Of a DNA stretch of 64,000 nucleotides, positions 1 through 64,000 are shown one piece after another. This DNA is from Ostreococcus lucimarinus (taxonomy: Eukaryota): assembly GCA_000092065.1 (NCBI GenBank), contig CP000587.1; one strand, given 5' to 3'. Within the stretch, counting starts at the first letter, position 1; every line of letters begins with the position of its first letter. The notes beneath the pieces are model-generated. The model did no database searches and had not been told where the DNA came from. It saw nothing but the letters and a program-made list of their open reading frames with translations. The translations under genes were made by a program, and so were the position numbers.

Positions 1-385
1 GCCTCTTTTCGCGACCGTCTCCGCGATCGCTCGCGTCGCGTCGCCGTGCGCGCGCGCGTCTGTGTCGTGATACCGCCGCGGAATCAAATTTAATTAATCG
101 ATTCGATCGCTAACGGTCGCGCGCGATCTTCAGCGCGCGCCGTCGACGCGACGCGACGCGCGCCCGCGCGCGGGTCGCGGATTCGCGAAAAACAAAATCG
201 CCGCGGGCCGGCGCGCGATCCTCGGCGCGCGCGCCGTCACGCGCGATGTATCATCTTAGTCATTCTTAGCGCTTGGTTTAGCTCACTGTATAGTAGCGCG
301 TCTTTGTAGTCTCAGCTCGTCCGACGCTCGTCTCGCCGAAACGAAACAAACTGCCTCAAAACCCGATACAGGGATCGCCGCAAAG

Positions 386-3300
386 ATGGCCTCGCCGTTC
401 GCCGTCCCGCCGCTCCGGCGGCGCGCCGCCGTCCTCGCGGCGTGGGAAACCATCACAGACGTTATCGCGGACGAAGGTGCGCGCGCGCGCGCGCGGTGAC
501 GAGAAAACGACGTCGACGAAGACGAGCACGCGATGTGTCGGATGTGTCGAAAGCGACCTCGCGAGCGTGGACTGACGGACGCTGCGGCGCGACGAACAGG
601 ACTGGCGTCGACGCATGACGTGCAAACGTTGATAAAGTCAATATTTGCTCACGTGCGAGACGCGCGATGGCGGGTGAAGGAGGTGCGGGAGGCGATGGAG
701 ACGGCGACGAGCGCCGCGAGCGGGAGAGACGCGGGATTTCGAAGCGTCTTCGTCGCGGCGTGCGGGAAAGCGGTGGAAAAGGGAGGGTTTAGTGAACACG
801 AGTGTTACGTCGCGAGTCGATTGATGTGCGCCGTGATGAGCGCGATGACGTTGGAGAGCGAGGATGGGTTGTTGGCGAAGTCGCTGGAGACGCTCGCGAG
901 GCTGCGAGCGAAGGGCGCCAAGGCGTTCTCGGCTAAGGCGTTTAAACAGATGGTGCTCGCGCACGGGGGGGATGTGGTTTTGGATAGATACATCGAGCTT
1001 GTGCAAAGTAGTGGTGGGACGAATCCGGTTCTGTGCGCGTTGGCGCACGAAGCGTTCGCCGTGGCCAAAACGACTTCTCGGCGACCAGCCGAGATCCGCA
1101 AGGCGCTTTTGGAGGTGTTTTGTACCGTCGTGCTTGGCGCCGACGCGAAAGTCGCCAAAGTTGGAGTGTCGAGCGAGTCGTTTGCGTCCATTTTGACGAA
1201 TGCTACGAGCGAAGAACTCAACGAGACCTTGCTCCCAAAAGCCGTTCGACAGTTGCGTCGCAGTCCCGAAGCTGTCTTGCCCGCCGTTCTCGGCGCGTTG
1301 AAGACGTTGAGCGCGGACGTGAGCAACATGTGCGCGGAAATGGGGCCGGTAATACTGCCTCTGGCGAAGCACGCAAACGAAGATCGTCGCGCGATGGCTC
1401 TGGAGATCGTAAGCGCCCTCGTGAATGGTTCTGCCGATGCGAGCGTCGTCAAGGAGCACATTTTTGCGCCGTGCACGAGCGAGTTTTCTTCAGGACCTCG
1501 ACCGAAGGAGTGGACCGCTCGCACCGGTTTGTACGCTGTGATTGCGTCCTGTTCGCAGTTGAGCGACCGCAAAGCGAGAGAGTTGCTCAGCGCCGACGCC
1601 ATCGGTGTTCTCTCAGCGGAACTGACCGTGGAAAAGCAACTCGAAGCGAAAGCCGCAGCGCTCAGCGCTCTAACTGCATGGCTTCGTCATGCGAGTGAAT
1701 GCCCAGAATCGCTCGCTAGTCTGGTAAAGGAGGCTTCGAAGGACACGACGGAGCGCTGCTCGACATTTCAGTGCGTAGCACAGGCTTTGCGCGTAAACTC
1801 TGCGCTTCCGGCAGGGCTATCAGGCGTCGTCGCCAACTTGTCTCCGATTGCGGTGGCGGGCAGTGGTAAGCTAGCACTACGTGCCGAGGGCTTAAGCTCA
1901 CTATACATACTTCTGCGCGTTGCAGCAGAAGACCCATCTACTGCTGAAGCGCTGAAGACGAACAAGGTTTGGGATTCTGTCGCGGCGTACTTTGAGCCTG
2001 CGACCATGACACGCTTGGACGACGAGAGTACTGAAATTCTTGCCGCGACGGGTCAGTCCATCATGGCTTTCCACGCCTCACATGCGGCGAAGATGGGGTT
2101 GGTAGATTCGGTGATTCAAGCGATTGCTTTTTTGACTGTGCACGCTCACTCACGAACACGAGCGGCGGCGAGAGAGGCTGTGCGAGGCGCAATTTCTGTT
2201 GGACAACCATCCGTCAAAATGATCCAAGGGCTGCGACATTGGCTCGCTTGGGCCGAGGCTGGAAAGTGGGAGGGTATGATGGACGACACGTTCCCGTCGC
2301 AATACGCCGGTGCTTCACTGATAGCATATTGCGAGTTCAATGAAGACGAGCAAGCCCTGACACTTCCGAATGATTTGATCGGCGAAATGCTCTTACTTGC
2401 ACATCACCCGCTCGTCAAAGCGTCTGATGGCCGACGTGGAGGCGCGTGGTCCGCAATTTTATCGCTCGTGGGGGATAACATCGACGTCGAGGACGCTGCG
2501 ATCGTGTGTAGTACCATTATGGGTGACAAGGGGTTGCGCAGCGAGTCCAGCATGGAACGTTCGTCGGCGCGTAGAGCAATCGTGTCGTTTGCAAGACTGG
2601 GCACTGAGACTGGACGTGTTGTTCTGGACACTATCGTGCCCCGTGCGTTAGAGATGCTCGATACATCGATACACGACGCCCTGAGTGCGAAGGATGTACT
2701 CATCTACAACACAGCACCGGGCTCGCTCTCCACAGATCCCGCGAACAAGCCTGCGGTTTCGACATCGACGCAACAACCGAAGAAGGAATCGAATGTGGTC
2801 TCTTTACGACCGAGCCAGGCATCAGCTGGAGCAAAGAAGACAAGTTCAAAGCCTTCGACGAAAGCGATTGATCCACGAGAAGCAGCGCGACGCGCGCAGC
2901 TAGCCGAAGAAGACACTGTTCGATCGCGAGTCAAGGAAGTCGTCCGCAAGTTTGTTGATGGACTCGAGGTCTTGACTGCTACTTTAGAAGGTCTCGGGCA
3001 TAAAGCGCGTGCGTGTGTGTGCGATATTGCGTATTCGAACGTCTTTCCACTGTTAAAGTCGAAAATCATCCCACAGTCTACGGTTCTGAAAGCAGTAGAG
3101 GCACTCGTGTATTGCGCCGCGGCGAGAGGGGCAGCGATGATGCTTTCGTTTCCACGGGAACGACAAGCCGAAGCTTTAGCCATTCGGTTGGGGGCAATGA
3201 GCTTAAACGGGACGCCCGCACCCGTTGAGATCGGCTTGAACGGTAAACCTGTATCGGTGGACATGCATACGGTTGGATTCGAGAGTCGCATCTTGGGACA

Positions 3301-6300
3301 AGCAATTGAGCTTGCACAAGAAGCCTTGGAGGACAATGATCCAGATCCACTTCCGGTACCTATATTTGGCGTGATGTTCCCTGTCATCGCGCACGCTCTA
3401 CTTCTTCCTGAAGCTCCAAAGAGTTTGCGCGTTGATGCTCTCGGTTTACTTGCAGCACACGCCGGTGAAGATGAAGACGGTGTGCCAATCTTGCCGAGCG
3501 CCGCGGCCGCTGTACGACTGTTGTTGAACACGCTCGCGAATGCGACACCAGATCTAGTAAACATAGCAAAACCCATTCTGTCAGACGTGTCGCGATACTT
3601 GCGCACGAGCGATGACGTTCTCGCATTGGTCGACGGTGTCGAAAGTGAGTACAGAGCGGTTAGAGGTGCCTCTCTATCAGGTTTGCTGAACGCGCCGCTG
3701 AATTTTGCTTCCATGGAACAGCAAACGGCTAACATCGCGATTGCAAAGCTTTTTATTGCGCGTTTCGACGCCGACGAAGTAAATAAGCAGACGGCTGAAG
3801 AGGTTTGGGTATTGTGCGGACTTTCAGACACGATTCCGTCTCCTGTGGATGTCCTGCCGTTTCTCACACACGCAAGCGGTTCCGTTAGGGGGAGTGCCGT
3901 GGAAGCTTTTGCGGCGACGATTGCTGCGCAAGAAAACGGCATGTCGATTTCACTACCGAAGCTTTTCGGCGAATTCAACTCATGTGAGCATGGGTATGGG
4001 CGAGAAGCGCTCATCAAGGGACTCGGCGCTTGTACGCCAAGTCTTAGCGCCCGTGATCTCCCGCTCGTATCCACATTTCTCACAAAGGTTCTCTCTGATG
4101 TCGACGCTGGCGTGCGTTCCGCGACGGTAGAAACCGGACGCTTGATGATTGACGCACACGGTGCAGAGCACACGCAACAGCTACTTGCTGTTTACGAAGC
4201 ATACTTCGACCGAGGAGGAAGTAGAGGTAATCTATCGGAAGAAGCAGAGGATCACGTTCGACAAGGCGTCATCGTTTTTCTCGGCGCACTTGCGGTGCAC
4301 TTAGACAAAGAGGATGAGAAAGTTCGCGCAATCTTGACTCGCTTGCTCGAGGTTTTAAGCACACCATCCGAAGCTGTACAGCGTTCAGTGGCGGATTGTT
4401 TACCTCCTCTCATGAAGAAGCTCAGTGCTGAAGAGCAACAAGCTTTGGTTGATGCTCTGCTGCAGCAACTCACGACGAGCCATGCGTATGCCGATCGGCG
4501 AGGCGCGGCGTTTGGCCTGGCAGGTGCCGTCAAGGGCATCGGTATGAGCAGTCTCAAAGGCATGAACATCATGGACACTCTGAAGGTAGCGATCGAGGAC
4601 AAAAAGAATCCCGAATCGAGAGAAGGCGCGGTTATGGCTTTTGAATTATTCTGCACGAGGTTGGGCAGGCTTTTTGAGCCATACGTCGTGAACATTCTGC
4701 CCATGCTTCTAGTTTGTTTTGGCGACGTTACTGCCCCCGTTCGCGAAGCCACGCAAGCGGCAGCGCGCGTAATCATGGCAAATTTATCTGCGCAAGGCGT
4801 GAAGCTTGTTTTACCGGCACTTCTTTGCGGGGTCGATGACGACAAATGGCGTACGAAACAAGGTTCGGTTCAACTGCTCGGCGCGATGTCAAACTGTGCC
4901 CCGAAACAGCTTGGAGCGTGCTTACCTCAGATCGTGCCTCGTCTGAGCGAAACGTTGATTGATACCCATCCGAAAGTCGTAGAGGCTGCAACGCAAGCCC
5001 TCAAGGCAGTGGGTGACGTTATTCGCAACCCAGAGATTATCGCTTTGAGTAGCTATCTCCTCGGCGCTATTCAAGATCCCACAAGACGTACAAAAGCATG
5101 CTTGGACGTACTGCTCGAAACGACGTTCGTGAACGTGGTCGACGCGCCTTCGCTCGCACTCATCGTACCGGTCTTGGTTCGCGGTTTGCGCGAACAGAAA
5201 GCAGATATGAAGAAGAAAGCGGCTAAGATCGCTGGGAACATGAGTGCTCTCGTCGCCGATCCAAAAGACATGGCTCCGTACATCCCCATGCTCGTCCCCG
5301 AGCTCAAGAAGGCTCTGATGGACCCAATTCCAGAAGTACGCGGCGTTGCCGCGCAAGCACTCGCAGGACTGATTAACGGTCTAGGTGAAGAGTACTTTGA
5401 AGACTTACTCCCGTGGATGATGCGCGCCATGCAAAGCGACGGCACAAGCGTGGAGCGCTCTGGCGCCGCGCAAGGTTTGTCTGAGTGCTTGGCCGTACTT
5501 AGCACGGATCACTTCGACGCGCTCTTCCCAGAAATCCTTTCTGGTTGTGCCAACGCATCATCGGCCGTGAGAGAAGGTCACTTGACTCTACTGCGATTCC
5601 TACCGATATCACTTGGTGACGTCTTTGAGGCACATCTCGTCGACGCACTAGCGTGCGTTCTCCAGGGCTTGGCTGATGAAGACGAACCCGTTCGAGAAGC
5701 CGCGCTGAACGCGGGCAGAGTATTTGTCGAAGAATTTTCTCACAGTGGTAGTTCGCTAGATTTGATTTTGCCGGCGATCGAAGACGGTATCGTCTCCGAT
5801 AACTGGCGCATTCGCCAATCCTCTGTTGAGCTTCTCGGTTCGATGTTGTTCCGCATTATCGGCTCGAGTGGCAAGGTGCGCGTTGAGGGTGGTGATGATG
5901 CCGAAGGCATCTCCACCGAAGCACAAGGACAAATGCTCAGTAATACGTTGGGTGAAATTCGTCATCACAACTTGCTTGCCGCTGTTTACATTCTTAGATC
6001 GGACGGAACTTTGAGCGTGCGAAACGCTGCAGTTCACATTTGGAAAACCGTCGTCGCGAACACTCCGAAGACTCTCAGAGTCATATTACCTTTACTCATG
6101 CAGCGCGTGATTTCAACAATGTCTGGCGGTTCGGACGATCGTCAGCAGACTGCGAGTCGATGTCTTGGCGATGTCGTGCGAAAGCTGGGCGAACGCGTGC
6201 TCGTATCCGTCTTGCCAATCATGCGAGAAGGGTTAAAGAGCGAGCTCGCCGAGCATCGCGAAGGCGTCGCCTTGGGTTTGGCTGAAATATTATTTGCGGC

Positions 6301-8362
6301 GACAGATTCTCAACTCGAAAATCATTACGACGTCGTCATTCCTACCGTTCAAGACGCGCTGTGCGATGAAGATGAAAGGGTACGTAGCGCCGCTGGCGCG
6401 GCGTTCGACAAACTCTTTCAGCACGGCGGCGGACACGCCGCGGGTGAGATCGTCCCGGCACTCCTGGAACAGCTGGAGTCGAGCCCGACCGTACTCGAGG
6501 GCTTGAAGCAAGTGCTTAAGGCGCAGCCAAAGATTCTTGCCACCGTGCTTCCGAATTTGGCGCAACCGCCGCTGTCAATTTCAGGAGCTCGAACGCTCGG
6601 CGCGCTCGCAGAAGTCGCAGGCACCGCCTTGCCTCCCCACCTTCCTTTGTTGATCCCGCCTCTTCTCGAAGCCATGGCCGATGATGATGAAGAAAGCCGG
6701 TCGGCGGCGAGTTCTGCAGCGCTCGCGGTCATCAAGGCTGTTCCTGAGAATTCGTCGCACCTGTTGCTGACAGAAATAAAACGCGGAATGACGGATGAGT
6801 ACCCGGGTTGTCGAGCCGCGGCAGCGAAACTGGCGGGTGAATACGCCAAGAACGCGCCTGGCTACGACGGAGATTCAGAAACAGAGGTGTTGATAAAAAG
6901 GTTGTTCGAGCTCTTCACTGACACCGACGAGGCCGTGCTGCTCGCCGCATGGAGCGCCATGGGAGACGTCACCGCCACTATTTCACGACAGGAGCTTCCA
7001 GAATACGTCGAGTGTGTATCGAAGGCTTTGACTCTCGCGCGTGACAAAGTTCGTCGCGCTAACAAAGCATCACACGAATATCTTATCCCCGCACTCTGTC
7101 TTCCGAAAGGTCTTGCGCCCATCGTGCAAATCTTTCTCCAAGGTGTTCTCTCTGCAGAGAGCGCGGATGCTCGAGAAGACGCGACAAAGGGCCTGACGCT
7201 TGCCGTCTCAAGTACGACTTCCGCGGCTTTGAAAGCGCACATTATCGCGATTACCGGCCCTCTTATTCGTGTCGTTGGCGATAAGCACCCGAGCGCCGTG
7301 AAGAGTGCGATCCTGGAATCGCTTGGTGTGTTGATCAACAAGGGAGGCATCGCGTTGAAACCATTCGTTCCGCAGCTTCAAACGACGTTCGTGAAGTGCC
7401 TATCCGATGTGCAGATATCTGTGCGCATGAAAGCTGCGACCGCTATCGGTTTGTTGATGGCTCTGCAGACTCGTGTAGACGCACTGGTCAATGATTTGAT
7501 CAGTACGGTCGAGTCCGATGAGACTGAAGCCGGTATTCGCGAATCGACATATAAAGCCATCGCCGGCGTATTTGCGTACGGCGGGAAGAACATTGCAGCA
7601 CCCAATGTGACGCGCGCCGTTGACGCGGCATACGCCGCGCTCGCTTCATCGTCATCGGGCGAGCGAGCTTGCGCGAGTTTGGCGCTATCCCGCGCGTTTG
7701 TGTGGTGTCCAACAGAAGAGCGCACCGCCGTGTTGGAAAGACTCAACGCCGGCGATGGTCGCGCGGCCGAGCATCGTGAAGGTGTTGCGGACGCTTTATG
7801 CCAGATTTCACGAGCAAACGGGCAAGTCATCATGAATGATCACGCATCAATTACGCTTAATGCGCTCGTTCGCGCTGCGAGTGATGAACGTCCGCCGAGT
7901 CGAGCCGCAGCTGCTCGCGGACTTGGTGCGCTTGCAGCCATTTCCGCGACAACTTCGGGAGGTGCGTCACCGTATCTGAGTAAGCTCATGCCAGTGTTGA
8001 GTAAACTCTTGCGGGATGCAGTCATAGAAGTGCGCTACGCCGCGACACGAGCATTTCGCGTCATTATTCATGCGGCTGGTCCTTCGGAAATGTCCATTCA
8101 TTTTGAGAGTTTCATGAACGTCCTGGCCGAATGCGCCGTGGCCGATAAGTCTTCAGAAGTCCGACATCAAGCTGAGCGCGCCGTTTATCGAGCGTTTAAC
8201 TTGCAAAATGGTATGGATGAAGCATTAGAACATTTGCGCGCCGGTGGCACCGCCCATGGCGCGCGAGGTCGCCTGTCCGACATTGCGTTGCGAGCGCTCG
8301 CCGCTCTGCCCGAACAAAGCGACGATGAAGCCGATCCGCCCGTCGAGATGGATTTGCAATAA
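386..8362 (+). CDS. GCN1: Translational activator GCN1 (HEAT-repeat eIF2alpha-kinase co-activator). Preferred model is join(386..476,600..8362). The minimal intronless ORF is 533..8362.
   Basis: A 2609-aa ORF made of HEAT repeats. Its C-terminal region (LKPFVPQLQTTFVKCLSD, ITGPLIRVVGDK) matches conserved GCN1 blocks. The putative 5' exon at 386..476 is followed by a GTGCGCG donor at 477, a GGACTGACGG branch at about 568-577, and a CAG acceptor at 597-599. The join is in frame. Confidence 0.88.
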
Positions 8363-8409
8363 TCTAGAAGTAGTTAGAAACGTAATGGAATTCCATTCAC
8401 AAATAATCA

Positions 8410-9519
8410 TCAATCGCTATCGCTGTCGAATAACTGCAAGCTAATCTCTACATCTTTTAACGCGGCCTTGGCGCTGGAGTTTGCCGCATCAAGCTCGAGC
8501 GCTTTGTGAAGCATCTCTCGAGCTCGTTTCAATTTCCCGACGTTCTGCGTCGCATCACCGAGCGCCAAGAGAGCCTTCCCGCCTCGTACGTACCCTCGCA
8601 CGTAACTTTCATCTATCGCGATCGCGGATTCACACGCCGAAATGGCGATTTCAAGCACCTCCGCCTTTTGCGGCGACGCATCGCGAAGTTCGTTCGCGTA
8701 GAGAAGCGCCGCCGCCGCTGTGTTTCCTTGGTACGCAATCTTCCCAGGTTCCATACGCGCAGCTTCGACATACAGCGCCAGTGCGTCAGCGTATTTTTTC
8801 TTTGCGTACAGCGCCATGCCTTGGTCGTTCAATTCCTCCGCCGTCGAGAGCGACGCGACGGCATCTGACGCCTTCCACGACAAAGACTTTTTCGGCGCGA
8901 CCACGGACGCGTCGAACCCAACTCCACCCACTCGCTCCCACGGTCTCTCATCACTCGCCCCAGCTACAGCCTTTGCCGCCCACGCGAGCTCCATCTGCCG
9001 CGTCTCGTTTGCTCCCGAGCCGTCGCCCAGCGCTCGCGTCTTTGAGTACGCCGACGCCCCGCAATTAAAATCCGCCTCCGGCCGCTCCCCAGCCTCCCAC
9101 GGCACGCGCACGTCCACTCCAAAGTTCACATGCGGTCTATACTCTCCCCTCGCCCTCAACATCGCCTCGATCTCAAACGGATCCATCCCCGACAGCGCCA
9201 ACGCGAGCACGTCCTCCAACCGCTGCAGCGGCGGTATCTCGTACGTCCGCGCCCACCGTTCGTGATCAAAGTTCGCCGTCGTCAGCGTGTGATACGCGCA
9301 CGTTATCTCCGTGAACATCATCTTCGCCTTTTCCACGTCATCCGGATTCTTATCCGGGTGCCAACGCAAGCACAGCGCGCGATATTTCGCCCGGATGACT
9401 TTGGCCGCGTCCCCATCTTCCTCAGTCGACCCATCACCGCGTCGCGCGCGCGCGTCCGCGATCGACGATCCGAGCTCGAGCACTTCGAGCGCTTTTTCGC
9501 GCGTCATCGCGTCGCCCAT
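8410..9519 (-). CDS. DnaJ (J-domain) protein with C-terminal TPR repeats
   Basis: An N-terminal J domain carries an HPD motif (KYRALCLRWHPDKNPDDVEKAKMMF). The C-terminal half has TPR-like repeats. A true ATG lies at 9519. Confidence 0.8.
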   Translation of the reverse strand: MGDAMTREKALEVLELGSSIADARARRGDGSTEEDGDAAKVIRAKYRALCLRWHPDKNPDDVEKAKMMFTEITCAYHTLTTANFDHERWARTYEIPPLQRLEDVLALALSGMDPFEIEAMLRARGEYRPHVNFGVDVRVPWEAGERPEADFNCGASAYSKTRALGDGSGANETRQMELAWAAKAVAGASDERPWERVGGVGFDASVVAPKKSLSWKASDAVASLSTAEELNDQGMALYAKKKYADALALYVEAARMEPGKIAYQGNTAAAALLYANELRDASPQKAEVLEIAISACESAIAIDESYVRGYVRGGKALLALGDATQNVGKLKRAREMLHKALELDAANSSAKAALKDVEISLQLFDSDSD

Positions 9520-9673
9520 CGCCCTCGAGCGCGCGCGCGCGTCGGGGTGTGCGGCGACGCGCGCGTTCGCGCGAGCGTTTTTTCAGTTTGTTTAAATTTA
9601 ATGTCATGAACGTCGACGAACGATCGCGCGCGCCGGCGACACTTGACCGCGCGACGCGAGCGCGAGCGCTTCG

Positions 9674-10189
9674 ATGGTGAGCGCGGTGTTCGTCGCGTCG
9701 TCTGCGGCGCCCGCGATGCGAACGACGGCGGCGGTGACGCGCGCGACGCGCGCGAACGCGCGCGATGGGGCGCTGACGTGGCTGGGACGCGCGCCAACGC
9801 GACGCGCGCGCGTCGTCGTCCGCGCCGCGGGGCCGGCGGCGAGGAAGGAGCTGCTCGAGATCGAATCCCGAGAAGCGTTCGACGCGCTCGTGGGCGAAGA
9901 CCGCGTGACGGTGGTGGATTTCATGGCGCTGTGGTGTCGAAAGTGCGTGTTTCTCAAAGGCAAGCTCGAGAAGAAGGCTTCGTTCTTCGGCGACGACGTG
10001 CGATTCGCGTTCGTGGACGTCAATAAGGTGTCGCAGGAGCTCGTGCGTGGATGTGGCGTCGAGAGCATGCCGACGCTGCAGGTGTACAGGAATGGGGAGA
10101 AGCTTTGGGAACTCGTGGCGGGGGAGGACGGCGAAGCCGTGGTGAAGAAGCTTCACTACGCGATAGAGGACGCGCAAAAGGAGAAGTGA
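9674..10189 (+). CDS. Atypical thioredoxin-like protein with a WCRKC motif, probably plastid-targeted
   Basis: A thioredoxin fold carries the WCRKC redox motif (VVDFMALWCRKCVFLK...VESMPTLQVYRNG). The N-terminus is R/A/T-rich and looks like a transit peptide. Confidence 0.8.
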   Translation: MVSAVFVASSAAPAMRTTAAVTRATRANARDGALTWLGRAPTRRARVVVRAAGPAARKELLEIESREAFDALVGEDRVTVVDFMALWCRKCVFLKGKLEKKASFFGDDVRFAFVDVNKVSQELVRGCGVESMPTLQVYRNGEKLWELVAGEDGEAVVKKLHYAIEDAQKEK

Positions 10190-10247
10190 GGCGCGTTTTC
10201 GTTCGTCGTTGTGTACACGTGAAGTTTGTTGTATTACTGATCTACAT

Positions 10248-11897
10248 CTAGAAGCCGCATTTGCATTTCGGAATGTGCGAGATGGCTCGCTCGAGAACGT
10301 TCGTGGCGCGGACTCGGACGAGCGACCAGGCGTCTTCGAGTCTGGCCTGCGCGAGCGCGTCGACGTCGTCGTAAGAGTCTTCGAAACCGTGCACCGCAGC
10401 TAGTCGAAGCCAAAGCTGTGGTGCGCCGAATTTCGTTAGTTTGTGTGGTACCGTCGTCGGCGCGAGACATAAGCCATCACCCGAGGAATTCACGGCGCGG
10501 AGAAGATCGAGATTCATCGCGTTGAAATCGACGCCGTGCGACTCTTCCAATTCGGCGACTGTGAATCCGTTCGACGCCGCGCCGGTGAGACGAAATAATA
10601 TCATCGCGTCGTCCTCGTCTACCGAGTCGTCGATTTCGAATCTCAAGTCTTTCGCCATCGCGCGCGTCATCGCGCGCTTTACGCTCGGAATCGCGGCGAC
10701 GCACGACAGAGGTAAAGGTTGCTCGAGCGCTCGAATGTCTCGCATGATCTCTTCCTCGTTCAAGCCCACACCGATCACCACCAAACACGTGCTCGTCGCG
10801 CTCACGAGCTCACCCACGCTCGGCTCGAGCTCGAGTCGACGCTTGCCGGAAAAGTGGAAATCGTAGCTCTCTCGGTTTTCATCCTCGGCGAGAGTCAACA
10901 CGCCTTTGGCGCGAATCGTCGCCGCGGGCATCATCTTCGTCGCCCAATGCTGAAATCGCGCAAACACGAGCGGTGACGTGGTTTCGTGCGCCAGTGAGTT
11001 GCACGAGCTCTGCGAACCACCGGCAAAGTGCGTGGTCTTCCTCGACGGATCTAGTGATAGAGGACCGCGAACGACGATTTTTTGTTCCTCCGTCTTCGGT
11101 TTGCGTAATCGCCCGCCCGACGCCGAGAGCACGTAAGGAAGCGGCCCCGCGCCCCAATCGTGACCACTCTTTCCTTCCGGTTGCGGCACCATGTCGACGT
11201 CTAATATGCTCGTCAAAGGCACGTTGGCGTCGACGCATTCCAACACTCGAGCGCCTCGCGCCTTGTCCTCCACGACGGCTCGCGCGCGCGCCAATCTCTC
11301 TTCATCCCCCTCAAGTAAATCAATCTTATTCAGAAGCACGACGTCAGCGCACGCCAACTGCGCGTCCCACGCCTCTCGTTCGACCTCGGGTCCTCCTTCC
11401 GACGCAATCTCCGCGTCCACGACGCACACCACGCCGTCCAAACGCGCGCGCGTCAGCGCCCCAAAGTTCCTATCCAACCTCGAAACCACCTCCCCCGGAT
11501 CCACCAACCCGCTCGTTTCGATCAGCAGGTAATCAAACACCCCCAATTCCCCCCCGTTTTCGTCCGCGTTCAGCAGCTCGATCACCCCTCGCTCTAAATC
11601 GTCTCGCAGCGAGCAGCACACGCACCCGTTCGTCAGCTCCGTCACCCGCGCCGCCGCTCTCCCATCCTTTCCCTCGCCATCCCTCGCCCCGCTCGCGCGT
11701 CGAACCAACCGCGCGTCCACGTTCAGCGCCGCGAAATCGTTCACCGCCGCCGCGACGCGCAGCGTCTGTCGATTCTCCAGCGCGCGTCTCGCGAGCGTCG
11801 TCTTCCCCGCGCCCAGAAATCCAACCACCAGCGTGATCGGCAGCGTCCGCGACGCCGTCGCCGCGTACGCCGTGCGCAGTTCGTAGTTACGGAACAT
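10248..11897 (-). CDS. COG0523 / CobW-family G3E GTPase (putative zinc metallochaperone) with a long C-terminal extension
   Basis: A P-loop (GFLGAGKTT) sits right after the proposed start MFRNYEL. A CxCC motif (CVCCSL) and the LIETSGLVDP block follow. I chose the ATG at 11897 because it places the P-loop near the N-terminus. The ORF-track start at 12101 lies in low-complexity sequence. Confidence 0.8.
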   Translation of the reverse strand: MFRNYELRTAYAATASRTLPITLVVGFLGAGKTTLARRALENRQTLRVAAAVNDFAALNVDARLVRRASGARDGEGKDGRAAARVTELTNGCVCCSLRDDLERGVIELLNADENGGELGVFDYLLIETSGLVDPGEVVSRLDRNFGALTRARLDGVVCVVDAEIASEGGPEVEREAWDAQLACADVVLLNKIDLLEGDEERLARARAVVEDKARGARVLECVDANVPLTSILDVDMVPQPEGKSGHDWGAGPLPYVLSASGGRLRKPKTEEQKIVVRGPLSLDPSRKTTHFAGGSQSSCNSLAHETTSPLVFARFQHWATKMMPAATIRAKGVLTLAEDENRESYDFHFSGKRRLELEPSVGELVSATSTCLVVIGVGLNEEEIMRDIRALEQPLPLSCVAAIPSVKRAMTRAMAKDLRFEIDDSVDEDDAMILFRLTGAASNGFTVAELEESHGVDFNAMNLDLLRAVNSSGDGLCLAPTTVPHKLTKFGAPQLWLRLAAVHGFEDSYDDVDALAQARLEDAWSLVRVRATNVLERAISHIPKCKCGF

Positions 11898-12145
11898 GTT
11901 TATCGACGTCGATCGCGCCTCGCGTCGTCGTCGCGCGTCGTCGTCGTCGTCGTCGTCGTCGCGTCGTCCATCGCGTCTCTCGTCGTCATCCATCGCGTCG
12001 CGCGCGCGCGTCGCGCGGTCGACGCGTCGCGCCCCGACGCGTCGCGCGCCGTCGCGCGTCCCGTTCGGCGCGCGCTTCGCCGCGACGCGCGCGCCGAGCA
12101 TCCGCGCGCCGCGCGTCGCGGCGTCACACGCGCGCGCGCCGCGCG

Positions 12146-13990
12146 ATGCCGCCGACGCACCGTCGCGCGGCGTCGAGCGCGTCCCTCGACCTTCCCGCGG
12201 GCGACGCGGTGGAGCGCGACGCGCGGCGCGATCGCGCGCGCGCGCGGCGGCGCGCGCGCACGGCGATCGCGCGCGCGGCGGCGTTCGGCGCGGTCCTTCG
12301 CGGTGGGCTGAGCGTGGGGAAAATCGCGCTCGCGGCGACGAGGCGCGGAAGGCGCGGGACGACGGCGGGGAGGGCGCGGAAGGCGGTGCGAGACGTCGCG
12401 TCGTACGCGGCGTTCCTGGCGACGTTCGCGGGGACGTACGTGAGCGCGGACGAGGGCCTGCGAAGGCGGTACGGGGGAGAGGAGAGCAAGGCGTGGCGAT
12501 GCGCGTTGGCGGGCGCGTGCGCGGGGCCGTCGTTGATGCTCGCGGGGTCGGGCGCGACGCATTACGGGCTGGCGGGGTACATATGGGTGCGGTCGATCGT
12601 GCTGCTGACGCGCGTGGCGCAGAAGAGCGAGGATGAGACGATGAAGAGGTTGACGGCGGCGACGCGGATGGAACACGGGGACTGCGCGTTGATGGTGGGG
12701 AGCGCGGCGGTGATTTTGTCGTGCTTCATACTGAGGCCGGAGACGGTGGAACCGGCGTATAAACACTTTCTGGACGTGCACGGGGGGAAGACGAGGGAGG
12801 AGTACGCGGCGCTGCGGACGCTGTGCGAGGCGGGAGGGGATTCGGAGTTGCGCGCGCTGTGCGCGAGATTGGCGATTTCGAATACGTGGTCGGCGGGAAA
12901 GACGGCGCGGGAGATGGCGAATAAGACGGCGGTCGGCGCGATCGGTGCGGGAACCGGTGCGATCGATCGCGCGGAGTTGTATAGGATGATATTTTTCCGA
13001 GGCGCGTCCAACGCTGAGCACTTCTTGTCGCACGTGGTGAAGTCGTTTGCGGCTACGCTGAGCGTGTACGCGCCCGTGTACCTCGTTCCGGCGGCGTTGA
13101 TACACCGAGAGAAGCTTCTGTCGCGCGAGAAAGGGCCGGACTTGTTGTCTAGGATCGCCGTCGGTTCGGCGCGTTCGGCGTTGTTTCTATCGTCCTACGT
13201 CGGCGCGGCGTGGAGCGGAGTGGATTTAGCGAATCGAGCCTTCGGCGGAAGCTGCGACGGTCGTTCGTTAACGTTGGGCGTTTCCATGGCTGGTTTAGCG
13301 ACCTTCATCGAAAAGAAGTCTCGTCGGATGGAGTTAGCGATGTATTGCACGTCGCGCGCGATCGAAACCGCGGCGTTGATGGCGGTTTACCGCGGCTTTG
13401 TGCCGAATTGGATCCAGCGACGCCGCGGCGACATCTTCCTCTTCTCCATCGCCTCGGCGACGATCATGCACTGCTACAACACCGAACGCGACGTCTTCCG
13501 AAGTAAGTACCTTAGCGTGCTCGATTTCATATTCGGCTCGACCGGTCACGATTCGCAAAGCATCTCTCACGCCGCGAGTTATGAGATTTTATTCGAAGGC
13601 AACTTTGGCGAGAGCAAAAGAAAGCCGGCGGCTTCGCTGCCGCCCGGCGGCGAGCGAGAGATGCAACCGATTCGCACGTACGTCACCGAGGAACAATTCC
13701 ACGCCGCGAGTGCGGCGATGAAAGACACGCTGAGTGACGCTAGCGTGAGCGATATCCTCAAGATGTACGGCTTGTACAAACAAGCCACCGTCGGAGACGC
13801 GTGCAACCACCCGCGACCGAGCGTGATGGATCAAAGAGGTCGCGCCAAGTACTCGTCCTGGTCGCAATTCGAGGGCATGAGCGCCCAGCAAGCGATGACC
13901 GGGTATTGCATGCTCGTCGACGACTTGACGACCGCTGGGAAGTTTAAGACCGCCCCGGTCTCGCCCGCGTCATCGACCAACGCGGATTAG
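12146..13990 (+). CDS. TMEM135-like (PMP52/Tim17-family) membrane protein fused to a C-terminal acyl-CoA-binding (ACBP) domain
   Basis: The central region aligns to TMEM135 (LSVYAPVYLVPAALIHR..; FIEKKSRRMELAMYCTSRAIETAA resembles [22 protein letters not shown]). The C-terminal 90 aa form a canonical ACBP domain (LKMYGLYKQATVGDACNHPRPSVMDQRGRAKYSSWSQFEGMSAQQAM). The reading frame is continuous, so I call it a fusion. The N-terminal boundary is uncertain. Confidence 0.7.
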   Translation: MPPTHRRAASSASLDLPAGDAVERDARRDRARARRRARTAIARAAAFGAVLRGGLSVGKIALAATRRGRRGTTAGRARKAVRDVASYAAFLATFAGTYVSADEGLRRRYGGEESKAWRCALAGACAGPSLMLAGSGATHYGLAGYIWVRSIVLLTRVAQKSEDETMKRLTAATRMEHGDCALMVGSAAVILSCFILRPETVEPAYKHFLDVHGGKTREEYAALRTLCEAGGDSELRALCARLAISNTWSAGKTAREMANKTAVGAIGAGTGAIDRAELYRMIFFRGASNAEHFLSHVVKSFAATLSVYAPVYLVPAALIHREKLLSREKGPDLLSRIAVGSARSALFLSSYVGAAWSGVDLANRAFGGSCDGRSLTLGVSMAGLATFIEKKSRRMELAMYCTSRAIETAALMAVYRGFVPNWIQRRRGDIFLFSIASATIMHCYNTERDVFRSKYLSVLDFIFGSTGHDSQSISHAASYEILFEGNFGESKRKPAASLPPGGEREMQPIRTYVTEEQFHAASAAMKDTLSDASVSDILKMYGLYKQATVGDACNHPRPSVMDQRGRAKYSSWSQFEGMSAQQAMTGYCMLVDDLTTAGKFKTAPVSPASSTNAD

Positions 13991-14068
13991 ACGACTCGCG
14001 GCGATGGCGCCGCGAAGATATCTTTCGCCTCGTAATAACAACTCGCCGCACTTTGCATCGCACTCGAC

Positions 14069-14494
14069 ATGCTGGCCGCGCGCGCGACAACGACGACGCG
14101 CGCGACGGTGCAGACACCGCGCGCGCCCAGCGCGGGCGCGAGTCGCGCGCGCGTCGTCGCGCGCGCGTCGTTGAAACAATCCGCATCCAGCTTGGTCGCG
14201 CACGCCGCGGTCGCGCTCACCGTCGCCAATCCCGCCCTCGCCGACGCCCTCGCCGCCGTGGATGACGTTCCGCTGACGAAATCGCCCGCGTTCCTCGGAT
14301 TCGCGTGCGTCGCGGTGTGCTGGGGGATCCCACAAACGCTGGGAACGGCGATTTTGTCGCAAAAGGAAGCGAAGGGACGCGCGCTGTTGCAGAAGCGAGG
14401 CATCGACACGTCGGACATCGGGCAGGGTAATTGGGGGAAGGTGCAGCGTCGTTTGCAAGAGAACGACATAGATTGGAAGAACGAGGAAGCTTAG
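14069..14494 (+). CDS. Hypothetical small protein with a transit-peptide-like N-terminus and one hydrophobic segment
   Basis: A 141-aa ORF. The first 35 aa are rich in R, A, S and T. It contains a hydrophobic helix (FLGFACVAVCWGIPQTLGTAIL). Codon usage resembles that of neighbouring genes. I recognise no family. Confidence 0.4.
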   Translation: MLAARATTTTRATVQTPRAPSAGASRARVVARASLKQSASSLVAHAAVALTVANPALADALAAVDDVPLTKSPAFLGFACVAVCWGIPQTLGTAILSQKEAKGRALLQKRGIDTSDIGQGNWGKVQRRLQENDIDWKNEEA

Positions 14495-14652
14495 TTCGTT
14501 GTTATGATTTGAGAAACGTAGATTTTTATTATTGGTATCGGTAACCATTGACAACGTATTGGCGCTATCCTGTGATGAATAATAGAAGATGGAATGTGGA
14601 CGAGAATAAGACAAGAGTAAAACAAGGGTACAGCAAGGCGCGGTTTGCGCGG

Positions 14653-16260
14653 TTATCGAACCGGAGGCATCGGCGTGTAAGCCGTTTCGCCGTGCGAGTA
14701 CACATCCAAACCGAGCTCCTCCGCCTCGGCGGGGACGCGAATGCCTCCCGTGATCTTATCGGTGAGCTTGAGGCACGCCCATGACGCACCGGCGGTGTAC
14801 ACAGCCGTGGAGACGGCGGCGATAACTTGCACGATGGTTTGCTTCATCATGGGGACGTCGTTGAAGCCACCGAGCGCGGGGTGCGCGAGAACACCGAGCA
14901 GAATTGTGCCCAAGAATCCGCCGACGCCGTGGACGCCGAAGACGTCGAGGGCGTCATCGTAGCCAAACTTCTCCTTGACCGTGGTGGAGAAGAAACGGCA
15001 CACGATGGCGGACGCGAGGCCCATTAAACAAGCGCCAACGGGGCCGACGAAGCCGGCCGCCGGAGTGATGGCGGCGAGACCGGCGATGGACGCCGTGCAC
15101 GTGCCGAGAACGGAAACCTTGCCGTTCTCGATGACATCGAGCGCGGTCCAAACGATCGCGGCGACGGACGCGGAGAGTTGCGTCGCGAGGCACGCGAAGG
15201 CGGCACCCGCGGAAGCCGCACCGGCAGAGCCACCGTTGAAGCCGAACCAGCCGACCCACAACATGGCGGTACCGAGGAACGTCAGCACCAAGTTGCCTTG
15301 GTGCATCTTGTTCTCCTTGCGCTCGCCGAGGTACATGGCGGCGACGAGGGCACCGATGCCGGCGGTGATGTGCACGACGATACCGCCAGCGAAATCAAGG
15401 ACGCCCATGTCGGCGAAGAACGCGCCCGGGCCACCCCAAACCATGTGGCACGCCGGGAAGTACACGGCGAACATCCAGAGCGTGGAAAACCACATGACGG
15501 CGTTAAACTTCATGCGCTCGACGAGCGCACCGATCATGAGCGCCGGAGTGATGATAGCGAACGTCATTTGGTACAACACCCACAGCGCTTCGGGGATCGT
15601 CCCCGCGACCGACGCCGCGGTGACGCCCGCCAAGCCGACCTTGTCCCAACCGCCGATGAAGGACGCCAACGTCGTGACGCCCTCCTTCATGCCGACGTCG
15701 CTGAACGACAGCGAGTAACCGCACAGGAACCAAAGCACGCTCATGTGTGCCGTGAGTGCGAAGCACTGAATCAACACGCTCAGCGTGTTCGTGCGTCGCA
15801 CCAAACCGGCGTAAAACGCCGCCAAGCCCGGAATGGTCATAAACAGCACCAACGCGCTCGAAATCAAAATCCAGCACGTGTCCGCGCCGACGACCGCCGG
15901 CACCGCCGCCGCCGCCGCCGCCGCCGGACCGGCCAGCGTCAAACCCGCGACCGCGACCGCCGCCGCCGCGACCGGCGTCTTCGCCCGCGCGAACACCGAC
16001 CGCGCCGCGTTCGATTCCGCTTCCGCAAGCGTCGCCCGCGCGGCGTCCACCGACACCGCCCCCGCGACGCGCGCGCGTCGCCCCGCCGTCGCCCCGATCG
16101 CGCGTCCGAGGACGCGCGAATTTTTTTCCGCGCCGTTCGCGCGCGCCGCGCGCGCGCATCCGCTCGCGCGCGCCGCGCTCGCGCGCGCGCGCGCGTCGGT
16201 CGACAAGCGCGCCCCGCGCGTCGTCGTCGTCGTCGTCGTCGTCATCGTCATCGCGAACAT
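14653..16260 (-). CDS. AMT: Ammonium transporter (Amt/MEP/Rh family)
   Basis: The Amt signature D[FY]AGG.VVH is present (DFAGGIVVHITAGIGALVAAMYLG), plus several TM helices. I placed the start at MFAMTM (ATG at 16260). The ORF-track start at 16632 lies in the GC-rich upstream region. Confidence 0.9.
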   Translation of the reverse strand: MFAMTMTTTTTTTTRGARLSTDARARASAARASGCARAARANGAEKNSRVLGRAIGATAGRRARVAGAVSVDAARATLAEAESNAARSVFARAKTPVAAAAVAVAGLTLAGPAAAAAAAVPAVVGADTCWILISSALVLFMTIPGLAAFYAGLVRRTNTLSVLIQCFALTAHMSVLWFLCGYSLSFSDVGMKEGVTTLASFIGGWDKVGLAGVTAASVAGTIPEALWVLYQMTFAIITPALMIGALVERMKFNAVMWFSTLWMFAVYFPACHMVWGGPGAFFADMGVLDFAGGIVVHITAGIGALVAAMYLGERKENKMHQGNLVLTFLGTAMLWVGWFGFNGGSAGAASAGAAFACLATQLSASVAAIVWTALDVIENGKVSVLGTCTASIAGLAAITPAAGFVGPVGACLMGLASAIVCRFFSTTVKEKFGYDDALDVFGVHGVGGFLGTILLGVLAHPALGGFNDVPMMKQTIVQVIAAVSTAVYTAGASWACLKLTDKITGGIRVPAEAEELGLDVYSHGETAYTPMPPVR

Positions 16261-16517
16261 GTTCGCGAGCGCGTCGAGCGTGCGCGCGTGTCGTAAATTA
16301 TTTAGCGCGCGTCGAACCGCGCGGTCGCGTCGTCGCGATGTGTCGCGCGCCGCGCGCCGTCGGCCGGCGTCCAATCGGGTCGACGCGACCAACCGTCGCG
16401 CCCAAGAGTCGACAACGCCGACCGTCCCCGCGCGCCGTTCAGGACTCAACACGAGGGGGGGGGTCCGTCCGGGGGGGGTCGTCGACCGGTCTCGACCCGT
16501 CGTCCGACGTGGGGACG

Positions 16518-16625
16518 TTTTCGCCCTCGCGTGGCGACGCGACGTTTTCGCCCTCGCGTGGCGACGCGCCGTTTTCGCCCTCGCGTGGCGACGCGCCGTT
16601 TTCGCCCCCGCGTGGCGACGCGCGC
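16518..16625. repeat. 27-bp x4 tandem repeat in the shared upstream region of the AMT (minus) and CSL4 (plus) genes
   Basis: Four units of gttttcgccctcgcgtggcgacgcgac. The plus frame reads FSPSRGDA[TP] four times. It lies between the AMT ATG at 16260 and the CSL4 ATG at 16662. Confidence 0.8.
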
Positions 16626-16661
16626 GCGGCACGCCGCGACGCCGACGCCGGCGCGACGGCG

Positions 16662-17216
16662 ATGCCGGCGCCGACGCGCGCGGTGCCCGGGGACGTGATC
16701 GCCGAGCGCGGCGAGGCCGCGCGAGGCGCGCGCGTCGACGCGTGCGGACGCGTGCGAGCGACGACGTGCGGGGAGGTGTTTCTCGAGGACGGCGGCGCGC
16801 GCGCGGGCGTCGGCGCGCGCGCGCCGGTGGTGCCGCGCGGCGGGGACGTCGTGTTCGGACGCGTGACGCGCGTGCTCGAGAAGGCGGCGCACGTGGAGAT
16901 CGCGGCGGTGAACGGAAGGGCGCCGAGGGGAGGGGATTTCGCGGGCGTCGTGCGAAGGCAAGACGCGCGCGCGCACGCGGTGGACTCGGTGGAGCTGGAG
17001 AGGTGCTTCAGGGCGGGGGACGTCGTCAGAGCGAAGGTGCTGTCGCTGGGCGACGCGCGGTCGTTTTATCTGACGACGGCGGGTGACGATTTGGGGGTGG
17101 TGCGGGCGACGCACGGGACGTCGCGCGCGACGATGCTTCCGATCGGTTGGACCGAGGTGCAGTGCCCGGTGACGGGGGAGGTTGAGGATAGAAAGGTGGC
17201 GAGAGTGGATGAGTGA
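16662..17216 (+). CDS. CSL4: Exosome complex component CSL4 (EXOSC1-like, S1 domain plus Zn-ribbon)
   Basis: GDVVRAKVLSLGDARSFYLTTAGDDLGVVRATH...MLPIGWTEVQCPVTGEVEDRKVARV matches the CSL4 S1/Zn-ribbon region. At 184 aa the length is close to EXOSC1. The ATG is at 16662. Confidence 0.8.
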   Translation: MPAPTRAVPGDVIAERGEAARGARVDACGRVRATTCGEVFLEDGGARAGVGARAPVVPRGGDVVFGRVTRVLEKAAHVEIAAVNGRAPRGGDFAGVVRRQDARAHAVDSVELERCFRAGDVVRAKVLSLGDARSFYLTTAGDDLGVVRATHGTSRATMLPIGWTEVQCPVTGEVEDRKVARVDE

Positions 17217-17328
17217 GTGCGAATGCCGCTAGCGTGTAATGTACATATGAGTATAGCGTGTACGTGGCGTTCCGCCGAACCGCGGACGCGGCGTCGACGG
17301 CGTCTCGCGTCGACGCGGCGCGTCAAAG

Positions 17329-18219
17329 TCATGGGGTTCCATCTGTCGTGTTCGTCGTCGGTGAGCGCGCGAACCACGATGGTTCGGGTTGCGCGCGCGG
17401 AAGGCGAACGAAAGCCGCGTCTTCGACGGCGTCGAGGGACGACGCGTCGACGGCGTCGACGTAATCCGCAAACTCAGAAAATCTATACGGTTCAGCCATC
17501 AAGTCTTCGTAATCGTCGTCGCGCTCGTCGATGAGTGGCTCGCCCACGCCGTCGTCAACGTTGTCATCATCCGCCAGTTGGCGCTTGACCCAGCGAACGA
17601 ACGGGTTGGTGTCGGAAAGTCGTCTCCAGTCTTCGTCGCGTTCGCCGCTTTCTCCGTGCGTCAGGCGCTGCACGCGCACGATGGCCGCCCGCGCGCCCTC
17701 GGCCACGATCACTTTCGCTTGCTTCGCGAACTCTCTCAACTCGTCCCTCAGCGTCATCTCTTCTTCGGAGTCCGAGTCGTCCAACTGACGGGCGCCTCGC
17801 GCGTTTCGGCCGCTCGCGCCGCGGCGTCGCTCTCCGAGCGCCCGCGCGCCGCCCAACCCGATCCCCACGTACACCAGCCCCGACACCACGATCAGCGTCA
17901 GCGCGGTAAAAATCACCAACGCCGCCCCGTCCGCGGTTCGCGCGATCGTCGGCGGCGGCGGCGACGGCGGCGGCGGCGGCGACGGCGGCGACCTCGGCGT
18001 CGGCGACGGCGGCGACCTCGGCGGGTGCGGCGCGCGCGGCGCCGGCGGCGGTCGCGGCGGTCGCGGCGGCGCCGGCGCCGGCGGCGCCTCGGGATACTCC
18101 GGATACGGCGGGTACGGCGGCGCGTCGACGGCCGCGGCGCTCGCCATCATCGTCATCGCGATCGCCGCGCGCGCGAGCGCGACGCGACGCGCGCCGACGC
18201 GTCGCGCGCGCGCGCGCAT
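17329..18219 (-). CDS. Proline-rich (HRGP-like) type-I membrane protein with an acidic cytoplasmic tail
   Basis: Signal-peptide-like N-terminus (RVALARAAIAMTMMASAAAVDA). Then a 60-aa Pro-rich block (PPAPAPPRPPRPPPAP...SPPPPT), one TM helix (ALVIFTALTLIVVSGLVYVGIGL), and a D/E-rich tail. The start is chosen at the ATG at 18219. Confidence 0.5.
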   Translation of the reverse strand: MRARARRVGARRVALARAAIAMTMMASAAAVDAPPYPPYPEYPEAPPAPAPPRPPRPPPAPRAPHPPRSPPSPTPRSPPSPPPPPSPPPPTIARTADGAALVIFTALTLIVVSGLVYVGIGLGGARALGERRRGASGRNARGARQLDDSDSEEEMTLRDELREFAKQAKVIVAEGARAAIVRVQRLTHGESGERDEDWRRLSDTNPFVRWVKRQLADDDNVDDGVGEPLIDERDDDYEDLMAEPYRFSEFADYVDAVDASSLDAVEDAAFVRLPRAQPEPSWFARSPTTNTTDGTP

Positions 18220-18331
18220 GGCGCGCTCACGCCCGTCGCATCGCGCCCGCGCGATCGGAGCGCGGAGACGTGCGCGCGCGCGGCGGTGTGCCGCACATCG
18301 CGTCGCGCATCGACACCCATCATCGATCGTC

Positions 18332-18691
18332 ATGGCGACGCTCGAAGAGTTTAACGCCGCCGCGGAGGCGATCAAGGCCGTGAAAGAGGTGCGCCGATCG
18401 CGACGACGATCGCTCGCGCCGACGCGACGACGCGACGCGACGCGACGACGCGATGACTGAGCGAAAACCGCGAACGATGGATAGACGACGAACGAAGAGA
18501 TGCTCGAGCTGTACGCGCTGTTCAAGCAAGCGAACGTCGGAGACGTGAACACCGCGCGACCGGGGATGATGGATTTTAAGGGCAAGGCGAAGTGGGACGC
18601 GTGGAAAAAGCGCGAGGGGACGTCGAAGGAGGACGCCATGACGGCGTACGTCGCGTTGGTCGCCGAGCTAAAGTCAAAGTACGGGAAGTGA
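18332..18691 (+). CDS. ACBP: Acyl-CoA-binding protein (ACBP), two exons: join(18332..18388,18485..18691)
   Basis: Exon 1 encodes [19 protein letters not shown]. The intron at 18389..18484 is 96 nt. It starts GTGCGCC, has a GATGACTGAG branch, and ends ATAG. Exon 2 encodes [68 protein letters not shown]. Joined, this gives a full-length 87-aa ACBP. Confidence 0.85.
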
Positions 18692-18794
18692 GCGCGCGTC
18701 GCGCGAACCGTCGCGATAGTGCGCTCGCGTTGTGAATGAACGACGTTCATCGTCGCGTCGCCGACGGGCGTCGCGTCGAGATTTGAATTTGACG

Positions 18795-18865
18795 TCGACG
18801 CCGACGACGCGACTCGACTCGACGCCGACGACGCGACTCGACGCCGACGACGCGACTCGACGCCG
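18795..18865. repeat. About 20-bp x3-4 tandem repeat (cgacgccgacgacgcgactcga) between the ACBP 3' end and the PP2C 5' end
   Basis: The run cgacgccgacgacgcgactcgactcgacgccgacgacgcgactcgacgccgacgacgcgactcgacgcc is directly visible. Confidence 0.7.
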
Positions 18866-19089
18866 CACTGCGCGCCGCGGCGCGACGAACCAGCGCGCGA
18901 GCGCACGCGAAGAGACGCGCACGAGTGATACCGCGCGCGCGCGTCGACGACGATCGCGCGAGCGCGGCGCGCGCGACGACCACGCGCGCGCGTTGATTCG
19001 CATTCGACGCGGCGGCGCGTTCGACCGCGCGCGCGCGCGCGGCGCGCGTCTCCGCGCTCGACGCGCGCGCGAAAGACGCGAGAGACGTC

Positions 19090-20460
19090 ATGTCGCTCGC
19101 GCGTCAGGAGAGCGGCGAAAAGGTGCGCGGCCGGGCGTCGACGCGGTTGAAGTTGAATTCAAAACCGCGAATTGAATTGAATCGAGTCTCGTCGAGTCGC
19201 GCGCGGATGGACGATGGACGACTGACGACGCGTGTCGGCGCGCAGGATGCGAATGGCGAGGAAAAACTCGAGCGCGCGTACTCGCCGAGCCTGCGAAGCG
19301 GCGAACACGGCGAGGTGGGGTGCCGGGAAGCGATGGAAGACGCGACGGTGTTGGACGATAACGTCCCGGTGGAGGGCGCGCGGGACGTCGTGGCGTTTTA
19401 CGGCGTCTTCGATGGACACGGTGGACGGGCGGCGGCGGAGTTTTTACGAGATAATCTCATGAAAAATGTGGTTGAGAATGAAAATTTTATGCGCGATCCA
19501 GAGCTGGCGCTGAAGGAGGCGTTTTTGAGGACGGATGAGGATTTCTACGACAAGTCGGGACCGGGCGAGACGAGCGGGAGCACGGGGTTAGCGGCGTGCG
19601 TCATTGGAGGTAAGTTATATATCGCCAATGCCGGGGACTGTCGCGCGGTTTTGAGCCGGAAAGGTAAGGCGATCGATTTGTCCATCGATCAAAAACCGAG
19701 TTCAGTGGGTGAGATGGAACGCATCAAGAACGCGGGCGGTTTCGTGGAGGATGGGTACGTGAACGGGTTGCTTGGCGTCTCGCGAGCGTTCGGGGATTGG
19801 CACATCGAGGGTCTCAAAGGACGTGGGGGCAAAGCTGGACCTGTGACCGTCGATCCAGAGATAGAAAAGACACGCTTGACAGAGGACGACGAGTTCTTGA
19901 TCCTCGCGTGTGATGGTTTGTGGGACGTGTTTAGCTCACAAAACGCCGTCGACGTCGCGCGGGCAAGCCTGCGTCAACACAACGATCCGACGATTACAGC
20001 GAAAGAGCTCGCGGCAGAAGCTTTGAGGAGAGACAGTTCGGATAATATTTCGGTAGTATGCGTGTGTTTGACCCCTGAAGCGCCGAAAAAGGAGACATTT
20101 ATTCGCACTTCTCCGAGCTTGTTGCGTTCGCTCTCGGTCGAAGCAATGTCTATCGTATCAAAAGCCATGACGGATGACGCCAACTCGCCCGCAGTTCCCG
20201 AAGCGTTCGCGCCAAAACGCGTGCAAAGCATTCGGAACTTTGCAGGTCACGGACGAACTGGATCCGATTCCGATTCCATAGCCTCGGATGTCGCGTCGCA
20301 GCCATCCGCCGAACAAGTTTCGGAAGTTTTAGAAAGCATCGCGGCTCTCAACGTGGTGAATAAAGTATCGACTGGGGCGCTCGGTTTAGAGCGTCTGGAT
20401 AGCGCCGATACTTCGTCGGGAGTAGCTAATGAGTTAGACACGCTCGAAGAAGAAGATTGA
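19090..20460 (+). CDS. Protein phosphatase 2C (PPM family)
   Basis: PP2C motifs are present: FYGVFDGHGG, LYIANAGDCRAVL, GLLGVSRAFGDW, LILACDGLWDV, DNISVVCVCL. The start could alternatively be the ATG at 19204 (MDDGRL). Confidence 0.88.
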   Translation: MSLARQESGEKVRGRASTRLKLNSKPRIELNRVSSSRARMDDGRLTTRVGAQDANGEEKLERAYSPSLRSGEHGEVGCREAMEDATVLDDNVPVEGARDVVAFYGVFDGHGGRAAAEFLRDNLMKNVVENENFMRDPELALKEAFLRTDEDFYDKSGPGETSGSTGLAACVIGGKLYIANAGDCRAVLSRKGKAIDLSIDQKPSSVGEMERIKNAGGFVEDGYVNGLLGVSRAFGDWHIEGLKGRGGKAGPVTVDPEIEKTRLTEDDEFLILACDGLWDVFSSQNAVDVARASLRQHNDPTITAKELAAEALRRDSSDNISVVCVCLTPEAPKKETFIRTSPSLLRSLSVEAMSIVSKAMTDDANSPAVPEAFAPKRVQSIRNFAGHGRTGSDSDSIASDVASQPSAEQVSEVLESIAALNVVNKVSTGALGLERLDSADTSSGVANELDTLEEED

Positions 20461-20531
20461 GTGCGTAAGCTCTCACCGTTTGTATTAAAACACAGTACCA
20501 CTACAACTCGACGCCGAAACCGCTGAATCGC

Positions 20532-21560
20532 TCAGCCAACGTTCGCGTTCTCCATCACGACATCGCACATTTCATAGTAGATCTCCCCTAAACGAGTCAC
20601 CACCGGCGTGGACTCTTCACCTTCGCGAAGGAGACTCACTCGCAAATTAATCACGCTATCTATGAATCGGCCTGGGCGCAAATCTCTCGAGTCCAACCCA
20701 GCCGCCGTCGCAGCGGCTCGTTCGATGCGAGGTTGGAACCCGCGCGTCGTCTTCTTCAGTTTGACTTTACCGCTCGATCTATCGAAGTCTTGATCAAGCT
20801 TATCTCGCGTTTCGTCGAACATCTGCGCCAGCAACGCGCGCCGTTGGGCCACCGTGTTAACCACGACGAGTTCCTTGATGAGCGCGGATTCCGCCTTTGG
20901 AAGCTCTGAAGGCGCGAACGAACCGGAGACGACGACGTCGCTGTACACCCCACTGGCGTCCGCAGCTTTCGACAACTGTCGAGCGGTCTCTCGCACGACG
21001 ATAACTTGGTACAGGAGGTCCCAATTAGGAATCTGTTCCTGAAGTTCGAGCTCGTCGATGAGTTGCGCGGCGGCGCGTTCAATTTTTTCCACGCTCACCC
21101 CCGGAACGTCTACATCCCCCAACGCCCGACCGCCACCCGCGTGCGCGACGCGTATGACTTCAAACCGCTCTTCATTACTCTTCAGCCTCGCCACGAGCTG
21201 CACGACCTGCATCTCATCCGTCAACGAATCCGTCACCGTCGCCAGCGTCTCCTCCTTGATTGCGTTCAACAGCGACACCAATTGCAAATCCCCGCTCGCC
21301 TCACTCGCCCGCACGTACGCCCCCAGCGCGGCCAAAAACGATCCATCCAACTCTTCAAAGTGCGATCGCACCACCGCGCGCAGCACCGCGCGCTTATCCA
21401 CCGCGCTCTCCACCGCCTCTCGCTCGTTCGCCGCGCTCGCCTCGTTCAGCACCTCCGTCGCCGCCTCCTCCAAAAAGATTCCCTCCACCGTCTCTCGTAT
21501 GATCTTATCCAGCACCTCGCTCGCCGCGTCCACGCGCTTCGCCGTGTCGTCGTCTTCCAT
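20532..21560 (-). CDS. Conserved hypothetical protein, function unknown
   Basis: A 342-aa ORF from MEDDDTAK (ATG at 21560) with coding-like composition and no low-complexity bias. I recognise no domain. The ORF-track extension to 21950 runs through the tandem-repeat region and uses a non-ATG start. Confidence 0.5.
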   Translation of the reverse strand: MEDDDTAKRVDAASEVLDKIIRETVEGIFLEEAATEVLNEASAANEREAVESAVDKRAVLRAVVRSHFEELDGSFLAALGAYVRASEASGDLQLVSLLNAIKEETLATVTDSLTDEMQVVQLVARLKSNEERFEVIRVAHAGGGRALGDVDVPGVSVEKIERAAAQLIDELELQEQIPNWDLLYQVIVVRETARQLSKAADASGVYSDVVVSGSFAPSELPKAESALIKELVVVNTVAQRRALLAQMFDETRDKLDQDFDRSSGKVKLKKTTRGFQPRIERAAATAAGLDSRDLRPGRFIDSVINLRVSLLREGEESTPVVTRLGEIYYEMCDVVMENANVG

Positions 21561-21790
21561 CGCGCGCTCGTCCTCGATCGCGTCCGCGCGCGCGTCGCGT
21601 CGCCGCCGTCGCCGCCGTCCCAGAATTCGTCGCGCGCGAATCGACGCGTCGCGTCCCGCGCGGCGCGTCCCGAGCGTCGCGCGCGGCGCGATCGCGCGCG
21701 GCGACGCCGCGGCGAGCATCGCCGGTCGTCGACGCGCGCGCGCGTCGCGGTGTCGCGCGCGCGCCGCGCGGGACGCGACGCGTCGATTCG

Positions 21791-22052
21791 CGCGCGTATA
21801 CCACCGCGAAAACGCCCATCGAGGGTGGACGCGCGTATACCACCGCGAAAACGCCCATCGAGGGTGGTCGCGCGGACGCGCGTATATTACCGCGAAAACG
21901 CCCATCGAGGTGGCGAGCGGACGCGCGTATATTACCGCGAAAACGCCCATCGAGGGTGGCGAGCGGACGCGCGTATATCACCGCGAAAACGCCCATCGAG
22001 GGTGGCGAGCGGACGCGCGTATATTACCGCGAAAACGCCCATCGAGGGTGGC
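21791..22052. repeat. Six tandem copies of a 39-47-bp minisatellite (core CGCGTATAYYACCGCGAAAACGCCCATCGAGGGTGG) in the divergent intergenic region
   Basis: Six units with the same core and short variable spacers. Each carries a GTATATTACC or GTATACCACC element. The array lies between the gene starting at 21560 (minus) and the PI4K gene starting at 22383 (plus). Confidence 0.85.
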
Positions 22053-22320
22053 GACCGGCCGATCGACCGTCGCGGTCGATCGACGCGTGTCGAGGGCGCG
22101 TCGGCGCGCAGAGCGCGACGCGCACGGCGCGCGACGGCGGCGGCGGCGCGCGCGCGGAGCGCTCGCGAGGGATCGCGATCGCGCGAGAGACGCGCGCGAG
22201 AGACGCGAGAGACGCGCGCGCGAAGCGCGCTTAGGGGGGGGAATTCGATCGACGCCGACGCGGTGCCCAGCGCGTGGGACGCGAGGACGCGGGGCGTCGC
22301 GCGCGCGAGCGCGAAGGGAT

Positions 22321-22380
22321 AGAGAGCGAGAGGGGGAGAGGGAGAGAGAGAGGGATTGATTTGTTGATTGATTGATTGGA
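22321..22380. repeat. (GA)n plus (GATT)n simple repeats immediately upstream of the PI4K start codon
   Basis: The run agagagcgagagggggagagggagagagagagggattgatttgttgattgattgattgg is directly visible. Confidence 0.75.
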
Positions 22381-22382
22381 CG

Positions 22383-24647
22383 ATGGCGCTGGATGATCCG
22401 GTGCCCGTGCTGGTGACGCCGCGACGAGAGGCGCGGAACACGCCGGCGCGCGTGGCGTTGGGTTTCGACGTCAAGGACGTCGTCAAGGATGTCGCGGTGG
22501 GCGGATCGAGCGATGCGGGATCGCCGACGACGGTCGTGACGTCGCCGCTCGCGCGCGCGGGATCGGGGAGCGGGGAATTCGGTGAGAGTTTGTTGAACGC
22601 GGACGAGTTGGTCGCGCCGAAGCACGACATTAGAATCATGCTGAAGAATGGGTCGTCGAAACCGGTGGAAGTTTTGCGATCGCAAATGGTGACGTCGTTG
22701 ACGCTGAGCATGAAACCCGAGTGGTTCACGAAACATAGACATGTGTTCTCGCGCTCGAGTCGACTGTTGCTCGGCGAGTCGTCTTTACCGGCTGATATCA
22801 GTCGGGACGAATTGTACAACAAGCTCGACGATCCGAACGAGTACCGCGAAGTGGTGATGAAACTCGCCGATTTGCAGTATATTCGAGTCAAGGCGGTCGT
22901 GAACGTAAACGAGGCGGGAGACATCGACGAGCGCGAGTATTGGTTGCCTCTGAATAGATCGCAAACCGTCGGCGAGATAAAGCGCTTGGTCGCCACCGCG
23001 GACGACTTGGAATCGTCCAAGGAAAAGTTGCTAGACAACGTGGACTTATCGACGGGAATGAGCATGATTTTGCGTGGTAAAGAGTTGAATAATGATTCCA
23101 CGATCGAAAGCCAAGGTTTGGAGCACAACGCGTTGATACATTTGTTCGTCAAGCGCGACGCAAACGTCAACGTGTCGATGCGCGGAAACAGCGAGTTGGA
23201 GATTCGTCTCAACGTCAATAAGACTGCGGAGACGTTTCGCGATCAACTTCACATGGTCAAGCCTGGTTCAGTGGATAGCGCGCAGTACGCCCATCGTCGA
23301 AGTGGTAGCGTTTCCATCTACCCAGGACGCGGCTTGCGAAACGGTCCCTTGAGCTCGTACGGCGGACGCGAGGGTACATCGCTCGAGTTGCGTCCGCACG
23401 TGCCGCGAATATCGCCGCGACGAAGTTCGTACACGAATTCTATGGCGATTCCATCACCACATTCCGCGTCGTTTGGTGCCCACTCCTTCGGTGGCCGCAG
23501 TATGCCTATTGCTTCTTCTTGGGGAGCAAGAGCCGCGCTGAATTCTCATCGGCAGAGCGGTAGCGTGAACGCTGACTCCATATCGCCACCAAGCGCGCCG
23601 ATAACGCCTTTCGGTAGCCCTGGTACGCTTTCAGCGTCGTTTGACATGGCGCGAGAAGGTTTACTCATGGGTAACGCCCCTCAGCTTTCGCAAGGAGGCA
23701 ACGGTGGCGCATACTTTTTGAAGGGCATCGATGGCAAACCCGCCGCCGTGTTCAAACCGGCGGACGAAGAACCGTTCGCTCCGAACAATCCGAGAGGACA
23801 CCGAAGTAGCCATAATGGCGAGGGTATGCGCAAAGGGACGAAGGCGGGCGAAGGTGCCACGCGTGAAGTTGCGGCGTACTTGCTCGATCACGGTGGTTTC
23901 GCCGGCGTTCCCGCGACGTCTCTCGTCAACTTGACGGATGGGACCGAAGAGGATGATGGAAAGCTCGGCTCGCTTCAGGAATACGTCGAAAACACCGCTG
24001 AGGCAGAGGAGTATGGCCCAAGCATGTTTCCTACGGAAGAAGTGCACAAGATTACCGTTCTCGATATTCGCTTGGCGAACACCGACCGCAACGCTGGAAA
24101 CATTTTATGCCGTAGCGACGAGAATGGCAACATCGTGGCGTTGATTCCAATCGACCACGGGTACGCACTTCCGCACACACTCGAAGACGTCTGTTTCGAG
24201 TGGGAATTCTGGCCCCAAGCATCAATTCCATACAGCGACGACGTCAAGGAGTACGTCGCTATGCTCGACGCCGACGCCGACGTCGAGTACTTGCGAGAAA
24301 ACGACATCGAGCTTCAAGCCTCCTCAGAACGCGTTCTTCGCGTGTGTACTTTGGTTCTGAAAGAAGCTGTACGCCGCAACTTCACCGCAGCGAACATAGC
24401 CTCCATGCTCAGTCGAAAGATGTCCAACAGGAAGTCGGACATTGAAAAGATTGCCGCGCAAGCGGCGTCGACGGCCATCGCCGAGGGGCGTTCCGAACGT
24501 GGTCTTTTGGTGCATAAATCGCCAGAAAACGGTTCGTTTTGGAACGACTTGGCTGACGATGAAATCGCCGAAACGCGTTTCATCGCTCAATTCACCAATA
24601 TCCTCAACGATTTCCTCGACAATTACGAACCGGAAGCCGACGGATGA
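22383..24647 (+). CDS. Type-II phosphatidylinositol 4-kinase (plant PI4K-gamma-like) with N-terminal ubiquitin-like domain(s)
   Basis: UBL-like segments occur at the N-terminus (MILRGKELNNDSTIESQGLEHNALIHLFVKR). The PI4KII catalytic core follows (GGNGGAYFLKGIDGKPAAVFKPADEEPFAPNNPRG; DRNAGNILC; IPIDHGYALP). The true ATG is at 22383. The track start at 22368 is TTG. Confidence 0.8.
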   Translation: MALDDPVPVLVTPRREARNTPARVALGFDVKDVVKDVAVGGSSDAGSPTTVVTSPLARAGSGSGEFGESLLNADELVAPKHDIRIMLKNGSSKPVEVLRSQMVTSLTLSMKPEWFTKHRHVFSRSSRLLLGESSLPADISRDELYNKLDDPNEYREVVMKLADLQYIRVKAVVNVNEAGDIDEREYWLPLNRSQTVGEIKRLVATADDLESSKEKLLDNVDLSTGMSMILRGKELNNDSTIESQGLEHNALIHLFVKRDANVNVSMRGNSELEIRLNVNKTAETFRDQLHMVKPGSVDSAQYAHRRSGSVSIYPGRGLRNGPLSSYGGREGTSLELRPHVPRISPRRSSYTNSMAIPSPHSASFGAHSFGGRSMPIASSWGARAALNSHRQSGSVNADSISPPSAPITPFGSPGTLSASFDMAREGLLMGNAPQLSQGGNGGAYFLKGIDGKPAAVFKPADEEPFAPNNPRGHRSSHNGEGMRKGTKAGEGATREVAAYLLDHGGFAGVPATSLVNLTDGTEEDDGKLGSLQEYVENTAEAEEYGPSMFPTEEVHKITVLDIRLANTDRNAGNILCRSDENGNIVALIPIDHGYALPHTLEDVCFEWEFWPQASIPYSDDVKEYVAMLDADADVEYLRENDIELQASSERVLRVCTLVLKEAVRRNFTAANIASMLSRKMSNRKSDIEKIAAQAASTAIAEGRSERGLLVHKSPENGSFWNDLADDEIAETRFIAQFTNILNDFLDNYEPEADG

Positions 24648-24910
24648 TTCCGCGAGCCCGAGGCGCCGCCTCCTCGCGCAGCGTCCGTCGCGCGCCGACG
24701 TTCGTTGTACAAACAATCGAATCGCGCACAGCGTGCAGACATTAAAACATTTGTTCATCGTACTTGTAACACATACCCACCTATATTTTATCCAACGTCT
24801 CGCCTCCGGCTTTCGCGCGTTGCCGCGCGACGCGCTATCCAAATCCAGCCGCCTTTCGCGATCGACAAGATGTCTCCACATCGCGCCGTCGTCGGCCCGT
24901 GCCTCTCGCG

Positions 24911-26950
24911 ATGGCGCCCAAGTCGTTCGAAGACATGTTCGCGTGCTCGCCCGCGTCGCTGACCAAGCTCAGGGCGTCGCACGCACCGCACGCGTCGCCG
25001 GCGGCGTCGCACGCGCGTGACTACTCGCCCATCGCGTTCCCGTCGATGCGTCGAGACGACGAAGACGAACGCGCGCGCGCGGTCGCGGGCGCGTTCGATG
25101 ACATGTTCGCGTGTTCGCCGGCGTCGCTGAAGAAGATGCGAGGATCGGCAGTGGAGCGGGCGTCGGGAGGGGTCGGGACGCCGACGGGGACGCCGACGCG
25201 GCCGACGGCGAGTCGCGAGGATTTAGCGTCGGCGTTCGGCGATATGTTTTTAGCGTCTCCGGCATCGTTGAAGAAGATGCGCGCCACGAATACGGCGGTG
25301 ACGGGAACGAAGGCGCGCGAGCGTGGGGATGGATTCGGATCGCCCTTGCGTTACGACGGCGACGCGAACGCGGCGGAGCCGAAGAAGGAAGCGGTGAGTT
25401 TCAGTGAAATGTTCGCAAGTTCTCCCTCGGATTTGGCCAAGATGCGACGGTCGGACGTCGGTGGTGCCGCGCGCGGATCTAATGTGGAGGTTGCTAAGGT
25501 GGCAGTGGACGCGCGAGAGCGCACGAATGCGTTCGCAGGCATGTTTGCCAGTTCACCGGCGGATTTGGCCAAGATGCGCGGGAGGTCGCAGTCGTCGATT
25601 TCTTACGCCGAAGGGCGGCACGGCGCGAGCGATCGATTTCAGGTTATCGCGCCTGATTTTCAAGCCATGTTTTCTAGTTCGCCGAGCGATTTGAAAAACT
25701 TGAGAAGCGCGTCGTCGTCGTCGAGGAAGAGGCTCGGCGACGAAGCTGATAGATTTGAGGTGACGTACTTGCTCCTCGCCCCTTGCGAAGCGGCAGCTCG
25801 AGAGAAGGTTTTAGAAATTTGTTTGGAACAGACTGTGGAGTTACCAGCGTCGCTCGTGCCGGAAGGGACTTGGATTCGAGAGCATGTCGTCGGTCGATTG
25901 GAGTCTTTGACGAAGCCGAAGACCGGACCGCACGCCCGTCGTCCGGACGCGTGGAACGCGATTGTCAGCTACCACGCCGACACTGCGGGTGGGGAGTTAA
26001 CACAGCTTGTGAACGTCATCTTCGGCAACACGAGCATGAAGGAGAACGTGATGGTCGTCGATATCGAACTACCTCGCACCATGCTGCGCGAGTACCCTGG
26101 GCCACGATTCGGCGTTCACGGTCTTCGTCGTTTGCTCCGCGTACCCGAAGGGCCTCTGGTGATGACGGCACTCAAACCAATGGGATTGTCTAGCCAAGAA
26201 TTAGCAGAAATTGCGTACGGTTTCGCCAAGGGAGGGATCGACATCATCAAGGATGACCACGGACTCGCAGACCAGCCGTACAGCCCTTACGACGAGCGAG
26301 TTCGAATGTGCGCTGCCGCTGTAGCGCGCGCCAACGCAGAGACCGGTCGAAACGTTCTCTACGCCCCGTGTATCAACGCTCCCGCGCATTTAATCATTTC
26401 TCGAGCGCACGCTGCGAGACAGGCGGGCGCGGGCGCGGTGTTGATGATTCCCGGCATTACGGGTTTGGACGCCATGCGTGAGCTCGCTGCAGACCCGAGC
26501 TTCAACCTCCCCATCATCGCTCATCCCGCGTTGCTCGGGTGCATGCTAGGCGGAGGGAGCACAAATAGAATAGCGGGCTTTAGTCATGAAGTCCTTCTCG
26601 GGTTATTACCGCGGTTGGCCGGTGCGGACGCCACCGTCTTCCCGTCCTTTGGCGGGCGGTTTGGATTCAGCGTGGACGAATGCAAGGCCATCAACGTCGG
26701 GTGCACGCGGGTGATGGGAGATTTGCCCGCCATTTTACCCTCTCCGGGCGGTGGCATGACGCTCGAGCGCATCGCTCAGATGCGCGAGGTGTACGGCCCC
26801 GATTTATTACTTCTCATCGGCGGTTCTTTGTACTCGCACTCGGAAAATCTCGTCGACGGCGCTCGTCACTTCATGAAACTCGCCGGACGCAAAGAGCTCT
26901 ACGGTCCGCTCGAGTGCCCGCACGACGGTTACCGCGGACATACGATGTGA
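24911..26950 (+). CDS. RuBisCO large-subunit-like protein (form IV RLP) with a 260-aa N-terminal extension made of six motif repeats
   Basis: The C-terminal 400 aa align to the RuBisCO large-subunit fold (GGIDIIKDDHGLADQPY; LPAILPSPGGGMTLERIAQMREVYGPDLLLLIGGSLYSH resembles the RbcL block [35 protein letters not shown]). The sequence diverges from bona fide RbcL in ways typical of RLPs. The N-terminus repeats F-x-[DEA]-M-F-[AL]-[CS]-S-P-[AS]-[SD]-L-x-K-[ML]-R six times. Confidence 0.75.
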   Translation: MAPKSFEDMFACSPASLTKLRASHAPHASPAASHARDYSPIAFPSMRRDDEDERARAVAGAFDDMFACSPASLKKMRGSAVERASGGVGTPTGTPTRPTASREDLASAFGDMFLASPASLKKMRATNTAVTGTKARERGDGFGSPLRYDGDANAAEPKKEAVSFSEMFASSPSDLAKMRRSDVGGAARGSNVEVAKVAVDARERTNAFAGMFASSPADLAKMRGRSQSSISYAEGRHGASDRFQVIAPDFQAMFSSSPSDLKNLRSASSSSRKRLGDEADRFEVTYLLLAPCEAAAREKVLEICLEQTVELPASLVPEGTWIREHVVGRLESLTKPKTGPHARRPDAWNAIVSYHADTAGGELTQLVNVIFGNTSMKENVMVVDIELPRTMLREYPGPRFGVHGLRRLLRVPEGPLVMTALKPMGLSSQELAEIAYGFAKGGIDIIKDDHGLADQPYSPYDERVRMCAAAVARANAETGRNVLYAPCINAPAHLIISRAHAARQAGAGAVLMIPGITGLDAMRELAADPSFNLPIIAHPALLGCMLGGGSTNRIAGFSHEVLLGLLPRLAGADATVFPSFGGRFGFSVDECKAINVGCTRVMGDLPAILPSPGGGMTLERIAQMREVYGPDLLLLIGGSLYSHSENLVDGARHFMKLAGRKELYGPLECPHDGYRGHTM

Positions 26951-26984
26951 AGTTAAAGTATCGTGTAATAACAAAGGTATAATA

Positions 26985-27536
26985 CTACCGCCACGCGTCT
27001 TCAGATACGATGCCGCGTTTCGCCGCCCACCCCACCGCCGGCGACACCAGCGTCGCCAGCATGTGCACCCCGAGCAAAGGCTGAAACAAAAACGGCCACA
27101 AAAATAACCACGTCCCCAAAAACGGTTCATCGTACGACAGCCCGTTCCCTTTGCTCAACCGCACCCCGACGCCGACGACGAGCCACGCCAGGATGAACAA
27201 GATGACGAAAAAGTCATACAACAAAAACGTATCGATCGCCTCCTTCACGCCGTCCATCGCCCCCGGCGCGGCTTTCGCGCTCGACGACGCTTCCTCCGCG
27301 CTCGTCTCGCGCGCCTTGGCCTCGGCGTAGCGCGCTATGTCGGCCTCGAGCTCGCTCGACACGTCGAAATCCCTGCGCTTGGTGATGTCATCGTCGTCGC
27401 CGTTCTCTCTCGCGCGCGGCGCGTTTCGCGCGCGTCGGCGCCCCGGCGCGGCGCCCCGGCGCGCGGTGCGTCGCGCGGGCGTCGCGCGGGCGCGCGCGGA
27501 CGCCGCGACGGCCGTCGAGGACGCGATTGAATTCAT
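26985..27536 (-). CDS. Hypothetical membrane protein (transit-peptide-like N-terminus, two TM helices), possibly thylakoid
   Basis: A 183-aa ORF from MNSIASS (ATG at 27536). It has an acidic stretch, then hydrophobic helices (FLLYDFFVILFILAWLVVGVGV; LFLWPFLFQPLLGVHMLATLV). I recognise no family. Confidence 0.45.
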   Translation of the reverse strand: MNSIASSTAVAASARARATPARRTARRGAAPGRRRARNAPRARENGDDDDITKRRDFDVSSELEADIARYAEAKARETSAEEASSSAKAAPGAMDGVKEAIDTFLLYDFFVILFILAWLVVGVGVRLSKGNGLSYDEPFLGTWLFLWPFLFQPLLGVHMLATLVSPAVGWAAKRGIVSEDAWR

Positions 27537-27627
27537 CGTCGGGGCGTTATCGCGTCGCGAAGTGACGCGCGGCGCCGACACAACGCGACGCGTCGGCGCG
27601 GCGCCCGCGGCGCGCGAGGCGGCGGCG

Positions 27628-29007
27628 ATGGCGCGCGCGGTGACGACGGCGCGCGCGCGAGCGACGGCGCGCGCGCGCGCGGTGACGGTGCGACGAAAAG
27701 ATGTCGATTTCGCGACGGCGTCGACGTCGGGACGACGACGCGCGCGGCGCGCGGCGACGACGACGCGCGCGACGGCGACGACGCGCGGCGCGACGCGCGA
27801 TGGGATCGATGGTCGCGCGCGCGCGCGCGCGGCGTCGATCGAGAGACGGGGTGAACGCGCGGCGCGAACGCGCGCGGCGGACCCGACGTTCGCCGACGCG
27901 CTGGGGGTGACGGCGGCGACGTGGGAACAAGTCGAAGGCGGCCTGTTCGGCGCGTCGTTGTTCCCGTACCTTGGATTTCTGTATTTTTTGGCCAAGCCGG
28001 AGGCGAGGTGCCCGCGCGGGACGCTTTTCGGATTCAAATTCTTGCTCGCGTTTGTGTTCGGGACGATTCCGTTCGCGATTTACGCAAAGGTCGAGTACGA
28101 CGAGATATTGGCGAACGTCGACGTGCTGCACGGGGTGGCGGAGTCGCTCCTGACGATGACGAATGTTTTCATCGTGCTCGGGTTTCGGCAAGGCCTGCGC
28201 GACGCGAGCGAGGGGGGAGATGGAGACGGCAGGCGGCGGAGGAAGACGAGTTTGGGCGACATCGGCGCGGCGTTGTTTTGCACGCTCGCGACGTCGAGCG
28301 CTATTTTCGGCGCGACGGAGGCGTTTGCGGGAACGGAGATCGCTGAAACGGCAGCGATTTGGGATTCCACGTGGCCGCACGTCGAGCCTGCGAACGCGTT
28401 GAGCTTGCCCACGTGGGTGATTCACGTGTCGAGCTTGGTCGAGTGGTTGATCGCGATGGGATTGGCGTGGGAATACGCAGAGGTGACCAAGAGACCGGCG
28501 TGGAAGGGCTTGACACTCGGGATGATCCCGTGTCACGCCTCCGGCATCGCGGCGTGTACGTTTCACTTGTTCTACAACGCCCCGGCGCTAAACAGCGTCG
28601 TGGCGATGCAAGCGCTCTTGACCGTCGTCGGCAACACCACGTGCGCGCTCGCGTCGTATCGCATCGCCAAGGAGGGCGAACGAATGTTGGCGTCGCCGCC
28701 GACGACGACGGAGCCGGAGACGGACGTCAACGACGAAGTGGAAATCATCGAGATCTCCATCGGTAACGAGTCTTTGAAGGGTTGGGAAGATTTAAGCGCC
28801 GCGTGGGCCGCGGATTCCGACGCCGTGCTCTTGCTCAAGCTCGCCTTAGTCTCCGCCGTCGCCTCCGCAGGCGTCAAGTACGGCTCGCTCCTCGTCGATT
28901 TCCCGTTCGAACCAAACCTTTGGGTGGCGTATTCCATCATATTTGTCCCGACGCTGTTGAATTGCGCCAAGTGGAAGCAATTGAGCGACGAAGGCGCCGC
29001 CTTGTAA
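27628..29007 (+). CDS. Chloroplast-type membrane protein with DUF3593-like and DUF2499-like halves
   Basis: Transit-peptide-like N-terminus. Conserved blocks include FPYLGFLYFLAKP, PTWVIHVSSLVEWLIAMGLAWEY, and GMIPCHASGIAACTFHLFYN. These are reminiscent of a cyanobacterial/plant DUF3593+DUF2499 pair. I assign the family from memory only. Start is at the ATG at 27628. Confidence 0.55.
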   Translation: MARAVTTARARATARARAVTVRRKDVDFATASTSGRRRARRAATTTRATATTRGATRDGIDGRARARAASIERRGERAARTRAADPTFADALGVTAATWEQVEGGLFGASLFPYLGFLYFLAKPEARCPRGTLFGFKFLLAFVFGTIPFAIYAKVEYDEILANVDVLHGVAESLLTMTNVFIVLGFRQGLRDASEGGDGDGRRRRKTSLGDIGAALFCTLATSSAIFGATEAFAGTEIAETAAIWDSTWPHVEPANALSLPTWVIHVSSLVEWLIAMGLAWEYAEVTKRPAWKGLTLGMIPCHASGIAACTFHLFYNAPALNSVVAMQALLTVVGNTTCALASYRIAKEGERMLASPPTTTEPETDVNDEVEIIEISIGNESLKGWEDLSAAWAADSDAVLLLKLALVSAVASAGVKYGSLLVDFPFEPNLWVAYSIIFVPTLLNCAKWKQLSDEGAAL

Positions 29008-29057
29008 CAACAACGAATTGCTGTAGAGCGCGCCGCTCTCACCGGCGCGCCGTGACA

Positions 29058-29573
29058 ATGACGGACCGACCGTCCACGAGCGGCGCGAACGACGAAGACG
29101 AAGACGACACCGCGCGCGCGCTTCGCCGAGCCCTGGGCGCGACGAAACACGCGCCAGAACTGCGCGAGTTTTTGCTTTCGCTCGGCATTCGCGACCCTCC
29201 GTCCGACTCAAAAACTTTCGCCCCGAGCTGCGAGTACGTCAATTTCAGGCCGCACGGGTTATCGCTGTGCTTCGAGGGCGGGAAGCTGGACTGCGTGCAC
29301 TGCTACGCGGGGTGCGATGGGTTCGGGACGTACGCGGGCGGTTTGCCGACGGGCGTGGCGCTGACGAGCGCGGCGGCGGACGTCGTGCGGAAACTCGGCG
29401 AGCCGACGAGCAAGGGAGGGCAAGGCAGGATGATTTGGTTGTCGTACGATCATCTAGGGGTGAAATTCGACGTCGCGGCGAGTGGGTGGGACGAGCCGGA
29501 CGCGCGGCTGACGTCGGTGGCGATTTGGGACGCGAGCGGTTACGGCGAAGACGACGTAGCCGCGAAAAAGTAG
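29058..29573 (+). CDS. Hypothetical Cys-containing small protein
   Basis: A 171-aa ORF from MTDRPSTS (ATG at 29058) with cysteines in CVHC and CDGFG contexts. Function unknown. Confidence 0.45.
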   Translation: MTDRPSTSGANDEDEDDTARALRRALGATKHAPELREFLLSLGIRDPPSDSKTFAPSCEYVNFRPHGLSLCFEGGKLDCVHCYAGCDGFGTYAGGLPTGVALTSAAADVVRKLGEPTSKGGQGRMIWLSYDHLGVKFDVAASGWDEPDARLTSVAIWDASGYGEDDVAAKK

Positions 29574-29651
29574 ATGTAATGCGTAGTTTAGTACCGTAGA
29601 TAGCACAGAGTTCGACTAGTTTGCTATTTTGACGACGAAACGAGTCGTCGA

Positions 29652-30542
29652 TCATTTCTTGCGCCGCTTGCGACCACCCTCCGCGCGCGTGCGCTGTGGC
29701 TTGTTGCCATCCTTGCTCGCCTCCGCCTTGGCGCGTTCACTTCGCTCGACGAGTTTTTGAGCGTGATTCTTGATGTAAATCGGATCTTTAGTCACTGGAA
29801 GTTCTTTCTTTGGAATGTGCACGGGCGTGCGAGCTTTCTTTGAAGACGACGAACTCGACGAACTCGAACTCGAACTCGACGAACTCGAACTCGAACTCGA
29901 ACTCGAACTCGAATCACTATCGTTTCCATCGTCAGATTCATTCAAGAAGAAGTCGTCCTGCTCGGCATCTATCGCAGCATCGCCTTGCGCCGCCATGTCC
30001 GCGCCGCCCTCGTTCTCGTCTCCGAGCGCCGCCGACGCCGCCAAGTTCGCCTTGACCAATTTCCGGAGCCTCGCGCGTTCCTTCGTCGCGTGTTCTGTAT
30101 CTCCCTCCTTCACCAACACGCTCACATACTTCTCCCCTCTTGGAAAGTTCATCACGTACTCTAAATCTTCCTTCACTTGCGCCAATTCGTCTAATTCATC
30201 CGCGCCCAACGCCCCGTCGTCGTCTCGCTTCTTCTCGAGTTGCTCCTTTCGCCGCGTCAACTTTACCCGCTCGAAAAACTTCACCTTGTGATACTTGGTC
30301 GACAGTTTCTTCTCCCGTTCGATTCGAGCGTTCTCTTTCCCAGCATCTCGCAGCTTTTCCAGCTCGCGCGCTTTTTCCTCGCGCAGTTTCGGCGGTATTC
30401 CTTCGCGCTTGAGGAGGCGCTCGATGCTTCGAATTTGATTCTTCACGCTCGGACGCTTGGCGGCGGCGTGTTTACCGCCCGTGCGCTTGACCCATTTGCG
30501 CTTGACGCCACCCTCGGGCGCTCTTTCGTTTTGCGGGCGCAT
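29652..30542 (-). CDS. rRNA-processing protein EFG1-like (nucleolar, basic coiled-coil) with an internal poly-Ser tract
   Basis: The N-terminal block KNQIRSIERLLKREGIPPKLREEKARELEKL resembles the EFG1 family. The protein is K/R/E-rich and ends KRRKK. A poly-Ser run is encoded by the (GAACTC)n repeat. Confidence 0.45.
   Translation of the reverse strand: MRPQNERAPEGGVKRKWVKRTGGKHAAAKRPSVKNQIRSIERLLKREGIPPKLREEKARELEKLRDAGKENARIEREKKLSTKYHKVKFFERVKLTRRKEQLEKKRDDDGALGADELDELAQVKEDLEYVMNFPRGEKYVSVLVKEGDTEHATKERARLRKLVKANLAASAALGDENEGGADMAAQGDAAIDAEQDDFFLNESDDGNDSDSSSSSSSSSSSSSSSSSSSSSSSSKKARTPVHIPKKELPVTKDPIYIKNHAQKLVERSERAKAEASKDGNKPQRTRAEGGRKRRKK
29848..29915. repeat. (GAGTTC/GAACTC)n hexanucleotide microsatellite encoding poly-Ser inside the EFG1-like gene
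   Basis: The sequence is gacgaactcgacgaactcgaactcgaactc... . About 11 units are visible directly. Confidence 0.8.
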
Positions 30543-30752
30543 CGGCGACGGAACGGGGACCGAGCGCGCGAGACAGTGTCGGCGTGGCGTGTCGAAAAAA
30601 GTGGCGGCTGCGTTTGCTCGGGCGCAAAGAAGTGCATTTTAATTTTCGTTTACATTCGCGCCTTTCGGACGAGATAAGCTATACAATGAGCAGAGTTAAC
30701 AAGTAACAAGTAATGATCGCGCGCGCGCGCGCCGTCAAACGTGAAGCTCGCT

Positions 30753-31295
30753 CTACCCGAAGAGCGCGCGCCCGGTGAGCATTTGAGTCGACCGCGAAGA
30801 GCCTCTGCTCATGCGCGGCGAGGCGTTCATCTCCAAGTGCAACTTCATCGCCATCTGTTCGTCCGTCAACTCTTTCGGTTCCGCGTTAGAATCGTCGTCG
30901 TCATCTTCGTCAGATTTCAACGCCTGTGTCGTCGAGCGATCGCGTTTCGTCGACAGCTTCTTCTTCTTCTTCTCCGTCGTCGCCGTCGCCGTGTTGAGCG
31001 ACGAAGAGCTCATATTCCGCGGTCCCTTCTTACTCTTCGTCGACGCCGACGCGCCACCGTTTTCTCTATCGCTACTGCCTCCGTCCACATCGTATCGCTC
31101 CTCGCTCACGATCTCCAACGCCTTGCCCAACAACCGCGGGTCCCGCAGCGCCGTTCGCACGTACGCCTCCCCCGCGAGACGCGCCTTCTTACTCCCCAAA
31201 TCCGTCGGCGAGTGCGCCACGTCTCGCAGCACGCACGCCAAGCGTTTTCGCGGCGGCAGCGTGTGCACTTCCGCCGAAGCGTACAAGAAATCCAT
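30753..31295 (-). CDS. Hypothetical nuclear protein (basic/acidic low-complexity tail)
   Basis: A 180-aa ORF from MDFLYASAEVH (ATG at 31295). The ORF-track start at 31322 is TTG. It has a K-rich and D/E-rich C-terminal half. Confidence 0.4.
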   Translation of the reverse strand: MDFLYASAEVHTLPPRKRLACVLRDVAHSPTDLGSKKARLAGEAYVRTALRDPRLLGKALEIVSEERYDVDGGSSDRENGGASASTKSKKGPRNMSSSSLNTATATTEKKKKKLSTKRDRSTTQALKSDEDDDDDSNAEPKELTDEQMAMKLHLEMNASPRMSRGSSRSTQMLTGRALFG

Positions 31296-31669
31296 CGCGA
31301 TTCGGACGATTCGTCGGCGCAATTTCCGACGTCACCCGCGATTCAGCGCGCCGCCGTCGCGAACGAGTCGCGGCGTCGTCTCGGCGATTCTCGCGGCGTC
31401 GAGGGACGCAAAACGTGCGCGCCGCGTTCGAATCTCCCTCGGCGAGCGATCTCGCGTCGCGTCGAGCGTTTCGCGCGGCGACGGGGAATGCGGCGTCGGC
31501 GGCCCGATCGCCCGCCGGCGCCGCCAGCGCACGGCGGCGACCTGTAACAACGCGCTCGACGACGAACGCGAACGGACAGCTTCGAGTTTATGCGTTTATT
31601 ACATAGTCTTCGGAACTAGTAGCGTATGGGAAACCGTAAAAAGTTTCCGAAATCGCTTCATCTAGCCAC

Positions 31670-31740
31670 GCGCCAATGGTTTAGTGGTAGAATTCCTGTT
31701 TCCCAAACATGTGGCCCGGGTTCGATTCCCGGTTGGCGCA
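31670..31740 (+). tRNA. tRNA-Gly (anticodon CCC)
   Basis: A 71-nt cloverleaf. The 7-bp acceptor stem GCGCCAA/TTGGCGC is perfect. The D-arm is GTTT-AGTGGTA-GAAT. The anticodon loop is TT-CCC-AA. The T-arm is CCGGG-TTCGATT-CCCGG. The discriminator is A. The anticodon stem has one C.U mismatch. Overall it closely resembles eukaryotic tRNA-Gly. Confidence 0.75.
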
Positions 31741-31747
31741 CTGCAAC

Positions 31748-31753
31748 TTTTTT
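31748..31753 (+). terminator. Pol III T-run terminator (TTTTTT) 8 nt downstream of the tRNA
   Basis: A TTTTTT run follows immediately after the tRNA 3' end. Confidence 0.6.
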
Positions 31754-31766
31754 AGAGCTACGCGGT

Positions 31767-31850
31767 GCACTTTTCGTTCGCGTGCGATTCTGGGCTACGC
31801 TACGGCGCTTCTTTTGCGTTCGCGTGCGATTCTGGGTCACGCCACGGCGC
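31767..31850. repeat. Imperfect 42-bp tandem duplication downstream of the tRNA (core GTTCGCGTGCGATTCTGGG x2)
   Basis: Two 19-nt identical cores lie at 31776..31794 and 31818..31836, inside larger similar 42-bp units. Confidence 0.6.
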
Positions 31851-31861
31851 TAGAGCTACGT

Positions 31862-33262
31862 CTATTTTCTATCTTCTATTTTAGCGGGCCCGCCGCGCGC
31901 CCGCTCGCCGCGATATCGCACTTCCAACTCTTGCACGTCTTTGCACGACCCCAACGCGGTCTTCATGCCGCGCAACACGCGCTTTCTGATTTCCTCATCC
32001 ACCGGTCGCTCGCGCTCGGCGCGCGACGTTCGCAGGTAGAAGACGCCCGTGTCGAAACTCGACACGCGATGGCGCTCGTGACTCGGACGAGCGTGCTGGG
32101 CGCCGTCGCAAAAGCCGTGAGACTGCGCATCGATGATGTCTGGACCGTGCTGCAGATGTCGACTTTCCAAGAGCGCACTCCAGTAATGGCATTCCTTCCA
32201 CAGCGGTACGATGACTACGAAACTGAGCGCCTCGTTCGCGTTCGCGGCGCGATCGAGCAAATCGTTCGCCTTTTCGACCGCGCGCGACATCGTTTCCGGG
32301 ACGAAAGGCGGGTTCATCTCGAACGATCCGCGTTTTGGTGCAAAGTCGTCGCTAAAAAAGCTTCCGAGCGATCCGAAGAACGCGTCGACGTCTGGCGCGC
32401 GGTCCTCGTCAAAACCAAATTGCGAACAAAATTGCCCGTACCGAGCGTTGAGCGGCGACGCGAAACACTCGCACGACACGCCCAACTTTTCGTTCAAAAC
32501 ATCGAACGCATCCTCGGCGAGCGCGCTTTGGTATCCAGCCCCGCCCAGCGATTCGTATCGCATCAACAATGCGAACACGGCGCACGCGAACTTTTGGTAC
32601 TCGTCTGAATCGACGTCCTCCGTCAACGGTTCACAGCCTCGCACTGTTCTGCAATATAAAGCGCGCAGTTTACCGAGATGTGCTTTCGCACACTTCACGT
32701 ACGGTTTCTCTGTTCCCAATTGCATCGTCAAGAAAGCACCTTTGTCGCGAACGACGACGGCGTCGCGCGCCTCTCCGCCGTCGTCGCGCGCCTCGGCCCA
32801 TCGAGCCGCGCTCTCCTTGGCGACCGCGAGCGCCTCCGCCGCCCCTTCCGCACCGTCTCGCTCGCTCGCCCCGTGTCTAATCAAATCTTTCGCCAAACCG
32901 AGCCCCTGCGCCGGCAACACCGGCGCCGCGAGCGCGCCCGAGACGGCGCACCTCGCCAACCAACGCTCAAACAGCAGCAGCGGCGTCCCTCCCTCGTCGG
33001 TCCGCCCCGTCCTCGCCCGCGCGATGCGCTGCAGCGCGCTCCTCGCGCGCTTCACGCCGCGAAACAGCGCGAGCTCGCGCGCAGCCGCCCGACGCGCGTC
33101 GCCGACGTCGGCGCGCTCGCGCACGCCGCGCACGCGCACGCCCGTGGGGGTGTCCGAGCTCCTCCGGTCGTCCACGTCCAAGGCGCGCACGCGCGGGTCC
33201 CATATGCGCCGCTTGACGGCGTCGGTGGGCGCGCGATCCGCTCGACGCGCGCGCTTGGGCAT
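31862..33262 (-). CDS. PCIF1-like cap-specific adenosine-N6 methyltransferase (NPPF catalytic motif)
   Basis: FEMNPPFVPETM carries the NPPF motif of N6-adenine MTases. Surrounding blocks (ECFASPLNARYGQFCSQFGFD; VIVPLWKECHYWSALLESRHL) resemble the PCIF1 helical/MTase region. There is no WW domain. I assign this from memory. Confidence 0.5.
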   Translation of the reverse strand: MPKRARRADRAPTDAVKRRIWDPRVRALDVDDRRSSDTPTGVRVRGVRERADVGDARRAAARELALFRGVKRARSALQRIARARTGRTDEGGTPLLLFERWLARCAVSGALAAPVLPAQGLGLAKDLIRHGASERDGAEGAAEALAVAKESAARWAEARDDGGEARDAVVVRDKGAFLTMQLGTEKPYVKCAKAHLGKLRALYCRTVRGCEPLTEDVDSDEYQKFACAVFALLMRYESLGGAGYQSALAEDAFDVLNEKLGVSCECFASPLNARYGQFCSQFGFDEDRAPDVDAFFGSLGSFFSDDFAPKRGSFEMNPPFVPETMSRAVEKANDLLDRAANANEALSFVVIVPLWKECHYWSALLESRHLQHGPDIIDAQSHGFCDGAQHARPSHERHRVSSFDTGVFYLRTSRAERERPVDEEIRKRVLRGMKTALGSCKDVQELEVRYRGERARGGPAKIEDRK

Positions 33263-33423
33263 CGCGCCGGCGTCGGACGCGGTCGGGTGTGCGGGAGACG
33301 CGCTTTTGAAAGATTACTCATGTCCAGCCGCGAGGAGTGGGTGGTTGGCAGATATTTTTCTCGAGCGGACGCGTTCGATGTTGCTTGATTATATTACGAA
33401 CCGGCTGTTGCTGTTCTACGCGC

Positions 33424-36400
33424 TCAAAGGCCGCCGGCGATGATTCTTGGTAGGATTGCGGTGGCGACACCGAGGGCGTAGTACGCCCAGACCGGAATGT
33501 CGCGCACGTCGACGACGGTGTCGCCCTTGGCGCGACCGTCCATCATGGCTTGCATCTTTTCGCCGTCGTCTGCGGCGGCGAGTTGCTTTTCGACCTTGCT
33601 GGAGATTTCGTCGATGGTAGACTCGTCGATCTCCATGGACGTGGCGTATCGGCGCTTGATGCGGTCCAAATCATCCGCAATCTTGCGCGATTCCTCGAGA
33701 ACCTTGCGTTCTTCGCCGTAAAGCGCCAAGAAATCGGCGAGCTTTTTCTCCGTGGCGCCCAACTTTTCGCGAACGATGATGAGTTGCTTTTCGTTAGTCT
33801 CGATTTGTGACTTGTACGTGGCCACGTCCTTGGTTTCGCTGCGAAGTCTCTGGATTTCCGCTTCGGCCACGTCCGCTCTCTTCTCGGCGCTAGAGACGTC
33901 AACAAGCGCTTGACGCGAGAGCTCGTCGATTTCGGATTCGTGCTTTTGCTGCATGGAGGCATACTTGGATTCGAAATCCGCCGTCAAGCGCGCGATCTCC
34001 GAAGCTCGTTGATTCTGTGCGTTTGCGAGCGCTTTGGTAAGGTCCGCCTGCAATTGAGCGAGCTCATCCTTGAGCTTTTGCATTTCAGCAGCCTTGGAAG
34101 CGTCGACGCTGGAGAGCTTATTTGCCAGCACAGACTTCTCCTCCGCGATGGCGGCGAGCGACTTCTCGAGCTCGGCGACGCGCGCTTGAGCAGCGTCCCT
34201 GGCGGTGGCGAGCGTTGCCAGCTCCTTGGGATCGACGGCGTTCTTCGTGAGAGTCGCGACTTCCTTCTCCAGTTCGCTCGCGCGAGCCAAGGCGGCGTCT
34301 CGAGCGCTGGCGAGCGTTGCCAGCTCCTTGGGATCGACGGCGTTCTTCGTGAGAGTCGCGACTTCCTTCTCCAGTTCGCTCGCGCGAGCCAAGGCGGCGT
34401 CTCGAGCGCTGGCGAGCGCTGCCAGCTCCTTGGGATCGACGGCGTTCTTCGTGAGAGTCGCGACTTCCTTCTCCAGTTCGCTCGCGCGAGCCAAGGCCGC
34501 GTCTCGCGCGTTCGTGAGAGAGGCCACTTCCTGCTCGAGCTTTTCGAGAGCTGCCTTGGCCGAAGCCGCGTCGTTGGAAGCGGACTTCGCGTCAGCGCTC
34601 GCCTTCGTCAGCGCAGCGTTAGTGTCTGCGATCGCCTTCTCGAGCTTGGCCTTTTCAGCTTCGAGCGCGGTCACCTTACCGGCGCTCGTCGTGTCGACCT
34701 TGGCCAATGCTTGCGAGAGCTCGGACTTGTGTTGCGCAACAATACTGCTCAACTCGTCGGCGTGAGCCTTCTTCAAATCTGCAGTCGCTTGTTTGACGAG
34801 CTTTTCGTATTCGGCGACCTCAGCTTCGAAGGCGGCACGAGCCTTGGCGGACTCATCCAAGAACATTTGCTCCAACTTCTTTCGTTGATCCTCGGCTTGG
34901 GCGATGACTTGACTTCGCGCTCGCTCGAGCGCCGTCTTCGAAGACGCTTCGAGTTCCGCACGCTGCGCTTCAGCATCCGTCAACGACTTGGCGAGTTTAT
35001 CCTTTTCGCTTTGAAGTTGCGCTTCGAGGGCGCTAATTTGCGCTTTGAGGTCCGACGCGTCGCTGGCATCCTTCAACGCCGCCACATGATCCTTGTTCAA
35101 TTTATCAATCTCCGCGGCGTGATCCTGTTGCAACTTGTTCAAAGTGGATTCATACGACGCCTTGGAGCTCGTCAACGAATTAGTGAGCTCGTCGACTTGT
35201 TGTTGCAACCCGGGGATGAGAGCCGCTTTGGTGAGAGCATCGGCGAGTTCTTTTTCAGCTTGTGCGGCGTTCTGCTTCTCGGCATCCGCGAGTTTCGCCT
35301 TGAGTGCGTCAATTTCTGCTTGCGCTTTCGTCAACTTGGCTCCGTACTCCGCTTCCACTTGTTCCTTCGCCTTTTGTAATGCGCTCTTTTGCTCAGTCTC
35401 GAGCTTGGAAATCTTCGAAAGCAAAACCGCATCGGCACTCTCTGCGGCTTCCTTTGCCGCGGTGAGATCTCTAGCGTTTTGAGCCTTGAGCGCGGCGACG
35501 TCCGCCTCGTATTGAGCCTTGGCGTCTGCGAGTGCTTTGCTAGCTGCCGCAACATCCGCATCGGTACGTTTGCGAAGCTCTTCGATTTGAGCGGCTAATT
35601 TGGCGTCAAGTTCAGCCTTTTGCTCCGCGAGTCGCGCTGAAATTTGGGCGTCAACATCGGCGAGCGATTGAACAGCTGAAGCCTTCGCCTTTTCGGCATC
35701 AGCCTTGGCCAAGGACAAATTCTGATCATGTTCTGCTTCAAGAGCGGCGATGCGAGCGCTGAGTGCGTCGCGCTCCGACGAGACAGCGGCCACGCCTTCC
35801 TTCGCTTGCGCATCGAACGCGCTTCTGAGCTCGTGCATCTCATCAGCGAAGTGCTTCTCCAACTCGGCAACCTTGTTTGCCGCCGCACTCTTCGCCTCAC
35901 TGAGCTGCGATTCCAATTCCTTGATTTCCTCTTCAGCCTCCTTGAGTTTGGCGTTGAGCGTCGCGATTTCGGCTTCAAATTGTGCCTTGGCATCGGTGCC
36001 CGCCGCGGCCGCCTTCAGTTCAAGAGCCTTAATTTCAGCCTCAAGCTTTTGAACCGTCGACTTGTACTCGCTCTCCGTCGAGCTAAACTTGGCTGTCAGG
36101 GCGTCGAGCTCCTTCTTGGCCGCACTCCCATCTTCAGCCTGGATAGCCGCGGCTTGGATCGCCTCGGCAGTGCGCGACTTTTCCGCCGCTAGTTGGCGCG
36201 CAGCGTCTTCACGCGCCGCAGCAAGTTGGTCTTCAAGGGATTTGGTCGTCTTAGCGAGGTCTGTCTCGAGTTGCGCCATCTTCGCCTTGATGGCTTCAGC
36301 TTGCGCAGCTTCGGCAGACTTCAGCTTGGACTGCGATTCAGCGATTGCCTTCGCGTGATCAGCGTTGATTCTTTCGATCTGCACCTTATGCGCGCGTTCG

Positions 36401-38766
36401 AGTTCATCCATCTTCGTCAACCACGTCTTCTCGACCTCAGCCTCTCGAGAAGCGAGAGCAGATTCAAGCGAAATCTGCGATTGCTTCTTCAATGCGTCGA
36501 TTTCGGCATCGTACGCTTGCGCCTTTTCCTTGGCAGCTTTCTCGGCGATCTCTAACGCATTGATTCTAGACTCGTACGACGAGACGAGCTTTTGCGTCTT
36601 TGAAGTTTCGGAATCAAAGAGCGCTTTCAAGGCGCGGCGTTCCGCCGCCATCGAGCGTGTAGCGTTCGCCAACTGCTTCTCAAGTTCGGCTTCGGCCGCG
36701 ACACGAGTAGCCTTGGCCGTGAACTCGAGTTGCGCCGCGAGTTCTTGCTTGGCGTCTTCCTTCAGCTGACGTACTTTGCTCTTGGTATCCTTTTCCATCT
36801 TTTCAACTTTGACGGCGTGCGCCGCGCCGAGGCGCTCCATCTTGCCTGACCAGAACAAGTTCAGCCTTTCTTCGGCACTTTCAATCTCCTTCTTCAAGTT
36901 GTCGCCCGTGAACATCTTCATTTTTTCGGATTCGGACTTGAGAAGATCGAACACCGCTCGTCGCTCATTCTTGGACATCTTGAGTTGCTTTTGAAGCTCC
37001 GCGATGGCGGCATCCTTTTCAGCCAACAGCTCCGCCGTCATTTCGAGCTCTTCTTCCTTCATCTCGGCGACGAGCTGCATCTTTTCAATCTCGTTGAGGT
37101 GAATTTGTTCAGCCACGGCATCGATAATTTCTTGCTTGGCGGCTACGAGATCTTGCGCAGCTCCTTCTTTGACTAGTTCGAGGCTCCTCGCGTGCGCGGT
37201 TTGCGCGGCGGCAGCGGCGCTCTCGTACGTCGCCTTGAGGACAGCCATCTCGGCGCGAATGGCTTCGACATCCTTGGCGCTCGCCGCCTTGGTTTGCTCG
37301 AGGCTGTCAGCGTGCGCCTTTTGGGCTGCATCAGCGGCACTTCGGTACGTCGCCTCTAAGGTCGCCTTTTCGGCCGCAAAGGCGCTCGCGCCGCGCTTCT
37401 CGGCTTCGGATTCGACTTGCTGCATCTTGGCCTGGTGCTCGCGCATGAGTTGCGCGATGGCTTCGGTATGCCTGGCGTCGAGATCGGCGAGCTTCTTCTT
37501 GGCGTCTTCATTTATTTTCATCTCCGCCTCAGTGATCGCCGCGCGCATCTCAACCTTCCAAGCCGCTTCCTTATCGTTCATGAGAAGCTCGAGCGCTTGA
37601 CGCTCCGCGAGAGCCTCGGCAATGGCGCGCTGCAACTCGCGTTCGGCTTCGAACTGCACTTCAGCCACGGCGGCGACGAGTTCGGCGGCGGATGTTTCTG
37701 CATTCGCAGCCGCCTCTTCGAGCTTGGAAATAAGCGATAACTTCTCGGCTTCAATGGCCGTGACCTTGGCGTGCCAGTCCGCGGCTTGCGCCTCCTTGAC
37801 GGAGATGGCTTTTTGAAGCTTGGAAACTTCAGAGTACATCATCGCTCTTTGGGCCTGGTACAACGCCTTGGCGGCGCGCACTTTGGACAATAGATCCTTA
37901 CGCTCGTCCGCAAATTTGCCTTCCATGCCCGCGACCTCAGTCTCGAGCTTCGAGATCGTTTCCTTGAGCAAAGCCGTGTCGCGCTCGTGCGCCTCGCGCA
38001 TGCGTCGCTTTTCGGCTTCAAACTGCGCCTTGGCTTGTTCGAGAGCCTTGGCCTTGTCGGCGGCGTGTGAGTTATTTTGATCGCGCAACTTTGTGATGTC
38101 CATCTGCAAACGGGCGATTTCACGCTTGTGGCGCTCCTCCACGCGCGACATTTCCATCGCAAACTGAGATTGCTTCTGCTCGAGCTCAGCCATCTCGGCT
38201 TCAAACTCGCGCATCATCACCTCGCGAAGCGCCTCGAGGCGTTCGAAAGACTTGGCCCCCCGAGCCATCGCCTGCGCGTGAACTTGCGCGTCGTACGATC
38301 CTTCAAACATGGACGAATCGGCGAGCGTGCGAACCAACCACGCGGCCGCGCACGTCGCCGCGCACGCCGCGCCCGCGCTGAGCACGCACGTCGCGCTCAC
38401 CTTGTACGCTTGGACGACGACGATGGACAACAGAGACCCGAACGCATACGTCACGCACATCGCCAACGCCCCCGGCGCGCTCGCCATCCCGCCAAATTTA
38501 CTCCACACGTACGCCGACACCAGCGTCGCGAGCGTCGCCGCGGACGCACGAATCGCGCTCGCCCCCGGCGTCGCCGCCCACGTCAATCCGCCCGCCGTCA
38601 CAAACGCGTAATCCGCCGCGCACACCGCCCCTACCACCGCTCCCGCCGTGAGCAGCGCCCGCATCGCGGGCGGCGTCGAATTCGGTCCATCATTCGACGA
38701 TCCCGACGGGACTCCCATCGTCGTCGTCGTCGTCGTCGTCGTCGTTTCGTTCGCCTCGTACGTCAT
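33424..38766 (-). CDS. Giant coiled-coil protein (about 1780 aa) with N-terminal TM segments and a C-terminal tail-anchor TM
   Basis: About 1600 aa show A/E/K/L-rich heptad-like sequence with many internal repeats. N-terminal hydrophobic helices (LLTAGAVVGAVCAADYAFV..., ALAMCVTYAFGSLLSIVVV). C-terminal TM segment (VWAYYALGVATAILPRIIAGGL). The start at 38766 is tentative. The ATG at 39075 is also in frame. Confidence 0.7.
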   Translation of the reverse strand: MTYEANETTTTTTTTTMGVPSGSSNDGPNSTPPAMRALLTAGAVVGAVCAADYAFVTAGGLTWAATPGASAIRASAATLATLVSAYVWSKFGGMASAPGALAMCVTYAFGSLLSIVVVQAYKVSATCVLSAGAACAATCAAAWLVRTLADSSMFEGSYDAQVHAQAMARGAKSFERLEALREVMMREFEAEMAELEQKQSQFAMEMSRVEERHKREIARLQMDITKLRDQNNSHAADKAKALEQAKAQFEAEKRRMREAHERDTALLKETISKLETEVAGMEGKFADERKDLLSKVRAAKALYQAQRAMMYSEVSKLQKAISVKEAQAADWHAKVTAIEAEKLSLISKLEEAAANAETSAAELVAAVAEVQFEAERELQRAIAEALAERQALELLMNDKEAAWKVEMRAAITEAEMKINEDAKKKLADLDARHTEAIAQLMREHQAKMQQVESEAEKRGASAFAAEKATLEATYRSAADAAQKAHADSLEQTKAASAKDVEAIRAEMAVLKATYESAAAAAQTAHARSLELVKEGAAQDLVAAKQEIIDAVAEQIHLNEIEKMQLVAEMKEEELEMTAELLAEKDAAIAELQKQLKMSKNERRAVFDLLKSESEKMKMFTGDNLKKEIESAEERLNLFWSGKMERLGAAHAVKVEKMEKDTKSKVRQLKEDAKQELAAQLEFTAKATRVAAEAELEKQLANATRSMAAERRALKALFDSETSKTQKLVSSYESRINALEIAEKAAKEKAQAYDAEIDALKKQSQISLESALASREAEVEKTWLTKMDELERAHKVQIERINADHAKAIAESQSKLKSAEAAQAEAIKAKMAQLETDLAKTTKSLEDQLAAAREDAARQLAAEKSRTAEAIQAAAIQAEDGSAAKKELDALTAKFSSTESEYKSTVQKLEAEIKALELKAAAAGTDAKAQFEAEIATLNAKLKEAEEEIKELESQLSEAKSAAANKVAELEKHFADEMHELRSAFDAQAKEGVAAVSSERDALSARIAALEAEHDQNLSLAKADAEKAKASAVQSLADVDAQISARLAEQKAELDAKLAAQIEELRKRTDADVAAASKALADAKAQYEADVAALKAQNARDLTAAKEAAESADAVLLSKISKLETEQKSALQKAKEQVEAEYGAKLTKAQAEIDALKAKLADAEKQNAAQAEKELADALTKAALIPGLQQQVDELTNSLTSSKASYESTLNKLQQDHAAEIDKLNKDHVAALKDASDASDLKAQISALEAQLQSEKDKLAKSLTDAEAQRAELEASSKTALERARSQVIAQAEDQRKKLEQMFLDESAKARAAFEAEVAEYEKLVKQATADLKKAHADELSSIVAQHKSELSQALAKVDTTSAGKVTALEAEKAKLEKAIADTNAALTKASADAKSASNDAASAKAALEKLEQEVASLTNARDAALARASELEKEVATLTKNAVDPKELAALASARDAALARASELEKEVATLTKNAVDPKELATLASARDAALARASELEKEVATLTKNAVDPKELATLATARDAAQARVAELEKSLAAIAEEKSVLANKLSSVDASKAAEMQKLKDELAQLQADLTKALANAQNQRASEIARLTADFESKYASMQQKHESEIDELSRQALVDVSSAEKRADVAEAEIQRLRSETKDVATYKSQIETNEKQLIIVREKLGATEKKLADFLALYGEERKVLEESRKIADDLDRIKRRYATSMEIDESTIDEISSKVEKQLAAADDGEKMQAMMDGRAKGDTVVDVRDIPVWAYYALGVATAILPRIIAGGL
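34207..34512. repeat. Near-identical 102-bp x3 tandem duplication inside the coiled-coil gene (34-aa unit DAALARASELEKEVATLTKNAVDPKELAxLASAR)
   Basis: Three consecutive 102-nt units differ by only 1-2 nt. A fourth degenerate unit follows. Confidence 0.85.
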
Positions 38767-39169
38767 CCGCAGCGACCCGTCGCTCGACGCGCGCGTCTCC
38801 GCGCGTCGCCCTCGCGTCGCGCCTCCCCTCGCCCATCCGCCCTCGCCCGGCCTCGCGCGCGCCGCGCCCGCGCGCGCATCGCTCCCGAATCCCATCCCGC
38901 GCGCCGTCGCGCCTCCTCGCACCACGCGCGCGCGCGTCGTCCGTCCCGGCGTCGCCTCGATCGGTGACGTCGCGCGCGTCGTCCGTCGTCCCGCGCGTCC
39001 CGCGCCTCGCACCGCATCGCTCGCCGCGCGCGCGCCCGCGAGCGCGCGCATCGACGTCACACCGCGCGTCGGCATCGTTCACGCGTCGCGCACTCGCGCG
39101 CGTCGACGCCGACGGTCGCCGCGCGCGCGCGATCGCGATTGTCACCCATCGCGCCGCGCATCCAGCGTG

Positions 39170-39370
39170 GCCGCGGTCGGTCGCGGTCGGTCGATCGATC
39201 GCGCGCGATCGATCCGATCGATCGCGCGTCGATCGCGATCGCGATCGATCGATCGATCGCGCGATCGATCGCGCGCGATCCGATCGCGCGTCGCGCGCGA
39301 ACCCGCGAGAGATTTTTTCGATCGGTTTTATCGCGGCGATCGTCGACGATCGATGGCGATCTCGACGCGC
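39170..39370. promoter_or_regulatory. Dense CGATCG/GATCGC motif cluster in the divergent intergenic region
   Basis: About 20 copies of CGATCG or GATCGC lie within about 200 bp (cgatcgatcgcgcgcgatcgatccgatcgatcgcgcgtcgatcgcgatcgcgatcgatcgatcg...). The cluster sits between the coiled-coil gene start (minus) and the 39543 gene (plus). Confidence 0.5.
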
Positions 39371-39542
39371 GAAACGCGCGGTCGCGCGCGCCGGCGACCG
39401 ACCGTGCACGGTGGCGCGTGGCGCGTGGCGACGCGCCGAAAACCCGAAAATCCGGAGACGCGACGAGAGATCGCGGCGCGCGCGAGGGCGGCGACGCGAG
39501 ACGACCGACCGAACGACCGACCGAGAGAACGAAAAACGCGGG

Positions 39543-40347
39543 ATGGCGAGCCTGTTCGCGCGATGCACGCCGGGGACGTACGACGCGCTCGAAACGGCGG
39601 CGAAAGGGATGATGCACGCGCAGCTCGCGTGCGCGCTGCTCGGGACGTGCGGGTGGCAAGGGACGGGCTACCTCGCGGGAGTGGCGGCGATGTCGTGCTT
39701 CGGGTTGGTGGCCATCGAAACCGGCAAGAGTGGGCTGCTGAAGGTGCGCGAACGGCGAGGCGAACGGCGAAGCGGGTTTGAACTGAATTGACGCCGCGAG
39801 GCGACGCGACGCGACGCGAACGGGAGACTGACGGCGGCGGATTTCGACGCGCGACGCGCAGTACACGGCGGCGAGCTGCTGGTACACGCTCTGGCTCGAC
39901 ATCATATGGATGGCGTCGTACGCGACGGATAACATCAACAAAAACAACAACTGGAACTCTGGACATAGGCGAGGGAACGAGCTTTGCGTCGGGATGGTCG
40001 TGTTGATTTTCATGCTCAGGTTCCCGCAGTTTTTCGTGTGGCAAAAGCTGTGGCACTTAGGATTCAAGGCGAGTGGCGGTGCCGGGGCTCAACCCTCGAG
40101 ATACGTCGACTTCGCCACGAACCCGGTGGCGCGAGGTCAAGAGATGGGTTCGCCGAGGCCTCAAGGCGACGCGTTCGCGCAACCGCCTCGAGCGACGACA
40201 GCGACGCCGTCGTCCGCCCTCGCGACGGCCCCGGTGTCGCCCTCGCCCGCGCCGCCCGCCCCCGTGGTGAGCGCGCCTTCACCGCCGGCCCCAATCTCCG
40301 CCCCGGCCGTCGTCTCGTTCACTCCGAGTGGACCTGGCAACGTGTAG
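39543..40347 (+). CDS. Small membrane protein with a Pro/Ala-rich C-terminus, two exons: join(39543..39743,39862..40347)
   Basis: Exon 1 encodes MASLFARC...GKSGLLK. The intron at 39744..39861 is 118 nt. It starts GTGCGCG, has a GAGACTGACGG branch, and ends CGCAG. Exon 2 continues in frame (YTAASCWYTLWLDIIWMASYATDNINKNNNW..., hydrophobic). Codon usage in exon 2 is less GC-extreme, as in real genes. Function unknown. Confidence 0.45.
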
Positions 40348-41377
40348 GCGACGAGACGTGCCACGCTTACCCACGCGTGTGCGTGAGTATAATCATCCCG
40401 TTTGTGATAATCCAACGGAATAATACAATATATTTTCGAGCGAACGATTCTCTGATCCCGCGTCTGCGTTGCGCCATAAATTGGTTCGCTATAAATTGGT
40501 CTAATTACAATCACGTTTCGTCAAAACGTTCCGCGTCGCCGGCGCTCAACCGCCGCAGTTCAATTCTTCGTCTTCCGCGGTCGGATTCTACGCCGTGGTC
40601 TCTTTAGGTCTGCGATAAAGCATGATGTGCGGCTCCGGGCGATGGCTGCGCACGCGCGGTGTAAAACAAAGTCAGTCGGCGTCGCGCGTCGCGTCCGCGG
40701 CGCCGGCCTCGCGCGTCGAATCGAAACGACAGCCATCGCTCAAACGCATCCAAAATCACCCGCGCGCGCACTCGATACGTACATCGCGTAGTGTACCCAA
40801 CCTCGGGATTGTTGCACGCCCAATCCGCGCCATTCGGTCTGCGCGCGCGTCTTCGTCAGTCCTCCTTCGTCTCGCGGGGGAAAGAATCCCTCCTTCGCGC
40901 GCGCGTCGTCGACCCGTCGCGTCCTCCCCCGTCTCCATCCCTCGCGCGCACCTCGGTCAACAACCGATTCTTCGGCAACAACTTCGCGATATCCGGCGGC
41001 AACACCACGTGTCTGCGGTCGCGCGCGCGCGCCGTCGTCTCGTCAGTCTCGCAACGTTCGTTTCGTCGCGTCTCGTTTCGATCGTTTCCCGCGTCGCCCG
41101 TCGTCGTCGTCGCCGTCGCGCGCGGCGCCGCACCTGTACTCGTACACGTCGTCGTAGTATTTTTCGCTGTACTGAATCTGCGGCATCGCGCGCGCGGCGT
41201 TCGATCGCGCGGGTCGGTGTGCGGGACGTCCGACAGCTCGCTTTGAATTTTCCTTTCCGCCGCTCCGCTTCCGGGTGTGCGACATGGTCGACGTCGGCGC
41301 GTCGTGGTGCCCGGTTTCGTCGCCGCGAACGAGGCACCACCGCGCGACCGGCGTCGCCGGCACTCGCCCGCGCGACG

Positions 41378-42907
41378 ATGGCGACGGCGTCGACGACGCG
41401 GACGCGCGCGACGCGGCGCGCGCCCTGGACGACGACGCTCGCGTGCGTCGCGGTCGCGGTCGCGCGCGCGGCGCGCGCGCGAGCGGCGACGGGACGATCG
41501 CTGGCGATCGCGATGCGACGGCGGACGACGACCGCGACGGCGGGACGGCGACTGTCGCGGGCGGACGCGATCGAGATTCGGTCGTACGGCGCGCGCCTGG
41601 GGAATGGATACGGCTCCGGGCACGAGTTTTCGCTGACGGTGACGCTGCCGGGCGCGCAAAGTTTTGACCTCATCGTCGACACCGGGTCGCCGCTCACGTA
41701 TTTTCCGTGCGTCGGGTGCGACGCGGAGTTGTGCGGGTATCACGAGCATCAATACTACGATTGGCGGTTGTCGAACGATTTTCGGCTGTTGAACGCGTCG
41801 ATGAACGCCGCGGATGCCGCGTTTTGCGACGCGATGCCCGTCGCGCACAACGTCAGCGCCGACGGCGAGTGTTTATTCGGGCTGGGGTACCTGGACGGTG
41901 CGCGAGGAGGCGGGTCCATGATCGAAGATGTGGTCAGCGTCGGGGATGAATTGTCCCCGGCCAAGATGATTTTCGGGTGCGGTGGTGTCGTAGAAGCTGA
42001 TGGGGGGTTTGATCGACAAGACGGCATGGCTGGTTTCAGTCGAGGTAACACCGCGTTTCACACGCAGTTGGCGAAAGCCGGAGTTATCAACGCGCACGTT
42101 TTTGGATTCTGTTCAGAGGGAAGCGGCACGGATACGGCGATGTTATCGCTCGGTCGGTATGATTTCGGTCGAGATCTTGCGCCTCTATCGTATACACGGA
42201 TACTTGGGGCTGATGATCTCGCCGTTCGCACGATGTCGTGGAAACTCGGCGAAGCCATCATCGCGAGCTCGTCGAACGTCTACACCGTTCTTGATAGCGG
42301 CACCACGCTTGTTCTTCTACCCCCCGCTATGCGAGATGATTTTATCACAAAGTTAGTGGCACAAATGGCGGCTACCCATCCAGAACTTGAACTTTTTGAC
42401 GACGAAGATTTGGGGCAAATGTGTTTCTCCTCTGCCACGCCGGTGCTGACGGCGAAGCTTCGCGACGAGTGGTTTCCAAAACTAGCCATCACGTACGACC
42501 CAGATATCACGTTGATCCTTCCATCAGAGAACTACTTGAACAGTCATTTATACATACCACACACTTACTGCTTGGGAATCGACGAATCAGATGACGGGAC
42601 GATTTTACTCGGCCAACAAGCGCTGAGAAACACGTTCATTGAATACGACCTTGAGAATGATCGCGTCGGTGTGGTCGTCGCGCAGTGCGAAAATCTCCGG
42701 AAGAAGTTCGCGCCTGATACTCCTCATAATCCATGGAGGTTTGTCGCCACCATTTTCATCTTGTTATTCACGGCATGCGTTGTTAGCGCGGTGTCGTTCT
42801 GTTTGTACGCCAAGTTTGGGGGGCAAAAGCCGTTCAAGTACCGAGTGTTCCAAGTCTCCGATATACTCGATGAAGAGATAGAGATGGGTAACGTAGTGGA
42901 CACGTAA
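41378..42907 (+). CDS. Pepsin-like (A1) aspartic protease with a signal peptide and a C-terminal TM anchor
   Basis: Catalytic motifs LIVDTGSPLTYFPC and VLDSGTTLVLLP are present. There is a C-terminal hydrophobic helix (FVATIFILLFTACVVSAVSFCLYA). The start is chosen at the ATG at 41378 (MATASTT, signal-like). The upstream in-frame ORF is GC-rich low-complexity sequence. Confidence 0.85.
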   Translation: MATASTTRTRATRRAPWTTTLACVAVAVARAARARAATGRSLAIAMRRRTTTATAGRRLSRADAIEIRSYGARLGNGYGSGHEFSLTVTLPGAQSFDLIVDTGSPLTYFPCVGCDAELCGYHEHQYYDWRLSNDFRLLNASMNAADAAFCDAMPVAHNVSADGECLFGLGYLDGARGGGSMIEDVVSVGDELSPAKMIFGCGGVVEADGGFDRQDGMAGFSRGNTAFHTQLAKAGVINAHVFGFCSEGSGTDTAMLSLGRYDFGRDLAPLSYTRILGADDLAVRTMSWKLGEAIIASSSNVYTVLDSGTTLVLLPPAMRDDFITKLVAQMAATHPELELFDDEDLGQMCFSSATPVLTAKLRDEWFPKLAITYDPDITLILPSENYLNSHLYIPHTYCLGIDESDDGTILLGQQALRNTFIEYDLENDRVGVVVAQCENLRKKFAPDTPHNPWRFVATIFILLFTACVVSAVSFCLYAKFGGQKPFKYRVFQVSDILDEEIEMGNVVDT

Positions 42908-43062
42908 TATGTCACTTTAGTTAGCGCATACTTACCGCAGTAATAATGAACCGCCGCGTTCTCTCGAAAGCTATTCATCGCCTCTAGTCTCGAGAACTGA
43001 TCACGACAGAACGCGAGCGTAGCTAGGATGAATAGAAATTTATTACACGCGGTGACGTTGGT

Positions 43063-46029
43063 TTACTTTGGCGATAAAGCGGCGGTGACTGTGGTGAGAG
43101 CTTCGTCTAAGGCGGCGTCGAGTTGCGTGGCGTCGCGACCGCCGGCTTGGGCAAATCCCGGTTTCCCACCGCCGCCGCCGCCGCACTTCTTCGCCGCGGC
43201 GCCAAGGACTTGACCGGCTTTAAGACCGCCATCCTTTTGAACTTTGTCGTCAAACAGGGCGACGAGACCGACATTTGCACCATTTGCACTGCCGAGCACG
43301 ATGGCGGCGCCGTCACCGAGCTGCGCCGCGAGGTTTTCGGCGGCGACTTTGAGCGCGGCGGGATCGACGCCGTCGAGACGCGCCACGAGCACCTTCGCCT
43401 CGCCAACTTCGCGAGCTTGAGACACCAAAGCACCAGCCTTGGCGACGGCTAATTCCCCTCTCAGAGACTCTGCGAGCTTCTGCGTCGCGCGCAAGTCTTC
43501 TTGCAAACTCGACACGCGACCCGTGATTTCCTCCGGCGGCACGCGCAATGCGCTGGCGAGCTGCTTCACCACGGCGTCGCGTTGCTGCAAAAGCTCAACC
43601 ACGCCCGCACCCGCGACAGCTTCGATGCGTCGGATGCCGCTCGCGATGCCAGCTTCGCTCAATATTTTGAAGCCTCCGATTTCAGCTGTGTTAGACACGT
43701 GCGTGCCACCGCAAAGTTCCATGGAGATGCCCGGCACGTCGACGACGCGCACGACGTCACCGTACTTTTCGCCAAACATCATCGTCGCTCCTTTGTCCTT
43801 TGCGGCGGCGATGGGCATCTCTTCCGCGGTCAAAGCCGCGCTTTGCGAAATCCATCCGTTAACTAAGTTTTCGACCTCCAAAAGTTGAGCCTCGGTCGGC
43901 GCCTTGGGAGAATTGAAATCAAATCGAAGGCGGTCGAAACCGCACAGCGAACCGGCTTGGGAGACGTCTTCTCCGAGAACCTTCTTGAGCGCGGATTGAA
44001 GCAAGTGCGTGGCGGTGTGATTGCTCTTCGCGCGTCGGCGAGAGTTTTCGTCCACGTTCGCGGTTACCTGGCTGCCCTTCTTGATCGAGCCCTTCGTCAC
44101 GGTGGCCGTGTGTACGATGATGCGACCGCCGCCGGCCTTTTGCACATCCGACACCTCCAGCGTCGCGCCGTCGGCGGTGTGAAGCACGCCGTTATCACCC
44201 ACTTGACCACCACTTTCGGCGTAGAACGGCGTGACATCTAAGACTATATCCACTTTGGCACCCTCCGGCGCTTCCTCCACGGATTCTCCCCCGCAAACGA
44301 TGGCCAACACGTTGGAAACATCGCTCGACGTGCTTTCATACCCAATGAAGGTGCTCTTCGCCCCGAGCTCATCCGCGACTCGCGCCAACGCATTCCCAGC
44401 GGTGACGTCTACAGTTTGATGTGCGGCTTGACTCATCGAACGCTGCTCGGCCATCGCACTCTCAAAACCTTCCAAGTCCACCGTGATACCAGCTTCAGTG
44501 GCGACATCCGCGGTGATGTCAAGCGGGAAGCCATACGTATCGTACAGCGTAAAGGCATCCTTGCCGCTCAACCCCGTCTTTGTCTTCTTCGCCGTCTCGA
44601 TGAGCTCAGCGAGCATCTCTTCGCCACGACCGAGTGTCTTCTGGAAGCTCAATTCCTCGCGCTCGAGCTCGGCGAGAATGCGCGCCGAGTTCTTAGCGAC
44701 TTGCGGATCGCAACCTTCCGACATGGAAATCGCGACTTCGGCGATGGCCGGCGTGAACGCGCTCGCCCCTTCTTCGGGCTTGATCCCGAGCAAACGCCCG
44801 TTTCGCACAACTCGGCGAAGCAATCGTCTAACGATGTACCCACGCCCGATATTCGAGGCGAAAACGCCGTCGGAAATCATGTAACTCACCGCTCGCGTGT
44901 GGTCGCCGATGACTTTGAGCTGCTGCTTTTGCACGTCGTTGCACGCGTTGTAATCGATCCCAGCCATCGACGCCGCTTTATTAATGATGGGCATTATCAA
45001 ATCTGTTTCGTAATTGTTCGGCACGCCTTGAAGAATCTGCGCCATGCGCTCGAGACCCATGCCGGTGTCGATATTCTTATTCTTCAACGGCGTCACGCCG
45101 CCGTCGGCGTCGCGATTGAGTTCCATGAAGACCAAGTTGTAAAACTCGATGAATCGTGAATCATCATCCAAATCCGCACCCTCGAGCCCACGTTCTGGGT
45201 AAAAATCGTAGTACAGCTCCGAGCACGGCCCACACGGGCCCGTGGGACCGGCGGCCCAAAAGTTATCCTTCTCGTCCATGCGCTTAATGCGAGACTCGGG
45301 AACGCCCACGACGTCGCGCCAAATCGCAAACGCCTCGTCATCCTCGCGAAACACGCTCACCCAAACCCGCTCGGGGTTCAACCCAAACTCCCCAGTCGCC
45401 AACTCCCACGCCCACTGGCACGCGTCCTTCTTAAAATAATCCCCGAAACTGAAATTCCCCAACATTTCAAAAAACGTATGATGCCTCGCCGTGACGCCGA
45501 CGTTTTCAATGTCATTCGTCCGCACGCACTTTTGCGTCGTCGTCGCCCTCTCGTGCGCGCGCTCCCGCTGTCCCATGAACACCGGTTTGAATTGCAACAT
45601 TCCCGCAATCGTGAGCAACACCGTGGGATCCTCCGGGACTAACGAACTCGACGGCAGCACCGCGTGTCCGCGCGTCTCGTAAAATTTCAGAAACCTCTGT
45701 CGAATCGCCGCGCCGGAGTTATCCTTCCCTCGCGCGTTCGGGTTCGCGTTCGTCAACCGTTCGCGCTCGGTCGCCGCGCTCATGACGCGCACGGCGATCC
45801 CGCGTCCGTTGGCGCGTTGCGAGCGCGCGCGATGGATCGACGGCGACGCGACGGCGCTCGACGTCGTCGCGAACGCGGGTCGACCGAGCGTCATGGCGAC
45901 GAGGGATCGTCCGATGCGGCTCGGTGCGGCCGCGCCGAGGGACGCCGGGGGGGCGGAAGACGTCGCGCGAGTGCGGGTGACGCGCGTGATCGCCACCGCG
46001 GAGTCTCGGAGCAGGCCGAGACGCGTCAT
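43063..46029 (-). CDS. AARS: Alanyl-tRNA synthetase (class II), probably organelle dual-targeted
   Basis: The hallmark AlaRS motif HTFFEMLGNFSFGDYFK is present, with the editing and C-Ala domains and a C-terminal GGGG-K motif. The N-terminus looks like a presequence. The start at 46029 (MTRLGLLR) is chosen to avoid overlap with the upstream gene. Confidence 0.92.
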   Translation of the reverse strand: MTRLGLLRDSAVAITRVTRTRATSSAPPASLGAAAPSRIGRSLVAMTLGRPAFATTSSAVASPSIHRARSQRANGRGIAVRVMSAATERERLTNANPNARGKDNSGAAIRQRFLKFYETRGHAVLPSSSLVPEDPTVLLTIAGMLQFKPVFMGQRERAHERATTTQKCVRTNDIENVGVTARHHTFFEMLGNFSFGDYFKKDACQWAWELATGEFGLNPERVWVSVFREDDEAFAIWRDVVGVPESRIKRMDEKDNFWAAGPTGPCGPCSELYYDFYPERGLEGADLDDDSRFIEFYNLVFMELNRDADGGVTPLKNKNIDTGMGLERMAQILQGVPNNYETDLIMPIINKAASMAGIDYNACNDVQKQQLKVIGDHTRAVSYMISDGVFASNIGRGYIVRRLLRRVVRNGRLLGIKPEEGASAFTPAIAEVAISMSEGCDPQVAKNSARILAELEREELSFQKTLGRGEEMLAELIETAKKTKTGLSGKDAFTLYDTYGFPLDITADVATEAGITVDLEGFESAMAEQRSMSQAAHQTVDVTAGNALARVADELGAKSTFIGYESTSSDVSNVLAIVCGGESVEEAPEGAKVDIVLDVTPFYAESGGQVGDNGVLHTADGATLEVSDVQKAGGGRIIVHTATVTKGSIKKGSQVTANVDENSRRRAKSNHTATHLLQSALKKVLGEDVSQAGSLCGFDRLRFDFNSPKAPTEAQLLEVENLVNGWISQSAALTAEEMPIAAAKDKGATMMFGEKYGDVVRVVDVPGISMELCGGTHVSNTAEIGGFKILSEAGIASGIRRIEAVAGAGVVELLQQRDAVVKQLASALRVPPEEITGRVSSLQEDLRATQKLAESLRGELAVAKAGALVSQAREVGEAKVLVARLDGVDPAALKVAAENLAAQLGDGAAIVLGSANGANVGLVALFDDKVQKDGGLKAGQVLGAAAKKCGGGGGGKPGFAQAGGRDATQLDAALDEALTTVTAALSPK

Positions 46030-46136
46030 GGTGTGCGAACGCGCGCGATGACGTGTGCGCTTTATGCGAAGGTTTTGGGACGAGGGACGACGCTCGTCGC
46101 GATTGGTCGACGTGAAATCGATTGCAATACGGCTAG

Positions 46137-47300
46137 TTAATCTGAGAAGTGCGCGATGATGAGCTGTTTTAAAGTCTTCATTCTCTCCACGATCGCGGGA
46201 CTCATCATCGCCGCCGCGTCGCCGCGTAAATTCTTCTTGCCGGCGCTCTGGTGGAAATTCTCCACGATGACGTCGATGAGCTTGAGCAGGGCGGCGGGCT
46301 CGCACCAGAGTAAATCGGTGTTCGAGCCGATTTCCTCGAGCTCGGGACCGGGAGTGAAGGCTTCTTCTAACGCATTTCTTTGATCCTGGGGATCCTCTAA
46401 GGATAGAATGTACTTTAAGATGCGGACTTCCTTCGGTTGCTGGCGAGACGTCGTGTCCTTCATCTTGAAGTACAGGTGCGCCATGACGTCTTTGACTTCC
46501 TCGCTCGTGTACGGGCTCTCCTTCACGCTCATGTGTGCCTTAGAAGCGGTGAGGATTAAGGCGGGCGAAATTTGATTCGCCATCGCCAACTCATCGATTT
46601 TCGCATCCATGGCATCTAAAGAATCACACTGTAAAATATCTTGCAGCGTCTGCGTCGCCTCTTCGATCACCGCTTGGTCCTTCGAAGCCTCATCGTAGGC
46701 CTCACACAAACTCAGCAACAGCGCCGCATCCTTCGCCATCGACTCTTTCGCGTTGTCATCTTCACCTTGCGCCACGGCTTCCAGCTTAAACGTCAAATAC
46801 GTAAAGAATTCTGGCGAAAACTCCGCGCGTCTCGTCGCCACGAACCCTTCCCACATGTCCACCTCCTTCGCCCGCACTTCTTCTAACAGCGCGTGATACC
46901 CATCGACGCGCTCATCCAGCGCCATGAGTTTCCTTCGCAATTTACTCAATCGCATCTCATCGTCCGGATCCTCGCACTGCTGTGCGCGCGTTTTCACGCG
47001 TTCGAACAACCCGTCCCGAAGCTCGCGCCACTTGCCCGAAAACGCCAAGAGCCCAATCCAATCCTTCTCCTCTCTCTTATCGAACACGTCCGTGAGTTTG
47101 TCGTACATCGCGGGCGAGCGGTCGATGATTTGCTCGTTTTCGCCGTAGTATCGCTCGGGCTTGGCGCGAGGCGCGCGAGGCGTCGCGCGGCGACCGCGGT
47201 GAAGCGGCGGCGGCGGTCGGCGCGTCGTGGACGAAGACGTCGACTGCGGCGCGAGAGAGGCGCGCGCATCGCGCGTGAGCGAGGTGGACATCGCGCGCAT
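46137..47300 (-). CDS. Conserved hypothetical protein (transit-peptide-like N-terminus)
   Basis: A 387-aa ORF from the ATG at 47300. It has normal amino-acid complexity and no recognisable domain. The track start at 47453 is TTG. Confidence 0.45.
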   Translation of the reverse strand: MRAMSTSLTRDARASLAPQSTSSSTTRRPPPPLHRGRRATPRAPRAKPERYYGENEQIIDRSPAMYDKLTDVFDKREEKDWIGLLAFSGKWRELRDGLFERVKTRAQQCEDPDDEMRLSKLRRKLMALDERVDGYHALLEEVRAKEVDMWEGFVATRRAEFSPEFFTYLTFKLEAVAQGEDDNAKESMAKDAALLLSLCEAYDEASKDQAVIEEATQTLQDILQCDSLDAMDAKIDELAMANQISPALILTASKAHMSVKESPYTSEEVKDVMAHLYFKMKDTTSRQQPKEVRILKYILSLEDPQDQRNALEEAFTPGPELEEIGSNTDLLWCEPAALLKLIDVIVENFHQSAGKKNLRGDAAAMMSPAIVERMKTLKQLIIAHFSD

Positions 47301-47468
47301 GGAGCGCGCGCGCGTGTAGGGGCGTGCGCGGGCGCGGTGGGCGTCTGCGACGCGCGGTGATGTGACGTCCCGAGGCGCGCGGGCGCTCGAGCGCGCCGGT
47401 TCGACGAATGTCCGTCGAGCGCGTGGAAAAGTCATCGAAGATATCGCTATCAAATCACAAGAATCGAA

Positions 47469-48287
47469 TCATAAATAATGCGCGCGATTACCCGAGCGCT
47501 GCTCGGCCGCGCGCCGCGCGGCGTACCTGGCGCCGACGGAATTTTTCCGATGATGCCACTGGAGCGCGAGAGGCAGCGCGCGCGTGAACAAAACGTAAAT
47601 CAAACCCACGCCGCCTCCTGCGAGCATGGCGACGCGTCCCGCATCTATTTTCGAACCTTTGGAAGCTTTACGCGATTTCTTGCCGCGCTTCTTCGACGGT
47701 TTCGACGTTTTCGCCTTGTCGGCCGATCCGCTTCGCCGCGCCGCGCGTTCGCTCGACTTGGCCGCCGCACCATCGAAACACCATCGCTCGCCCGGGGCGA
47801 CGTAATCCCATCCCGCGGCTTCACACATCTCTTTTCCCTTATCCCTCACGTCCCCGATCCACTCCGACAGTTTGGTGCAGATCGTATCGCTCGGTCGACA
47901 CGGCACCAACCGCCGCGACCCGTCCTCCGCGAAGAACTCATCCGCGCACGCCCTGTACACCCCATCGCACGCCGCCGCGCACACCGGCACGCCTTCGCTC
48001 ACCCCTACTCTCGCATCGCACACGCTGCACTCCAGCGCGCCCCACGCGTCTCGGCATCGCTCGCCGAACCCGTTCAGCTGCATGTGCACCGCGCGCACGC
48101 GCGCCGCGTCCGTCTGTTCCTTCCCGCAGCACGTCGACCCGCGATGGGCGTCGCAGAACGTCATCCCCGACCCCTTCGCGGGTTTTTGTCCGTGACGCGC
48201 GAACGGGGCGTGGCGCTCCTTGCTCGCGCACGTCGCGCCGTCCGCGGCGCTCGCGGTTTTCGCCGTCAGCATCACCAACGAAGCCAT
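47469..48287 (-). CDS. Cysteine-rich secreted or membrane-anchored protein (signal peptide, about 16 Cys, K-rich linker, C-terminal TM)
   Basis: N-terminus MASLVMLTAKTASAADGATCA. Spaced cysteines occur (CDAHRGSTCCGKEQ..C..C..C...CAAACDGVYRAC...). The C-terminal helix is VAMLAGGGVGLIYVLF. It may have a folate-receptor-like fold. That is a guess. Confidence 0.4.
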   Translation of the reverse strand: MASLVMLTAKTASAADGATCASKERHAPFARHGQKPAKGSGMTFCDAHRGSTCCGKEQTDAARVRAVHMQLNGFGERCRDAWGALECSVCDARVGVSEGVPVCAAACDGVYRACADEFFAEDGSRRLVPCRPSDTICTKLSEWIGDVRDKGKEMCEAAGWDYVAPGERWCFDGAAAKSSERAARRSGSADKAKTSKPSKKRGKKSRKASKGSKIDAGRVAMLAGGGVGLIYVLFTRALPLALQWHHRKNSVGARYAARRAAEQRSGNRAHYL

Positions 48288-48607
48288 CGCGATCGCGACG
48301 CGCGCGCGCGGCGAGGCTCGACGCGCGCGCGAGGCGCGCATCGCGCGCGAGACGCGCGCGCGTCGACGCGCGCGCGCGCGAGACCGCGCGTCACGACGCG
48401 ACGCGCGCGCGGCGTCGGTGAGTGCGGTCGGACCGACGCGCGGCACACGAGCGCGCGCGCGCGAACGACGGCGTCGCGCGCGGTCGCGAGCGCGCGAACG
48501 CGCGGACGCGAACGCGCGCGAACGCGCGGCGGGCGCGAAGGGCGCGCGCGCGGTCGCGCGCGCGACGGGGAGACGCGAAGGGGGACGACGTCACGAAGGC
48601 GAGGAAG

Positions 48608-49378
48608 ATGCGCGCGGTCGACGCGCGCGCGGTGACGACGACGAAGGCGACGACGACGCGCGAGCGCGCGTCACGCGCGTCGCGCGCGTGGTCGACGCGA
48701 GGGAGGGCGACGAAACCGGCGCGGGACGAGAGAGGAGGGAGGCGAGGACGCGGCGGCGCGCTCGAGGCGGCGGCGGAACGCGCGGAGCGAAGCGAAAACG
48801 AAATCTTTAGCGTCGCTCGAGCGCCGGCGTGCGAACTGCTGTCGAATGAGAATGGGGCGTACACGGTGCGGGGGGAGATGACGCTGCGCGGCGTCGCGGC
48901 GTCGAGCGTGTATAATCTATTGACGGATTACGAGGCTTCGCCGCGGGCGTTTCGAGCGGTGCGGAGCGTGAGGGTGATCGAGTGCGAGGGTGATGCGTGC
49001 GTGGCGAGTAATATTTACATCGAGCAGGAGTGTGAATGGAAGTTTTTTGTTTTCGGAGGGGCGTTTCCGTGCGCGTTTGAGGTTGAGGAACGCGACGAAG
49101 AGATGAAGATGAAGTGTTCGCTCGCGCGGGGTCGGCGAGGCACGGGGTTTTTAAAACAGTTTGAGGGGTCGTGGTCGGTGGAGAATACGAGCGAAGGGGT
49201 GCTAATCGAACACACCCTGATGGTGAAGCCGAAACTGACCCCGCCGTACGCGAGTAAAATTTTTGTACAGCAAGTGGAGCAGATTCTCGAAGACGTGGTG
49301 AACGAAATCGAGACGTGGAACGGCGTCGTCTACGGCAAGCCTCCGCATCGCCAGGGCGTGGACGCCTCGATTATTTAA
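48608..49378 (+). CDS. SRPBCC (START/polyketide-cyclase-like) domain protein
   Basis: The C-terminal 200 aa (YTVRGEMTLRGVAASSVYNLLTDYEASPRAFRAVRSV...FLKQFEGSWSVENTSEGVLIEHTLMVKP) fit the Bet v1/SRPBCC fold pattern. The start is taken at the ATG at 48608. Confidence 0.5.
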   Translation: MRAVDARAVTTTKATTTRERASRASRAWSTRGRATKPARDERGGRRGRGGALEAAAERAERSENEIFSVARAPACELLSNENGAYTVRGEMTLRGVAASSVYNLLTDYEASPRAFRAVRSVRVIECEGDACVASNIYIEQECEWKFFVFGGAFPCAFEVEERDEEMKMKCSLARGRRGTGFLKQFEGSWSVENTSEGVLIEHTLMVKPKLTPPYASKIFVQQVEQILEDVVNEIETWNGVVYGKPPHRQGVDASII

Positions 49379-49520
49379 TATTTAATATTCTTGAGTGTTT
49401 GTATCGTTAGTTTCGTCGTCATTGTTTGCTAGAACAATTTATATGTAATTTTTGAGTGCAGCTATACTCTGAGCATCTGGAGCTGGTGTCGTTTACAAGT
49501 ACAGTGCGCGGGGACGGAAT

Positions 49521-51424
49521 CTAAGCGGCGGACGTCAGCACTTCGCTCGCGAAGTACCGCACATCCGCATCGGGGTCGCTTTGAAGACCGACTAGAATAG
49601 GTCTGATTTCGCTCTGGAATTTTGCCACATCAATCGCCTTGATGAGCGGAGAGAGCGCCTTGGCGGCGTTGAAGCGCACGTTGGGCACGGTGTCCGTCGT
49701 AGCATGCTTGATGATTGGCAAGATTTCCCCAAGAATCACTTCTTCGCCGACCGCTGGGGCGAGAAGCGACACCGCTCGTAACACAGTCAAGCGATAGAGG
49801 TAGTGGTGTGACGACATGAGTTCCTTGATGCGTGGAAAAATGTATTCGAGCGCCCAGTCGGCTCCGAAAATCTCCGTCAAGCGGAACAAGTTATTCGCCG
49901 CAGCTTCGCGAATGGAATAAACTGAGTCTTGCAACCATTGCAGACAGAGCGAGTTTAGTAAATCATCACCGCTGTCTGATCCTTCGTCCTTTTGGAACAA
50001 GAAGGTCGTGCCGATCTGTTGCGCTAACACCGGAATGTATTCGATGATAGCTAATCGAACTCGCCAGTGCTTGTCTTCTGCTAATTCTTTGATCGCCGGA
50101 AGAAGCTCAGTAGAAAGCATCTCCACCCCGATTACCGTGTTCACTTGCTCGAGTTTGCTGATGATGTTCAGTCGCACATCCGGAAACTCATCCTTGAGCA
50201 AAATGAAAAACACCGGGAGCAGCTTTTCCACCGTCGTGTCTTTACCCATGGTTGGGGCCAAACCCAATACAGCCTCCGCAAGCGCGGCTCGCACGTGCTG
50301 AGACGAATCATTCGCCAGTTCGTGTACTTTCGGTAAGATCTTTTCCGCGGAGTACACCGCACCCGCGAGTGAGCAAAACTCTGAAATCTTACCGGCGGCG
50401 GAAATTCTAACTTCTCCCTCTGAGTCGCCGAGCAAGGCTACGTACGCGTCAAATAATCCCTTTGCCGCAACCTCTGCGCCTACTACGTCGCACATCTCAT
50501 ATATTTGCTGCGCCACCGCGTATCGAACGCGCCAACTCTTGTCGGCGGCGAGCTTGAGCACTATAGGGACGATCTTGTTCGCACAATCCGTCGCAGAGAG
50601 CAACTTGCCTAAAACCACGCAGTCCTCGACGACGAGCAACCGAACCGAATCTTGATCATCACTCGTGAGCGCCGCGAACATCGTCAGCAACTCGTTCACG
50701 ATGAAATCTCCCGAGCTCACTATGGCAATTTTTCCCAAGTTCTGCGCCGCCGCGCGTCGAACCATGGGCGTCTCGTCGGCGCACAAATCTCTAAACATCC
50801 CGGTCAACGTGTTACGCAACTCCAACTGCGACTCCTCCGAGCGTTCAAACGCGGTCGCGAACAACCCACACGCGCTCACTCGCGCCGTAAACCAATCACC
50901 TTGCGCTAATCTTTCGATCAAAGGCACAAAATATTTCCCAATCCCTCCCGGCGTCATCGCTCGACCCACCGCGCACGCCGTCTCCACCGCCTTGGCCCGC
51001 ACCACCGTCTCCTCTACCGTTATCAGCGTCTCCAACGGCGCCAGGATCACGTGCACGTGTTCCTCCCCGCCGACCGCATCGATCAACGTCGCCAATTCTC
51101 CCGCGATCGCCAGCAGGCACTCATCATCCTCGTCGTCCCGCTCCGCCAAAAACGGCACGAGTTCGCTCCGCGCCCGCTCCGCCCCCAGCGCCTTGGCGAT
51201 CGTCCCCAGCTTCGCGATCGACTTCAATCGCAGCTCCACGTCCTCGCTCTGCGTCGAGCGCGACGAAACGCGTCCTCACCATCGTCAGTCCTCGCGCGCT
51301 TGCCCCGCGCCGCATCGCCGCGTCACCGCGCCGCACTTTAAATCAAATCATCGCCTCGTCCCGATCGCGCGCGCGCCCTCGCGTTATCGCCGCCCGCGCT
51401 CGCGTTCGCGCACCTTGAGGTCAT
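49521..51424 (-). CDS. PP2AA: PP2A scaffold (A/PR65) subunit, HEAT repeats; proposed join(49521..51246,51414..51424)
   Basis: Matches PR65 throughout ([19 protein letters not shown]...[14 protein letters not shown]...). The main ORF has no in-frame ATG at its 5' end. The track's M is GTG. An 11-nt micro-exon ATGACCTCAAG at 51424..51414 is followed by a GTGCGCG donor, a GGACTGACG branch at about 51278, and a CAGAG acceptor. Joined, this gives [11 protein letters not shown] in frame. The exon 1 placement is inferred. Confidence 0.85.
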
Positions 51425-51591
51425 CGATCAGCGCCCCGACGGAGATGGCGTCGTCCTCTTCCGCGTGCGCGGTCGTGGACGGCGCGTCGTGCGACATCGT
51501 GCGAGCGTCGCGCGTCGTCGTGTGCGTCGCGCGACCGCCGATCGGTCGATCGGCACTTCACCGCGCGCGCTCGCGGTCGTCGCGCCGCGCG

Positions 51592-52070
51592 ATGAATCAA
51601 CCGAGCCGCGCCGATCGGTTCGTCCTGCCCGAGGGCGAGCGCAAGCTGTCGTACGAGCGCGACACCAAGGTGGAGAACGCGGGGACGTTCGTGCTGCAGC
51701 GCGAGGACCACACGATTGGAAATTTGTTGCGAATGTGCGTGCGAGCGCGCGCGCGAAGCGAAAGACGCGGCGGGATGACGCGCGAATCGCGCGCGAAATG
51801 ACGCGCGGGATGATGCGAGCGCGAACGACTGACGATGACGACGACGGACGGCGCGAGAACTGTAGGGAGCTGCACAAGAACCCCGACGTGGTGTTCGCCG
51901 GGTACAAGAACCCTCACCCGACGGATCATAGAATCGTGCTCAAGGTGCACACGAACGCGAATACGACGCCGGTGCAGGCGCTGAGGGATGCGGTGACTAA
52001 TTTGCGAGCGGAGGTGGGCGATTTGTCGCAACAGTTTGCGGATGAGATTAACGCGCTTCGACGCGAATAA
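51592..52070 (+). CDS. RPB11: RNA polymerase II subunit RPB11 (POLR2J-like), two exons: join(51592..51734,51866..52070)
   Basis: The spliced 115-aa product ([48 protein letters not shown]|[30 protein letters not shown]...) aligns to POLR2J over its full length. The intron at 51735..51865 is 131 nt. It starts GTGCGTG, has a CGACTGACG branch, and ends TGTAG. It splits a Met codon (AT|G). Confidence 0.88.
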
Positions 52071-52172
52071 GATTTGGTCGCGACGTCGCGAAAGCGTTTT
52101 GTAAATAGATTTTAGAGTCAAAGAAAGAGTCGGATTACAACATTATTACTCCACCATCGTATTGGTGGATGT

Positions 52173-52173
52173 G

Positions 52174-52205
<32 letters not shown>

Positions 52206-52206
52206 T
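52173..52206. repeat. (TGCG)n microsatellite, about 9 units, in the convergent 3' intergenic region
   Basis: The run gtgcgtgcgtgcgtgcgtgcgtgcgtgcgtgcgtc is directly visible. Confidence 0.85.
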
Positions 52207-52380
52207 CAATTCGTAAATAGTTGAAAAGTACATAGAAAACAGGAGCGACCAGCGTCTTGTCGTCGCCAAATATACATGTAAATCACGCCGCGTTCCGGTG
52301 AATCCGCGGCGACCTTATTATTCGTTATCATACTTGTTTTGATCGTCATACTTTGTTCGACGACGTTTTCTTCCGAAAAC

Positions 52381-52402
52381 ATCAATCAATCAATCAATCA
52401 AT
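52381..52402. repeat. (ATCA)n microsatellite, about 5-6 units
   Basis: The run atcaatcaatcaatcaatcaatt is directly visible. Confidence 0.8.
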
Positions 52403-52414
52403 TCATAATCCTCA

Positions 52415-54526
52415 CTAGTAAATTGAGGGATGGGAGCTCGAGGAAGATACCGGCGGAGGACGGCCTTTCCAATTCTCAGAGAGTCGCTTGCCCGAGGTCA
52501 ACATCGATCCAGACGACGTCCTGGACAGAGGTGTATCACCCGATCCGTCGTGTGACATTCTCGAGCTTACGTTGAACTGTGATCTCTTTGAAAGCGATGG
52601 TTGACGCATCATGCTTTGCGGTAAAACCACAGGCGACCCACGTTCGCCGATGAACGACGCCACCGTGCCGTCGAACACTCGATTCACAGCTTCGTCCGTG
52701 ACGCAGAAAGACTTGATTCGCTCCATTTGCAACGTTTCGACCTTTGACAAAAGATCGGTGTGACGGAATAACATGATGTCAAACAACGCGCTCTCTTCGG
52801 ATCCGCGCTGGATACCGAGTTCAGCGAGCGTCGCGTCGCGCTCAAATTTCAGAGTGGAGCGTACGCCTTGCAATTCGTCGGCGACAGTCACGAGCCCGGC
52901 GCTCAAGCACGCGCTGATGAGCTCATCCAAGCTAATCATTCCACGATCGTGTGCCAACCCCATGAAACTTCTTGGCGCGGTTTCGTTTAAGAATTCAGAA
53001 AGCGAGCGAGAAGAATCCGAATTCGCCGTCAGATCCTCGTAACCGGGCGACATGGCGGTGTCATCGATACCGGGCGATCCCTCGGGAGAGTTCTGTGCGG
53101 ACTTGAGTAAGACCGCGCGATCATACTCTGTCTCGTCTACGTCCGCGGGAATGTTAAATCGTTCGAACGCGTCGGCGAGCTTGTTGAAAGATTCGCGCCT
53201 TTCTCTAGAACCGTCGGTAAAACTCCCTTCCTGGTGAGCCTCTCGCGCGTGCAACTCTCGGTACAACTTGTCGAGAACATCATGCGTTTGCGTCGCCTCT
53301 GCGTATCCCCTCGCGCCTCTTATCGTGGAATCTGAGCCAGACGTCGAGCCTCCAGCGTCGGAGTATCGCACCTTGTAAACCTTACCTCGCCGTACCGACA
53401 CGTCGGCGCGCATACCCAGCCATCGTCTCAGCACTTTCACATCCTGCGGTCGCAGCAACTCGGCTAACAACACTGCGGTGTGCTTTTCTAAACTTGCGTG
53501 CATAGTCAGCGCCGATAGTTGCCGTCTCGCTTCCCGTAACATGTGTTTCGGGACTTGAAGTTGCTCCGCTTGCGCCGCTCGCCTGTGCGCGGCATTTTTC
53601 TTTTGCTTGAGGCACGGATGCGCCGCCGCTTGCGCGGCGTTCATGCGATTCACGGGATTCAACCTGAGAAGCGAATGGACTAAATCACGAGTCAACGCAC
53701 TGATGGATTCATCCAAACTGTCGTACTCCGCACGAAGGACTTGAAATACCCCCTCGACTGAGTTCTGAAACGGCATCTTCCCCGAGCTCAACCAGTACAT
53801 AAATATCCCCACGGACCACATGTCCGACGCTTGCGAGTACTCACCACGCTCTTCGACTTCGGGCGCCTGAAACGAAGCCGCTCCCATGGGCGATGCCGAT
53901 GGTAAGCGCATTCCGGTTTCCGGACGAAGCTTTCGCACTCGGCCGAAATCAATGATTTTCAGCGTCACGTTTGCCGTCGCGTCGTCTGGCGCGTGTCGCA
54001 CCATGACGTTTTCCAGCGCCAAGTCTCGAAATACGTAGTCTTTCGCGTGCACGTACGCCACCGCGTTCGCGAGCTGTCTCATCAGATCCAACCGCACCTC
54101 GTGTTTCTTGTCTTCATTCGCGTCTTCGTAATCATTCAGCATCGTCAAATACTCCAACAACGACGTCCCGTCGACGAGCTCCATCACCAAGTGCACCTCT
54201 GCCGACGTTTGATACGCGCCGACGAACGCGACGACGTTCGGATGCGACATCGCGCTCAACGCCTCCACCTCCGCGTACGCCGCGATGCGATGCTCGTCCT
54301 CTCCGAACGCTCCCACGTGCGTTTCCTTCATCGCGCGTCGCGTCCCGTCGCTCGCCTCGACCTCGAACACCGTCCCCTGCTTCCCTCCCCCGATTTTCCT
54401 CCGCGCGACGTAATTCGCGTCCCATCGCTCGTCGATCCGCACCGCGCTCGGCGCCGACGTCGACGCTCGCGCGTCGCCCGCCTCCGCCGTCCCTCGCGCG
54501 CCCGTCGTCGACGCCGCGCACCCCAT
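52415..54526 (-). CDS. N-myristoylated Ser/Thr protein kinase (CAMK-like) with a long C-terminal non-catalytic region
   Basis: The N-terminus MGCAAS is a consensus N-myristoylation site. Kinase subdomains are present (VAIK-like RAMKE, HRDLALENVM, DFG as IIDFGRV, APE as APEVEE). The start is at the ATG at 54526. The upstream ORF extension is low-complexity. Confidence 0.8.
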   Translation of the reverse strand: MGCAASTTGARGTAEAGDARASTSAPSAVRIDERWDANYVARRKIGGGKQGTVFEVEASDGTRRAMKETHVGAFGEDEHRIAAYAEVEALSAMSHPNVVAFVGAYQTSAEVHLVMELVDGTSLLEYLTMLNDYEDANEDKKHEVRLDLMRQLANAVAYVHAKDYVFRDLALENVMVRHAPDDATANVTLKIIDFGRVRKLRPETGMRLPSASPMGAASFQAPEVEERGEYSQASDMWSVGIFMYWLSSGKMPFQNSVEGVFQVLRAEYDSLDESISALTRDLVHSLLRLNPVNRMNAAQAAAHPCLKQKKNAAHRRAAQAEQLQVPKHMLREARRQLSALTMHASLEKHTAVLLAELLRPQDVKVLRRWLGMRADVSVRRGKVYKVRYSDAGGSTSGSDSTIRGARGYAEATQTHDVLDKLYRELHAREAHQEGSFTDGSRERRESFNKLADAFERFNIPADVDETEYDRAVLLKSAQNSPEGSPGIDDTAMSPGYEDLTANSDSSRSLSEFLNETAPRSFMGLAHDRGMISLDELISACLSAGLVTVADELQGVRSTLKFERDATLAELGIQRGSEESALFDIMLFRHTDLLSKVETLQMERIKSFCVTDEAVNRVFDGTVASFIGERGSPVVLPQSMMRQPSLSKRSQFNVSSRMSHDGSGDTPLSRTSSGSMLTSGKRLSENWKGRPPPVSSSSSHPSIY

Positions 54527-55041
54527 CTCCGCGCCGTTCGATGGATTCGCGCGTCGGTCGCTTCGCGCCTCGGTCGCTTCGCGCGCGCGTCCCGTCGCGC
54601 GTCGTCGCGCGCCCTCGCGCGTCGTCGCGCGTCGTCGCGCGCCCTCGCGCGTCGTCGCGCGTCGTCGCGCGCCGTTCGCCGCCGCCCGCGCGCGCGTCCC
54701 CGACCGCGCGCCGCGCGCTGACGCCTCGCGACGCTTCGGCATCGCGCGACGCTTCGCTTCGCGCGAATCTCGCGCGGGCGTGGGTTCGGGCATGCGGCGC
54801 GCGTGGGTTCGGACATTCGGCGTTTATCTCTGTATGCACATACAGTCATACACCGTATACGATCACACACGCGCGCGCATCGCCTTTTCAGCGATCACAC
54901 CGCGGGATCGCGGCCGTTTGAAATCTCGCCGTTTGAAATCTCGCGCACGATGCCCGCGACGACGGATGCGCGCGCGCCGGCGACGGCGGCACACGCCGAC
55001 GCGATCGCTCGCGACGCCGCGCGACGCGGACGCGCGGCGAA

Positions 55042-58000
55042 ATGTCCGCGCCGCGCGCGGGGGTCGCGCGCGGCGCGCGAAACGCCGTGGGCGCGCCGCG
55101 ATGGACGCGCGGACGCGACGGCGACCGGCGAAAACCTCTGGCGACGCGCGCGCGCGCGCGCGACGACGGCCGGCGACGACGCGCGACGGGGACGCGATCG
55201 GCGCTGACGCGCGGGAGCGAGGGCGTTGAGGTGGCGAAACTGCAGCAGCGGCTCGCGGACGAGGGAATCGAGGACGGGGGCGCGGTCGATGGGTGCGTGA
55301 CGGCGATGAGCCGTTTATTTGAATTCGCGGCGCGCGCGCGGGACGCGGGACGCGAGGGCGCGAACGGGGAGGGCGGACGCGCGATCGAGCGGACGAGGAT
55401 GGAGAGGAGGGCGTTTGTGGACGATGGGGGGCGTTCGATGGGGAGACGCGACGCGGGATGACTGACGAGACGACGAGACGCGCGCGCGGCGATAGGACGT
55501 TTGACGAGGCGACGGAGCTGGCGGTGAAGACTATGCAGACGCGATACGGATTGCCGGCGAACGGGCAGTGGGGGGCGCTGGAAAGAATGATGTTTGAGGA
55601 GGTTGGGATTCATACCGATACGCCGAGGTTGGAGGCGTTGGCGCCGGCGAAGATGGGGACGCTGGCGGCGCGCGTGAGCGCGAGCGGCGGCGCGAGAGAG
55701 ACGCTGGCGCCGACGCTCGGCGCGAGAGACGGGGTGATGAGCACGTTCGGTTCCGCGGTCGCCGGCGCGGCGCTCGGTTTATCCGCGGCGTTTGTGATCG
55801 GTGCGGCGGATAACGCGCGTCGAGGGGGAGGCGTGCACGATTTCGTCGAAGACGCGCGAGTCAACTTGCTCGGGTTGGCGGGACTGTTTAAACCGTCGAA
55901 TTTCAAACGCCCGACGCGCGCGACCGCGGCGTACGATGACGACGTGGGTGGCGAGCAATACGAGGACAGACGTGATACGCGACGAAACGATGGTTGGGCG
56001 GACGATGACTGGCGCGGAAACGATCCCAGGCGCGGACCGGACGGCGGCATGCCGCCGGGCGCGAGCGAGGAGTACTACGGATACGACGCCCAGTACCACA
56101 CCTCGCGCACTCGCCGCTTGATGGCGGGCGCCGTATCCGCGGTGGTGGAGAGCGAACGACCGAAGCAGCGTCAAGGAACGTCGCGGCGACCGGGTGGAGG
56201 CGGTGCCAGGGCGCAGCGCGCACTCGCGGGCATGGATTTACAGCGCAAGCAGCAAGAGTTGGTAAACTCTCCCGAGCTCGAAGTTGAAGTCGAAGTCGAA
56301 GTCGGGGCGTCTTCGCGACCGATGGCGACGATGATGCAGCGCGTGCGACAAGGCTGGGATGCGAGCTTAGATGCGGTAGGCAACGTCATTCCGGATGCTA
56401 TCCCGCTCATCGGCAACGGGAGCGATTTCACCGCGCGAGCGCAACGCGAGCGCGACTTGAACGCTCGGCTCGCCGAGGCGCGTTACTACGCCGAGCTGGA
56501 ACAGCAAAAGCGCCTTAAGGCTGAAAAGGCGTTCAAGCAAAGTCATCAAAAGTGGCTCGATGCGCAGGCGGCGACGCGCGAGGTGCGCGCCCAGGCAGCG
56601 GCCACGGCGGCAAAATTGGGCGAACTCGAGGAGCGTCTGTTTAGCGAAGACATCTTCGACGACCACCCGGTGATGAACAAGGTGACGCAGTTGGAGAATT
56701 TGCTCAAGCAAGAAGCCAGAGAAGACAAAACGGCGGAACAACTGAAGAGTGAGCTCACTCAACTCGAAATGAACACCACGAGTCGCGTGAAGGATCTCGA
56801 GGAACAGGTCGCCGAGTTGCAACTCGAGCTCGAGACGCGCCCGGATTTACCGCGAGACATCTCCGCTCGCTTGGAAGCTCTGGAAAGCGCGATGACGAGC
56901 GGCACGTCTTACGATGCGGAATCGGCCACGGCGCGCGCAACTGGCTTGCAACAAAGCATTTCAGACGTGGGGGATGCGCTCGTGGAACTTCGCGACGGCA
57001 TGCGAGACGAGATGTACAAGGTGCAGAGCGAGCTCAACAACATCCATCCGCTCATGGATCACGGCGCTGGAAGAATTGATATTCTCTTCGCTAAACTTAC
57101 CGCGTTGGAGCACTCTGTGGATGCCATCAGCGACGGTGCGGCTTCGCAAATCGGACGCTTGTCTGCACAAATCGAACGACTGGAGAAGGCCCTCGCGGCG
57201 AGCTCGGGCGTCGTCTTCGAACCGTTCCCTGAGATCGAAGATATTGCCATCGAAGATCCGGCTCCGATGGTGGAGGAATTCGTCGAGAAAGAAGACGAAG
57301 TCACCACCGACATGTTTGCCCCGGTCGAGGAAGAACTCGCGGTTGAGGAAGACGTCGCGAGCAGCGTCGACAGCGCCGCGACGGATTTCTTTAGTTTGTT
57401 CCAAGACTCGGCGCAAATCACGCAAGCTATGCCGACGGCTGAACCGCCCCTCGAAATCGCGCCGATGCAAAAGGAAATCGTCAAAGAATCCGGCGTTTTA
57501 CCGCGCATCGCGACTGGGCGCGAGATCATGATCCAAGGTTTCCACTGGGAAAGCCACAACTTGGATTGGTACAAAATTGTGCAAGACAGACTTGGCGAAA
57601 TGAATCAAGCGGGATTTACTCAAGTTTGGTTGCCGCCTCCGGCGGATTCTCTCGCACCGCAAGGCTACTTGCCGCGCAATATGTATTCGTTGAATAGTGC
57701 GTACGGCTCTGAACAGGCTTTGCGAAACCTCATCGCGAACTGCAAGGAGCACGACGTTTTGCCCGTGCTCGACGCCGTGTTGAACCATCGCTGCGCCACG
57801 CACCAGGGCGCTGGGGGCAAGTGGAACCGTTGGGAAGGAACTGGTATGGACTGGGGTGAGTGGGCCATCGATAATAGGAATCCTGACTTCGCAGGTCAGG
57901 GTAACCACCCGACGGGCGATGAGTTCTCGGGGGCGCCCAACATCGATCATACGAATGAACGCGTTCGCAGCGACTTGGCCAAGTGGTTCCAATGGTTGCG

Positions 58001-58697
58001 AAACGACATCGGCTTTGGAGGAGTGCGCTTTGACTTCTCGAAGGGTTACGGCGGACAATTCGCCGGAGAGTACATCAAGGCGATGGATCCCGAGTTCGCG
58101 GTCGGAGAATACTGGGACACGCTCGCGTACGGCGCGGGATTGGAGTACAATCAAGACGCTCATCGTCAACGGATTGTTGACTGGATTGACGCGGCAGGCG
58201 GGAACTGCACCGCGTTTGATTTCACCACAAAAGGTATCCTTCAAGAGGCGTGTGGACGCTCCGAGTTCTGGCGTCTCATCGATAGTGAAGGACGCGCTCC
58301 AGGTGTGATTGGCTTGTGGCCGGCGCGCGCCGTGACGTTCATCGACAACCACGACACCGGCTCCACGCAAGGTCACTGGCCGTTCCCGAACGACAAAGTC
58401 GCCATGGGCTATGCCTACATCCTGACTCACCCCGGCACGCCGTGCGTGATGTGGGATCACTACTTCGATTGGGGTGAAAAGTTGTCGAACAACATCAAGA
58501 CGCTGATGGAAGCGCGTCAAAGTTGCGGCATTCACAGTCGAAGCAAACTTCAAATCATCGCCGCCAACGACGGTTTATACGCCGCTATCGTCGACAACAG
58601 GATGGCAGTCAAGCTTGGCCGCGACCACTGGTCGCCCGCCGGCGACGACTGGACCCACATTTGCGGAGATAATGACTGGAGCGTGTGGCGTCGTTAG
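55042..58697 (+). CDS. AMY: Plastid-type alpha-amylase (GH13) with an N-terminal PG-binding-like domain and a long coiled-coil region; join(55042..55292,55496..58697)
   Basis: The C-terminus has plant alpha-amylase motifs (GFHWES; LDAVLNHR; GVRFDFSKGYGG; GEYWD; FIDNHDTGSTQ). Exon 1 (transit-peptide-like, ...GVEVAKLQQRLADEGIEDGGAVDG) and exon 2 (G|TFDEATELAVKTMQTRYGLPANGQWGAL) together rebuild a PG_binding_1-like motif (DGxFxxxTxxAV..GL..DG.VG). The intron at 55293..55495 is 203 nt. It starts GTGCGTG, has a GATGACTGACG branch, and ends GATAG. Confidence 0.85.
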
Positions 58698-58995
58698 CGA
58701 GCGCTCCGTCTCGACTCAAACAAGAATCGCCGTCCACCGCGGCGCTGTATTTATTGAACATTAGCCGTACGCATCAGCTTTGCGTCACCACATCTCTCGC
58801 GCTGCGAAGCGTCGAGTTTAGCTCACGAGCTGTTGTATCACACTCACACACTCTCCCAACATCCATCCCCTCGAGCGTTCGCCATCCGCCGTCGCGTCTC
58901 GCCGGCGTCGAGCCGTCAACCGAATCGAACTATCGCCACACAACCGCGCGCGCGCGTTCGAGATCGTCCCGAACGCGCATCGGAACAGAGACACG

Positions 58996-60129
58996 ATGCG
59001 CGCCATCGCTTTCGCACCGTCCGCGCGCGCGCGCGCGCCCGCGCGCGCGCGCATTCCCGCTCGACGTCGCGGCAGGGACGAAAATAGCACCGCGCCGAGA
59101 CGCGTTCAAACGACGCTCGTGACGCCGCGGACGCGCGCGCTCGAGCGCGGACGCGTCGCGCGCACCGTCGCGGATGAGTACGCGATGACATCCGAGCGCG
59201 AGGGCGCGAACGAGGGTTTCGGAACGAACGAGGAGATGTCAGACGACGTGCGCGCGTTGACGACGCTCGTCGCCGATAGCGACGGCGGCGCGGCGTTGGG
59301 GGCTGACGCGCGGAAGGACGCGGATGCGATGATAGGGAAACTCGAGAGCGTGGGTGCCGACGCGATGGTGAAGCCGAACGACGATCCGAAGATCTTCGGG
59401 TATTACGATGTGAGTTACGTATCCGTCGGAGAGAAGCAAGTGGGAAATCCCGCGGGCGGACGGTTTCGGTCGCCGTTGGGACGGTTTTTGTTCAAGACGA
59501 TCGGGCTCGAGCAAAATTTGTTCGCACCTAATAAGATTGAGAATCGCGTGGCGTTCACGTTGTTTGGGTGCTTGCCGGGGGAGGTGACACTGGAAGGAAC
59601 GTTTGCGCCGGCGGAGGGCGTCGACGACGGACGTACGGTGAAGGCTTCGTTCGGACCACCGGGAATCTCCGTCGCGGGCGGGCCGAAGTTGCGAATCGGC
59701 CCAAAGTCTAGCGTCGTACTCAGCACGACGTATTTGGACGATCACGTCCGTTTGGGGAAAGGATCGCGCGGGAGCTTGTTCGTGTTCACGAGAAAGTCTG
59801 AGGAGAAGGCGGAGCGTGATCACAGACGGTGGGGCATCGGAGGATTGGCGATCGCCATCATGCTCTTAACCGCGCTCGGTCTCGGTATTTTCGGCGTGCA
59901 CGAGCTTAGAACGACGAGTCATACGCTGTATTCGGTAACGGTCGTGCTTGCGTCGGCGATTTCTCTCGCCATGGCGTACATTTTGCGCGACGGCGGAATC
60001 GTCGCCGAGGACGCCGACCTCGACGACGACGTTGGCGAGTTGAGCGAACAGCAAAAGGCGTTCCTCTCCAGAGGACGCGGCGACGGCGAGAATAAAGGCG
60101 AAAACGTGTTCAGTTCGCAAAAGGCGTAG
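58996..60129 (+). CDS. Plastid-lipid-associated protein / fibrillin (PAP_fibrillin) with a C-terminal TM helix
   Basis: Transit-peptide-like N-terminus. The fibrillin C-terminal signature is present (TTYLDDHVRLGKGSRGSLFVF resembles TYLDE.LRISRGD.G..FVL). An extra C-terminal hydrophobic segment (GGLAIAIMLLTALGLGIFGV) follows. Confidence 0.7.
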   Translation: MRAIAFAPSARARAPARARIPARRRGRDENSTAPRRVQTTLVTPRTRALERGRVARTVADEYAMTSEREGANEGFGTNEEMSDDVRALTTLVADSDGGAALGADARKDADAMIGKLESVGADAMVKPNDDPKIFGYYDVSYVSVGEKQVGNPAGGRFRSPLGRFLFKTIGLEQNLFAPNKIENRVAFTLFGCLPGEVTLEGTFAPAEGVDDGRTVKASFGPPGISVAGGPKLRIGPKSSVVLSTTYLDDHVRLGKGSRGSLFVFTRKSEEKAERDHRRWGIGGLAIAIMLLTALGLGIFGVHELRTTSHTLYSVTVVLASAISLAMAYILRDGGIVAEDADLDDDVGELSEQQKAFLSRGRGDGENKGENVFSSQKA

Positions 60130-60202
60130 CTTCCTGGCGATCACGACAACTTTTAATTTTAAATTTAGTTTTGTCGCGCGAGCTGTGCTATTACATTCTT
60201 CA

Positions 60203-61057
60203 TCACTTCGGCTTGATAATATCAAGCGTGTCGCCATCTTCTAATCCGTACGTCTCCGGGGTCTCGTTCCCCCTGACCACGTCACCGTCACATACCACCG
60301 TGAGTTGTTCCGAACCGAGCAAACACGTCATCTCGCACCACTCCGCGCACTCGCGCCAAGCGCCGACGATTTTCGCAAACGTCCACGTCTCACCCACGCG
60401 CCGCTCAAACTTGTCACCATTCGGCAACTGAAAACTCACAGTTATCATATTTCCAGTCTCTTCATTCAAATTCCCCTCGATCACGTCTACGCCACCGTCC
60501 TTGTCGCCGTTATTCACCACCTCTCGCACGTCCTCGTCGTCCTCGTCGTCCTCGTCGTCGTCCACCGCGTGCGCCTCAACCGCTCGCGGCACGTACGCCG
60601 GCGGCGGTCGTTGCGCCAGCGCATCGCAGGCGCTTTTCAACGCTTGCACGCTCTCCAGCGTCGCATCGCTCGACCCCACGCCTCCATCGTCGCTCTTATT
60701 CTTTTTACTCCGCGGAAGCGACGCCGTCGCCTCGGCGAACCGCGCGTCCGCCGCCCTCCTCTTCGTCTCCCTCTTCTTCGCCGACGACGGCGAACCGCGC
60801 GGCGACCCGTCGGTGGCCGTGGCGATCATTTCGCTGATTTTCGCATCGAACGCGCGCGCGTCGTCGTCGTCGTCGTCGTCCGAGGACGCTTTTCCCGAAG
60901 TCAACTTGAGCGCTCCGCGCAACGGTGTCGATTTCTTCGTCCCTGGCGCGCGCGCGCCGGCGAGCGCGTCGTCGTCGTCGCTCCACGACACCTCTAAAGT
61001 CGTGTTCCTTCGCCCGAATAATCCATCGTCGTCGGAGTCGTCGTCGGATTCCGGCAT
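60203..61057 (-). CDS. Acidic protein with a C-terminal ubiquitin-like (SUMO-like/Rad60-SLD-type) domain
   Basis: D/E- and Ser-rich N-terminus. The C-terminal 80 aa (MITVSFQLPNGDKFERRVGETWTFAKIVGAWRE....VVRGNETPETYGLEDGDTLDIIKP) fit a beta-grasp UBL pattern. There is no GG terminus. Confidence 0.5.
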   Translation of the reverse strand: MPESDDDSDDDGLFGRRNTTLEVSWSDDDDALAGARAPGTKKSTPLRGALKLTSGKASSDDDDDDDARAFDAKISEMIATATDGSPRGSPSSAKKRETKRRAADARFAEATASLPRSKKNKSDDGGVGSSDATLESVQALKSACDALAQRPPPAYVPRAVEAHAVDDDEDDEDDEDVREVVNNGDKDGGVDVIEGNLNEETGNMITVSFQLPNGDKFERRVGETWTFAKIVGAWRECAEWCEMTCLLGSEQLTVVCDGDVVRGNETPETYGLEDGDTLDIIKPK

Positions 61058-61173
61058 GCCGAGGCGCGACGTGCGGCGCGAAGCGAGCGTCGACGTCGTA
61101 CGCTTACATTCATTTACAATGACTCTACTTCGACAGTTGTGACAAAACGGTTTTCGCGATCGTTACTAGCGCT

Positions 61174-61653
61174 CTACGACGTCGCCGCGCTCGCGGCGGA
61201 CGACAGAATGATCCCGACGATCATGCCGTACAGCGCCAACGCCTCGGCGAAGATCAAAATCAAAATCACCCCGACGAACAATTTCGGCTGTTGCGCGTTC
61301 GCCCTGACGCCCGCGTCGCCCACGATCCCGATGCACATCCCCGCCGACAGTCCGCTCAGGCCGCACGCCAACCCAGAGCCGAGATGCGCGTATCCCTGGA
61401 ACAGCGTGTACGACGACGCGTCGATGTTCGTGCTGATCACCACCGCGATGATCAACCCGTATATCCCGAGCACGCCCGCCATGACCACCGGGACGATGGA
61501 TTTCATCACCAACTCCGGCCGCATCACCCCCATGGACGCGATGCCGACGCCGGACTTCGCCGTGCCGTACGCCGCGCCCATGCAACTGAACACGAGCGCG
61601 CTCGTCGCGCCCATGAACCCAAAGAACGGCGCGACTTCATCGCTCGTCGACAT
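61174..61653 (-). CDS. VHA-c: V-type H+-ATPase 16-kDa proteolipid subunit c
   Basis: [74 protein letters not shown]...[15 protein letters not shown] is a near-canonical V-ATPase c subunit (four TM helices with the conserved Glu). Start is at the ATG at 61653. Confidence 0.93.
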
Positions 61654-61817
61654 CGCGCGTCGGATGTCGCGTCCCGCCGTTCGCCGCTCGCCCGGTCGTC
61701 GCGTTCGCGCCGTTCGTTCGCGCCGTTCGCCGCGCGTCGAGGTGCGCCGTCGCGCCGTCGCGCCGATCGCCGATCTCGAGATCTTCGCGTCGATCGAGGG
61801 CGTCCACGATGGTACAT

Positions 61818-61844
61818 CTAGGGTTGTGCGACGCACAACCCTAG
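61818..61844. promoter_or_regulatory. Perfect 27-nt palindrome CTAGGGTTGTGCG-a-CGCACAACCCTAG in the divergent promoter region
   Basis: A 13-bp inverted repeat with a 1-nt spacer. It lies 165 bp upstream of the V-ATPase c ATG (minus strand) and 87 bp upstream of the 61931 ATG (plus strand). Confidence 0.6.
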
Positions 61845-61930
61845 ACATCGCCGATTTTTCGCCCGCGCGCGTCCGACGGTTGGCGCGATGGACGCCATCG
61901 CGTCGCGCGTCGCGTCGACGCGCGCGCGCG

Positions 61931-64000
61931 ATGCGCGCCGACGGCACCGCCGGCGACGGCGCGGTCGTCCTCGCGCGGCGCGACGTCCGCGCGCCCCACG
62001 TCGGCGACGACGACGACGACGGCGCGCGCATCGACGTCGCGTTCGCGACGCGCGACGACGCGGCGGACGGCGACGACGACGGCGCGACGACGCGAACGTC
62101 GCGCGGCGTCGTCGTGAGCTACGCGACGAGCGCGCGCGCGTGCGCGTCGACGCGCGCGGACGCGCGCGGGAGGTTCGAAGCGCGCGCGCTGCGCGTGGAG
62201 GGCGCGACGGGCGAACGCGCGGCGTGGGCGAGCGGGACGCGCGCGACGGGGACGCGGCGACTCGCGGCGGCGTTCGGACGAGAGGCGCGCGTCGCGACGG
62301 ACGACGACGAGGAGGCGGTGGTGTTCGAGGCGAACGTGCTCGCGATGTGCTTCACGCGAGAAGGGGCGATGGCGTGCGCGATGGACGACGGACGCGTGGC
62401 GACGCGAAGCGCGAGCGGCGGCGACGCGGGGACGCGGCGCGCGCGCGAAGGCGAGGCGAAGCGCGCGATCGTGAGCGCGGAGGACGGTGAGGACGGCGCG
62501 TGCGGGGCGGTGGCGGTGTGCTTCGACGGCGAGAGCGTGGTGTACGTCGCGCGGGCGGCGGTGGACGAAGCGGTGGACGCGCTGAGACATCCGGCGCGAG
62601 CGCGCGCGACGAGCTGGCGCGGCGGGACGTTGGCGACGCTGTGCGCGGACGGCGCGCTCAGGCTTTGGATGCGCGCGAACGGGCGGACGGAGTTGACGTG
62701 CACGATTCAAACGCCCAGGGGTGGGCTGGTTCCGGTCGTCGCGTTCGATTGGTTGGAGACGAGCGAGACGAGCGATAGTTTGTACGATCACGCCATCATC
62801 GGCGCCGACGGCGCGAGCGGGATTCACGTGTGGACGCTCTCCGACGTGGACGCCGCGCATCCGCTCAGCGCGCGTCGACCGGTGGTTTCCCATCGTGGAT
62901 CGATGACGTTTGAACGCGCGATGGATTTGACGCTGGCGGATGGAGTGGTGATTCGAGGCAGTTTGACGCAAAGCGACGACGACGTTCGCGTGCTCTTGGC
63001 GTCGAGGAGACTGGGCGTCGTCGTCGCGCGCGCGGCGCGAGATCGCCCGAACGTTTTAGAGAAGTTGTACGGCGTGTCTCTCCGTGGACACGCGACCACG
63101 ATCGTGGACGCGCGCGTGCACCCGACGACGGGCGTGCTCACGACGAAGGACGCGTCCGGAGTGTGTCGAGCGTGGAGACGCGACGCGCGCGGCGAAGTCG
63201 AAATCGCCGACGAAACGACGGACGCCGACGCGGCTGAGGCGATCGAATGCGCGCGAATGGAAAGATGTGGATCCGGCGCATCGGTCGCGGCGCGCGCTCA
63301 CGTCGGAGGTCGCGACGTGGAAGCGTCGAGCGATGGAAAGAGGTTTGCGTTCGTGGATGACGAAGGACGGCGCGTCGTCGGCGCCGTCGCCGGCGATTCG
63401 AAAGTCATCTTGGAACGCGTCGACGCGACTGCGTCAGTTCCGCGAGCTTCAGCCATATTTCGTTGGTTCGACATCGGGGGCGGTGCACACGCGCTCGCGA
63501 CCGCGATGGGGACGGTTTTAGAGGTATACGCGCCGTCACCATCGCTCTACGCGTCCAAGAAGACTCCGTGGCGGCGAATATTGCGCGTCGACGTCGCCGA
63601 ATTCGCCGGGCCGACGCAGAGCGCGATTTCGACTTTGACCTGGAGTCTTCTCGGAGATGTCGTGTACGTCGCCATCGATTGCGTGATACTCACCGTTGGT
63701 TTTGAGGGCGACGACTCGAAGTGTGGCGTCGCGCGGCGCGCCATTAGAGAATCGAAGAATCTACCCTCGTATCATCCGCGCGTGCTCATCGACTGGCTCA
63801 AGCGCGGGGAGCTGGATCGAGCGCGAAAGTCTCTGCGCGCGGTGATGAAGTACCTCGCCGCGAATGATTTTGACTCGCCGTGTCCATCGATTCCCCCGAG
63901 TGAGTTATGGGTCATGGATGACGACGTCGAAGACGTCACGGTGGCGTCGCCGGCACCGACGGCATCGACGGTGGACGTGCCCGAATTCGACATGTCTGCG
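61931..64000 (+). CDS. Open-ended CDS with no stop before the window end. A large protein (at least 690 aa), possibly with a beta-propeller/WD-like region. Absent from the supplied ORF track.
   Basis: A continuous frame runs from the ATG at 61931 ([14 protein letters not shown]...) to position 64000 with no stop. Composition becomes coding-like from about 62340 (...[36 protein letters not shown]...[11 protein letters not shown]...). I cannot assign an identity. The start is uncertain. Confidence 0.5.

Follow-up and report, generated by a model that had tools for sequence, protein, structure and literature searches.

The gene for PP2A scaffold subunit A (PP2A-A, PR65) in the stretch of Ostreococcus lucimarinus DNA analysed here (64,000 nucleotides, hereafter the window) is very probably, with a probability of roughly 0.93, a two-exon gene that starts at ATG 51497, has a first exon with 84 nt of coding sequence and a 165-nt intron, and joins Lys28 to Ser29. 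The earlier note on this DNA had proposed that the gene begins with an 11-nt coding micro-exon; the donor and the branch site of that proposal were right, whereas its start codon, exon size and acceptor were not. The micro-exon does not exist, and no new biology is involved: the gene structure is ordinary and already understood, and an equivalent model is annotated in Bathycoccus. Comparative evidence, which we regard as strong, points to the splicing and the start codon given here for the window organism. The features of the locus are as follows.

51498 to 51591: spacer of 94 nt between the start codons of PP2A-A (minus strand) and of an Rpb11/AC19-like gene (plus strand, ATG 51592)
51592 to 52070, plus strand: RNA-polymerase Rpb11/AC19-like gene, two exons (Pfam RNA_pol_L_2, 1.4e-27)
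51414 to 51497, minus strand: predicted coding part of exon 1, from ATG 51497 to AAG 51414 (84 nt, 28 codons)
51414 to 51424, minus strand: the supposed 11-nt micro-exon ATGACCTCAAG, predicted end of exon 1 (g-AT GAC CTC AAG, D-D-L-K)
51249 to 51413, minus strand: predicted spliceosomal intron (165 nt, phase 0, donor GTGCGCG, acceptor CAG)
51283 to 51290, minus strand: branch motif GACTGACG, with the branch A at 51285, 36 nt from the 3' splice site
49521 to 51248, minus strand: predicted coding part of exon 2, from AGC (Ser29) to the stop codon at 49523-49521, without further intron

Gene model and homology to PP2A scaffold subunits

On the minus strand, the end of exon 1 reads ...GCG CTG ATC GAT GAC CTC AAG, followed directly by the donor GTGCGCG, and exon 2 opens with AGC GAG GAC at 51248. 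An in-frame TGA (51560-51558) lies upstream of ATG 51497, and the frame is then open to the donor (translation of 51560-51414). Apart from ATG 51497, no minus-strand ATG occurs back to the start of the neighbouring gene. Since the 94-nt spacer is free of other minus-strand ATGs, ATG 51497 would be the first one met by a scanning ribosome on any transcript beginning in the spacer, and translation most likely starts there. A transcription start between 51497 and 51424 would drop this ATG, and the conserved peptide with it.

We propose that the transcript starts in the spacer, that translation begins at ATG 51497, the first ATG past the divergent neighbour, and that exon 1 encodes 28 residues ending in a conserved block. 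A U2-type phase-0 intron (51413-51249) would then be removed by means of the GTGCGCG donor, the GACTGACG branch site and the CAG acceptor, joining Lys28 (AAG) to Ser29 (AGC at 51248) to give a protein of 603 aa. The supposed micro-exon would be the final 11 nt of exon 1 in a frame shifted by one base, a shift for which a false AG located 2 nt downstream of the acceptor compensates.

The sequence elements listed in the earlier note are all present on the minus strand: ATGACCTCAAG at 51424-51414, GTGCGCG at 51413-51407, GGACTGACG at 51291-51283 with the inner branch motif GACTGACG, and CAGAG at 51251-51247. The distance between its two exon boundaries was recomputed as 167 nt, as it had stated. 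Likewise, the HEAT-repeat ORF (49521 to 51239) starts with GTG and contains no in-frame ATG from the upstream stop to SEDVELRL, and the proposal of an intron immediately 5' of SEDVELRL is borne out by homology across the joined exons. However, the ATG at 51424 is out of frame, being composed of the A and T of GAT and the G of GAC, and it is preceded by ATG 51497, so that the coding part of exon 1 amounts to 84 nt instead of 11. The acceptor had been set at CAGAG before C (51247/51246), and the one that we take to be true is the CAG before AGC (51249/51248), 2 nt upstream.

If introns of 40 nt or more are considered, six combinations of ATG, GT and AG read open into exon 2. One such match is thus expected at chance level, and openness cannot decide between gene models. 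Since both the frame of the 603-aa product and that of the 579-aa product of the earlier note's model are open, the choice was made by homology. The combination 51497/51414/51248 is the only one that restores the conserved N-terminus of PP2A-A; the four open combinations besides this one and that of the micro-exon were rejected, each of them deleting part of the conserved N-terminal block.

In a phmmer search against PDB chains, residues 19-601 of the query aligned to residues 10-579 of 9j5i_D (PP2A-A beta; E = 4.1e-208), and the alignment ran unbroken across the exon junction, where the target segment is PIAVLIDELKNDDIQLRL. Residues 19-28 of the query align with residues 10-19 of this chain and correspond to PIAVLIDELK, the conserved N-terminal segment in solved structures of PP2A-A. 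Human PR65 alpha was aligned by phmmer from query residue 10 (E = 5e-170), and the Pfam families HEAT (2e-46) and PPP2R1A-like_HEAT (3.7e-36) were matched. Compared with eight reference PP2A-A proteins, the model with the 84-nt exon scored 12-21 bits higher than the model with the micro-exon and 17-28 bits higher than the ORF starting at GTG. Moreover, an alignment of N-termini showed that L23, I24, D25 and L27 are nearly invariant in green algae and human, and the 579-aa product is without this whole block.

Overall, the predicted protein matches PP2A scaffold subunit A (PR65, PPP2R1A/B; plant RCN1/PP2AA) from end to end, in both plant and human chains. It shows the full-length similarity of the PR65 family (about 15 HEAT repeats, about 590 aa), and its LID[D/E]L[K/R] segment is common to the known chains; the N-terminal YPIAVLIDELK/R is contained only in the model with the long exon 1. 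Judging from the PR65 structure, the conserved end of this exon presumably makes up the N-terminal half of the opening helix of HEAT repeat 1. Two parts of the protein distinguish it from its relatives in plants and human. The first is a poorly conserved, acidic and Ser/Thr-rich N-terminal extension of 17 residues relative to PR65. The second is an acidic, Ser-rich insertion of about 10 residues at positions 446-455 (window about 50160-50190, minus strand), which is coding and not an intron, since it is common to other Mamiellophyceae homologues, including the spliced Bathycoccus contig described below. By orthology, the protein may be expected to bind the catalytic and regulatory subunits of PP2A.

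Related loci with and without the intron

A protein search returned two relatives at 82-83% identity and others at 58-59% and 55%, the closest proteins (82-83%) coming from marine metagenome contigs. Five intron-bearing loci were compared: L002 and L008 (82-83% aa identity), L010 and L011 (58-59%) and L007 (Bathycoccus). In all five, exon 1 ends with LID[D/E]LK, the donor is GTG[C/G]G, a CTGAC branch is present, and CAG precedes [S/N]E[D/N]. The donor chosen in the earlier note, AAG before GTGCGCG at 51414/51413, is thereby kept in the related loci, and its branch site GACTGACG has a CTGAC counterpart in the orthologous introns, which are 132-315 nt long and carry this motif 27-59 nt from the 3' splice site. 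The 11-nt frame fared differently, as the ends of exon 1 in these loci show.

L002: last 11 nt of exon 1 ATGATTTAAAG; LIDDLK; 11-nt frame M-I-stop; CAG then AGC, second AG present
L008: last 11 nt of exon 1 ATGATTTGAAG; LIDDLK; 11-nt frame M-I-stop; CAG then AGC, second AG present
L010: last 11 nt of exon 1 ACGAGCTCAAG; LIDELK; 11-nt frame T-S-S, no ATG; CAG then AAC, second AG absent
L011: last 11 nt of exon 1 ACGAGCTGAAG; LIDELK; 11-nt frame T-S-stop, no ATG; CAG then AAC, second AG absent
L007: last 11 nt of exon 1 ATGAGTTGAAG; LIDELK; 11-nt frame M-S-stop; CAG then TCG, second AG absent

The comparison with PP2A-A N-termini and with the 5' gene structures of related algae, by which the micro-exon was to be checked, goes against it, the 11-nt frame being kept in none of the five relatives. 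The second AG, which the earlier note had taken as the acceptor, is missing in three of the five (CAGAAC, CAGAAC and CAGTCG). The final 11 codons of exon 1 show 4 nt differences between L002 and the window, all of them silent: three fall on third positions and one is a synonymous first-position change (CTC/TTA). These differences are the signature of selection on the frame of the long exon. In all relatives, 19-48 codons separate the donor from the first ATG that follows the upstream stop in frame, and the extension ahead of the conserved block is poorly conserved. The gene order is common to the related loci: upstream stands an RNA_pol_L_2 gene in divergent orientation, and downstream a Polyketide_cyc gene in convergent orientation.

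Prokaryote-style gene calls at L002 and L010 (P0002, P0006 and P0015; 673-703 aa) read through the intron and contain a spurious Arg/Pro-rich insert, since in those species the intron has no in-frame stop. The intron length is a multiple of three in L002 (234 nt) and L010 (315 nt), and also in the window (165 nt).

The joined exons can be read in Bathycoccus. Contig L001 (JGI sample 3300037891) encodes the 638-aa protein P0011 with contiguous ...ALIDELKSEDVRLRL..., and it aligns in two blocks to the genomic scaffolds L005-L007 of this species (99.3-100% identity; 99.5-100% for L007). The segment of L007 that is missing from L001 is exactly a 136-nt intron (GTGCGA...ATCAG), and in L001 the exons are joined as ...GAGTTGAAG followed by TCGGAAGAC, with Lys next to Ser. 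By this pattern L001 would be a transcript. The same joined sequence is carried by the NCBI Bathycoccus prasinos protein CAL6358948.1 (638 aa) and others. As in the window, the B. prasinos PP2A-A gene has two exons with a phase-0 intron between the Lys of LIDELK and the Ser of SEDV, a GTGCG donor, a CTGAC branch (40 nt from the CAG acceptor) and the same neighbouring genes. It differs from the window gene in a longer exon 1 (144 nt coding versus 84 nt) and in an AT-rich intron (39% GC, 136 nt, versus 70% GC, 165 nt), and the two proteins share 55% aa identity.

Using the first 89 residues of the 603-aa model as query, we found two further proteins (P0201 and P0202, 77% identity). P0202 is encoded on the Tara METAG scaffold L013 together with the divergent RNA_pol_L_2 gene and the spacer; since this upstream neighbour and the spacer are on the same scaffold, L013 is genomic DNA. 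In L013 the codons GAC GAT CTG AAG AGT GAA GAT are contiguous, there is no intron, and the ORF runs from an ATG; the contiguity of exon 1 and exon 2 is located at 964-1216 in L013 and at 1-253 in the Logan contig L012. This fourth species of the Ostreococcus-like group has lost the intron precisely, and independently shows Lys and Ser joined in the frame of the long exon. The intron is kept in three species of the Ostreococcus-like group, in two Micromonas-like species and in Bathycoccus, and the locus thus offers a small, clean case in which an intron-poor genome has recently lost an intron. Scaffold L013 becomes chimeric beyond position 1216, past a GATGATGAGGATGATG repeat; L012 continues correctly except for a 1-nt frameshift in a G run (about position 310), which splits the ORF into two calls.

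Splice signals and competing readings

Irimia and Roy (2008; PMC2483917) report an atypical donor consensus, GTGCGTG, for EST-confirmed O. lucimarinus introns outside chromosome 2; ACTGAC is present in 87% of these introns and the extended GACTGACG in 66.5%. With its donor GTGCGCG and the GACTGACG branch motif, the PP2A-A intron matches this consensus and is a typical member of the class (PMC2483917): it has the form GTGCGCG...CAG, with the branch motif near its 3' end (51290-51283). This splice consensus, a GC content of about 60% and the gene order shared with Bathycoccus and other relatives point to an Ostreococcus-like alga within the Mamiellophyceae. Removal of the intron is seen for the Bathycoccus ortholog (L001 versus L007) and is implied by the precise loss in L013.

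The motif GACTGACG occurs 8 times in the window, compared with 4.06 expected. About seven other sites in the window show AG before GTGCGYG, then ACTGAC and YAG at similar spacing. These candidate introns have donors at 477, 19123, 39744 and 55293 on the plus strand and at 41133, 40951 and 40771 on the minus strand, with ACTGAC about 90-170 nt past the donor and YAG 17-36 nt after the branch.

In metagenome contigs, no match was obtained to the exact junction that splicing would create in the window species, with either acceptor (GATGACCTCAAG N{0,2} CGAGGACGTGGAGCTG), and none in a degenerate scan of these contigs for contiguous coding of the 13-residue junction peptide. The members of the protein-collection cluster that come from the window species are all unspliced fragments with GTG or TTG starts and are therefore uninformative on the junction.

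A competing reading, very improbable, is that both forms occur, through alternative transcription starts or through alternative 3' splice sites (CAG and AG, 2 nt apart), with the short form as a minor isoform. The two AGs are indeed adjacent, and the second could occasionally be used by the spliceosome at a low level. After the long exon 1, however, use of the second AG shifts the frame, and the short form needs a downstream transcription start in addition to the second AG, neither of which is conserved. The existence of a minor, N-terminally truncated PP2A-A isoform, transcribed from a downstream start, translated from ATG 51424 and spliced to the second AG in CAGAG, has likewise a very slight chance; if true, the isoform would be without the first half-helix of HEAT repeat 1.

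We give hardly any credence to the micro-exon as the regular structure of the gene, that is, to a start at ATG 51424, an 11-nt coding exon, a 167-nt intron, the acceptor CAGAG before C at 51247/51246 and a product of 579 aa. Its elements are present, its donor and branch site are correct and its frame is open, which makes it one of the six open combinations. Yet from the upstream ATG 51497 an open frame leads to this donor and specifies the conserved N-terminus of PP2A-A, whereas the micro-exon deletes the LIDELK segment, which is nearly invariant in green algae and human, and costs 12-21 bits against the reference proteins. Moreover, its frame meets a stop or has no ATG in all five relatives, the second AG is absent from three of them, and both the intron-less species and the spliced Bathycoccus contig join Lys and Ser in the other frame. 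True coding micro-exons measure from a few to about 30 nt and are found, for example, in animal neuronal genes and some plant genes. Only the earlier note's reading resembles them; the open frame reaches 84 nt upstream of the donor, and exon 1 of PP2A-A comprises a 5' UTR and no fewer than 84 coding nt.

A gene without intron (572 aa), translated from a downstream ATG or from the non-AUG codon GTG at 51239, has practically no chance. The list of open reading frames gives the ORF 49521..51239 a GTG start, and metagenome gene calls of the window species begin there, but these calls come from gene finders for prokaryotes applied to a eukaryotic genome. About 30 conserved N-terminal residues encoded immediately upstream behind canonical splice signals would be dropped, and the relatives join both parts by splicing or by precise intron loss. 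The earlier note was right to reject this ORF as the gene model. It had also rightly set aside an ATG (51282-51280) followed by a 31-nt intron (GTGAGG...CAG); this arrangement is present in the sequence, but it has no branch motif, is not conserved and omits the conserved N-terminus.

Consequences for annotation and neighbouring genes

The importance of the two-exon structure is limited to annotation, where it replaces a truncated protein of 579 aa, or of 572 aa with a GTG start, by the complete PP2A-A of 603 aa. In the compact genomes of Mamiellophyceae, attention to the long ORF alone can leave a short first coding exon overlooked or misframed, and the prokaryote-style calls of metagenome protein collections often run on through introns of this kind.

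The 94-nt spacer between PP2A-A and its divergent neighbour must hold both 5' UTRs and the shared promoter region, and the same divergent pairing is found in the related loci. Exon 1 of the Rpb11/AC19-like gene ends at 51734 and is followed by a phase-2 intron of 131 nt (51735-51865) with the donor GTGCGTG and GACTGACG located 33 nt before a TAG acceptor. The spliced product has 115 aa, and the Pfam RNA_pol_L_2 match spans the junction. Downstream of PP2A-A, a convergent gene (48422-49378, plus strand) encodes a Polyketide_cyc (SRPBCC) domain (2.3e-09), its stop codon lying about 140 nt from that of PP2A-A. The Arg-rich N-terminal part of the ORF listed for this gene is probably not coding.

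What the first reader, a model, noticed from the sequence alone, without database searches (positions are those of the whole stretch)
55042..58697. Alpha-amylase with an unusual architecture (transit peptide, PG-binding-like domain, 450-aa coiled coil, GH13) in which an intron splits the PG-binding-like domain
The ORF track starts this gene at 55458. The upstream ORF (55042..55292) ends exactly at a GTGCGTG donor. The intron (203 nt, with GATGACTGACG branch and GATAG acceptor) rejoins in frame to give ...IEDGGAVDG|G|TFDEATELAVKTMQTRYGLPANGQWGAL. This is a complete PG_binding_1-like motif that neither ORF contains alone. The rest is a long E/A/L-rich coiled coil followed by a plant-type alpha-amylase catalytic domain. 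Plant plastid AMY3 carries CBM45 domains instead. A PG-binding-like domain plus coiled coil is an atypical starch-targeting module.
Basis: partly seen in the sequence, partly recalled or inferred. Interest (0 to 1): 0.6.

Follow-up and report, generated by a model that had tools for sequence, protein, structure and literature searches.

The report
Split-domain, possibly membrane-tethered alpha-amylase gene
The proposed intron is real: this Ostreococcus lucimarinus gene encodes a 1150-residue plant-type alpha-amylase with an unusual front end found only in its close relatives; the O. tauri copy is already correctly annotated, and what the front end does is untested.

Summary
Exon 1 (55042-55292), a 203-nt phase-2 GT-AG intron (55293-55495) and exon 2 (55496-58697) give one 1150-aa protein. 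Only the spliced product contains a whole PG_binding_1 domain: 48.9-50.7 bits against 27.4 bits for the downstream ORF alone and nothing for the upstream ORF.

The same intron, at the same codon and phase, is present in four other Ostreococcus lineages and a Micromonas-like locus. A Bathycoccus-like genomic contig breaks at the same point with an acceptor-like end. The deposited O. tauri gene (XP_022839411.1, chromosome 7) carries exactly this intron. The window is O. lucimarinus CCE9901. Its public model (XP_001418685.1, 632 aa, partial) lacks exon 1 and the catalytic domain.

- The junction reads ...AVD-G-TFDE, one G fewer.
- The helical region is about 260 aa in six segments, not 450.
- A conserved hydrophobic helix (residues 165-190) between the PG-binding-like domain and the rod was missed.
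- No starch-binding module was found.
- Ostreococcus lacks a peptidoglycan pathway, so wall binding is unlikely.

The GH13 domain has all three catalytic carboxylates. My best reading, which is inferred, is a plastid alpha-amylase held at a membrane or by a partner through its N-terminal module. It is a new variant of a known enzyme class, of moderate interest.

The parts
55042..55292 (+). Exon 1 (251 nt). It encodes the start codon, a 56-residue Arg/Ala/Gly/Thr-rich presequence (55042-55209) and the first helix of the PG_binding_1-like domain. It ends with the first two bases (GG) of the Gly-84 codon.
   Evidence: 55042 is the only in-frame start after the upstream stop. Exon-1 homologues ending '...LQQ.L.deG......G|GT' occur in L001, L002, L004, L005 and L007.
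55293..55495 (+). Spliceosomal intron, 203 nt, phase 2. Donor GTGCGTG at 55293-55299, CTGAC branch-like motif at 55462-55466, acceptor TAG at 55493-55495. It contains the ATG at 55458 that ORF callers use as the start.
   Evidence: The position and phase are the same in six loci. Intron sequence identity is 0.53 against 0.49 for a shuffled control, while flanking exon 2 is at 0.76. The deposited O. tauri gene has the homologous 181-nt intron.
55496..58697 (+). Exon 2, from the third base of the Gly-84 codon through the stop codon at 58695-58697.
55222..55577 (+). PG_binding_1-like domain (residues 61-111), interrupted by the intron.
   Evidence: Pfam PF01471 at 48.9-50.7 bits against a cut-off of 23, profile positions 2-51 of 57. 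SleB 6tci at E = 2e-7, aligned across the junction. 50% identity to bacterial repeats. Coordinates.
55737..55814 (+). Conserved Gly/Ala-rich hydrophobic helix (residues 165-190, core 170-188). It is a candidate single membrane span.
   Evidence: The 19-residue Kyte-Doolittle mean is 1.84, against a next best of 0.92. A matching segment lies at the equivalent position in every Ostreococcus and Micromonas-like orthologue (KD 1.67-2.22); the Micromonas-like C-terminal flank carries a +3 to +5 charge. A simple biological-scale sum is 0-2.5 kcal/mol against at least 6.5 for any other window, and the hydrophobic moment is 0.06. The low-confidence AF2 model makes it a helix.
55815..56423 (+). Region of mostly low complexity, rich in Arg, Asp, Gly and Tyr (residues 191-393). 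It contains motifs that are invariant across Ostreococcus: PPGASE.YYG.DAQYHT.RTR, and VGASSRPM...IPD.IPL.GNGS.
   Evidence: Alignments. AF2 pLDDT is below 50 and little secondary structure is predicted.
56424..57206 (+). Helical rod (residues 394-654). It starts at the family-wide motif S[DE]F[TS]ARA..ERE and comprises six helices of 15-73 residues separated by Pro/Gly breaks.
   Evidence: AF2 model of window 56202-57239: helices at fragment residues 75-335, with the first 73-residue helix at pLDDT 88-95. Heptad-period power is raised over about residues 450-670. There is no specific fold match. The region is conserved into the Micromonas-like and Bathycoccus-like orthologues.
57207..57518 (+). 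Acidic linker (residues 655-758) containing the invariant Ostreococcus motif S.D.AATDFF.LFQ.
   Evidence: The motif-bearing unit is tandemly duplicated in the L002-type species.
57519..58694 (+). Plant-type alpha-amylase: GH13 catalytic barrel plus the C-terminal beta domain (Alpha-amyl_C2 at 58524-58688). Catalytic Asp930 at 58032-58034, Glu955 at 58107-58109, Asp1037 at 58353-58355.
   Evidence: PF00128 at 44.9 bits and PF07821 at 68 bits. The domain aligns end to end with barley AMY2 1amy at E = 9e-115, with all three carboxylates aligned. Coordinates.

Best explanation
This is the Ostreococcus lucimarinus orthologue of a two-exon gene confined to the Mamiellales picoalgae (Ostreococcus, Micromonas-like, Bathycoccus-like). 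It encodes a large plant-type alpha-amylase.

Shown here:
- A 203-nt phase-2 intron splits the codon for Gly-84 inside a PG_binding_1-type three-helix domain.
- The spliced 1150-aa protein reads, in order: Arg/Ala-rich presequence; PG-binding-like domain; conserved hydrophobic helix; disordered region; a six-segment helical rod of about 260 aa; acidic linker; and a catalytically complete GH13 alpha-amylase with its C-terminal beta domain.

Inferred:
- The presequence takes the protein into the plastid, where Ostreococcus keeps its single starch granule.
- The hydrophobic helix anchors the protein in a plastid membrane, with the rod and the amylase in the stroma.
- The rod dimerises and acts as a spacer, so hydrolysis happens at a defined place on the granule rather than everywhere.
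- The PG-binding-like domain works as a protein- or ligand-interaction module. It does not anchor to a wall, because Ostreococcus has lost peptidoglycan synthesis.

In logic this resembles MFP1, a membrane-anchored coiled-coil protein that positions starch-granule proteins in Arabidopsis chloroplasts. The difference is that here the enzyme is fused to the tether.

My confidence by step: gene model about 0.95, domain architecture about 0.9, plastid location about 0.7, membrane anchoring about 0.5, positioning function about 0.3. The overall figure of 0.55 weights the shown and the inferred parts together.
For: Gene model:
- Splice arithmetic and signals.
- The Pfam score rises from 27.4 to 48.9-50.7 bits only when spliced.
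- The domain aligns across the junction to SleB and 1lbu with no gap at the junction and to bacterial repeats.
- The intron position and phase are identical in L001, L002, L004, L005 and L007. The acceptor is unique in four of these loci.
- Removing one 181-nt intron from the deposited O. tauri gene reproduces XP_022839411.1 exactly.
- The Bathycoccus-like contig L009 joins the two exons directly. The 99.9%-identical genomic contig L008 instead has a pyrimidine tract ending in AAAG at that point.

Architecture:
- Pfam hits.
- The hydrophobic helix is conserved in position across genera.
- The helical rod.
- The catalytic triad aligns with barley AMY2.
- The non-catalytic module has only 23 hits among 1.84 billion representative proteins. 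The long ones inspected carry the same layout, and the short ones inspected are fragments of it.

No wall anchoring: the three Ostreococcus genomes and Bathycoccus retain only DDL and MURE of the peptidoglycan pathway (PMC4815162). Arabidopsis pTAC5 is a precedent for a PG-binding domain in a plastid without a wall (PMC4080259).

Tether analogy: MFP1 has a transit peptide, a short TM domain and a stroma-facing coiled coil, and it determines where granules form (PMC10801857).

Timing: the O. tauri gene is on chromosome 7. The only chromosome-7 alpha-amylase listed by Sorokina et al., Ot07g02010, peaks at dusk, which is when the granule is partitioned (PMC3056741). That the two are the same gene is an inference.
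Against: - There is no transcript evidence from O. lucimarinus itself. The exact spliced protein is absent from a 15-billion-protein collection, and the junction sequence is absent from JGI contigs.
- Targeting was not tested, because no transit-peptide predictor was available.
- The hydrophobic helix is Gly/Ala-rich and only marginal on a translocon-type scale (0-2.5 kcal/mol; scale values recalled from memory). It is weaker in the Bathycoccus-like protein (4.3; KD below 1.57).
- In Ostreococcus the charge flanking that helix is about neutral.
- Moving a folded N-terminal domain of about 110 residues back across a plastid membrane is mechanistically demanding.
- Coiled-coil oligomerisation was not modelled. 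The AF2 pTM is 0.23, so how the helices pack is unknown.
- The full-length AF2 model is unusable (pLDDT 36.6).
- No experiment links this protein to any membrane or to the granule.
Confidence: 0.55

Rival explanations
1. Soluble stromal alpha-amylase. The Gly/Ala-rich hydrophobic segment is a buried or self-associating helix and does not span a membrane. The PG-binding-like domain and the rod both sit in the stroma and mediate oligomerisation or binding of regulatory partners, in the way AMY3 is modulated by BAM9 in Arabidopsis.
For: The segment is only marginally hydrophobic on a translocon-type scale and is rich in small-xxx-small motifs typical of helix-helix packing. Its flanking charge in Ostreococcus is neutral. 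pTAC5 shows that a PG-binding domain can function inside the stroma. This reading avoids the difficulty of exporting a folded N-terminal domain.
Against: The segment is by far the most hydrophobic 19-mer in each Ostreococcus and Micromonas-like orthologue. It is uniformly hydrophobic (moment 0.06) and conserved in position but not in sequence. In Micromonas-like proteins it is followed by a +3 to +5 charge cluster, the usual signature of a membrane span.
Confidence: 0.27
2. Envelope-anchored granule-splitting enzyme. The PG-binding-like domain sits in the intermembrane space. It is a relic of peptidoglycan-assisted plastid division in the Mamiellales ancestor and still docks on division-site components or a residual glycan. 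The rod carries the amylase to the stromal side of the constriction, where it cuts the single starch granule in two.
For: The architecture predates the split of Micromonas, Bathycoccus and Ostreococcus. M. pusilla keeps the complete PG pathway. The second half of the domain is among the most conserved N-terminal parts in PG-less Ostreococcus (invariant columns). The granule must be divided together with the plastid at the light-dark transition. The probable O. tauri orthologue peaks at dusk. The Micromonas-like flank charges place the C-terminal part on the stromal side.
Against: This is entirely inferential. Ostreococcus has only DDL and MURE. The canonical DG..G..T ligand motif is degenerate: only Gly and the aromatic residue are invariant across genera. 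A dusk peak equally fits ordinary night-time starch degradation. There are no localisation data.
Confidence: 0.1
3. There is no intron. Translation starts at ATG 55458, as in the RefSeq partial model and all prokaryote-style gene calls. This yields a protein with a truncated, non-functional domain remnant. The upstream ORF is a chance ORF in GC-rich DNA.
For: Public ORF-based models start at 55458. GC-rich DNA produces many spurious ORFs on both strands. No O. lucimarinus transcript was found.
Against: - Exon 1 supplies exactly the missing profile positions 2-22.
- It is conserved as protein in six lineages, while the intervening sequence is not conserved.
- Splice signals sit at the exact point where homology breaks in every locus.
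- The curated O. tauri model uses the homologous splice.
- The ATG at 55458 lies within the branch-site context.
Confidence: 0.03
4. Non-plastid enzyme. The protein is a membrane protein of the secretory pathway or cell surface, or a cytosolic enzyme, acting on glucans outside the plastid.
For: Targeting was not tested. The nearest named plant relatives of the catalytic domain are annotated 'alpha-amylase 2', which from general knowledge is regarded as non-plastidial in Arabidopsis.
Against: There is no N-terminal hydrophobic signal peptide. The first 56 residues carry a net charge of +13, and about 165 residues precede the hydrophobic segment. That arrangement does not suit signal-anchor insertion with the N-terminus outside. 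From general knowledge of green-lineage starch metabolism, starch in Ostreococcus is plastidial.
Confidence: 0.05

Closest known systems
Ostreococcus tauri alpha-amylase XP_022839411.1 / CEF98684.1 / UniProt A0A090M961 (chromosome 7, 1131 aa); probably Ot07g02010 'Aamy3' of Sorokina et al. 2011
   Same: It is the orthologue, about 62-72% identical depending on the region compared. The domain order is the same and the gene neighbourhood is syntenic. It has one intron at the same codon and phase (181 nt against 203 nt).
   Different: It is a different species. The intron sequence and the presequence are not conserved. The O. tauri model is complete, whereas the O. lucimarinus public model (XP_001418685.1) is a 632-aa fragment lacking exon 1 and the GH13 domain.
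Arabidopsis AMY3 (plastidial alpha-amylase with a tandem CBM45 N-terminal extension)
   Same: Both combine a plant-type GH13 catalytic domain and Alpha-amyl_C2 with a long non-catalytic N-terminal extension, and both presumably act in the plastid on starch. The AMY3 side of this comparison is from general knowledge.
   Different: No carbohydrate-binding module was detected here. The extension is instead PG_binding_1, a hydrophobic helix, a disordered region and a helical rod. The nearest named relatives of the catalytic domain are 'alpha-amylase 2'-type and chlorophyte enzymes, so orthology to AMY3 is not established.
[quoted passage not shown]
   Same: Both have a transit peptide, then a short hydrophobic anchor, then a long stroma-facing coiled coil. 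MFP1 determines where starch-granule processes take place (PMC10801857).
   Different: MFP1 has no enzyme domain and no PG-binding domain, and it has a Tat signal next to its anchor. No sequence similarity to it was detected. The resemblance is in design only.
Bacterial and phage cell-wall hydrolases with an N-terminal PG_binding_1 domain (SleB 6tci/4fet; Streptomyces Zn D-Ala-D-Ala carboxypeptidase 1lbu; endolysin 7rum)
   Same: They share a homologous N-terminal three-helix PG_binding_1 domain placed ahead of a hydrolase that acts on an insoluble polymer.
   Different: The catalytic domain here is an alpha-glucan hydrolase, separated from the binding domain by about 650 residues. The host has no peptidoglycan pathway. 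The DG..G..T motif is degenerate.
Arabidopsis pTAC5 (plastid nucleoid protein with a peptidoglycan-binding domain)
   Same: It is a PG-binding-type domain working inside a plastid that has no peptidoglycan wall (PMC4080259).
   Different: It has different partner domains (DnaJ-type zinc finger / disulfide isomerase) and a different process (transcription). It was not compared at sequence level here.

Membership tests
Plant-type alpha-amylase (GH13 catalytic domain + Alpha-amyl_C2) | Match to the GH13 catalytic-domain profile above the curated threshold | tested here: met
   PF00128 at 44.9 bits against a cut-off of 22. The domain aligns end to end with barley AMY2 1amy at E = 9e-115.
Plant-type alpha-amylase (GH13 catalytic domain + Alpha-amyl_C2) | Catalytic Asp nucleophile, Glu acid/base and Asp transition-state stabiliser present | tested here: met
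   D930 (vrfDfskgy), E955 (favgEyw) and D1037 (idnhDtg) align with the corresponding barley AMY2 residues. All three are invariant in the orthologues aligned over the catalytic domain.
Plant-type alpha-amylase (GH13 catalytic domain + Alpha-amyl_C2) | C-terminal beta-sheet domain | tested here: met
   PF07821 at 68 bits against a cut-off of 27, residues 1094-1148.
Plant-type alpha-amylase (GH13 catalytic domain + Alpha-amyl_C2) | Endo-hydrolysis of alpha-1,4-glucan | not testable with these tools
   Needs an enzyme assay.
PG_binding_1 domain (PF01471) | Profile match above the gathering score over most of the model | tested here: met
   48.9-50.7 bits against a cut-off of 23, profile positions 2-51 of 57, and only when spliced. 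The threshold is also met in O. tauri (37.5), the Bathycoccus-like protein (40.3) and the Micromonas-like protein (38.4).
PG_binding_1 domain (PF01471) | Three-helix bundle fold | tested here: inconclusive
   The AF2 model of the O. tauri orthologue predicts three helices (residues 54-65, 80-93, 103-115), but pLDDT is below 50. Sequence alignment to solved domains 6tci, 4fet and 1lbu supports the fold.
PG_binding_1 domain (PF01471) | Binds peptidoglycan in its native setting | tested here: not met
   There is no binding assay. The literature states that the three Ostreococcus genomes retain only DDL and MURE of the pathway (PMC4815162), so a native peptidoglycan ligand is unlikely. This lowers the claim 'binds PG', not the claim of domain homology.
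Spliceosomal intron | GT-AG boundaries with a branch-like motif, and an in-frame, stop-free product | tested here: met
   GTGCGT...CTGAC (30 nt from the acceptor)...TAG. The spliced CDS is 3453 nt with a single terminal stop.
Spliceosomal intron | Position and phase conserved in orthologues while the intron sequence diverges | tested here: met
   Six loci have the same codon and phase 2, with intron lengths of 181-266 nt. Among the five Ostreococcus introns identity is 0.53, against 0.49 for a shuffled control.
Spliceosomal intron | Spliced transcript observed | tested here: inconclusive
   None was found for O. lucimarinus. The deposited O. tauri model uses the homologous splice. A Bathycoccus-like contig, L009, is transcript-like and lacks the intron that genomic L008 has, but the sample type of L009 could not be verified.
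AMY3-type plastidial alpha-amylase | Tandem CBM45 starch-binding modules at the N-terminus | tested here: not met
   No carbohydrate-binding family appeared in the Pfam scan at E up to 1. The N-terminal region is accounted for by other elements. Whether Pfam models CBM45 at all was not checked.
Chloroplast transit peptide | N-terminal presequence recognised by a targeting predictor or cleaved on import | not testable with these tools
   Composition is compatible: 16 Arg, 11 Ala and 7 Ser+Thr in 56 residues, net charge +13, with no hydrophobic signal core. The orthologues have non-homologous presequences of similar composition.
Single-pass membrane anchor | Uniformly hydrophobic stretch of about 19 or more residues that stands out from the rest of the protein and is conserved in position | tested here: inconclusive
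   KD 1.67-2.22, above the classical 1.6 threshold, in Ostreococcus and Micromonas-like proteins. The biological-scale sum is marginal at 0-2.5 kcal/mol, and the signal is weaker in the Bathycoccus-like protein.
Coiled coil | Long helices with heptad periodicity | tested here: met
   Helices cover residues 394-654, with the longest at 73 residues and pLDDT about 90. Power at period 3.5 is up to ten times background over about residues 450-670.
Coiled coil | Forms a parallel or antiparallel oligomer | not testable with these tools
   Only single chains could be modelled. pTM is 0.23.

The most novel reading that the evidence does not exclude
The protein is an inner-envelope-anchored alpha-amylase. 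Its PG-binding-like domain, in the intermembrane space, is a surviving piece of the peptidoglycan-linked plastid-division apparatus of the Mamiellales ancestor. It still docks at the division site, and the coiled-coil stalk delivers the catalytic domain to the stromal side of the constriction. There it cuts the cell's single starch granule in two. That would supply the missing enzyme for the granule division described in O. tauri in 2004.
Probability: 0.1. Interest if true: 0.8.

Novelty: new variant of a known kind. Interest (0 to 1): 0.42.

Why it matters
There are two practical points and one biological one.

1. The public O. lucimarinus CCE9901 model for this gene is a 632-aa fragment. ORF-based gene calls in hundreds of metagenome contigs start inside the intron. 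The correct product is 1150 aa.

2. The case shows that a domain split by an intron can be recovered from sequence alone and then validated by comparing relatives.

3. Biologically, this is a starch-degrading enzyme whose non-catalytic half is not a starch-binding module. It combines a bacterial-type wall-binding fold, a possible membrane anchor and a long helical stalk. This half is conserved across Mamiellales picoalgae, including genera that have lost peptidoglycan synthesis.

These cells keep one starch granule that must be divided with the plastid at every cell division, by an unknown mechanism. A positioned alpha-amylase is an obvious candidate. From general knowledge, O. tauri is genetically tractable, so the idea can be tested directly. 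The module also offers a natural example of a PG-binding domain kept under selection without peptidoglycan.

Tried and rejected
1. Full-length AlphaFold2 model of the O. tauri orthologue. Mean pLDDT was 36.6, which is unusable for fold search, so only its secondary structure was noted.
2. Foldseek of the helical-rod model against the PDB. There was no meaningful match; the best E-value was 3.
3. Exact look-up of the spliced 1150-aa protein and three other spliced models in the 15-billion-protein collection. All were absent.
4. Scans of JGI metagenome contigs for the spliced junction of the window and of the L002-type species. Both gave zero hits, so there is no direct transcript evidence for O. 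lucimarinus.
5. Look-up of the RefSeq partial protein P0030 in the gene-position index, to see how the locus is annotated. It is not on record.
6. Ral et al. 2004 (PMC523392) is not held in the library. Its content is cited only through papers that quote it.
7. Literature searches combining Ostreococcus, alpha-amylase, coiled-coil and transmembrane, or peptidoglycan-binding domain with amylase and Micromonas or Bathycoccus. They found no description of this architecture.
8. The alternative in-frame acceptor at 55477 (185-nt intron). I rejected it because it scores 10 bits lower on PG_binding_1 and has no counterpart in the orthologues.
9. A Tat-type signal. The RR motifs in the presequence lie more than 100 residues from the hydrophobic segment, so they are not a Tat signal peptide (from the sequence).
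10. An introner-element or repeat origin of the intron. I considered this but did not test it, so it is not excluded. What was shown is only that the intron does not align between species better than shuffled sequence and that its position is ancestral.
I worked around this with window and orthologue substrings and with the deposited O. tauri protein.

Full report
**What is in the sequence**

The window is GC-rich (61%) and gene-dense. The longest ORF in the region starts at ATG 55458 and ends at 58697 (1079 aa). An upstream ORF in another frame starts at 55042 and reads to a stop at 55461.

- Cutting at 55292|55293 (GG|GTGCGTGA) and rejoining at 55495|55496 (CGATAG|G) removes 203 nt.
- Exon 1 is 251 nt, so the intron is phase 2.
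- The joined CDS is 3453 nt with one terminal stop and encodes 1150 aa.
- A CTGAC branch-like motif lies 30 nt upstream of the acceptor.
- The ATG that ORF callers use (55458) lies within that branch context, gATGACTGAC.

**Is the splice more than chance?**

Pfam gives a direct test.
- The spliced protein matches PG_binding_1 at 48.9 bits (cut-off 23) over profile positions 2-51 of 57.
- The downstream ORF alone gives 27.4 bits over positions 23-51.
- The upstream ORF alone gives nothing.

A second in-frame acceptor at 55477 would insert six residues, and it scores 40.6 bits against 50.7.

The spliced domain aligns across the junction to solved PG-binding domains: SleB 6tci at E = 2e-7 and the Streptomyces carboxypeptidase 1lbu at E = 1.4e-4, with no gap at the junction. 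It also aligns to each of about eight repeats in a bacterial protein, at up to 50% identity over 58 residues.

**Comparative evidence**

A search with the non-catalytic 758 residues returned nine orthologues at 54-65% identity. All were ORF-called, and all become homologous at exactly 'F/YD..T..AVKT.QT.YGLP'.

I fetched their genomic loci.
- Each has an upstream ORF ending '...LQQ.L.deG......G' followed by GT[GA]CG.
- In L002, L004 and L005 only one acceptor gives an in-frame, stop-free product, and it sits at the homologous codon. L001 and the window also offer that site.
- Intron lengths are 181-266 nt.
- Pairwise intron identity is 0.53 against 0.49 for shuffled sequence. The first 84 nt of exon 2 are 0.76 identical.

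**Identity of the organism and the public models**

The window ORF's first 632 residues are identical to XP_001418685.1, 'predicted protein, partial', from Ostreococcus lucimarinus CCE9901. That public model lacks both exon 1 and the GH13 domain.

The L004 cluster contains the O. tauri proteins XP_022839411.1/CEF98684.1 and OUS47413.1. Both are 1131 aa and have the junction TAEG|TFDE. On the O. tauri reference (CAID01000007.2, chromosome 7, 305276-308852), the gene spans 3577 nt. Removing one 181-nt intron (GG|GTGCGTTT...CGCAG|AACC) reproduces the deposited protein exactly.

The architecture and the intron are therefore already in a curated annotation for the sister species. The exact spliced O. 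lucimarinus protein is not in a 15-billion-protein collection.

**How widely the module occurs**

I searched a profile of the non-catalytic part against 1.84 billion representative proteins and found only 23 hits. The long hits are as follows.
- P/A-rich proteins on contigs of about 59% GC. I call these Micromonas-like from composition only.
- An S/N-rich protein family on contigs of about 45% GC. I call these Bathycoccus-like, again from composition only.

These have the same order of elements, and PG_binding_1 clears its threshold once the first exon is included. The Micromonas-like locus L007 has a unique 201-nt phase-2 intron at the same codon.

For the Bathycoccus-like gene, the 4.1-kb contig L009 carries only this gene and has the two exons joined. 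The genomic contig L008 is 99.9% identical from the first base of exon 2 onward. Upstream of that base it shows a pyrimidine tract ending in AAAG. L009 therefore behaves like a spliced transcript, although I could not verify the sample type. The intron position looks ancestral to the Mamiellales.

**Anatomy of the protein** (residues with window coordinates)

- **1-56 (55042-55209):** Arg/Ala-rich presequence, net charge +13. It is not conserved in sequence between species but is similar in composition.
- **61-111 (55222-55577):** PG_binding_1-like domain.
- **165-190 (55737-55814):** Gly/Ala-rich hydrophobic helix.
  - Its 19-residue Kyte-Doolittle mean is 1.84, against a next best of 0.92 in the whole protein.
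  - It is conserved in position in Ostreococcus (1.67-2.22) and Micromonas-like (1.82-1.90) proteins. In the Micromonas-like proteins it is followed by a +3 to +5 charge cluster.
  - It is uniformly hydrophobic (moment 0.06). On a translocon-type scale it is only marginal (0-2.5 kcal/mol; scale values recalled from memory). It is weaker in the Bathycoccus-like protein.
- **191-393:** mostly disordered, with motifs invariant across Ostreococcus.
- **394-654 (56424-57206):** six helices. The first has 73 residues at pLDDT about 90. Heptad periodicity is raised over about residues 450-670. There is no specific structural relative.
- **655-758:** acidic linker.
- **759-1150 (57519-58694):** GH13 plus Alpha-amyl_C2. 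It aligns with barley AMY2 at E = 9e-115, and Asp930, Glu955 and Asp1037 are in place.

**What the PG-binding-like domain probably does not do**

van Baren et al. state that the three Ostreococcus genomes and Bathycoccus contain only DDL and MURE of the peptidoglycan pathway, whereas M. pusilla has the complete set (PMC4815162). Anchoring to a plastid wall is therefore unlikely in Ostreococcus.

Even so, the second half of the domain is among the best conserved parts of the N-terminal region. The canonical DG..G..T motif is degenerate across genera.

Arabidopsis pTAC5 is a precedent for this domain type in a plastid without a wall (PMC4080259). I found nothing that ties the domain or the rod to starch binding, and no carbohydrate-binding module was detected.

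**Most likely mechanism (inferred)**

- The presequence takes the protein into the plastid.
- The hydrophobic helix tethers it to a plastid membrane.
- The rod and the amylase face the stroma, so the enzyme acts at a defined place on the granule.

The design parallels MFP1, which has a transit peptide, a short TM anchor and a stroma-facing coiled coil, and which sets the sub-plastid location of granule formation (PMC10801857).

O. tauri holds one granule that has to be partitioned with the plastid at the light-dark transition (PMC3056741; bioRxiv 10.1101/2024.10.03.616402). The only chromosome-7 alpha-amylase in the Sorokina list, Ot07g02010, peaks at dusk. That it is the same gene as this orthologue is an inference from chromosome assignment. 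This timing fits both ordinary nocturnal degradation and a role in granule division, so it does not discriminate between them.

**Rivals**

- The hydrophobic helix may be a packing element in a fully soluble stromal enzyme.
- The domain may sit in the intermembrane space as a relic of peptidoglycan-linked division. This is the most novel reading.
- The no-intron reading is now very unlikely.
- A non-plastid location does not fit the highly charged N-terminus of about 165 residues that precedes the hydrophobic segment.

**Comparison with known systems, and novelty**

The catalytic half is an ordinary plant-type alpha-amylase. Its nearest named relatives are plant 'alpha-amylase 2'-type and chlorophyte enzymes of about 640 aa, at 50-55% identity. 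Orthology to AMY3 is not shown, and the defining tandem CBM45 was not found.

The N-terminal module is restricted to the Mamiellales. Four full-text searches found no paper describing it.

I rate this a new variant of a known kind. The sequence and its domains are already in public annotation for O. tauri, so the gene is not newly discovered. What is new here:
- the corrected O. lucimarinus model;
- the ancestral split-domain intron;
- the conserved hydrophobic helix;
- the restricted distribution of the module.

**Limits**

- There are no O. lucimarinus transcript data.
- There is no targeting or TM predictor, no multimer modelling and no experiments.
- The genus labels for the non-Ostreococcus loci rest on base and amino-acid composition only.

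Noticed in passing
window 58996-60129 (+): The gene immediately downstream encodes a 377-aa protein with a PAP_fibrillin match (26 bits against a cut-off of 22) and a hydrophobic C-terminus. A gene of similar size follows the amylase in every Ostreococcus locus fetched, and three of these carry a faint fibrillin hit. From general knowledge, fibrillins are reported partners of the coiled-coil starch synthase SS4 in Arabidopsis, so a functional link is conceivable. General synteny may explain the adjacency.
   Followed up: partly
window 52415-54793 (-): The upstream, divergently oriented gene encodes a 792-aa Ser/Thr protein kinase (Pkinase at 156.7 bits). Its N-terminus carries tandem 'GARRRATTRE' repeats. 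The kinase and amylase start codons are only about 250 bp apart, so the two genes may share a bidirectional promoter region.
   Followed up: partly
L002/L003 about 5700-6000 (protein P0005 residues about 660-740; P0048): In one Ostreococcus lineage the acidic linker before the GH13 domain carries a tandem duplication of a unit of about 38 aa (VEEVTVEEE..EETSSM.SAATDFFDMFQETQRVVDAVP). There are two copies in P0005 and three in P0048. The core S.D.AATDFF.LFQ motif is invariant in all Ostreococcus orthologues and may be a short linear interaction motif.
   Followed up: no
window 55042-55461 (+): The ORF that reads through from exon 1 into the unspliced intron (139 aa) is itself deposited in public collections as a 'hypothetical protein' on 22 contigs (P0020). 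The 1079-aa ORF starting inside the intron is deposited as 'alpha-amylase' on dozens of contigs. This is a systematic artefact of prokaryote-style gene calling on picoeukaryote DNA.
   Followed up: yes
window 56270-56310 (+), residues about 344-353: A short (Glu-Val)n run, ELEVEVEVEVGA, differs between the window and a metagenome variant that is otherwise almost identical (EVEVGVGA in P0001). This suggests population-level variation in the repeat.
   Followed up: no
window 31670-31740 (+): A single tRNA gene (Rfam RF00005, 63.3 bits) is the only Rfam family match in the 64-kb window.
   Followed up: no
window 54888-55613 (-), 57498-58553 (-) and others: Long antisense ORFs of 241 and 351 aa overlap the amylase gene. 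I assume they are the compositional by-product expected in 61% GC coding DNA. They were not searched against any database.
   Followed up: no
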